Positions 1 through 63,721 of a stretch of 63,721 nt of DNA are shown here, one piece after another. The position numbers were made by a program, and so were the translations under genes. The stretch is from Rhina ancylostomus (taxonomy: Eukaryota). The stretch lies in assembly GCA_030265395.1 (NCBI GenBank), contig JARFYF010000104.1:61807215-61870935 (forward strand), written 5' to 3'. Within the stretch, counting starts at the first letter, position 1. Each line of letters opens with the position of its first letter. The notes below the pieces were generated by a model. The model saw nothing but the letters and a program-made list of their open reading frames with translations, was not told the DNA's origin and made no database searches.

Positions 1-1350
1 GTTAGCACTGATCTGCACTGAATGTGGTTTCCCAATAAGGAAGTCAAGGATCCAGTTGCAGAGGGAGGTACAGAGGCCCAGGTTTTGAAGCTTGGTTATT
101 AGTACTCGGGATGATGGTGTTGAATTCCAAGCTGTAATCGATAAACAGCAGCCTGACATATGTTTTGCGGTTGTCTAGGTGCTCCAAAGCAGAGTAGAGA
201 GCCAGTGGGATTGCATCTGCTGCAGATGTATTGTGGCGGTGGGCAAATTGCAGCAAGTTCAGGTCCTTGCTCAGGCAGGAGTTAATCCTTGCCATAACCA
301 ACCTCTCGAAGCACTTCATCACAGTAGATGTGAGTGCTACCAGGCGATAATCATTGAGGCAGCTTACCCTGCCCTTCTTGGTCACTGGAATGATTGCTGC
401 CCTTTTGAAGCAGGTGGGAACCTCAGACCGCAGCAGTGAGAGGTTGAAGANNNNNNNNNNTAGTTGGTCAGCCAGGAACGCCATCAGGGCCTGATGCCTT
501 GCAAGTGTTCACCCTCTGGATGGTTGTTTGGACATCAGCCTCCAAGACAGAGATCACAGGGTCATTGGATGCTGTGGGGATTCATACAGATGTAGTGTTA
601 TTCTTCCTTTCAAAGCATGCATAAAAGGTGTTGAACTCATCAGGAAGTGAAGCATCACTGCCATTTATGTTGTTAGGTTTCGCCTTAAAGGAAGTAATGG
701 CACGTAAACCCTGCCACAGCTGTCGTGCTTCCAATATGTCTGTAGCTTCACTCAGGATTGCCTTTTCACTCGCAATGGCCTTCTGTCAGTCATAATTTGT
801 CTTCCTGTAGGGTTCTAGATCGCTGGTCTTGAACCCATAGATCTAGCCCTTAGCAGACTGCAAATCTCTTGGTTCATCCAGGCTTCTGATTTGGGAAAAC
901 TTGGTATGTTCTCAAAGGAACACACTCGTCCACTCAGGTCTTGATCAAGTTAGTGACAGCTGTGGCACATTCATTCAGATCCGAGGATAAATCCCTGAAT
1001 ATGGTCTAGTCCACTGATTCAAACCAGTCCTGTAAATGGTCCTCCACCTCCCCTGACCATACCTTCACAGTTCTCACTCACCACTGGTGCTGCAGTCCTC
1101 AGTCTCTGCTTATATGCTGGGAGTAGAAGTCCAGCCAGGTGATCAGACTTGCCAAAGTGCGGGTGAAGGATGGCATGGTAGGTGTTCTTGATGGTTGTGT
1201 AACAGTGATCAAGTATGTTGACTTCTTTGGTTCTGCAGGTGATGTGTTAGTGGTAGTTGGTCAGAGACTTGTTCAAGTTAGCCTGGATGAAGTCCCCCAC
1301 AATGATTGGGAAGGCATCAGATTGCGCTGTCTAAAGACTGTTGATCATGG
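1..1350 (-). mobile_element. Rex1/Babar-type LINE, decayed endonuclease + RT fragment
   Basis: Minus ORF 44-484 has VPTCFKRAAIIPV.KK...LNDYRLVALTSTVMKCFERLV...LQFAHR...[17 protein letters not shown]. Around 1130-1320 the minus strand reads IIVGDF, ILDHCYTTIKNTYH and FGKSDHL (APE motifs). Confidence 0.9.
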
Positions 1351-2289
1351 TGCTCAGCCACCCCCCCCCCCCCCCGTGCCAGTTTGATGTTTGCCAGGAG
1401 TGGAATGTACACCACTACCAGGATGTCAGTGGCACAAAGGAACAACCAGGCAGAAAGGTACTTTCAGCACTAGCCTTAGTTCAAATGCTATATTCTAATT
1501 TCTGCGACAGAGACCTGTAATTTCAAGTACCACTCCAGGGATTTAAGCATCCAAGGAGGCACTTGAGAGACAGCTGCACTATCAGAGCTGCTATTGCTGG
1601 CTGCAAGGCACATTGTAACACATTCCAGGCTTCTGCAAACTGCACCACAGAAGTCAGGATTGCTAACAGTTGAGTGCACAAGCTGTCACAAGGCCATCAG
1701 GGGAGAGCATGTTTAAAGCTTTACTTTCCACCCACTGTAGCTCAGTTGCCCCTTGCAGCCTGATGTGCCTTGTGGAAAGGCCAAGGCAGCAAAGAAAGAA
1801 AGACTGTAGGAGCTGCATGGACACAAGAAAATTAGTGAGACTACAGGACACAGGCTGTGATCAATGCAATTTGGTCCATTAAAACTAAGGCCCAACTGCT
1901 TCATCAGACTGATGGATAGGATTCACTGGCATGATTACAAACAAAGAAGAAAGGTTTTGGTGTCCAACCCACCAACATCTGTTTAATTAATTTGAAATCA
2001 GTGGCTTGTTTGTAGGAGTAGGTAATTAGTCAGAAAACCAGAATATGTTTTTGAAATACTGAGCATTCAATGAATGTTCCATTACATTGTGATTCCAAAA
2101 ACCTCTTCCCCAATTTGACTGAGGGAAAAAAATCAGGCTGAAAGCCCATTTGAGAGTTACAATCCACTGCAGTAATGTGCATAAAGTCATATTAAGTGCA
2201 TTCACAAGGTGGCATGCTGTCACCTTGTCTAATCTTGGTTATACCCTATTGTCATGAAAGCTCACCTGTGCCTCTACTTCTGAAGGAGG

Positions 2290-2880
2290 CTAAAGGAAAT
2301 TGGCATGTCCCCATTGACTCTTACCAACTTTTATGGATGCACCATAGAAAGCATTTTATCTGGATGCATCACGGCTTGGTATGGCAACTGCTCTGCCCAT
2401 GACCACAAGAATCTGCAGAGAGTCGTGGACACAGCCCAGCACATCATGAAAACCAGCCTCCCCTCCATAGATTCTGTCTATACTTNNNNNNNNNNNNNNN
2501 NNNNNNNNNNNNNNNNNNNNNNNNNNNNNNNNNNNNNNNNNNNNNNNNNTCTTCTATCCAGTTGGCCAGAAGATACAAAAGCCAAAAATCACCAATCACA
2601 AGGCTTCAGGATACTTTCTACACACTGATATAAGATTACTGAATAGCTCCCTAGTACAATAAGATAGACTCTTGACCTCACAATCTACTTCGTTATGACA
2701 TTGCACTTTATTGTCTACCTGCAATGCATTTTCTGTAGAGCTGTTACACTTTATTCGGCATTCTGTTACTGTTTTATCTTGTACTACCGCAATGCACTGT
2801 GTAATGAATTGATCTGTATGAACAGTATGCAAGACAAGCTTTTCACTGTACCTCAGTGCACGTGACAATAATAATCTAAT
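2290..2880 (+). mobile_element. Rex1/Babar LINE 3' end (ORF C-terminus + 3' UTR)
   Basis: TNFYGCTIESILSGCITAWYGNCSAHDHKNLQRVVDTAQHI; tail ends TTTCACTGTACCTCAGTGCACGTGACAATAATAA; reverse-complement match to 44255-44700. Confidence 0.88.
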
Positions 2881-4364
2881 TCCAGTTATGTTGGAGAAGG
2901 TAATGCAAGCTCTAGAATCTAGAGCCCAAGGCTGAGGAAAAGCAAGCCTGTGTTGGATAATTTCCTTTCTGAAAATGCAACATTGGTGTGTTTCTAGATT
3001 ATCATGTGAATTATTTGTTTAAACTATTTTGTAGTCAGAACATTTAGTAGAATAAGTAGTGGGAAAATGCCTCAGTTAAGCTTCCTCAGTTAAGCCGCCC
3101 TCCTTTTCAACTGCAGTCATTGCCCAATAACCAACCCAAATTGATCCTTGGCAGGTGACCCTTGACCAGCATCTCTATGAACCTCCCACTCCAAACCCCG
3201 ATCCTTGTCCACCAGTTGTCCTCTGGTACTATTCCATTCCGATTCTTAATGAAGCCCCAAGTTCCTTCCCCCATCCTCCTCGTCCCCAGCCTCTTTGTTT
3301 ACACAATTCAACCCTTTACATAACCTGATTTTCTTCACATATTCTGTGATAATAAAGCACAAAAAAAATAGATTCTGCCAGTGTAAGACTTGTTTAGTAC
3401 CAGGTTATGCTTTGTGTCTTGTACGCTATTGAACTTTCCACAAGAGCCCTCAAACTGTGACATCATTGACTTTTTTACATCCAATACATAAATAGATATC
3501 ATTCAGTTTCTAGGCATGTATGCATGGGTTTGAAATGGATATTAATAAGTCAGAAAATCCTGATCCAGTTATCAGATACCTTCTCCTTCAGATTCACCCG
3601 AAGTCCACACTTAAAGCTAACTTTTCCCCTCTCCATTCTCAGAAGAGATCAAATAATAATTTATTCAGTCTTGCACGCAATTCCTGCTTATCAAATTCTT
3701 GCCATCATATTTCACAGCTGCATATGTGGCTTAGGTCAACCAGAGGTAAGTCAGCAATGGAGAGAGACTGTAAATCAAAAGTAAAGGAAAATGGCCAGTA
3801 AATTGCTCATGAGAAGTTAGTAAGGGACTTCAGAAATAAAACTCTCCTGCATAGCCAGCCAATGATTTTTTTTTTGGAAATGTTAAGCTATTAATTACTC
3901 AAGATACTTTGTGGAACATGTTTCCATTCATTGTATTTTATTAGGGACATCGAGTTATCTTGCACTCCTATAATTCATAATTAGCATCTGTTTTTTTTCA
4001 TTCATGTCAGTTATTGCAGTGTTTAAAATCTGATATGCTTTCTGATATTTCAGTTATTTCATCACTAATTTTTCTTCACCTAACAATATACTACTTTTAG
4101 ACATGTAACACAAAGGCTAAACATCTCATTGACCAAAACATTTACTGTTTATAGTTTTTCAACCAGTCAATTGATCACATTGGTCCATTGGTACCTATAG
4201 ATTCCTTCTGTTCAAATGTGTAGAAACAATTATAATCAATTCATCAGCTGTCTTATGTAAGCATTTTTTAGTTGGTGCAAAAGTCAAGAATCTGATGGAT
4301 GGCAATACTGTTGCTGGAAAGTGCCCAGGAGGTTCTTGACTTAAGTACCCAGTTTCTCTATGTA

Positions 4365-4432
4365 AGTTATTTGGCATCATGTTCGGCACAGATATTGTGG
4401 GCCGAAGGGCCTGTTCCTGTTCTGTTCTGTAT
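4365..4432 (+). mobile_element. CR1 (HER1-type) LINE 3' tail fragment
   Basis: ttggcatcatgttcggcacagatattgtgggccgaagggcctgttcctgttctgttctgt, the same tail as 15610-15680. Confidence 0.7.
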
Positions 4433-6019
4433 TTATTATGATGATTTGTCAAATGCTAATACTAACATTGTGTCAAGAAATATATTTTGATTTTATTATA
4501 AGTTGCCAAAAAGAAAAGCATTCTGTCATATTGTGCATTGTGTCTTTAATTGAACTGCTAACTAACATCATATGTTAGTAATGCAGTGTTTGTGACTAGC
4601 AAAATGAGTNNNNNNNNNNNNNNNNNNNNNNNNNNNNNNNNNNNNNNNNNNNNNNNNNNNNNNNNNNNNNNNNNNNNNNNNNNNNNNNNNNNNNNNNNNN
4701 NNNNNNNNNNNNNNNNNNNNNNNNNNNNNNNNNNNNNNNNNNNNNNNNNNNNNNNNNNNNNNNNNNNNNNNNNNNNNNNNNNNNNNNNNNNNNNNNNNNN
4801 NNNNNNNNNNNNNNNNNNNNNNNNNNNNNNNNNNNNNNNNNNNNNNNNNNNNNNNNNNNNNNNNNNNNNCATAGGAAATTCAGGAAATTCTCCTAAGAGG
4901 AGTTAAAATGTGGAACTTACAACCATAAGCAGGTAATTGAAGCAAATGTCATAGATGCTTTTAAAACTAATCTCGTGAGACAGAAATAAAAGGATAATTT
5001 ATTGAAGATTTAGATGAAGGTGGATGGAGCAGGCTTGGGTGGAGTATAAAAACATTGTTTGGCATTTGGGATGATTGGTCTTTTTCTATGTGGTAAATGA
5101 ATTTTGCCATCCTCCCAATACCTTTCCTTCATTATCGAACCAGGCCCCTGTCTCCTCCTACTTTTGGCTATCTGATTGTAGCCATTACTTCTAAGACAAT
5201 TGTTTCTCTTCCATTTGTGCAGATTCCCCAAGCCTCATTCTTTTATCCACGTGCTGAATTTTGGCTGTACCATCCACAGACGTGAGATCAGTTATCACAT
5301 GAAGAACGTATGCAGTTCCAAACCTCTCCACTGCCTCCATGTTGTTTGGTAACTTTAAGGTTTTCCAGTCCAGCATGAGCCAAACTTTCTCCCATTTTTG
5401 TCAACTCCACTCCCTTTTTACCTGCTCTGGTTATTCCTTCCCCTTGTTTAGTCTTTGGTGTGTTAATAGTATCACCCAAGAGAAGTTTTCACTTTCATTT
5501 ATCATATCCATATTGTCTCTTACCACATCTTTTCTCTTTGCCTGTCCCCTATTAAAACATTCAGGCAAGTCCTTGTCACCCAAAGCCAGATATTCCCTTG
5601 CCGGCTTCCCCAGCATATATGTCCAAAATAACTGCTTCCCTTAGCCTATCCTTTATAGCTACTGAAGAGGCTGAGGCTATGCATGGTTTAAAGATGACAA
5701 TACCAAACTGAAAGCATTGGAGCATCAGGATTTGGGTGAAGATGGCCAGAAATAATAGGTAATCTCCTGTGGTCCTACAACCTCCCTTCAAACTCTCTCT
5801 TTTTCCTTCATGTATTGCGATCATCCTACACATCAACATTTGCAGGCATGCCCTCCTTATAACTTCTTTGTTCCAATTGTTGTTCATCTTTGCCAAATAC
5901 TTTTTTTGTTGTCTCTGTGACAATTTTGAAAGATTTATGCACATTAACAATGCCACATAAGTGCAAATTACTGTTTAATTTTTTAGAGTAGATTTTAATT
6001 TTAGAATGTGTTGGCATTA

Positions 6020-6930
6020 CTGGCATCTACCCAGCAATGTGCCAAATTGCCCAAGTACATCCTGTCGACAAAAGAAAACCGAACAGATTCAATCTGAGTA
6101 ACTACTCATCCAATCATTCTGCTCTCAATCACCAGCAAAGTGATAGAAGGTGTTATCGGGCAGCTCTTATTATCCAATAGCCTCCTCACCAATGCCCAGT
6201 TTGGGGTTAGCTAGGACCACTCAGGTCCAGGCTCCATCACAACCATTTCAAACATGGACCTAAGAAGTCAATTTAGAGGTGAGGTAAGTGGATGCCCTTG
6301 ACACCAAGGCAACATTTGACTGACATTAGGGAGCCTTACTTAAACTGAAATCATTGAAGCACTCCAGTGGATGAAGTTACATTTCACAAAATGGTCGTGG
6401 TTGATCAAAATCAATCATATCAGCCCAAAGATGTCAGCAGTTCCTCAGGGAAGAAATCTAGGTTCAACCATCTTCAGCTATTTCATCAATGCTTTTCCTC
6501 CCAACATAAGATCAGAACTGGAGATCTTTGCTTATGGTTGCACAATTATAATAAAATTTTAAAACTCCTCAAGAAATGAACCAGTCCATGAATTCAGCAA
6601 GATCTAAATAACATCCACTCATGGACTGATAAGTGGCAAATAACATTTGTGCATAAAAGGGTCAGGTGATGACTATCTCTGACAAGAGAGAGTCAAACTA
6701 CTTACCTTTGATATTCCATGGTTTTACTATTGTTGAATTCCTCCATCAAAATCTTGGGTGTCATTATTGACCAGAAGCTCAATAGGACCAGCCACATAAA
6801 TATTGTTGTTTCAAGGGCAGGTCAGAGGTTGAGTGTCTTATTTGCTGATATCCCAAAGGCATAAGTCAGGAGGATATCCCTCATTAGTCTGGATGAGTGC
6901 AGTTTCAACAACACCCAAGAAACTCATGAG
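6020..6930 (+). mobile_element. Old CR1/L2-group LINE (family B), decayed RT region
   Basis: Frameshifted remnants of TGIYPAM.KIAQV.PV.K...NY.PI.LLSI.SKV.EG, QFG, and VPQG..LG.T.FS.FIN; related segments at 24520-24740 and 40540-42000. Confidence 0.65.
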
Positions 6931-6939
6931 GACAATGTG

Positions 6940-7830
6940 GGAACAGCAGACTCTTCCACTTATGGGTAGGAGGTAGCTGATGAAGAAGCTAGAGCAAGTA
7001 ATTTGTGGGTAGTATGTTTCTTCTGCTGCTTATACATAACATTAGGTTTCAAAGAGCCTGAAAGTACCATTCCGAATGCTCCTTCTCCACTCTGAGCGGT
7101 ATCAGTTGTCTCCCTTTCAGATAGAGATTTGGCCTCATCAGAAGCTCCCAAGATTGGGACGTGAGTCAAAGGATCATAAGACTTTCACCAGTTCTGCATG
7201 GGAGTCACTGAGATGGTAGATTAACTGATTCTTAATGGGGAAGTTCATACCTTGGAGGTGGCATTCCTCTTCCAGTTTTCCCCTCCAGAAGGTGTATCCA
7301 CCACTTTGTTCTTTAAACTGGCCATCTTCTGTCCAATATATCTGTCTGAATGTGGTGATGTTGATGTCAAAGTATCAGAGTTCCTAAGCTAGAGTGACAT
7401 TCCAGTCTGTTGTTGTTGGGACTATCCATAAAGGTTGTGACATTGCAAATTCCAAACTTCATATTCTGGAATTTGACTCTGGATGATTTTTAATATGGCA
7501 CAGTCATTGCACGCCAGCCACCATGTGGACTTCTCTGAGCAAGGTCTTGATCCAGAATTAAGGGGAATCAAGACGACTGGAGACCAAATTCAACAGTGTG
7601 GGTATTAATACTTCAATGTAAAAGCAGACACATCTGTAGGTGCTGTCTGCCATGTGCACACTTGCCCACTCATTCTCTCTGACTTTTGCTGTCTGCCTCT
7701 CTCCTTGCCTCCCCCAACCATCAGTTCCTGAGCCAAACTGCATATCTGATCCACATTCCCAGTCTACAGTACAGTCTGCATGTAAGGGCCACCTTTAGGC
7801 CCTCAGCTTTGGCTATGCACGCAACTCACT
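6940..7830 (-). mobile_element. RTE-clade LINE 5' fragment (APE endonuclease N-terminus), inserted in the family B LINE
   Basis: Minus strand from ATG at 7462 reads MKFGICNVTTFMDSPNNNRLE...QFKEQSGGYTFWRGKLEEE..LQGMNFPIKNQL, then VPILGASDEAKS. This resembles RTE motifs (GTWNVRTL, GYTFFW.G, GVGFAIK, YAPT...DE.K). Confidence 0.7.
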
Positions 7831-7879
7831 TTGTAACCTCAACATGGGCAAGCTGATTTGCAGGTAGCTGCCTGGAAGC

Positions 7880-8252
7880 AATTTTGTTTCAGGTAAATCA
7901 TTATGGTGATGATATTGCTAAAAGGGCTCCCTCCATCACCAGCACACTGGTACAGTGTGTACCACATGCAATTTGTACTGTAGTTAGTTGCATAGGCTAC
8001 TCTGACAGCACCTCCTAAACCTGTAACTTCTATCACCAAGAAGGAGAATTGCATTGTACCTTCAAATCACGCACCATGCCAACTTGGAAATATTTTGCTG
8101 TTTTGTTGCTGGGTCGAAATGTCAGAACTCCATATCAATGAGTATTGTAGGAGTGCGTTCATCAGCAGGACTGCAGAAGTTAAGAAGGTGACAAGGGCAA
8201 TTAGCACAGGGCAACAAAACACAGGCCTTTGTACCAATGCTCATGTCCCACA
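7880..8252 (+). mobile_element. Family B LINE 3' end
   Basis: Tail agggcaattagcacagggcaacaaaacacaggcctttgtaccaatgctcatgtccca; related tails at 24185-24250 (+) and 56160-56460 (-). Confidence 0.6.
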
Positions 8253-9715
8253 TTTTAAGACCACAGTTCACATTTTAAGACCCTGTTATAACTGAAACAA
8301 ATCAGTCATAATTTGAGATTTGCTTAAATGGAAGTGTGACTTAAGAATGCAGATAATAGATTTGTATAACTGAGGACCTTCATTCGAAGACAGAAGCTTT
8401 TATAATTAACCTTCTCTAATACCGTCTAGTTCATTTGACTTGGTTAATAATTAGCAAACAAATGTCCAACTGTTCCATATTTTCAGTCAATGAACTGCAA
8501 AGTACTTCATATTTCAGGAGACTCTTCACTAGGTTACCATTCAATCTTTTTTATTGTAAATTGAAAGATAGCAAACTATTTATCATTAAGAACTTGGTAC
8601 ATAATTTGCTGAGTGGAAAATAAGATTGTTTTCAATACATCCTTAGATTTTAAACCAGAGATCTGGGTAATGTTTTGCTTGGTTATGTTAAGGTGCAGCT
8701 TATGTTAAGATTGAGCAACAGAAGTGCTTTTAATCATTTAGATTTGTAAATAACAAGTCATACTTATCAAGTTGCAAAGTTATAATGTACTTTTTGGTTT
8801 CCAGGCAAGCTGTGTAACAAAGAAAACATACAATACTATAAGTATGTTTAGAGTTGAAATGCCTCCTCTAATTTGGTGGTCAAGACTATTTTTTAATTTG
8901 GCACTATAGTGCAAATCTGCAAACTGAATTAGTAGTTCCAATTCAATCTATGATGCCAAATTACAGTTAGAACAGCACTTATGTAACAGGCTTCATTTGT
9001 TGATTTAGAAATTGTATTGCTTGTAGATTGAACTACTAAAATAGAATTGCACAGGAGACCCATGTTCGTATGTCCAAACGGTGTGTACTTTTAAGCATGT
9101 ACCTCTTTCAAGTGCATGGATGCACTGATTTCTCCCATACTGCACATGAAGTAATTTTATGAGTACAACACACCTACTAAGATCAACAAGCATGAGTGAC
9201 AAAGTCTGTCACTCCACATCCATCTGAGAACCTATAAAACCAAAGTGGATGTAAAATGACTTATAGAGACCCTAAGGGACTAACTAAGTAGAAAAGGAGG
9301 TGACACTTATGACTGCCCCAACACTCAAACTCACATTGATTCAATCATGAAAGATATTTAATTCATACATTACAACACACTTCACTCAACTATGAGGAAA
9401 ATATTTTATCACAATAAGTGGTACAAGCAGGAGGGGTCTCTTCCAAGCCCAGCAGACAAATCAGTCGAAGAAGAAAGGTGTTTGTGGTTGTAGCCCCAGT
9501 TGCACAAAGTCAGTGACCGGAAATCATTGAAGATGGAGTTCATATCCAGTCAGTCCTTTCTTAATCCATCAACCCATAATTTATGTCTGATAAAATACAG
9601 ATGGTTCCAGTAGAGGAGTGGTTGCTAGCTCCATTTTGCAGATGTAGACCCAACCACTATGTCAGAGGACTCCACTTTCTTTCCAACATTGTTAGAGGAT
9701 ACCAAACATCACAGT

Positions 9716-9949
9716 GGAGACACAAGAGACTGCAGATGCTGGAATCTGGATCAACAAACAAGAAGATGGAGAAACTCAGTGGGTCAGGTAGCATCTGTGG
9801 AGGAAAGTAGAGTGTCGACATTTTGTGTCAAGACATTTCATCTGGACTGTCCAGATGAAGGGTTTCAACCCGAAACATCAACTGTCCATTTCCCTCCACA
9901 GATGCTGCCTGACCTGCTGAGGTCCTGCAGCTTCTTGTTTGTTGCCCAG
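9716..9949. mobile_element. Palindromic Penelope-derived repeat with two divergent hammerhead-like cores
   Basis: Left and right halves are imperfect reverse complements around position 9848 (TTCATCTGGAC-T-GTCCAGATGAA). Right arm: GTCCAGATGAAGGGTTTCAACCCGAAACATCAACTG. Confidence 0.75.
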
Positions 9950-11279
9950 TGTCACAGTGCTGTGCTGAAAGCTCAGATCATTGACAATCCAGCTCTGCAT
10001 GCTACTACCCTAGCGCAGAATACTGTTTTCATGATCCATTATTCCCCTAACAGCAGATTGCAAGGGCTTCTGATGGCCCAAATTGGATGTGTTTAAAATG
10101 GTCCATGGAATTTGAATGTTCTGTTTTCTCTCAGGATAACAGTACAAGGACCTCTCCCATTTTGTGAATGTTCCTACAGCAGACTATCTTTCAGTGAGCT
10201 CGGATTACTGCAGCCCACGGCAAGACACTGCAAAAAGAAATCAAACTATTACTCAGAGCTGTTTGTAGTTACATTTAACAGGCATCTACTGGCTCATCTA
10301 TTGCAAGGGAACAACCATACTCAGGTTTTTCTGCAGCCACAGTGGGAGCATTGTGTAGGTGTATTGGTGAGGTAAAAGCACTTGGTCTAACTGGACTCAG
10401 GGAATGCACAAGGGTAACTTGTGATTGATTGCAGGATAATGTCATTGGGTGGTTCTTTAAAAAAAAAAGAAAATTGAATGATATGAAATTAATTTCCAAG
10501 AGATATCAAAATCAGCAATATTTACAGTTTATATTAGGTAGAAGAACAATGGGAGCCCCTTAAAACTTTGATAATGATGATATTAAAAATAGAACTGAGG
10601 AAATGGCAGGTGTATTGAATGATTACTTTGCATGAGTATTCACAATGGAAGAAAAGGATAACATCCTGAAAATACTCATAATAGACCAGCTGGATAGTTG
10701 GTGGGTTTGTGCAGTGTGAAAGTATGGAACATCCTGGAGGTGAGTTGTGAGTGCAGCTGACTTCCTGCTTTGTTCCTGGATTTACCATTGTGTCCTGGTT
10801 ATTCTGTAATGACCTGAGCTGAGGATAAGGTACATCTCATATCCTTCCCTTTGTCTTCATGCCAACCATAGCTGCCAACCTTCACTTAAAAAAATAAGTT
10901 TAAAAAAATGCTTTAATTTTAGGTTGGTTAATCATATTTTAAAATGGAGGTTTTATTTTTAAGTTCTGTTAATAATATTATTTTTCCCAATAAGTTAATT
11001 GTTTTGCAATTATTTTAAATTATGCTTAGATACACAGACATATGGAAAAAATGAAAAGTCCTTTTAATAGCATGAGTCGCCTGAGGCTTAGTCACTTCAT
11101 TGAATGGGCATTGTGGTGAGGCCTGAAAGTTGTTGGGAGCTGCGAAGCTGCAAAAGGTTATTGTGGTCACTGAGCTAGCAGGAGTTGGCTGCAAAGTCTG
11201 GGTGAGGGCCAGCACAATCCTATCCATTAAATCAGAAACAGGGAATTGTCTAACACAAGCAAAATAAATGATGAAAAAT

Positions 11280-12068
11280 AGAATAAGAAATAGGAACAGG
11301 AGTATGTCATTTGGCCCTTTGAGCCTGCTTTGCCATTCATCAAAATCATGGCTGATCTTCTATCTCAGTGCCATTTTCCTGCACTGTCTCCATATCCCTT
11401 GATTTCCTCAATATCCAAAATTCTATTGATCTTGGTTTTAAATGACCTCAATGACTCAACCTCAATAGCCTAGGTTAAAGGATTCCAAAGATTTGCCACC
11501 ATCTCTTTTACCTCCTCTCCATTCTAAATTACCTGCCCCTTATTCACTGATGCCTGGTTCTCAACTCCTCATTCAGGGGTAACAGAAAAAGGGGCAGGCC
11601 AAACTGCATTCACTATCAAACATCTTATAAGTTTCAATGAGATCTCCTCTCATTCTTCTAAACTTTAGTGAATACAGGCTTAGTTACTCAGTCTCTCCTC
11701 GTACAGCAAATGAGCCAATCCTGAAACCAGCTGAGTGAATCTTCATTGCTCTCCCTCTACTACAAGCATATGCTTTTTCAGGGAAGGAGACCAAAACTGC
11801 ACACAATACTCTAAGCGCAAGCTCACCAAGGCCCTGCATAATTGCATTAAGACACCTTTACATCTCAGATCCTCTCATAATAAGGTCAACATATCTTTTG
11901 CCTTCCTATTCACTAGCTACATCTGCATGCTGGCTTTCAGTGACTTATGTACAAAGATACCTCGGCCCCTTTGAACATCAGCGCTGTCAAATCTCTCACC
12001 ATTTAAAAAATATTTTTGGTGCACAGAACAGAAATCCAAAGTGGATAACCTCACATTTTTCTACGTTA
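11280..12068 (-). mobile_element. CR1 LINE 3' portion
   Basis: Begins with the reverse tail ataagaaataggaacaggag...ggcccttTgagcctgct...atcatggctgatct. Contains gaccaaaactgcacacaatactcta (minus LEYCVQFWSP). Same family at 55040-55460. Confidence 0.8.
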
Positions 12069-12479
12069 CACAGGTACTTCACTTGGTGCTTAGGATGTAT
12101 TCCATGGAACAAGAATAATCATGGAATCAGCAGTAAAAGGGGTCATTGTACTATCATCTATACAGGGGTGCATTACTGGCAACACTGTTGTGCCAGGAAT
12201 ATGTTGTACACCACTGTCCTCATACTGCTGTGTGCTGTCGTGCTAGGAACCTGGTTGTTGAGAGCTTGGTATAAATTCCTGTCCTGAGTTGAAGCTCCCA
12301 CATCTGAAAGTTGGCCTGAGTGGGACTGGGTGAGTATCTTCCAAAGAGAATGTTATTCCTGACGCTTTATCCAGATTTCTACATGAAGGATGTCAGAAGT
12401 AGGGAAAGCACAACTTTCACATAATAAACTGTGGACAATGATTTTCCTGACACAGCTCCAAAAATTACTCAGGCAGTGC

Positions 12480-13080
12480 AGTAGGATACATTTCTAAAAC
12501 AAGTCTTTGAGCATACTGTATAAGGGTCTAAATGTATACCTGCAACCATTTTACTGGACACCATTTGAACTGTCCACTTATCAAGCACGTCTGAAGTAGC
12601 GGCAGACCAATGTGTAAGTTACATTCAGACCATACTGGCCAGAAGCTGCAATTATTGGCCAGATATTGGCAAAGGTTCAGAAAATTTAGTGTCACCATAT
12701 ACAGTCTGGTAGGGATGCAGAGTGACATAATTAAAGAAACCATTATAGACACCATTATAGACATAGAAATGGCTGATATATCATTATCAGATTGTCCATT
12801 CTTATCACAAACACAAAGAAAACTTTCTAAGCCTTGATTCGTACTGAAAATGGATTGAAATTAGATATGTGGGAGTTTGTGACAGCAAAATGTACAAATA
12901 TACATGGTATACCTAAGGAGTTGGTGTCGGACTATTGACCACAGTTCACATCATATTCCTTTGAACGCTTCATGAGATGCAGTGGTATCAAGATTCAATA
13001 ATTCTCCCACACTATCTATCAAGCCCTCAGTGGTACAGTGGAAAATTCTATGTGTATTCTGAAAGATGCAGTGAAGCACT
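12480..13080 (+). mobile_element. Gypsy/Ty3 LTR retrotransposon pol relic (RNase H remnant + integrase core)
   Basis: 12904-13075 reads approximately GIPKELVSDY*PQFTSYSFERFMRCSGIK...LSGTVENSMCILKDAVK, resembling integrase G.P..LVSDNGPQFTS..F..F....GI.H...HP.SNG.AE. Upstream remnants are weaker. Confidence 0.6.
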
Positions 13081-13204
13081 AATTTAACTGACTTCTGGTT
13101 TAAATNNNNNNNNNNNNNNNNNNNNNNNNNNNNNNNNNNNNNNNNNNNNNNNNNNNNNNNNNNNNNNNNNNNNNNNNNNNNNNNNNNNNNNNNNNNNNNN
13201 NNNN

Positions 13205-13508
13205 TTTATTGTCATATGCACAAGTACATGTATGCACAGGTGCAATGAAAAACGTTCTTGCAGCAGCATCACTGGCACATAGCGTCATATAAGCAGCATT
13301 CACAAGAAAAACATAAATTATACACAATTTTTACAAGAAAGAACACAATTACAACAAAAAAAAACACCAAGGTCATTTTAGTGCAAACTGTAGTGCTTAA
13401 GATTGTCCCGGTTGGTTCGAGAACCAAATGGTTGAAGAAAAGTAACTGTTCTTGAACCTGGTGGTGTGAGACTTCAGGCTTCTGTACCTCCAGCCTGATA
13501 GTAGCTTC
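13205..13508 (-). mobile_element. Rex1/Babar LINE 3' end
   Basis: tttattgtcatatgcacaagtacatg...cttgaacctggtggtgtgagacttcaggcttctgtacctcc; close match to 61500-61850. Confidence 0.8.
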
Positions 13509-14160
13509 AGAGTCTAACTTGGAGGGGAGAGTTGAAAGGTGACAGTTGAAACAGAAAACACAGGTCTAGGATATGCTAACAGCTAGCTAGTGGATCTAAG
13601 GGAACCATCAGCCAGCTGCAGAGCACATTACAGACTGCCATGCCTGTACACTGCAAATTGGAGGTCAGGTGCACACACAGCAACCCCTTGCTGTACCCCC
13701 AGGCTTGACAGTAAAACCAGAGGTTCTCTGCAAGCTGCTGAGTTGACCAGTCGGATATACTTTGTTAATTTTGAAGCCTTCCGCAGCTGGGACACTTAGT
13801 GCAGCCCTTTTATTTTGATATTTTAATAAATTAATTGTGNNNNNNNNNNNNNNNNNNNNNNNNNNNNNNNNNNNNNNNNNNNNNNNNNNNNNNNNNNNNN
13901 NNNNNNNNNNNNNNNNNNNNNNNNNNNNNNNNNNNNNNNTAATAAATTAATTGTGGCTGTTTTAAATAAATTTATAATTTAAAAATTAAACTAAAATATT
14001 ATTTTTAATTCCTGCTTTTTTCCCCAACGGGTTATAAATGTTCAGCACCTGTGCCCATTTTGCTGCTTGTGTCCCACTACACTCTGCTGAAGGACCGTGA
14101 CAACAACATTGCGGAGGTGCAAGGCAACATAAATTTAGTTTGGCCATGTGGTGATAGCGC

Positions 14161-14294
14161 ACTGTCGACGTTTCAGTTCGACCCAAAACATTGGCAGTTC
14201 CTTTCCTCCTACAGATGCTGCTTGACCCACTGAGTTCCTCCAGGAGATTGTTTGTTGTTCCAGATTTGCAGCATCTGCAGTCTCTCGTGTCTCT
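14161..14294. mobile_element. Penelope-derived repeat, palindrome with collapsed centre
   Basis: actgtcgacgtttc (minus GAAACGTCGACAGT) joined to ...gacccaaaacattggcagttcc...acagatgctgcttgacccactgagttcctccag...gcagcatctgcagtctctcgtgtctc. Confidence 0.7.
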
Positions 14295-14329
14295 AGCTGT
14301 AGCATATGCAGTAACCATAAATCTTGGGT

Positions 14330-14965
14330 CAGGATGACTGCCATCCAGCCCTGTGTCATGATTCATATCTCAACAATTTGTTGGGAAGAGGTAAAGGCAC
14401 ACAAAGTGAGAGTGTTAAGACCAATAAGCAAGTATGATGCATGTAATTCAGATACTGATGAAACAATACAAATCTGTAGTCCAAAACAATACACAGTGTG
14501 AAGTGGAGGAAATGTTAGAAGTGCCTATGTTGACAACATGATTACAGTGTGAAACACAGCTAAACACATTGAGAAAGTAATGTTGAATTTATTCCAGACA
14601 TGAATAAAGAGCCAACTATTGAAGAGGAGACACAAATCAATAGTGAGTTGAATTAAAACACCACATCCTTAAGTCAAGAAGAAACTACAGTGACAGAAAC
14701 CCAACTACATTTGAGAAAATCTGAGCTTCAGAGAAACTCAGTAAATAAGCTGAGCCTGTATTTGAAATATATAGATAAAAATGTTTGGTGCATTTTTCCA
14801 AAGAGGGCAAACAATGTAGCATATTTACTCAAATGTTGCACACAAATAATGTAATGATGTTATTATACAAGAGATGTAAGTGCCTGTTGATTGTTAAACT
14901 GTCCTGAAGCTCCTGTTTCTCCGAAAAATGACTATAGTTCAGATTTACCAACACCATAAAACCAG
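14330..14965 (+). mobile_element. Possible 3' part of the Gypsy relic (pol tail, purine tract, LTR remnant)
   Basis: A-rich region coding-like for E/T/Q, ending cagagaaactcagtaaataagctgagcctgta; then aaagagggcaaacaa followed by TGTAG. Weak, very decayed signal. Confidence 0.3.
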
Positions 14966-15029
14966 CTCATAGACACTTTCAATGACACTATTGAAGGGAT
15001 TCCCAGGAGTATTGTTGATGTGTATTGTT

Positions 15030-15680
15030 GATGACGAAAGTGGCAACACATGTGGATAGGGTGGTAAAGAAGGGGTACAGTCAAGGCATTAAGTATAAAA
15101 GTCAGGAAATCATGTTGCAGCTGAATAAAACTTCAGTTGGTCCACATTTGGAATATTATCTGCAGTTCTGGTTGCCACACAACAGGAAGGATGTGGAAGC
15201 TTTGGAAAGGATGTAGAAAAGGTTCACCAAGATGCTTCCTTGATTGGAGTGTACTAGCTATAAGGAGAGGTTGTACAAACATGGATTGTTTTACCTGGAG
15301 CATCAGAGGCTGAGGAGCAACCTTGTAGAAGTATATAAAATTATGAGAGACATAGATCAGGAAGACAGAGTCTTTTTCGCATGGTAAAAATGTCAAATAC
15401 TAGAGGGCATGGGTTTAAGGTGAGAGGGGGAAAGTTAAAAGGAGATTTGAGGCAATTTTTTTTGCATTAGAAGTATTAAGTGTTAGCAATGTGCTGCCAG
15501 GGTGTGTGGTGAAAGCAGATACAATAGGAGCATTTGAAGGGTATTTAGACATGAACAGGCAAAGAACAGAGGGATACAGACCATGTTCAGGCAGATAGAA
15601 TTAGCTAGATTGGCATCATGGTGGCCAGGACATGGCGGGCTGAAGGGCCTGTTCCTGTGCTATACTCTGCTGTGTTCTAG
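15030..15680 (+). mobile_element. CR1 (HER1-type) LINE 3' portion
   Basis: VATHVDRVVKK...IKYKSQEIMLQLNKTSVGPHLEYYLQFWLPHNRKDVEALER; actagagggcat...aaggtgagagggg; tail gggctgaagggcctgttcctgtgctatact. Confidence 0.88.
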
Positions 15681-15919
15681 ATGTGCTGTTGAGTATCAAG
15701 AAATGGTGCTAACCCCTTCCTTACTTTATGTGGCCTTTATCTCTAAAGAGTTGCGAATGAATGTGAGCAATCTCATCAGCAAATATTCTCATTCCTAATC
15801 TAATGATGGACCACATGAAAGCAGCTAGGCCTCAGTCAGCAGCAATGTGCTGGGTTGCTGAGAATGCCAAACAACACAACCATTTCCTCTTTGCTACCTA
15901 TGACTTCAACTCATGGAAT

Positions 15920-17280
15920 CCTAGGTCCCCTTGATGTGCAGTCAATGACTTAATGTCAAGAATAGTTACTCTCACCAGGTTTCTGGAACTCGTTTTTCAT
16001 GTACATGTTTGGACTAATTTTGAAATATGCTCTGGAACAGATTGGTCTGAGTAGAATCTGGTTTGAGTACCACCGGACAAGTCATTGTTGAGTAAGTGCA
16101 GCTTGAAAGCATTGCCCATTGATGATCAAAAGTAACTGGGACGAAATTAGCAGATTACATTTGTTCTGGTTTTGGTGGATAAGTATTAAGGTAGTTGTTC
16201 ATAGGTTGGATAGATACCAATGTTGCCGTACAGGATTAGTTTACCTAGAAACCCAGCTAATTCTGGAGCACTTGAGTTGGTTTATTGACAGGGTATGGTG
16301 TATTCAGTGCACTTGATCATTTCTCAACAACATGTGGAGAGAATCAAATTTCCTGAAGACTGGATCTTGAAATGGTGGGAGCCTCAGGAGAAGTCCAAGA
16401 TCAATCATTCACTTGGCACTAATAATTGAAGATGGTTGCAAGCACATTGGCTTGAAACTTTGCACTTGTACCGGGCTCTACCATCACCAAGAATCATTCA
16501 TGTAGCCTTGTACTCCTGTTTGCTGTTAATAGTTTGCAAATTTTCGCAGCTGAATATGGCAGATAAGTAATGTATTGATCTTTCTATAGTATGCTGCTTT
16601 GCTATTAAATTTGCATTTAGTCCTGTTCTAGTTCATTTTCAGATACACCTTGGTGTTGTATTTGTATACTCTTGTGCCATAATAAATGGTAATGATTCAG
16701 TAAGGGATGTGCTCTGTCGTAAGCTTACAGATTGTGGTGGTATAAAGTGTTGCTGCCACTGTAGCTCATGGTTGCCCAACTGCCCTATTTTCATCTAGTA
16801 GTTCTGTTTCTGAATTCATCCCATTTAGCACAATCATAATGCCACACAGCATAATGGAGGCACCCTTATTGTGAAGATGGAATTGGTTCTTGAGAAAGAC
16901 GGTGCAGTTGAAACTTCTATCACTACTGTATGGACAGGTAGATTAATGAGATCTAAGCTAACGGTGTTTATTCTTTCACCACTTGTCACTGTCTGGCAGT
17001 TATGTTTCTCATGTCTGGCAGTTATGTTTCTCATGTCTGGCAGCTTGTTCGGTGCTGGTGCTGCTGAGCCATTCTTAGTGATGGACATTAAAGTCCTTCA
17101 TCCAAGTGTACTCTGAACCCCGTTCCATATGGTGTTCAAGAAGGAGGAGTGCTGATTCACAGCTAAGGAATGGCAATACTATAAGCAAAAGGAATTCCTT
17201 TTCATTTGGTCTGATGCCAAGAAATTTCAAAGAGTCCAAAAGCAATATTGAGGACTCCTAGAATTACTCCCTCCTAATCC
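15920..17280 (-). mobile_element. Family B CR1/L2-group LINE, heavily decayed
   Basis: 15930-16260 is a reverse-complement match to 6020-6310 (e.g. catgtttggac, gtaagtgcagcttg, gtagataccaatgttg). It continues into endonuclease-like sequence (gtgatggacattaaagtcc). Confidence 0.55.
16990..17043. repeat. 22-bp perfect tandem duplication (about 2.5 copies)
   Basis: (tgtctggcagttatgtttctca)x2 + tgtctggcag. Confidence 0.9.
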
Positions 17281-17624
17281 CATCCCTGTAGTTTATCTTT
17301 CCTTCAAGAATTTATCCTGTTCACATTGGGAAGCAACTATTTACTTTGGTTCCAGCAACCTGTCTGGCAGTGCATTTCAAATTCTAACTATTCCTCACCC
17401 CTGGTTCTTTACCCCTCATGTTAAATTTATGTCTTTAGTTATTGACCCATTAGTAAATGACAATACCATTGTTTTATTCACTCTTTCTTATACCTTTAAT
17501 AATCTTAAGCTTCTACTAAATCTTGTCCTTTATTTAGGGTTTTCTGAGTCTCAGAATACCTCACTTTGTGGTCCTTACTATTTAGCTAATATCACAAACT
17601 TTGAAATAATTTTCTACATATCTG

Positions 17625-18402
17625 TCAGAATCAGATTTATTATCACTGACATATGTCATGAAATTTGTTGTTTTGCAACAGCAGTACAGTGCAGAACGTA
17701 AAGACATAAAAATTACTATAAGTTACAAAAACAAATAGTACAAAAGAGGAATAATGAGGTAGTGTTTACGAACTGTTCAGATATCTGATGGCAGAGGGGA
17801 AAAAGCTGTTCCTTAATCATTGAGTGTGGATCTTCAGGCTCCTGTACCTCCTCCCCAATGGTAGTAACGTGAAGAGGGCATGTCCCAAGTGCTCAGGATC
17901 CTTAATGATGGATGCCACCTTCTTGAGGTGCCGTGTCTTGAAGATGTCCTTAATGGCAGGGAGGATTGTGACCATCATGGAACTGGCTGAGTCTACAACC
18001 CTCTGCAACCTCTTTCAATCCTGTAAATTGGAGCCTCCATACCAGGCTGTGATGTAACCAGTCAAAATACTCTCCACCGTACATCTGTAGAAATTTGCAA
18101 GAGTCTTAGGTAACATATCAAATCTTCTCAAACTCCCAGTGAAGTAAGAGCCACTGGTGTGCCTTCTTCATGATTGCATCAATGTGTTGGGCCCAAGATA
18201 NNNNNNNNNNNNNNNNNNNNNNNNNNNNNNNNNNNNNNNNNNNNNNNNNNNNNNNNNNNNNNNNNNNNNNNNNNNNNNNNNNNNNNNNNNNNNNNNNNNN
18301 ATTGCATCAATGTGTTGGGCCCAAGATAGATCCTCTGAGATGTTGATGCCCAGGAACTTGAAGCTGCTCACCCTTTCACGCGCTTACCCCTCAATGACGA
18401 CT
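17625..18402 (-). mobile_element. Rex1/Babar LINE 3' portion
   Basis: Minus ORFs SSFKFLGINISEDLSWAQHIDA and QRVVDSASSM...LKKVASIIKDPEHLGHALFTLLPLGRRYRSLK; reverse tail tcagaatcagatttattatcactgac. Confidence 0.9.
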
Positions 18403-21400
18403 TTATTATTAACATATATCAAAAAGAGCAGTGGTCTTAATATTGAACCCTGGAAAATATTTCTGCAGGTTTCTCTTCTCCAGTACCTTGTATAATGGCA
18501 CATATATGGAAGAAGAAGAATAAGGAGAATCTAGGATTTCTGGCTCATAAGGCAGAACCATAACAATCTTACAGATTCCTAGGGACCAGGATGTATAGAT
18601 CACCAAAAACTTATTTAAATATCTATATTGAATTTAGTGGATTAAGATTACATTTCACAACAAAGGCCATGGAAGAAGTTTGAAATATCCTACAGGGAGC
18701 TTTGAAAGCTTCAAGAAACAAGACAGTACTAACTCTGTCCCAGAAAATCATTATTCCATTGAATTTCTTGGCCAGTGGCCCACTCCATAATGCCATAGGC
18801 AAGAAATGCCAGGCTCTTTCTTGCATTAGGCAAGTAATTAATGCTTTGCTTGCCAGTTCACCCCAGTTCACGATGTTTGACATATGAGTAAGATAATTAA
18901 GTATGTGCATCATTAGTTTTCAATGAATTTCTGGGTCTGCATGACTTTTTGGAACTACAGATTTTACTCTTGGGGATATACGAGCACCTACTGTCAACCA
19001 ACGTCACCACTTTCTCTGAAAATATTGCATTTACTTAAAGTCTAATTAGCATGCACAATCTTTTGTGTTAGTGGCTAAAATTCAGAAAGCTGCCATGATT
19101 CATTCATTAGAATTCTAACATCTCTCCGTTCTTTCAGAGTCAATAGAATTTTTGACATTCCTGTGCTGAGGGAAGGCAGAAATCTTTGGTCATTTTCTCT
19201 CACTACTGGCTTATTTTGCAGTTGAGGATCATTAATTTGGTCAGTTTCTCTTTCTGATAATTCCTTCTTTCCAGTTCTGCTGGATAATAAAAGGAATAAA
19301 AATGTTAGACCTTCTGGTTAGCTGCTGTATCCTTGCTATGCACATGTAAGGCTCTCAGCAGAGTAGGTATAAATGAAAAAGTAATGCTTTTTGCCAATCA
19401 AACAATAGCATTTATTCTATAGAAAACATTTTTTTGCCCAAACTAATCAGGGATACAATTACTTCTACATGTTAAGTACTGAACATATAATTGCCTTCCT
19501 GTCTTCTTATGCCTCCTCCTCCTCCTCCTCCTCCTGTATTATCTTGGCCATTGTCTTAAAACATCTCTACTACATTTGTATGATTAGAAGGATATTTTTA
19601 TACTCACTGAGCCATACATTGTTGTCTTTCTACTTTCAGTTAGACACGTCATTGCCTTCCTGAATTCTGGTTCTGCTTCAAAAGCTGTCAAGCTTTAAAT
19701 GATGTAGCAGTATGGTCAAAAACCCATCCTGGCCCCCTCCCACTTTCCTAACATTTCTCAGCCTTTTCACTAATTGTCTGTATGACGTTCATGTATATTC
19801 TATCCAGAAATTTTAAAATGATTTAACCATGCAATTTACTCCAGGTTAGCATTTGGGATAACTGGGGCATAAGTTCTGCCCCACCACACTTCTAGTCATT
19901 GTAGTACATGGAATTTACCAGTTTAAAAAATTCAATAAGTAGGCTAGAAGACAAAGTATTAATCGAAAGTAAATATAAAACACATCATGAAGATTCTTAT
20001 TGTGTAAAGAGTGACTTTTGTTTGGAATAATTTGGAAGCAGTATAATAGGCACAAAAGAGTGCCTTAGAATGAACATTTAAGGCTTCATGTATTGATACA
20101 ACAATGGACTCTCACTGATAGAATCATTCTTATTCCATGATATCAGTGATTCCATCTAATCACTCAAATCATGGAATTAAAGTGATTTTCTGGAAGAGTA
20201 ACGCCTTTCAAATCAACAGAACACTCAGTTTTATTATGTCTTCAATCAGCAAGTTTAAATGATTTTGATGAAATATGTTCTGTTTAAAAATTTGTTTTCT
20301 GTAGTTAATGTTGTTTTACACAGAATGACTTTAGTAGGATTTTTTTAAATATTTGCAACAATTACACATAATAGACTTCCTGGTTCAGTTAATTTTGCCC
20401 CAGATTCCAGGAATCAGCAAAAAAATCCTTTAAACTGGAATCATGCTCCAAAGTTGATCAGTGAGATGTTATTTTGTAACCTTTCTGGAAACAGCAATCT
20501 ACTGAAAATGCCAAGCTGTTATGACATCACCATGTTGTTTACTGCCTGAAATAAGAACCAAGTGACATTAAATCAACAGCTGGACTTCAAAACTCAGAGA
20601 AGAAAATCTCATTGGCAAGTTTCATTAAATTTATGAAAGCACATTTAAAATTAATTTCCACCACACTTTAGTTATGAAATGAAATGTGCCATAAATTCTA
20701 TATTTATTCTTTTTGTTTTCTCTATTATTAAAACAATAAAATAGAATGGTTTAACATATAAAAGACTTCCCTTATCCATTGGACCAAGATAAGCACATAC
20801 TGTAGGATATGACATATTAATTACTTGCTGTAACAAATGCTACAACCAACAGGACATATGCATCACATAAAATCATAACATCGTACATTTTCCATCTTCT
20901 TCCCACTTTCTTTCATTTCTCCATAATGTTTTCTTTCTTTTTTTGATATTTATCTTTTCTGATTTTGTAAATTAATAAAGCTATTTAAAACGATCTGGCA
21001 AATATATTAAGCAATTTCTTTGAAAGGCTCCAAAAAGAAGAGTTATAGGTACATATTTGTGCAACCACATCTTACAAAAGATTTGAATAATCTTTGTTCT
21101 CAGTTGTCATTTTACTTTCCTGGCGGAATATCAAGTTTTCATCCTTAAAATTATGTTATTCAAAGATAGTAGAGTTAGCAAATGATTTTTTTCCAATTGC
21201 TGTGCCAGTGCACCTCAGAGTCAACTCAGATGAAAAACCTTTAACATTTCACTTATGATTAATTTTTAACCAGTTTTGTGGCTTTTTAAATTGTGTTCAT
21301 TAATCTTGTATTTAATGATGGCCAAAGTTTATTTAGTTTGTGACAGTTCAGACTTCTTCCCAGTATATTCAAGTCATATTGTTCTCAGGAAATCCCATGG

Positions 21401-21469
21401 GATGCCAGCCTCACATCTATTCAAAGGGGGAAATTTTTTTCAAACAGCCCAAGAGAGATACAAAAACTA

Positions 21470-21636
21470 TTGGCTCTTTCTTTCCTTCAGCTCTTTCTTT
21501 CCAGTCCTGATGATTTCCAGTCTCAATCCAAAGAATCGACTGTCCATTTCCCTCCATTGATGCTGCCGGACCTGCTGAGTTCCTGCCGCTTTTTGTGTGT
21601 TGTCCAGATTTCCAGCATCTATAGTCTCTTGTGTCT
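21470..21636 (+). mobile_element. Penelope-derived repeat (single arm) with hammerhead remnant
   Basis: CAGTC-CTGATGA (21502-21513)...TC-GACTG (21538-21542), followed by the family tail gatgctgccggacctgctgagttcct...ccagcatctatagtctcttgtgtct. Confidence 0.7.
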
Positions 21637-22624
21637 ACAAAAACTATTTGCTCAAATTTGTTTTAAAGTTAAATAATACACACAAATCACCTTTAAAACA
21701 ATAACAATACAGTAATGCCACAAAGGTTTAGTGCATCCTTGTAAGAAAACGGTTCTAATGATAATCAGATAAGACAAGGAAGCAACTAAGTAAAGAGTTT
21801 GAATGAAGAGTGCTATAAGATACTTCTGTGATTGAAAAGCCGATCCATATTTACCCTACAGATTCAATTGTTAAATACCACACAGTAAAGAAACCTGAAA
21901 TTATCAGAACAGTGTGGCCAATTTTGCAGCTGCACAGTGGGCAGAAGAAAGAGCAGAAACAGAAGAGCTGACTGTGTTCATTTTTCCTACGGATCTGCAA
22001 TCCTGCACCCTATCTGGATTTAACATGCTGGATGGCTTCTGTCCATTTCTTGTTTCACCATCAATGAGGTCCCTACTTTCATGCATTGGACCGCTTGACC
22101 AAACCATTCCTGGGTTCATGCGATTATTGGCTGCGGAGAAGATATTNNNNNNNNNNATAACACCCGTTAGGCAATGGAGATGTTCATGGGTATAGGGAAT
22201 ATTACTTTGTTTTTGTCTCCTTTCAAATATCTTTGTACTGGAACATGTTCAATGGCAAACCACCTATGCTGACTCCTGACTTGCATGCCACATGTAAAAT
22301 AAAGTTTTGTGGATCCTCTCTTGTCAACTTGGATTCCCAAATCACCCTGATCCTTTAATTATGTCTCATCATGGAAAGGGGCTAGAAACAACCTTGCCCA
22401 TAACATATCTGAAAGAACTTTGACACATGGCAAATTACCAGTGAAGAGCCACCAGTCTGACTTCATATTGGTGCAGGAAACACAAATGAGCAGGCACTTG
22501 TGTGAAGAAATGCCAACATTGCTCTGCAAGATCCAGCCCATTACTTTCATTCTTAGAAACATTCTCAATTATTCTGAAACTCAGTTTAATATGTTTGTAA
22601 TAAATTACTTGCTATTACTGGGTG

Positions 22625-22935
22625 GGACGAGGTCTGTATTTGCTTGAGATCTGAGTTACTCAATGTGGGCTTTGCACATTTTCCCCGTGACAGTGTAGAT
22701 TTCCTCCAAGTGCTCCAGCTTCCTCCTATGCAACAAATACATGTTGGTGAGTTAATTAGCCACTGTAAATTACCTCTGGCGGAAGTGCTAGCAGGATATT
22801 TGGGAGGAATTGATGGGCATGTGGGAGAGATTTGGTTACAAGAAGTTAATGGGAGAAAGGTATTGATGGGACTGCTCTGAGAGCCAGCAATAGACTCTTA
22901 TAGATGGTTTAAATGACCACCTTCTAAGTTGCAAG
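22625..22935 (+). mobile_element. HE1-like V-SINE, decayed
   Basis: V-domain-like tttgcacattttccccgtgac..gatttcctccaagtgctccagcttcctcc, then ttaattagccactgtaaatt, then a CR1-like tail (gccagcaatagactc...atgaccaccttct). Confidence 0.7.
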
Positions 22936-22974
22936 GAAAATATAATATGAAAATATAAAATACAATTAATTTAA

Positions 22975-23610
22975 AGACAGAGTGAGTGAACACCTTAAAA
23001 ATTATGAGTTCATTAAGGATAGCTTCGTAAAGAGTAGATCCTGCCTGATAGATCTCATTGAATTTTTGATGAGTTATCAAGCTGTGGACAAAAGGCTGTC
23101 AGTTGTTTCCTTTGTATGGACTGCCAGGAGGCATTTGATAAAGTCAATATCAAGAGTGTTGGCTAAAGCTGAAGCTCAGGGAACTGGAGGAAATTTATCA
23201 CGTTGGCTAGGAAATTGGCAGAGTGTCAGGAAGCAGAGAGTAAGGACAATAGGCAAGTAGTCATGTTGGCAGGATGTTATGAGTGAAGTCCCACAAGGAT
23301 GTGTTGGGCAACAACAATTCACTGTACTTATAACTTACTTAGATCACGGAATAGAAAGTATTCAAGATTTCCAGGACACTGAAAGTTAGGGAACACTTCC
23401 ATTGTAGAGACTGGCATCAAATTGGAACATTTCCACAAACAGCAGCTGTTGTTTGGACAATGGTTAATTTTAAATCTGAGATTGGTTAACAAAAATCTAT
23501 CAATGTATTAAGCGATGAGTAAAAAAATTGGTATCAACAGAGAGATCAGGATAAGCAAGGGTGTAATTGAATGACAGAGCAAGTTTGAGAAGCTGGCCTG
23601 GTTCTATTCC
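22975..23610 (+). mobile_element. CR1 LINE RT fragment, decayed
   Basis: FVKSRSCLIDLIEFL...AVDK...WLGNW.SVRKQRV, gtcccacaaggat (VPQG). Confidence 0.7.
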
Positions 23611-23639
23611 TAAAATTTTTGTTTAGAATAAAATTGTTT

Positions 23640-23765
23640 TCATCAGGTCATTGCTCTGAAACATTAACTCTCTTTTTCTCTCTATAGGCACTGCTTGACC
23701 TTCTGGGTATTTATAACTTTGTTTCTCTTATTTCAGATTTCCAGCATTTGCATCAATTGGCTTTT
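23640..23765 (+). mobile_element. Older Penelope-derived repeat arm
   Basis: aggtcattgctctgaaacattaactctctttttctct...gcttgacc...tttcagatttccagcatttgca; same subfamily as 41095-41277 and 59085-59220. Confidence 0.55.
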
Positions 23766-23904
23766 GAGTCATGTTATTCATGCTGTGTTCTCTGATGTAA
23801 AAATTAATACTCAGAAAGCAATGCATAGATTAACTTCTGCTTCCTGACCAAAGTGACTTCCTGGTTTCTTCCAAGTGTGTGACCCTGAGACCACAACAGA
23901 TTTG

Positions 23905-24255
23905 GTGTTATGGACCAACAACCAGAGTTCTAGATAATTGATCCAGTGATAGGAATTTAAATTCCAAAATGGCAACTGGGAAATTTAAGTTCAAGTAATT
24001 AAATAAATCTAAATTGACAAACTAAAAGTTGGTCACAGTAAACATAAAACACACCACAGAATTTTGATAAGTACACATGCACATAAGTATACAGGTTCAT
24101 TTCATCTGCCTTCCTTGCACAGTCTGGCTGAAATTCAACTCTGGACCCTGCAATGGTGTTGTCTCTTAACTGCTTCCTCCATTCAGAGGCTATTAGGAAT
24201 AAACAATAAATGTCAGCATTGCCAGAAATGTTCACATCCATTGAATGAACCACAA
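23905..24255 (+). mobile_element. tRNA-derived SINE with family B LINE-derived 3' tail
   Basis: Degenerate tRNA-like head with a B-box-like tttaaattcc; tail aggctattaggaataaacaataaatgtcagcattgccagaaatgttcacatcc resembles 8195-8250. Confidence 0.55.
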
Positions 24256-24519
24256 GAAAAATAAACATACAAAATGAGAGAATGTCTGCCTTAGGCAGAA
24301 AGGTAATATTTGATTGAGTGTGGTGTCAAAGCACCTTAATGAACCTGAATTCAATGAGCATCAAAGGGGAAATGCAGTTATGTTCTATGTACTCCAATGG
24401 TTGGAGTCAGCCCCTCCAGCCTACAGAGGAAAATGTTTGTCGTGTACAAATTCAATCATCCCAGGATCATTGTTTGAGTTCTTCAGGGCAGTGACCACCC
24501 TTCCATTATAAGGACATGT

Positions 24520-24745
24520 GTGCCACAACAGTGCCAGAAAATTACCATTTCTAACAAGAGAGAATCTAACACCTAACCTTGACATTCAATAGCATTGCCA
24601 TCACCAAGTTCCCACTCCTCAATACCCTGGAAGGTCACCATTGACCGGAAACTCAACTGAACCAGCCATATAAATACCATAACTACAAGAGCAGCTTAGA
24701 CGCTGAGTATCCTATAGTGAGTGACTTATCTCCTTACATGCCAAG
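24520..24745 (+). mobile_element. Family B LINE fragment
   Basis: aacaagagagaatctaac...cttgacattcaat...caccattgaccggaaactcaactgaaccagccatataaatac matches 6680-6830. Confidence 0.7.
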
Positions 24746-25599
24746 ACTAAAACTATCAATAAATATATTTTAATTACTATATTGATATCCTATAGGGAAT
24801 ATTTTAATCAAGAATACGTTGGTGAAAAGTCAGTGGATTAACAGTACAATCCAGTGCCCCCAATAATTACTCATAAATCAAACTGGTTTACTATTGTGCT
24901 GTAAAAACAAAAGTTAGCTCTGCCTGTATATAGCTTAATCTTATTATAGTTGTCAAGCAATTATAACTAGTGAGACATACTGTAAAAGCAAGTTGTATTA
25001 TTGTCAGTACTTTGTGAGGTCTGTTACCATGGGTTCTATTTATGAGATTACATGACTATGGCATTGAGTGGGAGACTGGAGGAGAAAGAGAGAGAAGAAG
25101 TATTTAGTCATGAAGTTCAGTGTATCATTTTGCAAGAAGGCTGGATGAACCAGTTAGTCTTTTCCTACTTGGTAATTTGGTATGTTTCTATATTTTTCCC
25201 AGAATTATTCCCATTGGAATATTTATGTTTTTATCTTAGCAATTCTGTGCTGAATTATATTTTACAAATTCCTCTAGTCACATATTAATACATATCACTC
25301 AATATTATTTGTGATTAGGTCATGACAGAGAGAAATTTAATCAATTTATACCATAATGTTCTATTAATTGCAACGTGCCTTTATCAGGTTTCAATAAAAT
25401 GAATGTAAAATGAAAAAATATCACAGAAACCCTTCCATCTACAAAAGATGATGAGAGTTTATTATTTATTAAGTGATTTTCCTCAGATTATGTCAGATTT
25501 AAAGCAGGTTTTTTTATATATCTGTTTCCTGGCTCCAACCAATTTGATTTGGAACACTGGTCAGCCATCAGTCGTAAATACCATTGAGAGTATGTGTAG

Positions 25600-25888
25600 T
25601 CAAGTAGCAGAGCAGAAGTGAAGGAGGGTTCGATGCCTCAGTGCTGTAACAGCAAAGGTCAATAACCAGGAATGATTGGTAAGGACAGGGGACTGCAAGA
25701 AGATCAGAATGGTTATTAGGAGATTGAAAAGGTTGCTCAGTGTGCTAGTGGAGAGGTGCCATGATAAGAGATGGCAGTGTGTCATGGTTCCGGGTACTGG
25801 CCCTCAATTTGGCTCCTTTGATGATGCCTTGTTGTACAGCACATAATTCCGTGCTTGACTGATTACATAATGACACACATCTGAGCCC
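25600..25888 (-). mobile_element. Possible PIF/Harbinger transposase fossil (middle of the DDE domain)
   Basis: Minus strand ggccagtacccggaaccatgac resembles YPGS.HD with a frameshift; followed by LSNLF and SWLLT...ALRH (WLM.P-like). Confidence 0.35.
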
Positions 25889-27750
25889 NNNNNNNNNNNN
25901 NNNNNNNNNNNNNNNNNNNNNNNNNNNNNNNNNNNNNNNNNNNNNNNNNNNNNNNNNNNNNNNNNNNNNNNNNNNNNNNNNNNNNNNNAGCTGACATGTT
26001 GCATGAAACTGGAAACATGACAGGACAAGATTACATTTAAGCTGATGGTCAATTATAAGGCGCATTGTCTCATTGCAGTATTAAAATAACAAATTCACTT
26101 GTACCCCTTGTTCCCACCTCTCTTAGCCTCTGAAACAGGGCAGGTTGAGAGCAGATTACGGGCTTTTTACATTTTTGCAGGTCATGTGACCCAAAACCAT
26201 CTTTTGTTTTGGGGGTGTATAGGGAATAGGTTAAAGTTCACTCAAAATCATTCTCATTAAAACAATCCTACTTTACATTGGACTGGTTGAAGTTTTCCAT
26301 CTGCTTTCTCCTTTTTGCATTTACCATTGTAATGGTGCTCTTACAATGGGTACTCCCAACAGGCAATCTCTACTCATGTAATGTGAGTACAGTGAACAAT
26401 TCATATTCAATGTCCACTCATGTTCAAGTTCATCTGCAATATCAGTGGTTTACCTTTTAGTGTGAATTTTTGGATTAAAGGCTCTCACCATGTATTCCTG
26501 TCCTTTAAAGACCAATCAAACTGCCAACCTGCTTAATTTGGGCTAAAGCCAGAAATTCAGTTTTTTTACAAGATTTATAATAACTTTATGAAAACACTAA
26601 AAGAGATAGAAGAATTAGAAAATTTTTAGCCAACATATTCAGATTATAGCAAAATTAATGATCTCTGAATATTTCCCTGAACTTTTTAATTTTGCATTTA
26701 TTGATAAACATGTTTTAAGTAGTCAGATTTCACTATCACAATGGGAACAAGAAAAAGTTGCCAAAATATAATTTGGAATGAATGAATCAAGAAAAAATCC
26801 TTGAGCCAAGCCTTGTTGGGAAATTCAGACAGTTACATGTCAAACCATTGGCTTTTCTCCACATAAGTGACAGCAAGTTGGTATTTCCAGATGAACACTG
26901 AAGTCCTGAAGTTGTTGGGCTTTTGGTGATTGTGTTTAGACACTAGGTTCTTCAGGGACTCCAGTGGGGGAAAGTGAATCTGCTTCAATCCTTCAGTACC
27001 GGCACTGGGGGAGTCAGCCTGCTGAACTTCCACTTGAACTACTGTGTGTAGTTTTGTTTTTTTTAAGGGAAGCAGTGCAGCAAAGGTTATCTTGCAGTGT
27101 GGATAATGGGATTGACTTTTGAGGAAAGATCAAACAGAATAGCCCCTACTTTCAGAAGAATGAGAGTTAATCTTATTGAAACACTAATTCCATCCAATCC
27201 AATGGAAAGTAATGTGTGTAAAAGATAAATTTATTAATTAGATAATTTACTTTATTTGAATTATAAGGACTTAATTAACATGCTTTTAATAGTTTAAATT
27301 TTAGGTAGTTTAATTTATTATTACATTTATTTTTTTAATTGTTTCATTGTTTTTTAATAGTTTTTGTATGTTTCTGAATGTCAGGGCTATTCAACATTGT
27401 TCAAAGTCATTGATGGGTTTGACAGATGGTAAAAGTTAGGTGTATGACTTAGCCAGCTTCAAAGTTTTTCAGTTTTACTGTTCAGTTCTACTGACCCACC
27501 CATGTGATGGTGTTGCTTTGCTCCTTGCACCAAGTCCCATTCAGCATTACTATGCACTTCCTATTCTATGCAGGGTCACAGTTAAATAAGGTTTGAAAAT
27601 TCTCATCCTTGTTTTCAAGATATGGTGAGGCAAGTTGGGAAACATCAAATCAGTTGACCAAACTTTGGTAAAATTGTTGCTTTGACATATTTTGAAATGT
27701 TTAGTTGAAATTGCTGCATCAACCTAACATTTATTTTTTCTACACTTCAG

Positions 27751-27946
27751 GGAATCCTGGGTTTGGACCACAATGCAAAGCAATTGGGAAAGGCACCAGC
27801 AACAATCTAGTGGTTACAAGCAGTCCCATGACAGTCCAGAGAACAGGGCTTCTACCAAGCCAAGCAATCGTCCCTGGCAACCACCTTAATCGGGCAATAT
27901 GTCATCAGATGAACCCAAATCTAAACATTCCTGCTACAGATACAAG
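27751..27946 (+). CDS. GLIS3: GLIS3 internal coding exon (equivalent to mammalian exon 3)
   Basis: Encodes GNPGFGPQCKAIGKGTSNNLVVTSSPMTVQRTG...NLNIPATDTR, matching the recalled human GLIS3 segment GFGPQCKSIGKGSCNNLVVTSSPMMVQR...NLNIPPSDTR. Acceptor ttttttctacacttcAG at 27749-27750. Donor AAG|gtcttg at 27947 is phase 2, matching the next exon (AG+A = Arg). Confidence 0.9.
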
Positions 27947-30900
27947 GTCTTGTAAAGTTCTTGGAATTTTAAATTCATTGATTTAATTGACCATTTCATT
28001 TCCAATTCAAATTCTGAACTTGATAATTTAAGGTATCTAATTTTTAAAAAGTTTCACTTGCTACAGTATGCATAGAGTGAGAAAGATGGATTGATTCATC
28101 TAACTGAAAACAAGACATTTTATGCACTCACATTAAGGTTGTGTTGTAGTAAATCAGCCTGGTATTGCCTGAATATCTGTTTGTTGGATACAAATTTAAC
28201 AAGTTGCACACTTTTTTGAGAGGTTTCGCCCAAATGTTGTGAATGCAAGTAGCTCTTTCCAAATTTGGGCAACTTCATATAAAATGGTCCTATACCAAAA
28301 TTAGTCATCTTTCATCAGTTCACTCTACTATAACTATTCACCATCCAAAATGGTTGGTGTTGGAATATACTTGATTTTAAAAAGGCACGTGACCTTAGTA
28401 TTGCATCTAGATTTCATTTTCAGTTATCTGATACCTTATGTTTAGTAGTAATGTCACTGGGCATTCCAAAATCAATTTGGATTCAGAAAAAGAAAAGTTC
28501 CGACAAATGCAGATTACGGTTCACTTCAGTCACCTTTTGACCACTCTTTCTTATCCCATGATCCAAATCTTCAGGGCTTGTTAGGAATACCTGAAGAATC
28601 CTTTGGTATTTTGCCTAAACTTCAGAAGGGATAAGTACAGCATAACAGACCTACACCTGAATTCTGCTGGAACAGACTAAAGTAGAGTGGACAAGGGACT
28701 GCTTTAGTATAGACCAGATAAAATGTTTAAATCAGTTATGGACTATGCAAATTTCACCCTGTGGGTGGTGTAACTGTTAGAGACCCTGAAGATACAGATG
28801 AAGAGGACAAGGAGGAAGAAGAAAAGGTTGAAGGCAATAAGTAACCAGGATGATTACTGGGATTGAATTCCTTTCCATTTTGTTTTCAGCTGCCCATTGG
28901 CATAAGAGGTTTGTTCTAAGTTGAGCGCACCAGCTAGTCAATACAGAACTGCTGTGCTGCTGACAATAAACTGTCCCAGGTCTGAGTCTGAAAAAGAGTG
29001 AGCCCAGGAATGGCCATCCACAAGTGCAAGTTAAGTCAAATAAGCATCCTAGACATCTCTTAAATTCACCCCTAGTTATTATAAAACCATTTGTGAAGTA
29101 GATGTATCATTTATTTTTCCCCTCCTATGGGAAATACTTTATACACATCTATCTTAATTTTGCGTTATTCTGATGACACACATAAAATCTACCCAACTCT
29201 CTATTCTGCCTTCAAAGCCATTATAATTTATTTATGCAGAATTATGTAGTTTGAAATTGATATTTAACTTAAGGATAGTTTGAGATTGGTATTACTAGTC
29301 CCACACAATACATAACTTACAGTACACTTGCTTAATAAGAAGCACTGTAGTGTTTTATGAGCTGCAGCCATATGTTAGGGAAGTTTTTCAAATCATTGAA
29401 GAGAGATGTAGGTGTATGTCAGTTTGATTTAAAAGGCTCACAATGCTGTAATTGTAATGCTGTCAGTGTGGCATGAGAACACTTCTGTCATACTCAAAAC
29501 TGAAGCATAAAGTACAAAAGTGTGCATTCCAAATAGATCTTGATACAAAATGGTAATAAAAATTTATTTTATATGTATTTTGGATCTAATTGGCTCCTTA
29601 GTTAAACTATACATTTGGGCAGTTGGTTTAAATGGTATCTTATTTAAGTATCTTTAGTTTCTGCATTTTGTGCCCGTAGCTTTTTTTGAGTTGTTCACTT
29701 AGACAAGTGACAAAGATAAAGCTACCAGCAAAACAACTTCAGCTGAAGTTAGTCAATACTCAATTAACAGCAGAGGCTAGAAAATATATCAGAAGTCTTT
29801 ACCAGGTACACCAAGATTCATGTGTACTACACTGCCAATCTAATCTAATAAAGTGGTCAAAGAATTTCCTGATTTTCTTTTCCTGTACTGCAAAAAAAGA
29901 TTTAAAACTTTTGCTTTGTAATTTAAATGGTGAAAAATAGCTGTGTTACTGCATCTTTCATTTACTCAGTAAACTTTAAACATTTGAATTAGAGTAAATT
30001 ACATTTAAAATAGTGGACTGGATTTATCTCAGTAAAGCGAAACAATATTAGGGGATAGCGGTTCAATATCCTGATCCACTTTCCCTGTTTGGGGGCTTTT
30101 GGTTAATTGAGTCTAAGTCTCGAGCAAGTCCACCAAAGATAAAAGAGATAAATGAACTGAGTGCCATTGCTGTACGAAATGAATACACATCATACAACTG
30201 TATAATGTGAGCAAATCCTGAGTCTATTAGAAAACTTAGTTCGGAAAGTACAACATTAGATGGTCATCTGTGTGTGTGACAAAGCACCTTTGTAAGAGAG
30301 TCAATACCAGGGCTTTCCTACTCACAGTTTCAACCTGGAGTCACTAATGCATCTCATTCTAAAGGAGATTCAGACCTGAATCTGCAATCAAGACTACTTA
30401 TCATTATTGGCACATCTATCAATAATTTATAACTCAGCAATTCTGATGACATTTTAATTTTTAACAATATTATTAATTTGTGTTTTGAAACCAATGTAAA
30501 AATATTGTACTAAAATGTGTTCATTGTCCTTTTAAGCTGAAGCTCTCTTGTAATTTATACAAGTTCACAGGTTGGTCATAACATAACCCTAAGGACAGAA
30601 CCTCAAAGGTTAATTGTTTTCTTCCACCCCCACCCCATCCTTCTCTTTGCTGTGATTATCCATTAACAGAGTGGAAGCAAATGGTTATCTCATGGGTGAA
30701 AATAAAGGTCAACGTTTATGTATCTTGAAGTTACTTAGCAGTACAAAAACAAAACCAGGATATTGTTTTAGCTGCCTCTATGACACTTGCAATTCTAATT
30801 ATGTGATCACTGACTTAATTAATCTATGCAGGAATTTCAGTAATTTTGAAGGTAGGGAAATTTGGTTAGAGACAAACGTGCTCAAGGGCAAATTGTGGAC

Positions 30901-32959
30901 ATGCTGCCTTGTGTCATTTGTGAATATTATTCTTTGCCGACATCAGGAATGTACTTGGAATGTCTGTGGTTTTAACTGCAGACATACCATGTAAAAGCTT
31001 CTAACAAGTGTTAGTTCTACACTTCACCCTAATTTCAAGGTTGTAAGATACAAAGCAGAACTTTGACTTCTAAGTTACAATGTAAAAGTGTTGGCCTAGA
31101 AATTCAGCTATACTTGAAAACATGTGTTATGATGGTGTCTTTGGGGGAATCCCAGTATTATAATTTCATGACAAGGACTTAGGCACTCAGAGGATCCAAT
31201 TTTGAAATATTTCCCATCATTGTACATTGACCAAGAGTAATTTCGGGAGTTCCATGCATGAGCTGGAATTAACCTGCTTTATTTTATGTCCTAATTAATG
31301 CCATGCTTGCACTTCCTTGATGGGAAGGTGATCACTAATATCAACCACTGCTGGAAGNNNNNNNNNNGGAACACCCAGTAAAAAGGACTGACGTGTAAGC
31401 ACCCTGTTTTACTGATACATACCAATAGGTTGTGATAACTGGCTAGAGACGTAGGGAAAGTCTTGTTATGCCAGAGTTAGAAGCTACCAAGTGCTGAAGT
31501 GGGAGGAGATGGTCAGTGAGATAAATGCCTGAAGTTCCAATGCCACAGAAAGTTTAAAGGCCTTGCATGTTTGGTGAAACTTAGCAAAACAACAACAAAT
31601 CCCATCAGCCAACAACTGTACTAAAGTGCATGCAAACCAACCATCACTTTGGTATTTACTCATATTCATCTCAGACTTCTAACACACTTAACAGCTATTC
31701 AACCATGGTGTATCATACACATAGATTGCAATACATTCATTAACACAATTCTCCTGAGCAAGAGAAGATCCCACAAAATTGCAAATTACAGCAGCAGCCT
31801 AGACAGTGCCTTAATATGCCTACAGGCTTTTTCTGCTAATTAGATGGGTGTGCTGTTGGTGAGAATGGGGTTTTTTGACACAGCAACAGTCATCACCTTA
31901 GGATAAGAATAATTGAGGATTCCATTGTGCTCATATTTTATCTGTTTTCTCACTTCTCACTGCCCTACCCCTTTACATAATTTCTTCTGCTAGGTTTGAA
32001 TGTGCCTCTCTCATTTGCTCTCTCTGCTTGTCATGATCAGCCCTGTACCCTTCTCATTTTGGACAAGTAACATTTGGCCTGGCTCCAGCAGTGGAGTCAC
32101 CACAAATAAAGAAAGAAGCATACACCACATCTGTGCATCGGCCAGTTCCATCTGTCATCTGTGGTACCTACACTTTAAGAACCATAGAGGAAAGTTTAGA
32201 AAGGGGATGTGCATATATAGATGTATCAAGCAGGATTGGAATTCAGGTCCACCAGGAAGGAAGGGGAGCTTAGGTGCCAGCTCCAGAGGGATATTCATGG
32301 ACCAATTCTGCTTCAGAGAACCAATTTAAAGAATATTGAGAGGCCATCTACAGATGAAGGTTGTTGAGCAAATATATTTTCTCTTTCCTGTGTTTGTTCC
32401 TTTGCCATTTTGGAGCTTTTCCCATAACAACAATGAGTGCCGCCAGTAACATTCACCATCATTTTTCCAGTGATAATGAATAAAGAAAAAGCCTAATCCC
32501 AATGGTGATATAGTTCCCATGTTGCCATCTTTCTGCTATTTTTCATTTCAAATAAATCACGAAAGTCAGAAAGGAATAATCAAGATATGAAACTCAACGA
32601 TTCAATCCTTGGTTCTATAATTGAATTTCAGGACCATTATATTTAATATGGCACACAATGCTGGAAGTATATGTAAATATCAATAAAATCTGGTCTCAAT
32701 GATGTTCTTGGGCAACAACTAAAATCTATTTTAAAGTGTGTGCAGTTTAAATATTAAGGAATTGATTCAGTGAATTAATGTATCATGTATATCTATAGGA
32801 AATACTAGAACGGAGGTCAGCATTATTAGCAGGATTTTATGTCTATCAATATTTCTAAAAATGCTGACATCTACAGCCCTATAACAACAATAGCTCGTGG
32901 ATATCTGAATAGAATAGAGTACACTATAACACTTAGCTAATGATGTATTATTATTATCA

Positions 32960-32995
32960 TTTTTCAGTGGACTGTTTCAACAGTCCACTGAAAAA
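32960..32995. repeat. Perfect inverted repeat, 17-bp arms with 2-nt spacer
   Basis: TTTTTCAGTGGACTGTT-TC-AACAGTCCACTGAAAAA. Confidence 0.95.
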
Positions 32996-33249
32996 GACTG
33001 AATTTTGCCTATGGTCTCTTGTCGAACAAGCTGGGTAAAACCAGGAGATAGTGTAAGTGATGAACTTAATCTTTTTTTTGGTCCATTTTCCCATGTCCCT
33101 CCTTGGCATTGTCACATTGCATTGTTTACGTTATGCATGGTTACCATTTTGATATATTATGATGAGATAGTATAGAACTTTCTATTATCAGTCAAGTATA
33201 AGCACACATTTAGAGACAATTTCATAAAAGGTTTTTCAGAGCTCACAAA

Positions 33250-33538
33250 TCAAGTTGCCTCACAGGTGAATAAGGTAGTTAAGAAAGCTTATGGGATGTT
33301 AGCTTTCATAAGTCAAGGAACTGAGTTTAAGAGCTGCGAGGTAATGATGCAGCTCTATAAAACTCTGGTTAGACCACACTTGGAGTACTGTGTCCAGTTN
33401 NNNNNNNNNNNNNNNNNNNNNNNNNNNNNNNNNNNNNNNNNNNNNNNNNNNNNNNNNNNNNNNNNNNNNNNNNNNNNNNNNNNNNNNNNNNNNNNNNNNC
33501 TGAAGGGCCTGTATTGTGCTGTACTGTTCTACGTTCTA
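33250..33538 (+). mobile_element. Young CR1 (HER1-type) LINE 3' portion, interrupted by a gap
   Basis: VNKVVKKAYGMLAFISQGTEFKSCEVMMQLYKTLVRPHLEYCVQ; after the gap, tail ctgaagggcctgtattgtgctgtactgttctacgttcta. Confidence 0.9.
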
Positions 33539-36500
33539 AAAGTTATTTTGAAATTCTGCTTAAAGTTATTACATTTAAAAGAAAGATGATCATTCAAAGT
33601 TTCGGTTCTGAAATGTAACCTGTTTAGCTTCTAAAATCAAAATCTGCTCAAATAACGAAGTACCTAAAATAAAAACTCCATGTTTTTAAAAATTGCACAA
33701 AATTACTTTACTTACAAATGGCCAAGCTAAATTTCATAGGTAAAATTCCATTTCAGATGTCTTGCATGCAGAACTGTTTGGAAGAACACTTGCATTTTCT
33801 CCACATTCAGCTGATCAGAATAAGTTGGCTCTCCAAGAAAATTCTATCTTGATGGTTCATTTGCTTGCAACCAAGAGGTTTCCAATTCTAGTCACTGGTA
33901 TTTTCTGGGTAATCAAATGCAGTCAGGTGTGGACATTTCAGTCAGCTTCACAATTACTTCTTAAAGTAATGGGAAACTACCCAATTTCTTCTCTTGATCA
34001 GAAACCAGCAATTCCTGAATGTTAGTATATCTTTGATAAAGAACAGACCATGCTGGCTATACTGTCAGACAGCAGTTCAAGAGGCTACCAGAACACATCT
34101 TCAGCTTGCTACATAAAGAATAATCTTTGAATGAGTTACCAAAGAAAGGCCTGACACTCTCAACACTAAAAGAGATTGAACCTTCATTGAAGAAAAGATG
34201 GACAGGAGCAAAACTGGCGGAATACAACAGGTTTTTTTTAAGTGAACATGCTTTGTCTTTGGCAATGCTACAAAATGCAGCCCATCTTCAATTTTACTTA
34301 GTTGGCTGCATCCTTGATGTCTTGTATTTGTAGTACTACATTTTACTACTACTTGGCTGCCTTATACATAAACAATGCAATATTGATGGTATTCTGTCGG
34401 CCTTTCTGCACTTACACATTTCTTATTCTTCTGCTGTTAGATGCTGGCAGGCAGAAAGTGGGAAACACAAAATTACTGTCTTCTTAGATAAATTAGCAAC
34501 ATTGCACTTTTCAGTGGTAGAAAAATAATAGAGCTGCTTGTTGAAAGGCAAAGAAGCAAATAACTTAAAAGGTTGAATTTGTGGCACTTTGGCTGAGTTC
34601 CCAAAGTGGTTTACACACAGGGATTATTTTTTAATGTACTTGCTGTATTTTTGCTGATAAATGCAACAAGTAATGTAAACTCAATAGTATCTCACAATTA
34701 GCAGCTGAGCAAATTTCTAGAGCTGTTATTCTGGAATTATTTGGAAACTGCCACGCGTGTACTATGTAGTCACTTTTTGAATTAAGCTTCAGTGCCTCCA
34801 CTGAATTGATTATCCTTTCTGAATACTCTTTGTAATGAATGCCATGGGATTATCAATTTGAATAAACTCCCCCCCCCCAANNNNNNNNNNNNNNNNNNNN
34901 NNNNNNNNNNNNNNNNNNNNNNNNNNNNNNNNNNNNNNNNNNNNNNNNNNNNNNNNNNNNNNNNNNNNNNNNNNNNNNNNNNNNNNNNNNNNNNNNNNNN
35001 NNNNNNNNNNNNNNNNNNNNNNNNNNNNNNNNNNNNNNNNNNNNNNNNNNNNNNNNNNNNNNNNNNNNNNNNNNNNNNNNNNNNNNNNNNNNNNNNNNNN
35101 NNNNNNNNNNNNNNNNNNNNNNNNNNNNNNNNNNNNNNNNNNNNNNNNNNNNNNNNNNNNNNNNNNNNNNNNNNNNNNNNNNNNNNNNNNNNNNNNNNNN
35201 NNNNNNNNNNNNNNNNNNNNNNNNNNNNNNNNNNNNNNNNNNNNNNNNNNNNNNNNNNNNNNNNNNNNNNNNNNNNNNNNNCCACAGTTACATTTGTGTT
35301 CAAATATTGTAAAATTCTGAAACTAGTTGCAAGCCCCAGGAATTATACATGCTATTCAAATGCAAGAAGAAAACACCCAACTGCATTTTCTGGGTAACAT
35401 TGTATTCTATCATCATCGCATGGTGTATTCAGAACATGTCCTTTTATATATCAAACTCCAATAAACCAGAATTTATGATAATCAGTAACTTTAACCTTGG
35501 ATTAAAAGGCTCAACTTAAGAATTTTTCTTTCTTCCAGTAAATGTAGTATGAAGTTAAATTCTCATTCTGACTCTGAAGCTATCCTGCTGCCTCTCCTAC
35601 CCTTGTGAAGAAAATTGTAGTAAAGTTGGCTGTATGATTGCACCTGATATTCCCCCTAGATATTCTAACTAATTATGATAAAATTATTTCAAATATAAGA
35701 TGAACACTTATTTATCTAGAAATTTATCCCTGGTTAAAGCTACTTTATAGGATAATTCTCCAAAACACTGGCACAACTGACCTCGGATAAATTTCTAGCA
35801 GGAGTGTCCATTTCTACTGTTTAGGCCTGCTTCTATAATTCTCTTTTAAAAATCCCTTAGGAACATCACTTAACCTATATGTTTGGAAGCTACTCTCAGT
35901 ATTTCCAGAAATATGTGGGCAAACATATCACATGGCACACTAAAGTGTCTAAATCATTGTATCAGGGTTCTCTGAATTTGATCCCAAGCATTGTTTAATC
36001 CAGCCATGGGAGTTTGATAAATTAGAGCTGTAGTAATAGACAGAAACTATGAATAGGATAAAGACTTTTACTACAAATGGTTGTGTTGTATATCTTTTAT
36101 TCTTACAGAGGCAGGTAGACAGAAAGCAATAGTATGTCTGTGTATGCTAATTCAATCCCCTTCCGCAACTGATTTGACTCTCAATTGTCCTTTTCTGTTG
36201 CTTCTCTGTCAATTCTTAAACTTGGTTAAGGAGCTACACAGAAGGTCCCCCAGTTCTCTGAGCTGCCAAGTAACAGCTGCTCAGCACCTCCCAGCATACC
36301 ACAATGTTGTTATCAGATGCATTTCCAGCAATTTATGGCACTTTTTATTGAGCTGACCAATGCAGGGAAACATGTAACTCCATATACTATGGTATGCTTT
36401 GCTACTGTAACATTTGGAGCGATGGAGTATTATTGAATGTTGATGTGCTAGAGTGATCAGATGGTTACAGAATACCTGTTGAGAAACCTGACTCACAGCA

Positions 36501-37156
36501 TCTGTCCACCAATCTCTTTTTCCAATGCAGAAAATTTGAGGCAAGTAAGTAAATTTTGCCTAACCTGAGCCTATGCTCCTTTTAAAGTATACTCCTTTTA
36601 AAAAGCTTAATATATTTATTTGGTGGAAAGTGTACGTTTTTGCAAACAGTCTTCTACACGGAAAACCATCTGAGGACTCATGCTCTGCCAGCTCTCATTA
36701 GCGTGCTTGTGACTTGATGCGTTTCATTATAAATAATACACATCCCATTTTTGAGTCATTTTTCACATCTCTAATAATACACTTGCTTAAAAATTTAGAT
36801 TGCAAGATATGATCGGTCTTTAGAATGGATAAATCTTGCTGTTTTACCATCTGTCCCAGTCCCTGTGCAAATCTAGAGGATGACACACAGTACAATGGTT
36901 AAGCTCTTTTTGTTTACTTCAAAGGAACTGAACTGGCTTTGCTTTAGGAAACTTGAGCTTCCAGGCTGTAGCAATTAGGCACCTTTCCACTGAAAAGGAA
37001 ATTGTATAATTAGGTTAGATTAGGCAACTTCAGAGCATCACTTTTCATTGAAACAGAATATTTCAAGTGACAACTGATATTTTGTCACCTGTGGAAAGGA
37101 GTTGTGACAACTTAGGTTTTATTTTCATTGTCCATTTCTTCTTTCTTTATTTTTAG

Positions 37157-38192
37157 ATCGATTACTTCAGGTGGATCACTAGGCTCAACTGCAGTAAGTT
37201 TTATAGAAAGTCAGTCAACGTTGAACGTGAAGCAAGAGTGGCCACATGGTTACCCAATCCTTCCATCACTCCCATCAAACCAAGGTTCCCAGAATGGCAG
37301 TGAACTAGGGGATGTGCTGAGTATACCACCTGGAACTGCCATGTCAAGTAACAGCACTTCAAACTCTTTACCTTCTTACCTGTTTGGGAATGAAAATAGC
37401 TCACGCAATTCTGCCCGATCTAATTCTGCTCGATCGAGAAAAAGAGGACTTTCCACCTCGCCCTTTTCAGATGGAGTTGGAATCGATCTCATTATTCGTA
37501 CATCTCCAACATCATTAGTAGCATACATCAATGGGTCCAGAGGGTCCCCGGCTAATGTTTCCCCTCAGCCTGAAGTATGTGGGCATTTTCTGGGGGTGAG
37601 AGGTAGTTGCATTCCTCAAGCCTACAATGCAACTGGTAAAGAACGAAATCTATTTACTTTTGCTGACCTTGAAGCTAGCAATGGTGTGTACCAGAGAATG
37701 CAGCAGTTGGAGCACTCTTCATTGCACCCCATGGTGATGAACAACATGGTTGTTCAACAGGGTATTTCAGTGATTGGTAACCAGCAGTATGACACATTCA
37801 AAGATGAGCAACTGGATGAATTCTCATCAGGTATGGAAATACCTGCACTGCCCCAGGGTCCTCCACCACCATATCATGCTCACCGGCATCTTATGACCCA
37901 TTCTCATTCACATGGGCAACCATCACCACAAGGGACACAGCTGGATGAGGATGGTGAACCATCAAGAATTAATGGAAAGCACTGTTGCCGATGGATAGAC
38001 TGCAGTGCAATATATGACGAGCAGGAGGAGCTTGTACGACACATTGAAAAGGCACATATAGACCAGCGTAAAGGAGAAGACTTTACTTGCTTCTGGGCTG
38101 GTTGCCCACGCAGATACAAGCCATTTAATGCTCGCTATAAACTGTTAATCCACATGAGGGTGCATTCAGGAGAAAAGCCCAACAAGTGTACG
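37157..38192 (+). CDS. GLIS3: GLIS3 large coding exon (equivalent to mammalian exon 4): N-terminal conserved region, PPxY motif, C2H2 zinc fingers 1-2
   Basis: ORF contains VKQEW, SNSLPSYLFG, RKRGLSTSPFSDGVGIDLIIRTSPTSLVAYINGSR, GPPPPYHAH and GKHCCRWIDCSAIYDEQEELVRHIEKAHIDQRKGEDFTCFWAGCPRRYKPFNARYKLLIHMRVHSGEKPNKCT. These are GLIS3-type rather than GLIS1/GLI. Polypyrimidine tract plus AG at 37155-37156; donor ACG|gtaggt at 38193 (phase 0). Confidence 0.96.
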
Positions 38193-40674
38193 GTAGGTGG
38201 CAAAACAGTGTTCTATATACTTAGTTGCTTGCAAATTAACCATTTTCTTGCCTTGAGGCATTATGTTACAACAGACTACTAATTGTATCTCACATTTGTC
38301 ATCTTTAGTTTTTGTTTCCATGTTGACTACTGAATGAAGTGTCTTCCAGTGTATAGTATCATGCTTTGTTTTACTTGCAAAGTACAGAAGAATTCTACAG
38401 TTTTAGTAAATTGCTGGATATCTCAAAGATAACAGACACCACACAATTTTTTTTATTTCGCCAAGGATTAATCACCTTCCTCCCCTAACAGATTTCTTTT
38501 GTGTAGCATGTTACAACCATGATGCCAAACCTGAATGTTCAGTTCTATTATCTCTACCACTGGTACATGAAATCATATGGTAGCCTAGTTACTAAACACA
38601 GCAAACACTTCTTGTATATTAAGCATATAAGGGGCTCAACATTATTGAATTCTTGAAAGCTAAGCTGAACAATAATACAACATAAGTAATACATGGTGCA
38701 TGGAGCAAAAGGTTTTGAATTTTAAATCCCTCACATTATTGAATCCCATATTTTAACCCTATTTTGGTAAAGAGACAGTAATCTGAAACCAGGCACTTGC
38801 ATGCAGGAATGGAAGGTGGTAGATGAAAAGCTGGAATAATGATCTGCAGAATAATTTTGTGTAATTGAAAATAACAGAACTATAAGGGATTTTTTCAAAG
38901 GAGTTCCCCTCTTGGCTACTGTTCATAAGTAGAAAGTCCATGATATATAGTTTGCATATTGAGGGTGATCTGCAAAAGGAATCCCAGCAAGGGAAAACAC
39001 TGACAACTCAATAAATGGAATATCAAATATTACTTGATCAGTTTCCTGGTGTCCTCCCAGTCAAGTGCTTGATTCTACAATATCTTTTGAACTTCACGTG
39101 CATGAGATATGTTATTAGTGTTATGGTCAATGCATTGCATTGCTTACACCACTGTTTTACCATTACTGAAGAAATGAGTCAAAAAGGTTCTGTTTTATGT
39201 TTGATCAGTAAGTGCATAAGAGTGATTTGAATCCACTGAAAATGAAGTAAAAATCATTTTGATTAATCAGTTGGAAGTTATTGAAAGGAAGAATGCAAGC
39301 AAGGGGATGGAGCATTAGAAGAAAACAACAGTACAGAAGAGCTGAAAGTCATTGTGTAACTGTGGGAGCACTATTACAATACAGTTTGGGGTAGAGGAAT
39401 CCTTCTCCAGGTCATATAATAAAAAAAATCTACAAATATCAGAAGTAATGATTGAGAAAATGCTACATACTTTTTGCAGTTGTTAGGTTTTTCAGTTCTG
39501 GAATATTCAGTGGATAGATAATGAGAAAACATAAATGAGGTGGTCAGACCTGAGAGTTTGCAAGAACTAGTCAGGTTTGGCTATCGGTTTTTTAACTGCT
39601 CTGCAATTTGTGTCCCATTTCCTGCAGATCAAGTTAGTAACTAAAATTAAAGAGATAAATGTTGGCTGCAACTACTAATTTTTGACAGGGATCAATGAAC
39701 GCACAAGAGATTTTTGTGAAAGTTGCAATAGAATTAATGTAGCTTGCCATAAAATGTGATCAATTGATTATGAAGATAACACTTGAACATGCATATTGCA
39801 GTTTCAAATTAAATCTCCAACAGATTGCCCCATCCAGGTTTAAATGTCTTTTATATTTGTCATGCAAACAGTCTTGCAGAAGATGTAGTGGACCACTGTA
39901 TTGTGTATTGCTTGAGGAATGTTGGCATGTCGTCAGTTTACTACCCATGTTATTTTTATTTCCCTTTGATTAGTAAAGGATGAAAAATCCAGATGCCACA
40001 AATATTTTCTGAACTATCAATTGTTATCTAACCAAAATACTTATTTGAAATTATTCCAGCACAGCAATGAAGAACTTCTTTAGAAAACTTATATTGCCAG
40101 AAGTGGGATGTGTGCAAGTATTTTGAATATATTGGTCAGGAAAGGAGCTTGTATCCTCTGACATTAGACATTTGAGGTTTAGTGCAGTGCAATCATCTGC
40201 CTTTGTTACCCTGATCAAGTCACAGACAGACCACATATAGAATTACCTCAAAACCACCCTAACTTCTTCAGTGGAACATTTTCCAACATAACTGAAGATG
40301 AAAGGAATTATAAACACTACCAGGAAGAGGCAATTGCTCACTCATAACCTGCTTAATGATTCTCAGTTAGAGTTTCACCCAGACAACCAAGTTTAAGCCT
40401 TCGTGATTGGTCTGATTCATCCTCGAATTTAAGAACTTAATTCCAGAAGAGAATTAAGAGTAACTACCTTTGACAATTGGGCAATTCTCAGCTGAGTCTG
40501 GTAGCAAGTATTTTTGAAAAGAAGTGTTCCATTGCTTGGTGTCACATTAGGACAAAGGAAGCTGATGATGGTTGTAAAGGACCAAGCATCAATAACCCTG
40601 GCAAATAGTTGCGAGGTTGTTGGGGCAATGAGTTAGATCCAATTCACTCCGATAATTTCATCAATGACCTTTCA

Positions 40675-41277
40675 ATAAAAAAATACTGCAGATGCTGGAA
40701 CTCTGAAGTATAACAGAATACAGTAAAGCTCTGATAATCCATCACTGTTGGGACTATGGTAGTGCCAGATTAGCAGATTTTCCAGACCATTGGATAGTAC
40801 TCCAATTAATTCCCAAACACTCTTTCATTTCATGTTTTTCTTTTACATTTTGTATGGGTGTAATAATATAAAAACTAGTGAACTTGATGAATATAAAGGA
40901 AGTGAGAAATATACAAGCACTCTGGACCCTGGTTCCAGCCACAAACCTACTTATGTTTCTGACACTTGGTTCTCCTGACCCCAACCCCAGCTCCAGCTGC
41001 ACACGTGGTCTACAGTGTGGACCCTGGCCCTGGCCACACTCCAGACTTAGGACTTCTGAACAATCAGATGCTAGATTACCAGAGTTCTGGTGTGTATTGG
41101 AAATACACAGCAGATTGAGCAGCATTTTGAAATGAGAAAAAGAGTTAACATTTCAGGTCAATGACACTTCATCAAGACAATTTCTGTTGAAATGTCATCA
41201 ACTTGAAAATGTTAACTTTTTCTCTTTCCATTGTTGCTGCCTGTTGAGTGTTTCTAACGTTTTCTGATTTATTTCTT
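40675..41277. mobile_element. Palindromic Penelope-derived repeat (older subfamily), interrupted by a MITE
   Basis: aaatactgcagatgctggaactctgaagtataacagaa...[insert]...ggaaatacacagcag...gagttaacatttcaggtcaatgacacttcatcaagac, then the mirror arm ttctgttgaaatgtcatcaacttgaaaatgttaact...tgctgcctg. Confidence 0.65.
40721..41094. mobile_element. Tigger/pogo-like (Tc1-mariner) MITE
   Basis: TA|CAGTAAAGCTCTGATAATCCATCA at left; degenerate inverted end TGCTAGATTACCAGAGTTCTGGTGTG|TA at right; TA on both flanks. Confidence 0.6.
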
Positions 41278-43779
41278 GAATGATTCTCCCTTTTTCAAGA
41301 AGTTTGTAAATCATTCAGTCCCATTTGTAGTTAATCAGAGAGTAAAACATTTCCTATATATAAGATACATGGAAGACTTAAACAATGCATTTGTACCAAA
41401 TAATGTTTGCACTTAAAAGTGCCAGAAAACAACTATCTTTAAGTGACAGTTGAATCAGTTCCCTTCATGTTCAGTCATTTTATTGTTACTAAGTCTTTCA
41501 CCCTCAGCATTCTGGATATTATCTTTAGATGAACAACAATACATGCCAATGTTGGTAGATTAGTAATTGTGCATTCTGCATGTTATACCTCATGCCGCCT
41601 CAAAACCTCATCACCACCTGTAAAATGGAATGAGATAGTATACTCTCCTCTGCATCAAAGTTCATGAATCTTAACATCTTCCAGAACACGAAGGTTTTCC
41701 AGCAGACATATTAGTTCCTATCCAAAACATTCAATCTCTCCAGCATTGGTATACCACAGCTGCAGTGGGTCCTCCTTAATTGTGGTACTACTGCAATTCA
41801 TCAAGGATTTTAGATATCAGCTTCCAAATCAATGAGCCTCACCACCTCAATGTGCATGATAATGCCATCACATTGCTGTCACACGATATCTTGGTTTGGA
41901 TAAATATTACCATTCATTCAGCTGAAAATCCAGAGCTCCTTGTCAAACTGTGCTGTGGAGCACCTTCACTTTATTGACTGTTATAGTTCAAGAAGCAAAC
42001 TTTTAGTGCAGTAATGTATGAGCTAAAAGTTACACACTGACTGGTGAACTTCATGCTTAAACAATGTATGTGAACATTCCTAAACTGCTTCACCTCACAA
42101 CCCAAAATAATGTTGTTACAGTGGGGTAATATTTGAAGTAGTTCAAATAACTTTATATTGTGGGCAAAGAACATGGGGTTGTACATGCTCAAGTTTGTTT
42201 CCTTTTACATCATAACTATCACACAAATAGAGATTTTCATCTTATTTATCTTAGTTGGAACTGAAACCTGGATATCTGATGTCCAAAGACAACATTAAGT
42301 CCAGTTTGCCACCCAGTCATCCTTTGGTTTGTTGTAACTGGCATAAAAATGAAATAACACTAAAATTCTTTGAAATGGCTTGTCATATTTTAGTTCTTTG
42401 GTTATCCCTAATATATCAGGCTCTAGTAACATATCATAGCCAGAAGTAACATTTGTTCATGATTTGAATTAGAACTGAATTCCTTTAAGTACATTTTACC
42501 AGTCATAAGAACCACATTTGATAAACCTGAATGCAATCTAATGTTTATCCATATGGATAGAATTATATCACTGCTTTTTTTAATATTGTGTTACTCTCTT
42601 CATTGAAATATGAGGCTTTTGTAAGTAGCTATCCACTATAGTAACCAATAAAATGCAGTTCCAGAAAATGGTATTTCACAGTCTGAATTCAATTTACATC
42701 GCCAATGAGATTTCACATAGGTGTATCAGGACAACATGCAGTCTCTTGCTAGAATGAAACATTTATAGCTTACTCTTCCTGAAAAAAACCCTAAATATTC
42801 TAAAAACCTAGTAATGTCTTTGAGTCAAATGTAGAGACAAAATGAGGTTTCCTTTGATTAAGTTGATGGTATGAAGTGCTATCATTTTAAATAAACCTGA
42901 TGAATAGTAGCATATCTACTACTGGAAACTGAAAACAAAAAACATGCTGTTTTATAACATCTGGGGAAGTTTAGCCATGTCTGAGAAGAAACATTTCTGA
43001 ACTATTGGCATGTATCCCATGAGGCATCTGGTATATCAAACTCTTAACAGGTATGATAGAAGTATGCTCTTCAGAAATTTTTGAATGACATTTGCTGGAA
43101 GGATGGGGAAGTGAAAAAGGGAAACAGAGGGGAGAAATCCTCTCCAGATGTCCTACTGGCAGCAGTCAATAAGAATACCTGCCAGAAACTATTTTACTTC
43201 TGAAAGCACAATTTAAGATCTGTCATTCAGTAATTTTAATTTAGTTTCCCATGAGGTACCATGTGATCTGGCATACCTGAGCAACTGGCTTCGTTTTATA
43301 CTATTCTTTCTGTTCAAAATCAGAAACAGATTTTACATATTTTAGAAAAACCAGTTTCCCTATGTTGGAGAAACATTGATTGTATCAGAATCATCAAATA
43401 GTTTTTAAAGGGACATTGGTATTGGAAAAAAAGAACTTCATCATGGTTGATGGTATAAAAAAAAGTCCTGTCATATCAGTAACCTATTCTAAAAAATGGT
43501 GATCATTTTTTCAATTTTCACCAGTGAGGTTGGATCTCTGATGGTTTGTTAATCAGGCAGGCAAAGCAACACTCTGTGTTTTGTATAACTACTTGAGATG
43601 AATTTCCATCCCCAAATGTTTCTCAACCCTTGCAATTTTGTTGTGGAGAGTAACTATTAGAGCAAGACTTTGTTTTCAGTTGCACAGATAGTTATCAAGA
43701 TCTATGGCATAAGTCTATTTACAAGTTTAACCTTCAGTAAAGCTCCCTTTAACTTCTATTCAGTTGTTTGAAAATCTGG

Positions 43780-44160
43780 CTCACAGGGTCCTGTTCCCTC
43801 ACTTCTTTTAATCTCACTAGGGCCCTGTTTCCCACACTTTTTAAGCTCACATGGACCTTGTTTCCCACTCACCCTTTAAATTCACTAGGACTCCATTTCC
43901 CACGCACCTTTTAAACTCACCAGGACCCCATTTCTCACACTCCCTTTAAATTTACTGGAGCCCTGTTTCCTATGCCCCCTTTAAATTCACCAGGATCTCT
44001 TTCCTGAGCTCCCTATAAACTCACTGGAACCCCATTTCTGCACTCCCTTTAAACTCACCATTTCCCATGCACACTTTAAACTCACTGGGGCTCCATTTCT
44101 GTGCTCCCTTTTAACTCACAGGGCCCCTGTTTCCTGTGATCTCTTTAAATACATCAGGTT
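43780..44160. repeat. Minisatellite, ~35-bp unit, about 11 degenerate copies
   Basis: Consensus approximately CTCACTGGGACCCCATTTCCCACACTCCCTTTAAA. Confidence 0.9.
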
Positions 44161-44254
44161 CACCAGAAATTATATTATAATACTTATCAAATCTTTAAAA
44201 AGGTGAATTCAAAATGTGGTGGAATGGGAAGGGGTATTGAGCTTTGTTGTATAA

Positions 44255-45185
44255 ATTGGTAAATTGGTTTATTATTGTCACATGTACCAAGGTCGAGTGA
44301 AAAACTTTGTTTCACATGACATCCACACAGATCATTTCATCACATTAATGCATTGAGGTTGTACAAGGGAAAAACAATAACAGAATGCAGAATAAAGTGT
44401 TACAGTTACAGAGAAAGTGCAGTGCAGGCAGACAATANNNNNNNNNNNNNNNNNNNNNNNNNNNNNNNNNNNNNNNNNNNNNNNNNNNNNNNNNNNNNNN
44501 NNNNNNNNNNNNNNNNNNNNNNNNNNNNNNNNNNNNNCAAGGGAAAACAATAACAGAATGCAGAATAAAGTGTTACAGTTACAGAGAAAGTGCAGTGCAG
44601 GCAGACAATAAGGTTCAAGGCCATACAGAGGAAGATTGTGAGGTCAAGAGTCCATCCTGAACGTACTAGGGAATTGTTCAATACTCTTATAACACAGAGA
44701 CAGTAGCTGTCCTTGAGCCTGGTGGTATGTGTTCTCAGGCTTTTGTATCTTCTGCCTGATGGGAGGGGGAGAAGAGAGAGTGTTCAGGGTGGGTGAGGTT
44801 TTTGATTAAATTGGCTGCTTTACCAAGGCAACGAGAAGTGTAGACGGAGTCCATGGAGGGAAGGCTGTTTTCTGTGACATGCTGAGCTGTGTCCACAACT
44901 CTTGGCAGTTTCTTGCAGTCTCGGGCAGAGCAGTTGCCATCCCAAGCTGTGATGCATCCAGATAGGATGCTTTCTATGGTGCATCTTTAAAAATTATTGA
45001 GGTTCCAGGGGGAATGCCAAATTTCTTTAGCTTCCTAAGGAATTAAAGATGCTGGTGTGCTTTCTTGGCCATATGTTTTGACAGGCTGTAGGTGACATTC
45101 ACTCCAAGGAACTTGAAGCTCTCAACCCTCTCGACCTCAGCACTGTTAATGTAAACAGGAGTGTGTGCACTGCCCCCTTCCTGTA
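44255..45185 (-). mobile_element. Rex1/Babar LINE 3' portion
   Basis: Reverse complement of the 2290-2880 family (tttattattgtcacatgtacc...gatgcatccagataggatgctttctatggtgcatc...ggaacttgaagctctcaaccctctc). Confidence 0.88.
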
Positions 45186-45278
45186 GTCATCTTAATGGAG
45201 TACTACCTTTATATAGTTCCATTGAATTGTTAACAGATATGATAAAAGTCTGATTCAAAACCATCAATAAAACTTGAT

Positions 45279-45420
45279 AACAACAAACAATCTGCTGGAA
45301 AAACTCAGCAGGTCAAACAGCATCTGTAGGAGCAAAGGAATTCCTGCTGTTCGACCTGCTGAGTTCTTCCAGCAGTTTGTTTGTTGCTCTAGATTCCAGC
45401 ATCTGCATTCTCTTGCATCT
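45279..45420. mobile_element. Palindromic Penelope-derived repeat with centre (hammerhead cores) deleted
   Basis: caacaaacaatctgctggaaaaactcagcaggtcaaacagca ... GGAATTCC ... tgctgttcgacctgctgagttcttccagcagtttgtttgttg. Confidence 0.8.
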
Positions 45421-46514
45421 TCAATGTAATCTGATAAAATAAGACAAAAAGTTGAACAAATCCTGAGAAAATGGGTAAATGATATAAGGGCAAATCAAGT
45501 TTTAGTTTGATGACACATCAGGTATTTAACAGTTCACAGGTATATTGTGTCATTCTCACAGCAGCATAAACCACCATCACATTTTTTTCTTTCTTCATCA
45601 ATTCTTTGATTGTGAATAAATCTAACTGCCAATTCACTCATTTTACACTTTACTGGATACATTTGTCTCACTTTTATACTTCTTATGATCAATTACATAA
45701 AAACAAGTTTTAGTTAACACATTCTAGATAGTGTAGGTGTTTAAGTCAGAGTTGTGTTTTAAAATACTTAATGCACAATAGAGCTGAACTTTAATATGGC
45801 AGGTAATATGGATTTGGATTAGGGGTGGGGAGGGTTTAAAATCCATGAAGTTGTCTATATGTTGAGAAGCTGCACCGACCTGCTAAATTCTGCATTTGAC
45901 TCCAACGCATTAAGCTACCTGCCTGCAACCCCTTAGGAAAAGCTGGTTTTGATTTTCATGTGCTGATTGCTTAGTTCTAGCAATTTTGATATGCAGCTTT
46001 TACCTTATTATTATGTCCAAAGCTTCCCCAAGCTTCCTGAAGCTCACTAAGGAAACCAAAGTGATGGGGCTGAAGACTTCTCAGCCAAAGATTTCAACAC
46101 TCTGCATTCATAGCTTCTTTCTCACCTGCTGAAGGAAAGGGTTTATTCACAGTACTTTAGCTGAAAAGATATTTTGTACAAGAAGTTAGGTTGCTTTGTG
46201 TCCTTTAATATTTTGCCCACCATATGAGAATGGTTGTCACTTGTGCTGCCTTGGATTGAACATCAGATGAGGAACCTGACTACCAGAAAAAGCCATACCA
46301 TCTGTTGTAGCCTGTTGTTACAGAGCTGCTACTGCACCATGCAGAGGAGGCCAGCAGAAGATTTTATCTACTTGAAGACATTATCACTGCGGAAGGTTTA
46401 TGAGTAAAAGGCTGAGATTCCCTAACATGCCTGAATTCCAGTTCTTTAGGAGGGTTACGATGTCATCAAAAGAGGCATCAAAGATTTGCTCTCTCCCAGA
46501 AGAAGACTTGGTTC

Positions 46515-46607
46515 TGAAACAGAAACAGAAATATTAGAAGAACTTAGCATCTGTAGAAAGAGAAACCAGTTAATGCTTTGGGGCAGGAGACCATCCTTAG
46601 AACTGGT
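46515..46607 (-). mobile_element. Short Penelope-derived repeat remnant
   Basis: aaacagaaatattagaagaacttagcatctgtagaaagagaaaccagttaatgctttggggcaggagaccatccttagaactgg. Confidence 0.45.
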
Positions 46608-46677
46608 TAAGGCTTGATTATGGTTGGATGTGTTGACCATTGGTGTCAAAGATACCATCAAGATCAACATTATTGCC

Positions 46678-47250
46678 TTCAAGTACAAATTTGTTGATTG
46701 TTGTGGGCAAACGTAGGGTATAAGTGCCATGAAAATCAGGTTTTTGCAGCAGCAGTACTGTACATTGCACATATAAGTTAACATTAACTTAAATTAACAT
46801 AACTTATACATAACTTACATGACAAAATAAACAAAATAAAAATAATGACATTAGGGCAAGTTGAGAGAGAGAGAAAGAAAAAAGAAATAAAGTCTAAGGA
46901 AGTGTTAAGGTTTTTCAGGTTGATTCAAGAACCTGATGTCATTGGGGAAGAGGCTATTGTGAAACTTTGAGGTGTGGCTTTTCAGGTTTCTGTACCTCCT
47001 GCCTGATGGCAGCATCAAGAAGAGGGTATGTCCCAGATTTGGGGGGGGGGTTCCTTAATGATGGCTGATGCCGAGTCTGCCACTCTCTCTGGCCTCTTGC
47101 ATTCCTGTGCAATGGAGTTTCCATGCCAGGCCATGATGCAACCAGTCAGAATGCTTTCCACTCTACATCTGTATTTGTCAGAGTCTTTGATGACATGCCG
47201 AATCTCCTTAAACTTCTAAGAAAGTAGAGATGCTGGTGTGCCTTCTTCAT
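46678..47250 (-). mobile_element. Rex1/Babar LINE 3' portion
   Basis: Minus MKKAHQHLYFLRSLRRFGMSSKTLTN; near-identical segments to 48000-48392. Confidence 0.85.
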
Positions 47251-47350
47251 NNNNNNNNNNNNNNNNNNNNNNNNNNNNNNNNNNNNNNNNNNNNNNNNNN
47301 NNNNNNNNNNNNNNNNNNNNNNNNNNNNNNNNNNNNNNNNNNNNNNNNNN

Positions 47351-47420
47351 ACAGACAATGGCCGGAATTGAACCCAGGTCGCTGGCACTGTAATAGTGTT
47401 GCACTAACCACTACACTGTC
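47351..47420 (-). mobile_element. SINE tRNA-derived head fragment
   Basis: Matches 50240-50313; the minus strand has B box GGGTTCAATTCC. Confidence 0.7.
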
Positions 47421-47877
47421 ATACTTTCTGGAGAAACAACTTACCCAGATGGAAATTTGACCTGGAGATCAACTAAAGAAATTAGATGGGTGGGGAAATT
47501 CTTGTTTATCTGCAAATTCATTGTACAGAAGCAAAAATTGTGATATTAGTCAGATAAATTGATCAGGCTCTCAGGACATGTTTTCCCAATGTTTCATTAG
47601 AAATCGTGGATGTGGAGGGTTGGAAGTAGGGGAATTGGTTGCCTCTATGTTTTCCACAGATTTTGAGCTTCCAGAGTGGCTGAAACAGGGTCTTGAGCTG
47701 AACTGCCAATTTAATCATTGGTCAATTTCGGATAATGTCTTGGAAAAGGAGGGCATTTAAGCCATTTACATTTCTTGTTCATGTCTTTAACAAGACTGTA
47801 CACCAATCTGTTGGGTGGTATTTGACCTAATTCCCTCTGCTAACAACAACTGGCTAATTGGCAAAAAATCAATCATT

Positions 47878-47952
47878 GGTGAAGAGCTTTGATTATAAAT
47901 CATTGACTTGAAACATTAATGCTGCTTTACACCCCACATACGCTGCCTGACT
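47878..47952 (+). mobile_element. Penelope-derived repeat remnant, truncated by the adjacent LINE
   Basis: tcattgacttgaaacattaatgctgctttacaccccacatacgctgcctgac. Confidence 0.45.
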
Positions 47953-48660
47953 TCAAGTTCAAGTTTAATGTCATGCGTATGCATACACAGGTCAGTTCAA
48001 GAACCCGATGGCAGTGGGGAAGCAGCTGTTGTTGAACCTTGAGGTGTAGTTTTCTTGTTCCTGTACCTCCTACCTGATGGCAGCAATGAGAAGAGGGCAT
48101 GGCCCAAATGGTGCGGTCCTTAATGATGGATGATACCTTCTAGAGACATTGCCTCTTGTAGATGTCCTTGATGGTGGGGAGAACTGTATCCGGTCACTAT
48201 GGAATTGGCTGAGTCTACCACTCTCTGTAGCTTCTTGCATTCCTGTGCATGGGAGTTTCCATGCCAGGCTGTGAGGCAGCCAGTCAGAATGCTTTCCACT
48301 GTAGATCTGTAGAAGTTTGTCAGTGTCTTTGATGACATGCCGAATCTCCTTAAACTTCTAAGAAAGTAGAGATGCTGGTGTGCCTTCTTCATGATTGCAT
48401 CTATATGCAGGGCCGAGGATAGATCCTCCGAGCTGTCAGAAGCCAAGAAATTGAAGCTGTTCACCCCTTCCACCACAGACCCTTTAATGAGGACAGGTGT
48501 GTGTTCACCTGACTTCCCCTTCCTGAAGTCCACAATCAGTTATTTGGTTTTGCTGACATTAAGCATAAGGTGGTTGTTGTGACACACTGAATAGTTGACC
48601 TATATCGCTCCTGTACACCCTGTCATCACCATTCATGATTCTGCCATTATCAGCAAATTT
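47953..48660 (-). mobile_element. Rex1/Babar LINE 3' portion
   Basis: VDFRKGKSGEHTPVLIKGSVVEGVNSFNFL...KKAHQHLYFLRSLRRFGMSSKTLTNFYRSTVESILTGCLTAWHGNSHAQECKKLQRVVDSANSI. Confidence 0.92.
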
Positions 48661-50029
48661 GAGCCTTCTGAGCTTTCCATGACTTGACAAAGATATAACC
48701 AAGATCTCCCAAACTGATGCATAAAATTACATTACTTAGGAATTGATTGGTTGTTTGAAAATATTAAAAGGTCTGTTCTGACATTATAAGACATTCTGAA
48801 ATGTTCAAAAATAATTATGAACTTTCAAAGACACTAAACCACAAAGTGTCTGTTTTAAAAATTACAAGAAAATCCCTAAAACTTTTTAAACTCACAAACA
48901 TTTAGAATTTGTAAAAATCAGAAATTACTAATACTTGCCCAAGTCTTTCACAACTTGTTCTACTCTGTTGAAATCAATGAAGAAGCCATCCCAATGTCAG
49001 GACTTGCATGATATAAGATATTCATTGCTAATTCCCCACCATTAATGTTGAGAAATTACCTCAACTTTACACTCCCTTGCTGGCCAGTCCAGAGACAGAA
49101 CGCATTCAGAAAAGTTATTTTTCTACAAGGTACGAGTCCAACAATTATGTTACTGGCTTTGATTTAATTACATCACTAAGTTTCTTGGAACTCTCCAACT
49201 CTCACTCTCCAATGGCCATAAATTCCAAAACAACTGTAAAAATAATTAACTGAACTTAATTAATCTAATACAGTAAACCATTAAATTACCTTTGGCTTCA
49301 TTGAAATGACTGAACTCATTCTTGCTGTAAGTTCCACTCAGAGGCACTCAGTGATGGACCACTGAGAATCACTTGGGAAATCTCTGATGAAGAGCTGAGA
49401 CTAGTTAAGGACTTCAGTGTTCAGGCAAGTGCTTGGGAAGTCCTGAACTTGGTGACACTTATGTGGAGAAATGCCTGTAGTTAGGCACAAAATTTCCCTG
49501 GACATTGTGGACTGTTTTCTCACAGCTTAAGACAGCATCTCAAGGAAGGTGTCACTGAAACAAGCCATGCCTTTGCTAGTCTGGAAACCGTCTTGGTACA
49601 CTCCCAACTCAAACTTCTTCAAATCACTTATTTGGAGTCTCCAACAAGACCATGCCTTGGAGGTCTATATCATACCCACAGTCAACAATTTGTCCACAGA
49701 AAGCTACAATGAGGCAGCTGAGTTTAAAAAAAATCACTGTATACCCACGCCTCTTTGGTTTCATTCAAACCAACCGAACCATCGGCCTCCAATGCATAAA
49801 AGAGTTAAATTTGGAGCCATACTCTCAGAAACAGTGGCTAATATTTTTGTAAGGTCATCATTACAAATTATATATTCCATAAAATGATGTACTCTAAAAG
49901 CTATCGAAAATACTTCCTTTGTTTTGAGCCTTTCTTGAAACTCTAGGTTTATAGAAAGAAAGGCCTATATTTATATTGTGCATTTCACAATATCAGGAAA
50001 GACTTAAAGAAGCAATTTAAAAATTCAAT

Positions 50030-50314
50030 ATCTTTATTAGTTACATGTACATCGAAATGCACAGTGAAATACATCTTTTGTGCAGAGTGTTCTGGGGGCA
50101 GCCTGCAAGTGTCACCATGCTTCTGACGCCAACATAGCATGCCCACAACTTCCTAACCCATACGTCTTTGGAACGTGGGAGGAAACCAGAGCACCTGGAG
50201 GAAACACACGCAAACACGGGGAAAACATACAAACTCCTTACAGACAGTGGCAGGAATTGAACCCAAGTCGCTGGTGCTGTAATAGCGTTACACTAACCTC
50301 TACACTACTGTGCC
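50030..50314 (-). mobile_element. Full-length V-SINE (tRNA head, V domain, Rex1-like tail)
   Basis: Minus strand: GGCACAGTAGTGTAGAGGTTAG (A box) ... GGGTTCAATTCC (B box) ... GGAGTTTGTATGTTTTCCCCGTGTTTGCGTGTGTTTCCTCCAGGTGCTCTGGTTTCCTCCCAC (V domain) ... TTTCACTGTGCATTTCGATGTACATGTAACTAATAAA. Confidence 0.85.
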
Positions 50315-50433
50315 TACCAGTAGTGTGATCACTTTTTAATATTGAGAGGGGCGGACTCAAGACAACTCAGTCCAATAACAACCTGCATAAGGGAAATAAG
50401 CCATTGATTTGTTTGCAAATCATTTAGAAATTT

Positions 50434-50435
<2 letters not shown>

Positions 50436-50507
<72 letters not shown>

Positions 50508-50508
50508 G
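50436..50508. repeat. (TG)n microsatellite with TA interruptions
   Basis: Directly visible run. Confidence 0.97.
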
Positions 50509-53500
50509 CCATAATATTTTAAGATCAGTGCAGTTTTTTCTCAATTGTAGTGATGATGTCAGTTATTATCCATCTGTATATTATGTTCTCAGTTCCATCA
50601 TTGCCAAGTCAACAAAGCTATCCATAAGGTGAACAGAATATAATCATAAAGAAGTAACAGATACAGGAGAAAACTAAAAGGCAGTAATTGCTGTTATTTG
50701 TTACATATGTGATATGCTGCAAATATTTTTTATATCTTAATTATGCATATCATTGATGAAACTGACATATAAAAAATTCTCAGGGGAGCTGGCATCAAAG
50801 GAATTAAATGACAAACTAAAGATAATTTAACGACTAAAATCATTTAATATAGGTTATCATTAGACAGTCTGCCACAAACTATTTTGGTATCAAATTGCAT
50901 CCCTTGTGATTTTTTTTTTCACCCAGATTCAAGTGTTGCATCAATAGCGACTCTCCAGGTTACTGACCTTAGCTCACAGTTGCCATAACATTTTAAGCAC
51001 TTAAGTTTTAATGAGTTTTACAGAACACCATGGAATTACATTGAATGAAGCTGTAACATTCTTTTCCTCCCCTGATATTTTGCATTATTGTGCAAGAAAG
51101 ACAACTTTTTTGGCTGTTGATTCAAATATTTCTATTAATATGTACCATCTGCACAGGTAAATACATGTGTTTGATGTGCAGGACTTTCCTTGAGCTCCCT
51201 TTTTCTGAATAAAGGATCTAAAGAATGCATTGTGTTCTTTCTTCAAACTCAGCAGAAATATCATGTTCAAAAAGTAACTCAGAATCCTCTGTATTTGGTA
51301 CTGCTATTGATAAACACATGGAAATCATTACAGTGAGATGATAATTTAATTATTTAATGCATTTGAAATTGAGGACAACTGTAAAAGCCATACTATTATT
51401 TTGGTTGAGACCACTTAGATCAGTAATGAAATTGGATGAAACCTCAAAACTACTTGATTTGTATGTCATCATAATTCATTGATTAAACATATTGGTACAA
51501 TTTTAACCTAACTCGCTATCTATGTTAACAGGGGCAGTTGTGAGCATAAGCAGTGAAGGATGGCATTTAGTTGAATTCAGTGGACATTAAGAGGGAGATT
51601 GTAAACTAAGCTTTAGACATATATGCTAAAAATCATGTGTTAGTAGCTAAAATATCTTCAGTTCTCTAATCATAAAAGCATGTTGGTACCTTTTATCAAA
51701 ATATATCGTAAGAGCAGTGGTCATTGAGCCCCCTGTCCCCAGAGGAAACAGCCTCTCAGAATCTATCCTATATTTTCTCTCAAAATAAATTTGAATATTC
51801 TATTTTATCAAATTCCTTTTGAGAATCCAGATACGCAGCATCCATCGAACTTGCCAGCTAAATTAGATTAGTTTTAATTAGATTTGTCAAACCCAAATTT
51901 TCCTCTCATAAGAATGAACATACTCATTTCAAAGGAAAATTATATTATAATTTCACTAAAAATTATCAAAAACAGTAAGTCACATTGTGTTAGTCCATCA
52001 CAGAGCTTCATGTAACCCACTAGAAAAATATGTGCATTAGTATGACTTAAGTGGAAACTAAGTAGAAATTCTCTGTTGCTCTTGTTACTTTAAATTGTGT
52101 ATGCTAATGATATTTCTGTTCATGTATGTCAAGATGCAATTTCAGTTTATGAGACTATTGCTTATTGTGGCCTTAAGCAAAATAGAAATTGGACTGAATT
52201 CCCAACTTGATTTCACATTAAATGGTAAAGAAACAATTTCAATCTATTAATCTAGATTTGGTATGAAGCCTGTTTCTATAATTAAGGAGGTAATGTACTA
52301 CTGCACTACTCGGGTTTTCTTTTAAATAATCAATTTATTATGGCAAATATTAGTGGTCCAATTGTCTTATAATATGCCTGCTCCTATAGGACTCTGTCAT
52401 GATTGTTGTATTTTTCAATGCACACAAACATGTAACATATATTAGTAAGGATTAAAAACAGTTATGCAAATATTGTTGAAAAAAGGTTAATACAATTGAA
52501 TTTGTCTATTATTTTCACAGGGGTGGAAGGAAGTTAAAGTGTTCATTGTAATATTTACTTTAAAGTATTAAACAAAGGAGTTTCATTTCACCATGTTAAG
52601 CACGTGCCCATATTATTCATTTCCACAATAGGCTACAAATTATGTCTTTTTATATTAGTGCTTGATTTTATTATAATGCACAATATATAATGGTTAAAAT
52701 CATCAGAAAATGTTTAAAATTTAAGATTGTAATGTTTCCATTAGTTATGCTTGTCAGATCAAATTCTTGACAACTCATTCTATTTCAGAAATGCATTTTA
52801 TAAAAGTACAGCTCCACCAGTGTGCTTTTATCATTATAATAGAACGTCACTGATTCCAATCAGGTCTGTTCTACGTGATAGACTGAGGACAATGGTACTG
52901 TTGTTTTTTTAATTACTAATTTGCTTGGATTTGCTGTCGTTTTGGTTGCTGGGAATAGAAGTCTCCTCTGTTGTGACCTAACTGACTCAGTTGCACTTGT
53001 CTAAACATGTTCCAGGTATTTATTTAATGGTAATTTGGCAAACAGATATCACATGCTTTTTTTATAATTGGTACTACTCTGTTTGTTCAGCAAAGCATTA
53101 ACATCATGCATAATTTATTGAACTAGAAGTGCATTTATGTGCATCTTGTGGCATCATGTTGTGAAATTCTATTATCTGTTGAAAGTTGGCCACTTTTCCT
53201 GAGAAAGCTTCATCCAAGATTAATTTTAAGATTTACTTCAGGACACTTAAATGGCCTACTTATACTGTCATGCAAATGTTCTTTTATATGTTTTATGTTC
53301 TGTTCTTTTCTATGCAACACGAGTGACTATGAAGTTATTATTTAAAAGATTGAGAAAATATTTGGCTTAACCATCAAGGTTGGTAGTGTTCTGCAGTATT
53401 CTGTGGGAATTTTGAGTCATGAGAGTACACTTTGGCAGGCTCATTCACCCTTACGGTAATGTGGACTGTCTGGGCTTCCAGCCTGCCATTTGCGCAACAA

Positions 53501-55039
53501 GGCATTCAAGGGAGATGGTTAGAATAGTCATTAAGAGAGATGGCATCATGAAGAAGGACAGCACATGCTGTTTGTGTTGGGCTCTGGATCAGTGAAGATG
53601 CAAACCTGATGCTATCCTTAACTTTGTGAGTACTAAGATTCAATTTTAATTGTTCTTGATAAATGGATCCACATGGCATGAAGTGTTCTACTTTTGACCC
53701 ATTGATCTGAAGGCATGCCACTGGGTAGCAATGCAATATGCCAGATTATTCTCAGATAATTGCTATGGGGGGTATTGGACTCAGTAAGATAGTCATTGTT
53801 AGGTCAAAGTCAAAGGTATGCATAGTCCTTGGCAAACTATCAAAAGAATATCAGCTACAAAGTTCATGGAGAAAGACAGTAAGAAGCATACATTTTATGG
53901 ATCCAAAACCCCACTTTTAGGAAAATATAGAGCAACTCTGTATCTCAACAAATCAGAATAAAATATTGCAATATAACACGACAAGGACAGAGAAGAGAGC
54001 AACTATTGCCATAGATGAAATCAATGTAATATCAGGTTCAGGAAGAGGAATTAAAAAGAGGGGCATAGAAACTGGATTAAGAGAAAAAAATACATTTCTT
54101 ATTTCTCAAAACAATTGAGTCTTGGTGAATTAAGGTTCCACATCTGTAATTGTTAATCTTTAGTTTCTGCAGTAATTAAGATGTATCATATTGTCAAAGG
54201 TTATTTCAAGTAGAATTGATATGCCTTAACTTATGTTTATGATTTTAATTTGAATTACGATAAAGACAAATAAATTATACAAATAAAGACCTTTATGGAA
54301 ATCAATGTATTAGATTGAGGCAACTATTAGACCAAATACAATTTCATAAAGCTAATGGCAGAATTGTACAACTAGACGAAAAACCTTTGGATTTCTGAAT
54401 TTAACCTAACATTTTTCCTTTACTTGATGCTCTGCAATTTGCATATAATTGTCAGTAAGGACCATTAGCCTCACCATTGTCTTGGCAGTAAGATCTGGGC
54501 CTAATTATAGAGAAGTTGCAGACTCCATTAAGGAATGAAAATAAATGATACATAGGGAAATGAAACATACCAAAGTTGTCATCATTGTTGACAATTATTA
54601 ATTAATCTTAAGTAGAACTATGAATTACTACTGTGCATGCAGTTATATTGAATTAATTTCTAAAGTCACTACATAAAATCTTTTTAATGTTTTCATTTGA
54701 CAATTACAAAGCAATCTTGGAGTTTTGGCAAAAGCTTCGAGAGATATGCTATCATATTTGAGCACATAGGTGCATATGAGATACAGTCATTCCTTGATTT
54801 ACAAAAAGAATGTGTTCCTGGGACATAATTTGTAAGGTGAATCAATAATGTTACAACAGAAGTTTGTCAATTGAGCATTATATATCAAGGAAATTCTGTA
54901 CCTACAGAGTTACAACAGGACTGGCAAAGTTTATGAAAACAATGTTGTTTAGATTGTGAATTATCTGCCTTTTGAACTATTATTGTGATTTTGGTATTTA
55001 TGCAGTTGATTGGAACTGCTTAGTTATTAAGTTCACAGT

Positions 55040-55460
55040 ACATAAGAATGTATACAGGATAAAGAGGCAGGAATAGGCAATTCAGCTACTCACGCCTGGG
55101 CAGCTTTTCAGTTCATCTTTTCAGAAGTCAGAATCTGTTTATTGTCACGTCCATATACACTTACAACATACATGGCTGTTCTCTTACCTCTGTGCAACTT
55201 TTGTCCCCTCACCCTGATTTCCTTAATATCTTAAAATGTATTAATCCCTGTCTTGAATATACTCAGGAATTAAGACTCCACACCCTCTTGAGTAGAGAGC
55301 TCTAAATATTCACCACCCTTTGGCTGAAGATTTCTTCTCATCTCAGACATGAATGGCCGACTTCTTATTTTGAGACTGTAAGCCATGGTTCTAAATACCA
55401 TAGCTAGGGAAAACATCAACTCTGCACCTACCCCTGTCAAGTAAGAATGTTATATGCTAC
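55040..55460 (-). mobile_element. CR1 LINE 3' end, decayed
   Basis: cataagaa...gaggcaggaataggcaattcagct...cttgaatatactca...ttcaccaccctttggctgaagatttcttctcatctcag; same family as 11280-12068. Confidence 0.7.
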
Positions 55461-56149
55461 ATTTCCTGCATGTATATCACCTGATTCTTTCACAAGTTTC
55501 TTGTGAAAAATCTAATTTTGACTGTGGCCTTAGGAATATTTCAACACAAGGAGCAACATTTTCAATAAACATTTACTCAATCTGTTTAGCCGGCATCTGC
55601 TGGAGTGACAGTTTAAGTTAGTGACCCAGGAAATACATGTTGCTATGATACAGAATTCTACAATTCTTCACAGGATTATTCATGCATTAACAAATGCTTT
55701 TCACTTTTCTTTAAGGAAACATTAGCTTTGCTTTATTTCAGTTCTTTGCCATCTAAAGTTACAATGCTATTCATTCTAGCAGATGTCAGGAATACGACAT
55801 AGTCTGAAAATAGTTGATCTTCTCTGTGAATGCTTAAGATACAAATGTACTATGATTACATATTTTAACACTGACATTGTTAGCTTCCACTGATAGACTG
55901 GGAAAATAATTGTGAGGCATTACAGCTAAGGTTAAATATCCAGATAAAAATGCTGATAGATGGATTTATGGTTTCATGATTAGTTGGAATGTAGGAGTGT
56001 ATTAAAATATCTGAAATCCTTTCAAATAGTCAACCATAAAATATTTGATAATCTGGGGAACAGCTTGGATATTAATTTCTTAAAAGTATTAACTCAAATC
56101 CAAACAACAAACAGCAAGGAAATGACAATTCGACCACATGTATGCATTT

Positions 56150-56760
56150 TTTTTCCAGTTCAATTTATGGGCTGTGAGTATCACCTACATGGCCAGCATT
56201 TATAGAAGTCCTGCATAAACAGTGGGAAGAACACACCACCTCACAAACCACCACTCACCTGTCCTGTCAGCTTCCTCCTGCCCCATCCATGGAAGAGTCT
56301 TTGATTCTCACATTGGCCTTGTTAGCCTCCTCAGAAACCACAAAGCCGGAATGAAAGGAAATCATCCTCAGTCCTGAGTGACTGACTGCCTAAGAGGAAG
56401 AAGTATTACCCATTCTTAATTTCTCTTGAGAAGCGGGTGAGCTGCTGCCTTGCAGTCCATTTATAGAAGTCCTGCATAAGCGGTAGGAGGAACACACCAC
56501 CTCACAAACCACCACTCATCTGTCCTGTCAGCTTCTTCCTGCCCCACCCGTTCTCCTACTTGCTCTTGCTAGTATACTATTTTATTTGGGTAAGTAGGTT
56601 TCTAGTCAGCAGTGGCTCCAGAATATTAATGGTGGAAAACTCTGTGATGGTAATGCATTAAGTAACAAGGAGAGGTGGTAAAGAGTTCTCTTGTTGGAAA
56701 TGGTCATCATCTGATATTTTGTGACACAAGTGTTGGTTGCCATTTGTCAGCCCAAGTTTT
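56150..56760 (-). mobile_element. Family B LINE 3' end, with inserted duplicated segment
   Basis: Reverse tail tttatgggctgtgagtatcac...ggccagcatttat / tattacccattcttaatttctcttgagaag...tgcagtccat; also ctcttgttggaaatggtcat...cttgtcagccca-like sequence. Confidence 0.6.
56197..56549. repeat. ~92-bp direct repeat pair (56197-56288 and 56458-56549)
   Basis: catttatagaagtcctgcataa...aacacaccacctcacaaaccaccactca.ctgtcctgtcagcttc.tcctgcccca present twice with few mismatches. Confidence 0.92.
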
Positions 56761-58839
56761 AATGTGATTACTATTTCTAATCTTTGAAAAGTTCTTCTGA
56801 ATCAAATTCAAGTTATTACTTCAAAATATATCTTCATTTTTTAACTAGATAATTAAGCAACAGAAAAAAATCATGGTGCAGGACATCACCTTGAAAAAGA
56901 TAATGACAAATCAATGAAAAATGAAAAGATAGCGCTAGTCTGGTTTCTAATGCAAGCAAATAGATGAAGAACATAGCAAATAGATGAATAGGTTTAGAAA
57001 CAGAGCAGGTTGTCATGTCCATTTGTCAAATGTCACCTCATGTCCTATTGAAATTCCATCTCTTGGGAGGAATATAGACATAGAACATTGTTGATATCAG
57101 GAGTGAAGAGGCAATATTGGAGAGAGGAAAAAAATGAATAAAACTTAGAACACTTTTGAATATCAGTGCAAACAACAATATACACATTTTTTTTCTTTCA
57201 AACAGTTGCTTATAAATTGCCATATAATCACAGCAGGACTGGATGGTAGCAGTCATTTTGATCCAATTTTTTGGATATGGTGGGAAAATTTGCTCAACAT
57301 ATGAGTGGTGTATGACTGGAAGCAGTAATAAAAATTGATGAGTCCTATAACTTTGTTACTCTTGTCCTATATAAAAGGTAATAATGGAAGGAAAGTACTT
57401 TACATATAACTCTGGTAGTTTTTGGGAAAACATCCTGTAAATAATTCATGCTATAATTGAAAGACATCAATAACATATGTGGTAGATGTCAAATCCAGTG
57501 ATTGGGAAGGGAAAAGGAGAAGGAGGTAATAGCCAATGAAATTGAGTAATGAATTTTTATTATAGTGAATATTGCTGACTACTGTGGCATCTCCTTGATC
57601 AAGAAGATGTTATTATAATCAGCCAATCAATATTCCATTCCATGTTTCTAAGTCAAACTATGCTTCCAGGAATTAATCACCCTTGGGCACTCTCTTGGTA
57701 CCTGTCCTCCTTGTGCCTTTTTCTGTGCAAGTGGTGCTACATCCTGCTTCTGGTGCCTGTACCATATTTGGTAGATGGCTGTAGACATTCATTGAGATGA
57801 GTGGAGTAGGCTTGTGCAGTTCTCGGTCTGGAGTCCCAGCTTTGGATTGCACCCTTTTGGTGATGCTGGCTGACCGGAAACAGCAAGGGCATGGGCAGAA
57901 TGGCAATGGTGGGATCACAAATGCTGTGATCATGAGCAAGATTGGCGAACAGATTGCTGGACTGCTATGATATCCTGTGTCTCATTGTGCCTATCATCGA
58001 TGCAAACTGAGCTTGGGTGAAGAAATCCTGAGCTTGTGCTGCTGCTCATGGATGTTGGGTGGACCTCTNNNNNNNNNNCTATGCAATGGAAGCTTAGGTG
58101 TTGCTGCATATTTTCTGCCTTTTTCCATGCTGGAAAGGATGGATCCCAAGCTGTACAAGGTTGGTGCCTGGCATGTCCATGTAGTCTTGCCATTTCATTC
58201 ATGTCATATCCATGGTCTTCTCCTAAAGACCCTACCATCACCCCTCACCCCCATCCCTTTTAAATTCTCTTCTGAGCACTCTACAGTAGAACATATCTGT
58301 GACCCCACCCACTGGGAGTTGACTCCCCACTGCTACCTTTTCCCCTGCTATGTTTGAAAAACTCTCATGCCCGGTATTTGTACAAAGTCTCAGTATCTGA
58401 GCTGGTTGCTATTGTATCAAATGAAATGACACACAGTTTCTAAATCTTTTATGAATTCTTCAACCACCATCTGGCCAAGTTGCAGCTTTTGGTTTTCTGA
58501 AATGGGAAGATAGGAGTCAGAGGAAGCAAGAGATGCATGAGTATACCTTCTGAACCTTCATATCAAAAGAGAATGAAAGAGGGGAAATGGATATGTGGGA
58601 AGGCGGAGTAGTTATGAAGATTATATAAATTTTTGTTTTGTGCCTATACCAAGTCATGGATTCTGTAATAGCTACAACTGTTCAAAGTGATGCAGTTGCA
58701 TTAATCCTCTGCTGAAATTTCCCTGGTAATGTGTCATTGTGTCAAGTAGGAAAATCAAGATTTAGAGATGGATTGTGTTGAAGTGAGGTGAGCTGGAAAT
58801 TGGCAGAATAGGTGATGAAACATTCCAAACATGTTTCTT

Positions 58840-59222
58840 TACATTTTCAGCATTCAGTTTTTCCCTCTCTCCTCTGCTCCTTCATTCATCTGCTCCTTTG
58901 TGCACCCCTTCCAGACATTAGCTCTTGCTATTCACCAGTATTTACCACCCTCTACCCAACCCCGCCACAACTTTGTCATCCAATCTCTCCTGGTTCCCAC
59001 TGTGTCACAGAGCCTTTCTTTTATTCTCTCTTCCCCTTATCTCTCCCTTTGCAACATAAAGCTTGCTTTATTTTTAACTATTTCCCATTCTGATGAGGTG
59101 TTTTTGATCTGAAATGTTGACTCTGCTTCTCTTTCCATTAACATTGCTAGATCTGCTGTATATTTTCAGCATTTTCTGTTTTCATTTCAGATTTCACCAT
59201 CTACAGTATTTGTTTTTGGGTT
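58840..59222 (+). mobile_element. Penelope pseudo-LTR-like remnant with hammerhead core
   Basis: Pyrimidine-rich tract, then CTGATGA (59090-59096) ggtgtttttgatct GAAA (59111-59114) tgttgactct..., and tail cagcattttctgttttcatttcagattt...catctacagtattt. Confidence 0.6.
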
Positions 59223-60329
59223 TTGTAGTCTGATCTACTTGCTGCCATCTAGCTGTAACTTGTCTGGATATTTTTCGTCTGTTACTACCTCATTGAATGT
59301 TGTTTGTAATGTTCCCACTAAGTATTGTTGTTTCTTGTCTGGCCAAGTAATACCTTGTAGTTTGCAAGGGATAATGCCAAATGTAAAGTCAATGCTGTTT
59401 TTGAATGCTCTGATAGCAGGTCACATAGTATTGCAAATCCTTGCTTCCCTTCTATTCAACCCTATAGATTAAACAAGTTCTTATGGTTTATACAATTTTG
59501 CAAGGAATTCAAAATATACAGAATTGCTTTACTTAAGTAAAATATAGTCTGTTTTGTTTAATCTCATCTTCCGTCAGCTATGGATTTACTACCACAGACC
59601 TCAAATTGACTGAACAGATTTACAATCTAAACTCCAATGACATGGGAATGGACCAAAGAGCAAAATTTGTTAATTTTCTTGAACATTTTCTGAATGTCCC
59701 TTTCCTTGATTTTTCTGATGTTTTTCTAGTCATCATTCTCTTGAATAGCATTTAACCATGTATTTGACAATATGTTACTTTACATGAAAAGAAGTCTTAA
59801 AGAAAACATTTGAAGAATGGTCAGGGCATGCTTTTATACTTTCCCAGTAAATACATTTTTCATTATCAGAGCTCACTTTTCCCTTCAGGTTTCTGCATTT
59901 AGGACTCCAAAGATAGTATATTTATGTTTTTTTAAGACATGATTTCAGTTTGGCAAACCTAAAGAGAATGGGACAATTGGATGTTTATTTAGCTAATATG
60001 CCTTTACCATTGCTTTTCTGAAGTATGCAGTCTTCATAATTTATTTACTTGTGAATATAGGAAAGTAGTAAAACTGGCAGGATTGGTCCCATAGAGTAAC
60101 TGAATTTGTTTAGAAAGGCAAAAGAGCAATGAGTCATGGGATCATTTTGCAATTGGGTTTTCCAAGAGATTTTTCAGATTTCCATTTGGCTCTTGTCCTG
60201 TTTTTGTTTTGCTTTATCAGTATCTGTAGCTGCCATGAAATTTCTGTCTGGTGTTTATTGAATACATGTGCTCTACCATTAGGATACAAGAATCCTGTGA
60301 CTAAGAAATAGTACCTTCTATTATTGTCC

Positions 60330-60860
60330 AATAACAGCATTTATATATGTCAGCATCAATGTGGTGTGAGTATGGTCAGTGGCATGCTGTGCCTTCAGTG
60401 AATTCACAATACTTCTGGATCCAAGTGCTCTTACTGCCTCCTCCTTTTTCCACGGGGAGAAAGATAAGCATGTTGTTGTTCTGCAACTGAGAGCATCAAT
60501 GAGCTCCATAACGCAGTCATGTGCTCCAAGCAGATGTTGCAGATGTTTGCTCCATTAGCCTTGAAAGATCCAAAATCATAGAAATTGATGGCCACTGCAA
60601 TCTTTGCGCCTGCAGAATTGCTGATCTGGTCCATCTCTGTGTCTACCGTTATGGTTGCAGCATGTGGCACATCTCAATCATCACTTTGTTACCCTTTGTC
60701 GCCTCATGCACTGCACTTCACTGAATGTCCCCCAAACAACCTTACTGAATGGGCCCTTCTCCTGAGGTCACTTCTCCTCCTCCTCCTCCTCCTCCTGCTT
60801 CTTCTGGCATGTTGCCCTATTCTCTCTGTCCTGTGATCATTCCCTTCATCATTCTGCACA
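60330..60860 (-). mobile_element. PIF/Harbinger (HARBI1-like) transposase fossil, N-terminal half
   Basis: Consecutive frameshifted minus-strand pieces: RRRAHSVRLF, SEVQCMRRQRVTK, KIAVAINFYDFGSFKANGANICNI (cf. V.VALNFYA.GSFQ...GD.C.IS), ELIDAL...LSF...RALG...KAQHATDHTH (cf. VQGAIDCTH). Confidence 0.7.
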
Positions 60861-61494
60861 TCTGTTAAAACGGTCACTAGAGCACCTGTGTCTGCATACA
60901 TGCACTTTCGGTGAAGCCTGAATTCAACACATAGACCCATTGCAATGAAAGGTAATATAGATTGGTAAAGCTGCCACAAGGACTCGGAAGAGACTAAGTT
61001 ACATATTGCTCTAATCAACACTCTATAAATCAATCAGTCAATAATCCTGCAAGTAATTGGCGATGCCTTTAAATAGTTGAGTGGGGTTTATGTCATATTT
61101 GCCAATGAATGGTGGATTGTGCTTGCGAGCTGAACATGTGTTAACTGTGATGTTGACCATTAATTTAGCAGTGCTGGCATTAAGTCAGCATTGTGCACTC
61201 ATGTAACACAATCTGCATACTCTGCAAGTATTCACCAACCCAACTGCCCTTGCCAAAATGGCAGACAGCTCAAATCATGCTATAAAATTGCACATAATAG
61301 CAAATTTGTACCAGCACATCCCAAACAATAACAGCAGAACTGGATTCCATTGCCTAAGTGAGAGCTAAACATAAATGAAGCAAATTTATCACACAATCAC
61401 CTGGTTATGCCTGGCTGAAGTTTGCATATGTCAGGAGGGTGCCGATTGCAAGTGGAAGCATCACCTCTGTACATTTTTGTGACGGCTATTGCCA

Positions 61495-62625
61495 AACTCA
61501 AAGTCGAGTATATTGTCATATGCACAAGTGCATGCACAGGTGCAATGATAAACTTACTTGCAGCAGTATCACAAGCACATAGTATCATATAAGTAGCACT
61601 CACAAGAAAAACATAAATTAAACATAAATTATACACCATTTTTACAAGAAAAAAACGCAATTAGAACAAAAAAACAAAGTCCATTTTAGTGCAAAGTGAT
61701 CAGCATGGTCATAGTGTTGCTGAACTGCAGTGGTGATGAGGGTTTTGCTGGTTGGTTCAACAACCAAATGGTTGAAGGGAAGTAGATGTTCTTGAACCTG
61801 GTTGTGTGGGATTTCAAGCTTCTGTACCTCCTGCCCGATGATAGCTGCGAAAAGATGGCATAGCCCAGATGGTGAGGATCTTTGATTTTAGATGTTGCCT
61901 TCTTGAGGCAGTGCCTCCTGTAGATATTACTAATGGTAGGGAGGGATGTCCCCATGATGTATTGGGCAGAGTCCACCACTCTCTACAGTTCCAGCGCCTT
62001 CGAATTGCTGGACCAGATCATGATGCAACCGGTCAGGATACTTTCAGCAGTACATCTCTAGAAGAGTGTTTGGTGACAAGCCGAGCCTCATTAACCTCCT
62101 AAGAAAGTAAAGATGATGGCGCACTTTCCTTATGATTGCATCTATGTGCTGTGCCCAGGATAGATCATCTGTTAACGCCCAGGAATTTAAAGCTGATGAC
62201 TCTTTCCACTGCCGATGCCCCAATGTAGACTGGCATTGTTCACTCTCCTTCCCCTTCCTGAAGTCAACAATCAGCTTTTTAGTGTTGCTGACCTTGAGTG
62301 GGAGGTTGTTGTTGTGGCAGCACTCAACCAGGTGACCTATCTCTCTCCAGTAAGCTGACTCATCGCCACCTGTGATTCAACCAACAACAGTAGTGTCGTC
62401 AACAAAACTGAAGATGGTATTAGAGCTGTCCTTAGCAACATAGTCATGTGTGTATAGAGAATAAAGCAGGGGGCTAAGCACACAGCCTTGAGGTGAACCT
62501 GTTTTATGATCAGCGAGGAGAAGATGTTGCTACCAATCCTCTCTGATTGAGGTCTGCCAGTGAGGAAGTCAAGTATCCAGTCACAGAGGGAAATACAGAG
62601 GCCCAGGTCTTGAAGCTTGATGATC
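61495..62625 (-). mobile_element. Rex1/Babar LINE 3' portion including RT C-half
   Basis: [30 protein letters not shown]; [11 protein letters not shown]-like region; F.DDTTVVG; KKATSKIKDPHH.GYAIFSQLSSGRRYRSLKSHTTRFKN.YFP. Confidence 0.92.
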
Positions 62626-62989
62626 ATTAAGCACATTAGTAAGGTGGGAACACACAGATCTTAAGACAAAACACTGTACAGTCAGAGGTATTTGCACGCA
62701 TTTTCAAGGTGCCAAAGCTGCACTTACTCTTGCAAGTAGAAGTAGTGAGCATTTTACATCAAAATAGTCATGCTTTCAGTCAAAGACAGGCTTCAGTTGC
62801 TAGGATTAGGGCAGCTGCAGACATCAATGGTCCTGCACAGACATTTTCCTCATGTTCAAAGATAGTTTATTTGTCAACAAGATTGAAAGGACACACAGGT
62901 AACATATCAGGAATCAATAGACATGTCATTATCATTTGCAATTAAGAATGATTAAAACACTGAATTAGAAATGTGTATTTGATTCTTGT

Positions 62990-63070
62990 AAAAATAGAAC
63001 ACTACAGCACAGTACAGGTCCTTCAGCCCACAATGTTGTGCTGACATTTTATCCTGCTCTAAGATCTATC
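62990..63070 (-). mobile_element. CR1 LINE 3' tail at gap edge
   Basis: atagaacactacagcacagtacaggtccttcagcccacaatgttgtgctgac is the reverse of the CR1 tail. Confidence 0.75.
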
Positions 63071-63170
63071 NNNNNNNNNNNNNNNNNNNNNNNNNNNNNN
63101 NNNNNNNNNNNNNNNNNNNNNNNNNNNNNNNNNNNNNNNNNNNNNNNNNNNNNNNNNNNNNNNNNNNNNN

Positions 63171-63325
63171 AACGGGTCAGGCAGCACCTGTGGATGGAAA
63201 TTGATAGTCAATGTTTTGTCTTGATGAACTGATGAAGGGTCTCGACCAGAAATGTCAACTGTCCGTTTCCTTCCATAGATGCTACCTGACCCTCTGAGTT
63301 CCTCAAGCAATTTGTTTGTTGCTCA
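63171..63325. mobile_element. Palindromic Penelope-derived repeat with the best-preserved hammerhead core
   Basis: gggtcaggcagcacctgtggatggaaattgatagtcaatgtttt ... CTGATGA (63229-63235) AGGGTCTCGACCA GAAA (63249-63252) TGTCAACTGTCC...gatgctacctgaccc. Confidence 0.75.
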
Positions 63326-63334
63326 AAAATATTA

Positions 63335-63721
63335 GTGCATGGTGCTTCCAGAAAGCAGTCTGGAAAGCTGCTTTTCACTCATCAATGATGAAGAAGAAGT
63401 GTCACCCAAAAGAATATCTGTTTTCAAAAGTCAACATACTCTGGATCTCTTAATGTTACTAAATCTGATACAGATCATCATAGCTCATTGTTAAAAGCAA
63501 AATTTGTGATCTAACAGCACTGGATCTTTTGCTGGCTGGAGATTGTTGGTCACTTGCACTATAGATGATTTTGTTTTCTTCCAGAGACATTTTGGTGCGA
63601 TCTTCCTTCAGGAGGTTCCATCAATGAGGCCCAGTGCAGTGTAAGAACATTCCCATTGCAAATGTCAGGTTCAGTTGACAATACAGCTTTCGCAGCTGGT
63701 GACTGCCCACGCCCAGGCTTA
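63335..63721 (-). mobile_element. Possible second PIF/Harbinger transposase fossil
   Basis: Minus strand tgggaatgttcttacactgcactgggcctcattgatggaacc resembles W.FPHC.GAIDG with frameshifts; ILLGDTS follows further downstream. Confidence 0.35.

Follow-up and report, generated by a model that had tools for sequence, protein, structure and literature searches.

A decayed head-to-head insertion of two Penelope-type pseudo-LTR ends in a GLIS3 intron of the ray Rhina ancylostomus, and its relatives across the genome

For Penelope-like elements (PLEs) that carry a GIY-YIG endonuclease (EN+), the published layout comprises an inverted, 5'-truncated pseudo-LTR (pLTR), a one-sided tail of 30-40 bp and a target-site duplication (TSD) (PMC3846280, PMC8557442, PMC8969392), and the origin of the tandem and inverted ends of PLEs is an acknowledged open question (PMC8557442, PMC11167929). 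The Adineta elements Pen2a, Pen2 and Pen3a are described with an inverted pLTR, a tail at one end and one TSD (PMC3846280; scheme in PMC8557442), and a TATA box paired with an Inr-like motif is described in Adineta pLTRs (PMC3846280). The Poseidon element PAc of Anolis carolinensis has a hammerhead in its pLTR, and its insertion was reconstituted in vitro: both strands were cut and extended, two start sites bracketed the tail with no strand preference between them, uncleaved RNA was an insertion substrate and hammerhead cleavage was not needed (PMC11167929). Minimal hammerheads (min-HHRs) of metazoan PLE pLTRs show a CUGANGA core, an extra nucleotide after A9, a G10.1-C11.1 pair, a palindromic 15.2/16.2 segment and a short helix I, and they occur mostly in solitary truncated copies; in Schistosoma, dual min-HHRs lie 100-700 bp apart on opposite strands (PMC4209133). 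Finally, animal non-LTR retrozymes are non-coding, related to pLTRs and equipped with type I hammerheads (bioRxiv 10.64898/2026.07.22.740005; PMC7229834), and they are reported as head-to-tail tandems with intact hammerheads in consecutive units (bioRxiv 10.64898/2026.07.22.740005).

The window analysed here, the whole stretch of 63,721 nucleotides from Rhina ancylostomus, contains at 9716-9949 an element that a sequence-only reading had described as a head-to-head inverted repeat of about 230 bp. This description was borne out, since two arms of 96 nt each (9752-9847 and 9849-9944) are 77% complementary and a contig from an independent run (X19) spans the centre from 9777 to 9878 with 0 differences, which rules out an assembly artefact for this element. 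The long hairpin proposed for the GLIS3 pre-mRNA is also predicted for 9716-9949 by RNA folding (-117.7 kcal/mol, z -10.1, matched by 0 of 200 shuffles). The element is asymmetric, its left arm reaching about 35 nt further, to 9716. This left arm (9716-9848, minus strand; profile positions 1-132, 132 bits) is a pLTR 3' end of subfamily 4 with the CAGATGA core and extends, by profile and subfamily assignment, from position +1 (AGTCC at 9848) through a tail of about 35 nt that ends at 9716. The right arm (9849-9947, plus strand; profile positions 2-100, 95 bits) starts at +2 and has no tail; from the inverted-repeat and profile comparison, the one-sided tail occupies approximately 9716-9751 on the minus strand. 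Matches of thousands of contigs stop at 9715-9718, the outer end of the tail. An 8-bp direct repeat, TCACAGTG, is present on both sides of the element as the left (9709-9716) and right (9952-9959) copy of a TSD, both on the plus strand, and 10 of 14 positions match when the left copy is extended to 9703. No ORF was found beside this copy, which as an individual is ordinary decayed repeat DNA.

Scanning the window with six subfamily profiles at a threshold of at least 18 bits gave 10 insertions, against 0 matches of at least 8 bits in the reversed sequence that served as control, in agreement with the about ten elements counted before. At least five of them had been thought palindromic, but the classifier finds only four of the 10 head to head (starting at 9716, 41095, 45279 and 63170). 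Two of these pairs are by profile the one at 45279-45420, which lacks the hammerhead region and has arms starting at about +26/+32 and at +56, and the one at 63170-63329, which belongs to the subfamily 4 cluster and lost its left end in an N gap (63071-63170). The old subfamily 6 pair at 41095-41270 (33 and 19 bits) was missing from the earlier list of relatives; the same stretch also drew a chance Rfam match to mir-305. At 14156-14293 (plus strand), which corresponds to the relative listed at 14161, a tailed arm (14176-14293) is joined at a TCGA palindrome to an inverted stub of only 27 nt (3.2 bits). Single arms correspond to the relatives listed at 21470, 23640, 46515 and 47878, and to the one now placed at 59088. 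They comprise a tailed arm of the subfamily 4 cluster, identified by profile, whose CTGATGA core is retained and whose helix II is broken by an insertion (21504-21636, plus), an old arm of subfamily 6 (23646-23752, plus, 39 bits), two weak old arms (46512-46603, minus, 18.1 bits; 47890-47953, plus, 18.6 bits) and an old tailed arm of subfamily 6 (59088-59207, plus, 49 bits) with a pyrimidine-rich stretch upstream of it at 58840-59087. The relative listed at 40675 is reduced to a weak tail-only fragment (40683-40720, minus; 12.8 bits, and 10.3 bits with the other profile scan).

Loci were also chosen by an exact 34-nt core, a choice that is blind to palindromy. These loci often run upstream into a common pyrimidine-rich region and then into a reading frame of the GIY-YIG type, with the GIY-YIG motifs 500-560 nt upstream of the core in pattern-anchored arms and the arm about 420-580 nt downstream of the domain. 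A first look at the genome yielded 18,218 candidates for the GIY-YIG domain, and an arm on the same strand follows downstream at 12 of 30 EN loci, the other 18 all being gapped (N) or at a contig end. Pfam returned GIY-YIG (PF01541) as the sole match, with 14.6, 18.5 and 18.6 bits under a cut-off of 22.6. A Cys-rich linker precedes EN in four loci (L095, L093, L102 and L106), and upstream of EN in L106 lies a fragment that we take to be RT-like from its motifs; a Pfam search with this fragment gave no match. Neither an intact full-length parent nor a full-length ORF was recovered, and N gaps often interrupt the young copies. Judged from these sequences, the arm represents the pLTR 3' end of an EN+ (GIY-YIG) PLE that is abundant in the genome, because the GIY-YIG frame lies upstream in cis. 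The Penelope pLTR origin put forward earlier is supported by this linkage, whereas the remark that no RT/GIY-YIG ORF accompanies such elements holds for the copy at 9716-9949 but not elsewhere in the genome, where the same arm follows a GIY-YIG domain. A Zn-finger-like or Cys-rich motif between RT and EN is given as a trait of Neptune and Nematis (PMC8557442), and the parent clade is probably Neptune. In subfamilies 3 and 4, an open frame that starts with MLPDLLSS at about +52 of the arm consensus continues across the arm into the tail; this could be where the ORF of the parent begins. A frame opened by the ATG within the core, by contrast, ends after about 21 codons. Four contigs assembled from presumed RNA runs of relatives match an EN-pLTR copy and are uninformative on starts, cleavage, strand and editing.

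The abundance of the family was estimated from 100 evenly spaced 10-kb stretches on 11 large contigs (858 kb without N). This sample contains 191 arms in 169 insertions, namely 138 single arms, 30 head-to-head pairs and 1 tail-to-tail pair; a stricter first pass of the same sample (126 arms) gave 98 singles and 14 pairs. The density of about 200 insertions and 35 palindromes per Mb corresponds, scaled up roughly, to 370,000 insertions and 66,000 palindromes genome-wide, and copies diverge by 11-14% from their consensus. Copies with a perfect 34-nt core (L031-L090) often adjoin N gaps, which makes it probable that the assembly under-represents the youngest and most perfect palindromes; the share of palindromes counted here is thus a minimum.

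Clustering of 364 arms resolved six subfamilies, which differ in the state of the hammerhead motif. The composite arm that had been pieced together from several copies is real, as it equals the consensus of subfamily 3 (CUGAUGA) and its 34-nt core has 163 exact copies in the genome; the element at 9716-9949, in contrast, reads CAGATGA and not CTGATGA on both arms. Subfamilies 5 (CUGAAGA, with GUU) and 6 (U-A in place of C-G in helix I) keep the core, and the consensus sequences of subfamilies 3, 5 and 6 all show CUGANGA...GAAA...UH. In subfamily 4, which includes our element, 96 of 134 arms carry CAGAUGA, in a set enriched by the queries; the CAGATGA state occurs in 41 exact genomic copies, and its A is carried by 17 of 61 anchored random arms. 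The consensus core of subfamilies 1 and 2 is CUGAUGC. This CUGAUGC-A core, which can be read as A9C or as a C inserted before A9, is widely amplified (examples at L183:7663-7702, L021:2500-2539 and L264:1579-1621).

U4 is a conserved position of the hammerhead core. A U4C exchange much reduces activity in vitro (PMC3088659), and published data on the activity of a U4A hammerhead were not found. In the right arm, the remnant at 9849-9882 (plus strand, from sequence and alignment) has the CAGAUGA (U4A) core together with an intact helix II (GGGU/ACCC) and GAAA; its helix III palindrome ACGU is now ACAU and the innermost helix I pair is a C-A mismatch. In the left arm, the remnant at 9814-9848 (minus strand, from profile and alignment) also shows the CAGAUGA core, and here the first helix II pair is broken and G12 is changed to A. 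Both fail the minimal-hammerhead descriptor, which gave 0 matches in the whole window; the Rfam scan of the window returned chance hairpin matches alone and no hammerhead family, and a loose hammerhead pattern matched once, outside any element, against 0.34 matches expected. In the window, the scan for hammerheads that had been suggested as a check was thus negative, and an intact hammerhead is preserved in none of its copies. The minimal type I layout claimed for the element is supported at the level of the consensus and lost in this copy, and what either strand carries are remnants of a ribozyme core, both with U4A and further breaks. In the 858 kb with 191 arms, the descriptor matched 3 canonical and 3 variant hammerheads. 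Pairing in helices I and II was 92.2% among 16 hand-picked copies (8 of 500 shuffles), while covariation is modest: there is one clear two-sided change, the helix I C-G to U-A exchange of subfamily 6, and the count of two-sided changes was reached in 111 of 500 shuffles. Moreover, the long hairpin of an idealised palindrome (about -210 kcal/mol) far exceeds the hammerhead fold, hence the outward-facing pairs are not expected to aid cleavage.

The outer ends of the palindromes point to single insertion events. Among 111 pooled palindromes, mostly selected by three palindromic queries and including one duplicate, 92 combine one tailed with one tail-less arm, 1 has no tail, 8 have an eroded arm, and 10 are tailed on both arms, which counts against a one-tail model. 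The unselected sample shows the combination of one tailed and one tail-less arm in 10 of 14 pairs, and the 3' ends of arms are bimodal at about 96-105 and 121-135. Of the 86 palindromes that combine a tailed with a tail-less arm and have flanks free of N, 54 reach a TSD score of at least 8 (53 of 85 without the duplicate), against 1.3% of 400 mismatched pairs, and most of these TSDs are 11-15 bp long. Single arms have the same ends as the palindromes and show TSDs in 15 of 48 cases (null 0.3%). The doubt that such copies are only random truncations is refuted by boundaries that are sharply non-random, which is explained by the parent element's own copying. Inverted arms are also found beside EN-bearing long copies. 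We consider it quite probable that 9716-9949 is a decayed insertion of two pLTR 3' ends placed head to head within one TSD, which was assembled at insertion rather than copied from a palindromic master.

Such an insertion would most likely arise as follows. The endonuclease of the parent would cut both target strands 11-15 nt apart, and each free end would prime reverse transcription in the element RNA, one at an outer site, giving the tailed arm, and the other about 35 nt further inward, giving the tail-less arm. If the template is the pLTR copy at the start of the RNA, both cDNAs would run off its 5' end at +1, i.e. at the start of helix I; if it is the downstream pLTR copy, both would extend further and break off at random. 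The two cDNA ends would then be joined by end-joining repair, leaving varied centres with microhomology or filler. The hammerhead would be inherited cargo, its RNA copied in the uncleaved state, in copies that are now dead. Cutting and extension of both strands from two start sites that bracket the tail is what PAc does in vitro; as no strand preference between these sites was seen there, the PAc result alone leaves the one-tail rule unexplained (PMC11167929).

The inner ends bear on the template. Of 94 strong unselected arms, 52 start within -8 to +8 of +1, the A of AGTCC. Another 4 start close to the cleavage site (after +32), in the range from +25 to +40, and 23 reach upstream past -25. In 31 random copies, the match to the consensus is 0.74-0.87 at +2 to +5, drops to 0.58 at +1 and reaches background by -4. 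Inner ends are thus concentrated where hammerhead helix I begins and not at the cleavage site, from which it follows that the copied RNA was not a hammerhead cleavage product, in agreement with the uncleaved RNA used as substrate by PAc (PMC11167929). A TATA-like A/T-rich box is located around -30 in all 5 long copies of subfamily 5 and at -30/-29 in 19 of 31 copies of subfamily 3; it is weaker in subfamily 4 (6 of 17 at -30/-29), subfamily 2 (1 of 5) and subfamily 6 (3 of 11). Clean TATATAT or TATAAAT words stand 29-32 nt above +1 in five subfamily 5 loci (L122, L130, L179, L184 and L242). The position itself lies within TCAGTC or CCAGTC, presumably an initiator-like word, and +1 may well be a transcription start. 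A cap-G test was mixed, since 13 of 23 bases at -1 are C and 7 of the 10 non-C bases are G, and non-A bases at +1 are T in seven cases, G in three and C in one; a cap-derived G at arm ends is weakly indicated.

Furthermore, the two arms of a pair tend to agree in length. Of 25 unselected pairs, 22 are short/short, 2 long/long and 1 mixed, and among pairs with a long member, a set of 11 put together by hand without the unverified L105 and L112, 8 have a long partner, with p about 0.001 against the 23 of 94. Both arms may stem from one RNA. With the long profile, most inverted arms next to long EN copies are seen to start between -26 and -322. An earlier impression that these arms invariably begin at +1 was rejected as an effect of the arm-only profile. 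Tentatively, and with some reserve, we suggest that the stubs could represent a genome-wide fossil record of Penelope integration, in which a single protein complex would cleave both strands and make two copies of one RNA end, using two start sites, about half of all products being strong-stop copies off a capped 5' end at helix I. If this is true, the ribozyme lies right where the transcript begins and is not needed for the spread of the elements, because the CAGAUGA and CUGAUGC subfamilies reached high copy numbers.

It is rather unlikely that +1 was set differently, either by RNA processing at a 3' splice site abutting helix I or by self-priming, with a fold-back or antisense template producing the mirror arm. 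The bases at +1 can indeed also be read as a 3' splice site, with a polypyrimidine tract and CAG immediately upstream of the core, the end of an intron in D. virilis maps to helix I (PMC4209133; splice site also in PMC2377424), and Arkhipova 2013 proposed self-priming for head-to-head PLE junctions (PMC3846280). However, the AG is retained in the arms (of 31 random copies, 81% have G at +2 and 58% have A at +1), and the arms lack a constant exon upstream. Nor does the inverted arm of long insertions mirror its neighbour, for example -196 beside about -715 (L094) or -85 beside a much longer copy (L108), which argues against a simple fold-back.

A second alternative takes the single arm as the replicating unit, i.e. 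a short, SINE-like RNA transcribed from +1 by an internal promoter and mobilised in trans, with the palindromes as twin-primed by-products. The start of most arms at +1, the TSDs of single arms, the internal promoter of the D. virilis Penelope (PMC2377424) and the scarcity of long copies in subfamily 1 (1 long and 12 short in the random sample) would fit such a unit. On the other hand, the TATA-like box lies outside the arm, and the upstream pLTR is present in copies of subfamilies 1-5, with upstream-sharing copies in subfamily 6 as well; every subfamily thus has copies with upstream sequence and an arm-only lineage was not found, which makes this explanation very unlikely.

The reading of the palindrome as a non-autonomous unit, similar to a retrozyme or MITE, whose hairpin RNA is re-inserted whole by the Penelope protein, had been offered by the sequence-only reading next to extreme truncation of inverted pLTRs. 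Sharp outer boundaries, one TSD around the whole and the sheer density of palindromes would be expected from such a unit, and so would a recurring centre. Centre analysis was limited to the 46 of 110 pairs with both cores anchored. Spacing between arms ranges from -23 to +15, with one pair at 312, and a join at -6 recurs in 14 and at -5 in 7 of the 46, AGGACT being seen 6 times. This recurrence is compatible with a join at 2-nt microhomology and partly reflects the queries, which have such centres themselves; given the recurring centre, there may be a minor palindromic master. Nevertheless, 36 of 45 centres are distinct, and the -6 join is found in both orientations relative to the tail, in small numbers. 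The consensus sequences of tailed and tail-less arms differ only at CpG sites and at a single base within a (TG)n stretch, identity outside CpG sites is equal among tailed arms, among tail-less arms and between both (0.881, 0.881 and 0.880, n=28; 0.804, 0.824 and 0.813, n=30, in a second set), and no left- or right-specific arm consensus was found in the palindromes. From a palindromic master one would expect a constant centre and bases specific to each side, and neither was observed, which favours de novo insertions. Palindromes furthermore occur in 5 of 6 subfamilies beside the 138 single arms (against 30 pairs), and longer inverted pairs form a continuum with them. Published animal retrozymes are head-to-tail tandems (bioRxiv 10.64898/2026.07.22.740005), while no tandem arm pairs exist among the 126 arms of the stricter random-sample pass and the sole apparent tandem (L048/L049) straddles an N gap. 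A palindromic unit is highly improbable on this evidence. Because of their TSDs, the one-sided tail, the varied centres and the missing side-specific consensus, the palindromes look like independent twin-primed insertions rather than a retrozyme unit, and of the two alternatives it is the truncation one that is supported.

The location in a GLIS3 intron was correctly recognised. The host gene on the plus strand is GLIS3 (best named match Mobula birostris GLIS3-like, 96%), with protein matches to a coding exon at 27750-27950 (plus, with an approximate end; P0001 residues 132 to about 198) and to the large zinc-finger exon at 37155-38237 (plus). The preceding coding exon lies at G000:C104:61725574-61725966, about 82 kb before the window, so 9716-9949 is placed within an intron upstream of the 27750 exon. 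No empty site for the element was seen in the related DNA runs searched. A relative's contig (runs X21 and X23; window 9200-9737), with about 7% flank differences, enters the element by 22 nt, below the bridging rule of 31 nt, and because it reaches inside there is a weak hint that the insertion predates the split from that relative. That this copy was co-opted as a structured or catalytic intronic RNA regulating GLIS3 has hardly any probability in spite of its intronic position, strong predicted hairpin and possibly shared insertion, since its arms are just 77% complementary, identity within the element is about that between elements (0.802 vs 0.795), hence no sign of hairpin upkeep, both ribozyme cores are broken and tens of thousands of equivalents exist elsewhere in the genome. 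The idea of a new ribozyme element or of a GLIS3 regulator does not hold for this decayed repeat; the finding is real, Penelope-derived and dead, and not a new self-propagating ribozyme element.

Compared to the systems introduced above, the ray insertions resemble Pen2a, Pen2 and Pen3a in the inverted pLTR, the tail at one end and the one TSD, and Adineta pLTRs in the TATA and Inr-like motifs. They deviate in that the two arms are as a rule shortened to about 100-135 nt and the palindrome alone makes up the insertion, in TSDs of 11-15 bp instead of 8-10 bp (PMC3846280), and in about 200 insertions per Mb with inner ends concentrated at one site. With PAc they share the hammerhead in the pLTR, whereas the ray family has the Cys-rich RT-EN linker of Neptune and Nematis and no open frame after the ATG of the core; in the accessible text on PAc, neither palindromic stub products nor a one-tail rule are described (PMC11167929). 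All the min-HHR features listed above recur in the ray family (PMC4209133), but subfamily 4 with U4A and subfamilies 1 and 2 with CUGAUGC depart from the core, and the paired motifs are mere tens of bases apart, unlike those of Schistosoma. The animal retrozymes are alike in being non-coding and pLTR-related with a type I hammerhead, whereas ray copies are head to head or single, their motifs are broken and nothing points to replication as a unit. In a literature search that covered subscription papers and Repbase/Dfam thinly, the ray stubs, the pile-up at +1, the paired arm lengths and the altered-core subfamilies were not found described, and some of them may be on record. Dimeric PLE hammerheads were reportedly treated by Lunse et al. 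in 2017. The presence of 'palindromic Penelope' repeats in Repbase found no confirmation in PMC5753468, where UCON13 is listed as Penelope and 'palindrom' does not occur.

The value of the finding is moderate and lies in the footprint of PLE integration, as the regular ends of the stubs likely record how this class copies itself. With their constant inner end, the tail on one side, TSDs of 11-15 bp and paired lengths, the tens of thousands of minimal insertions per genome yield numerical predictions for the in vitro system already in use, and they are a natural test of whether hammerhead cleavage matters. Two further loci deserve mention. A 10-kb stretch of the random sample (L192, G000:C94:10000001-10010000) contains a local cluster of at least 3 palindromes and several single arms, and L043:1096-1637 is a near-symmetric palindrome of 547 bp whose arms extend to -165 and -151 and which bridges the short stubs and the long inverted insertions.
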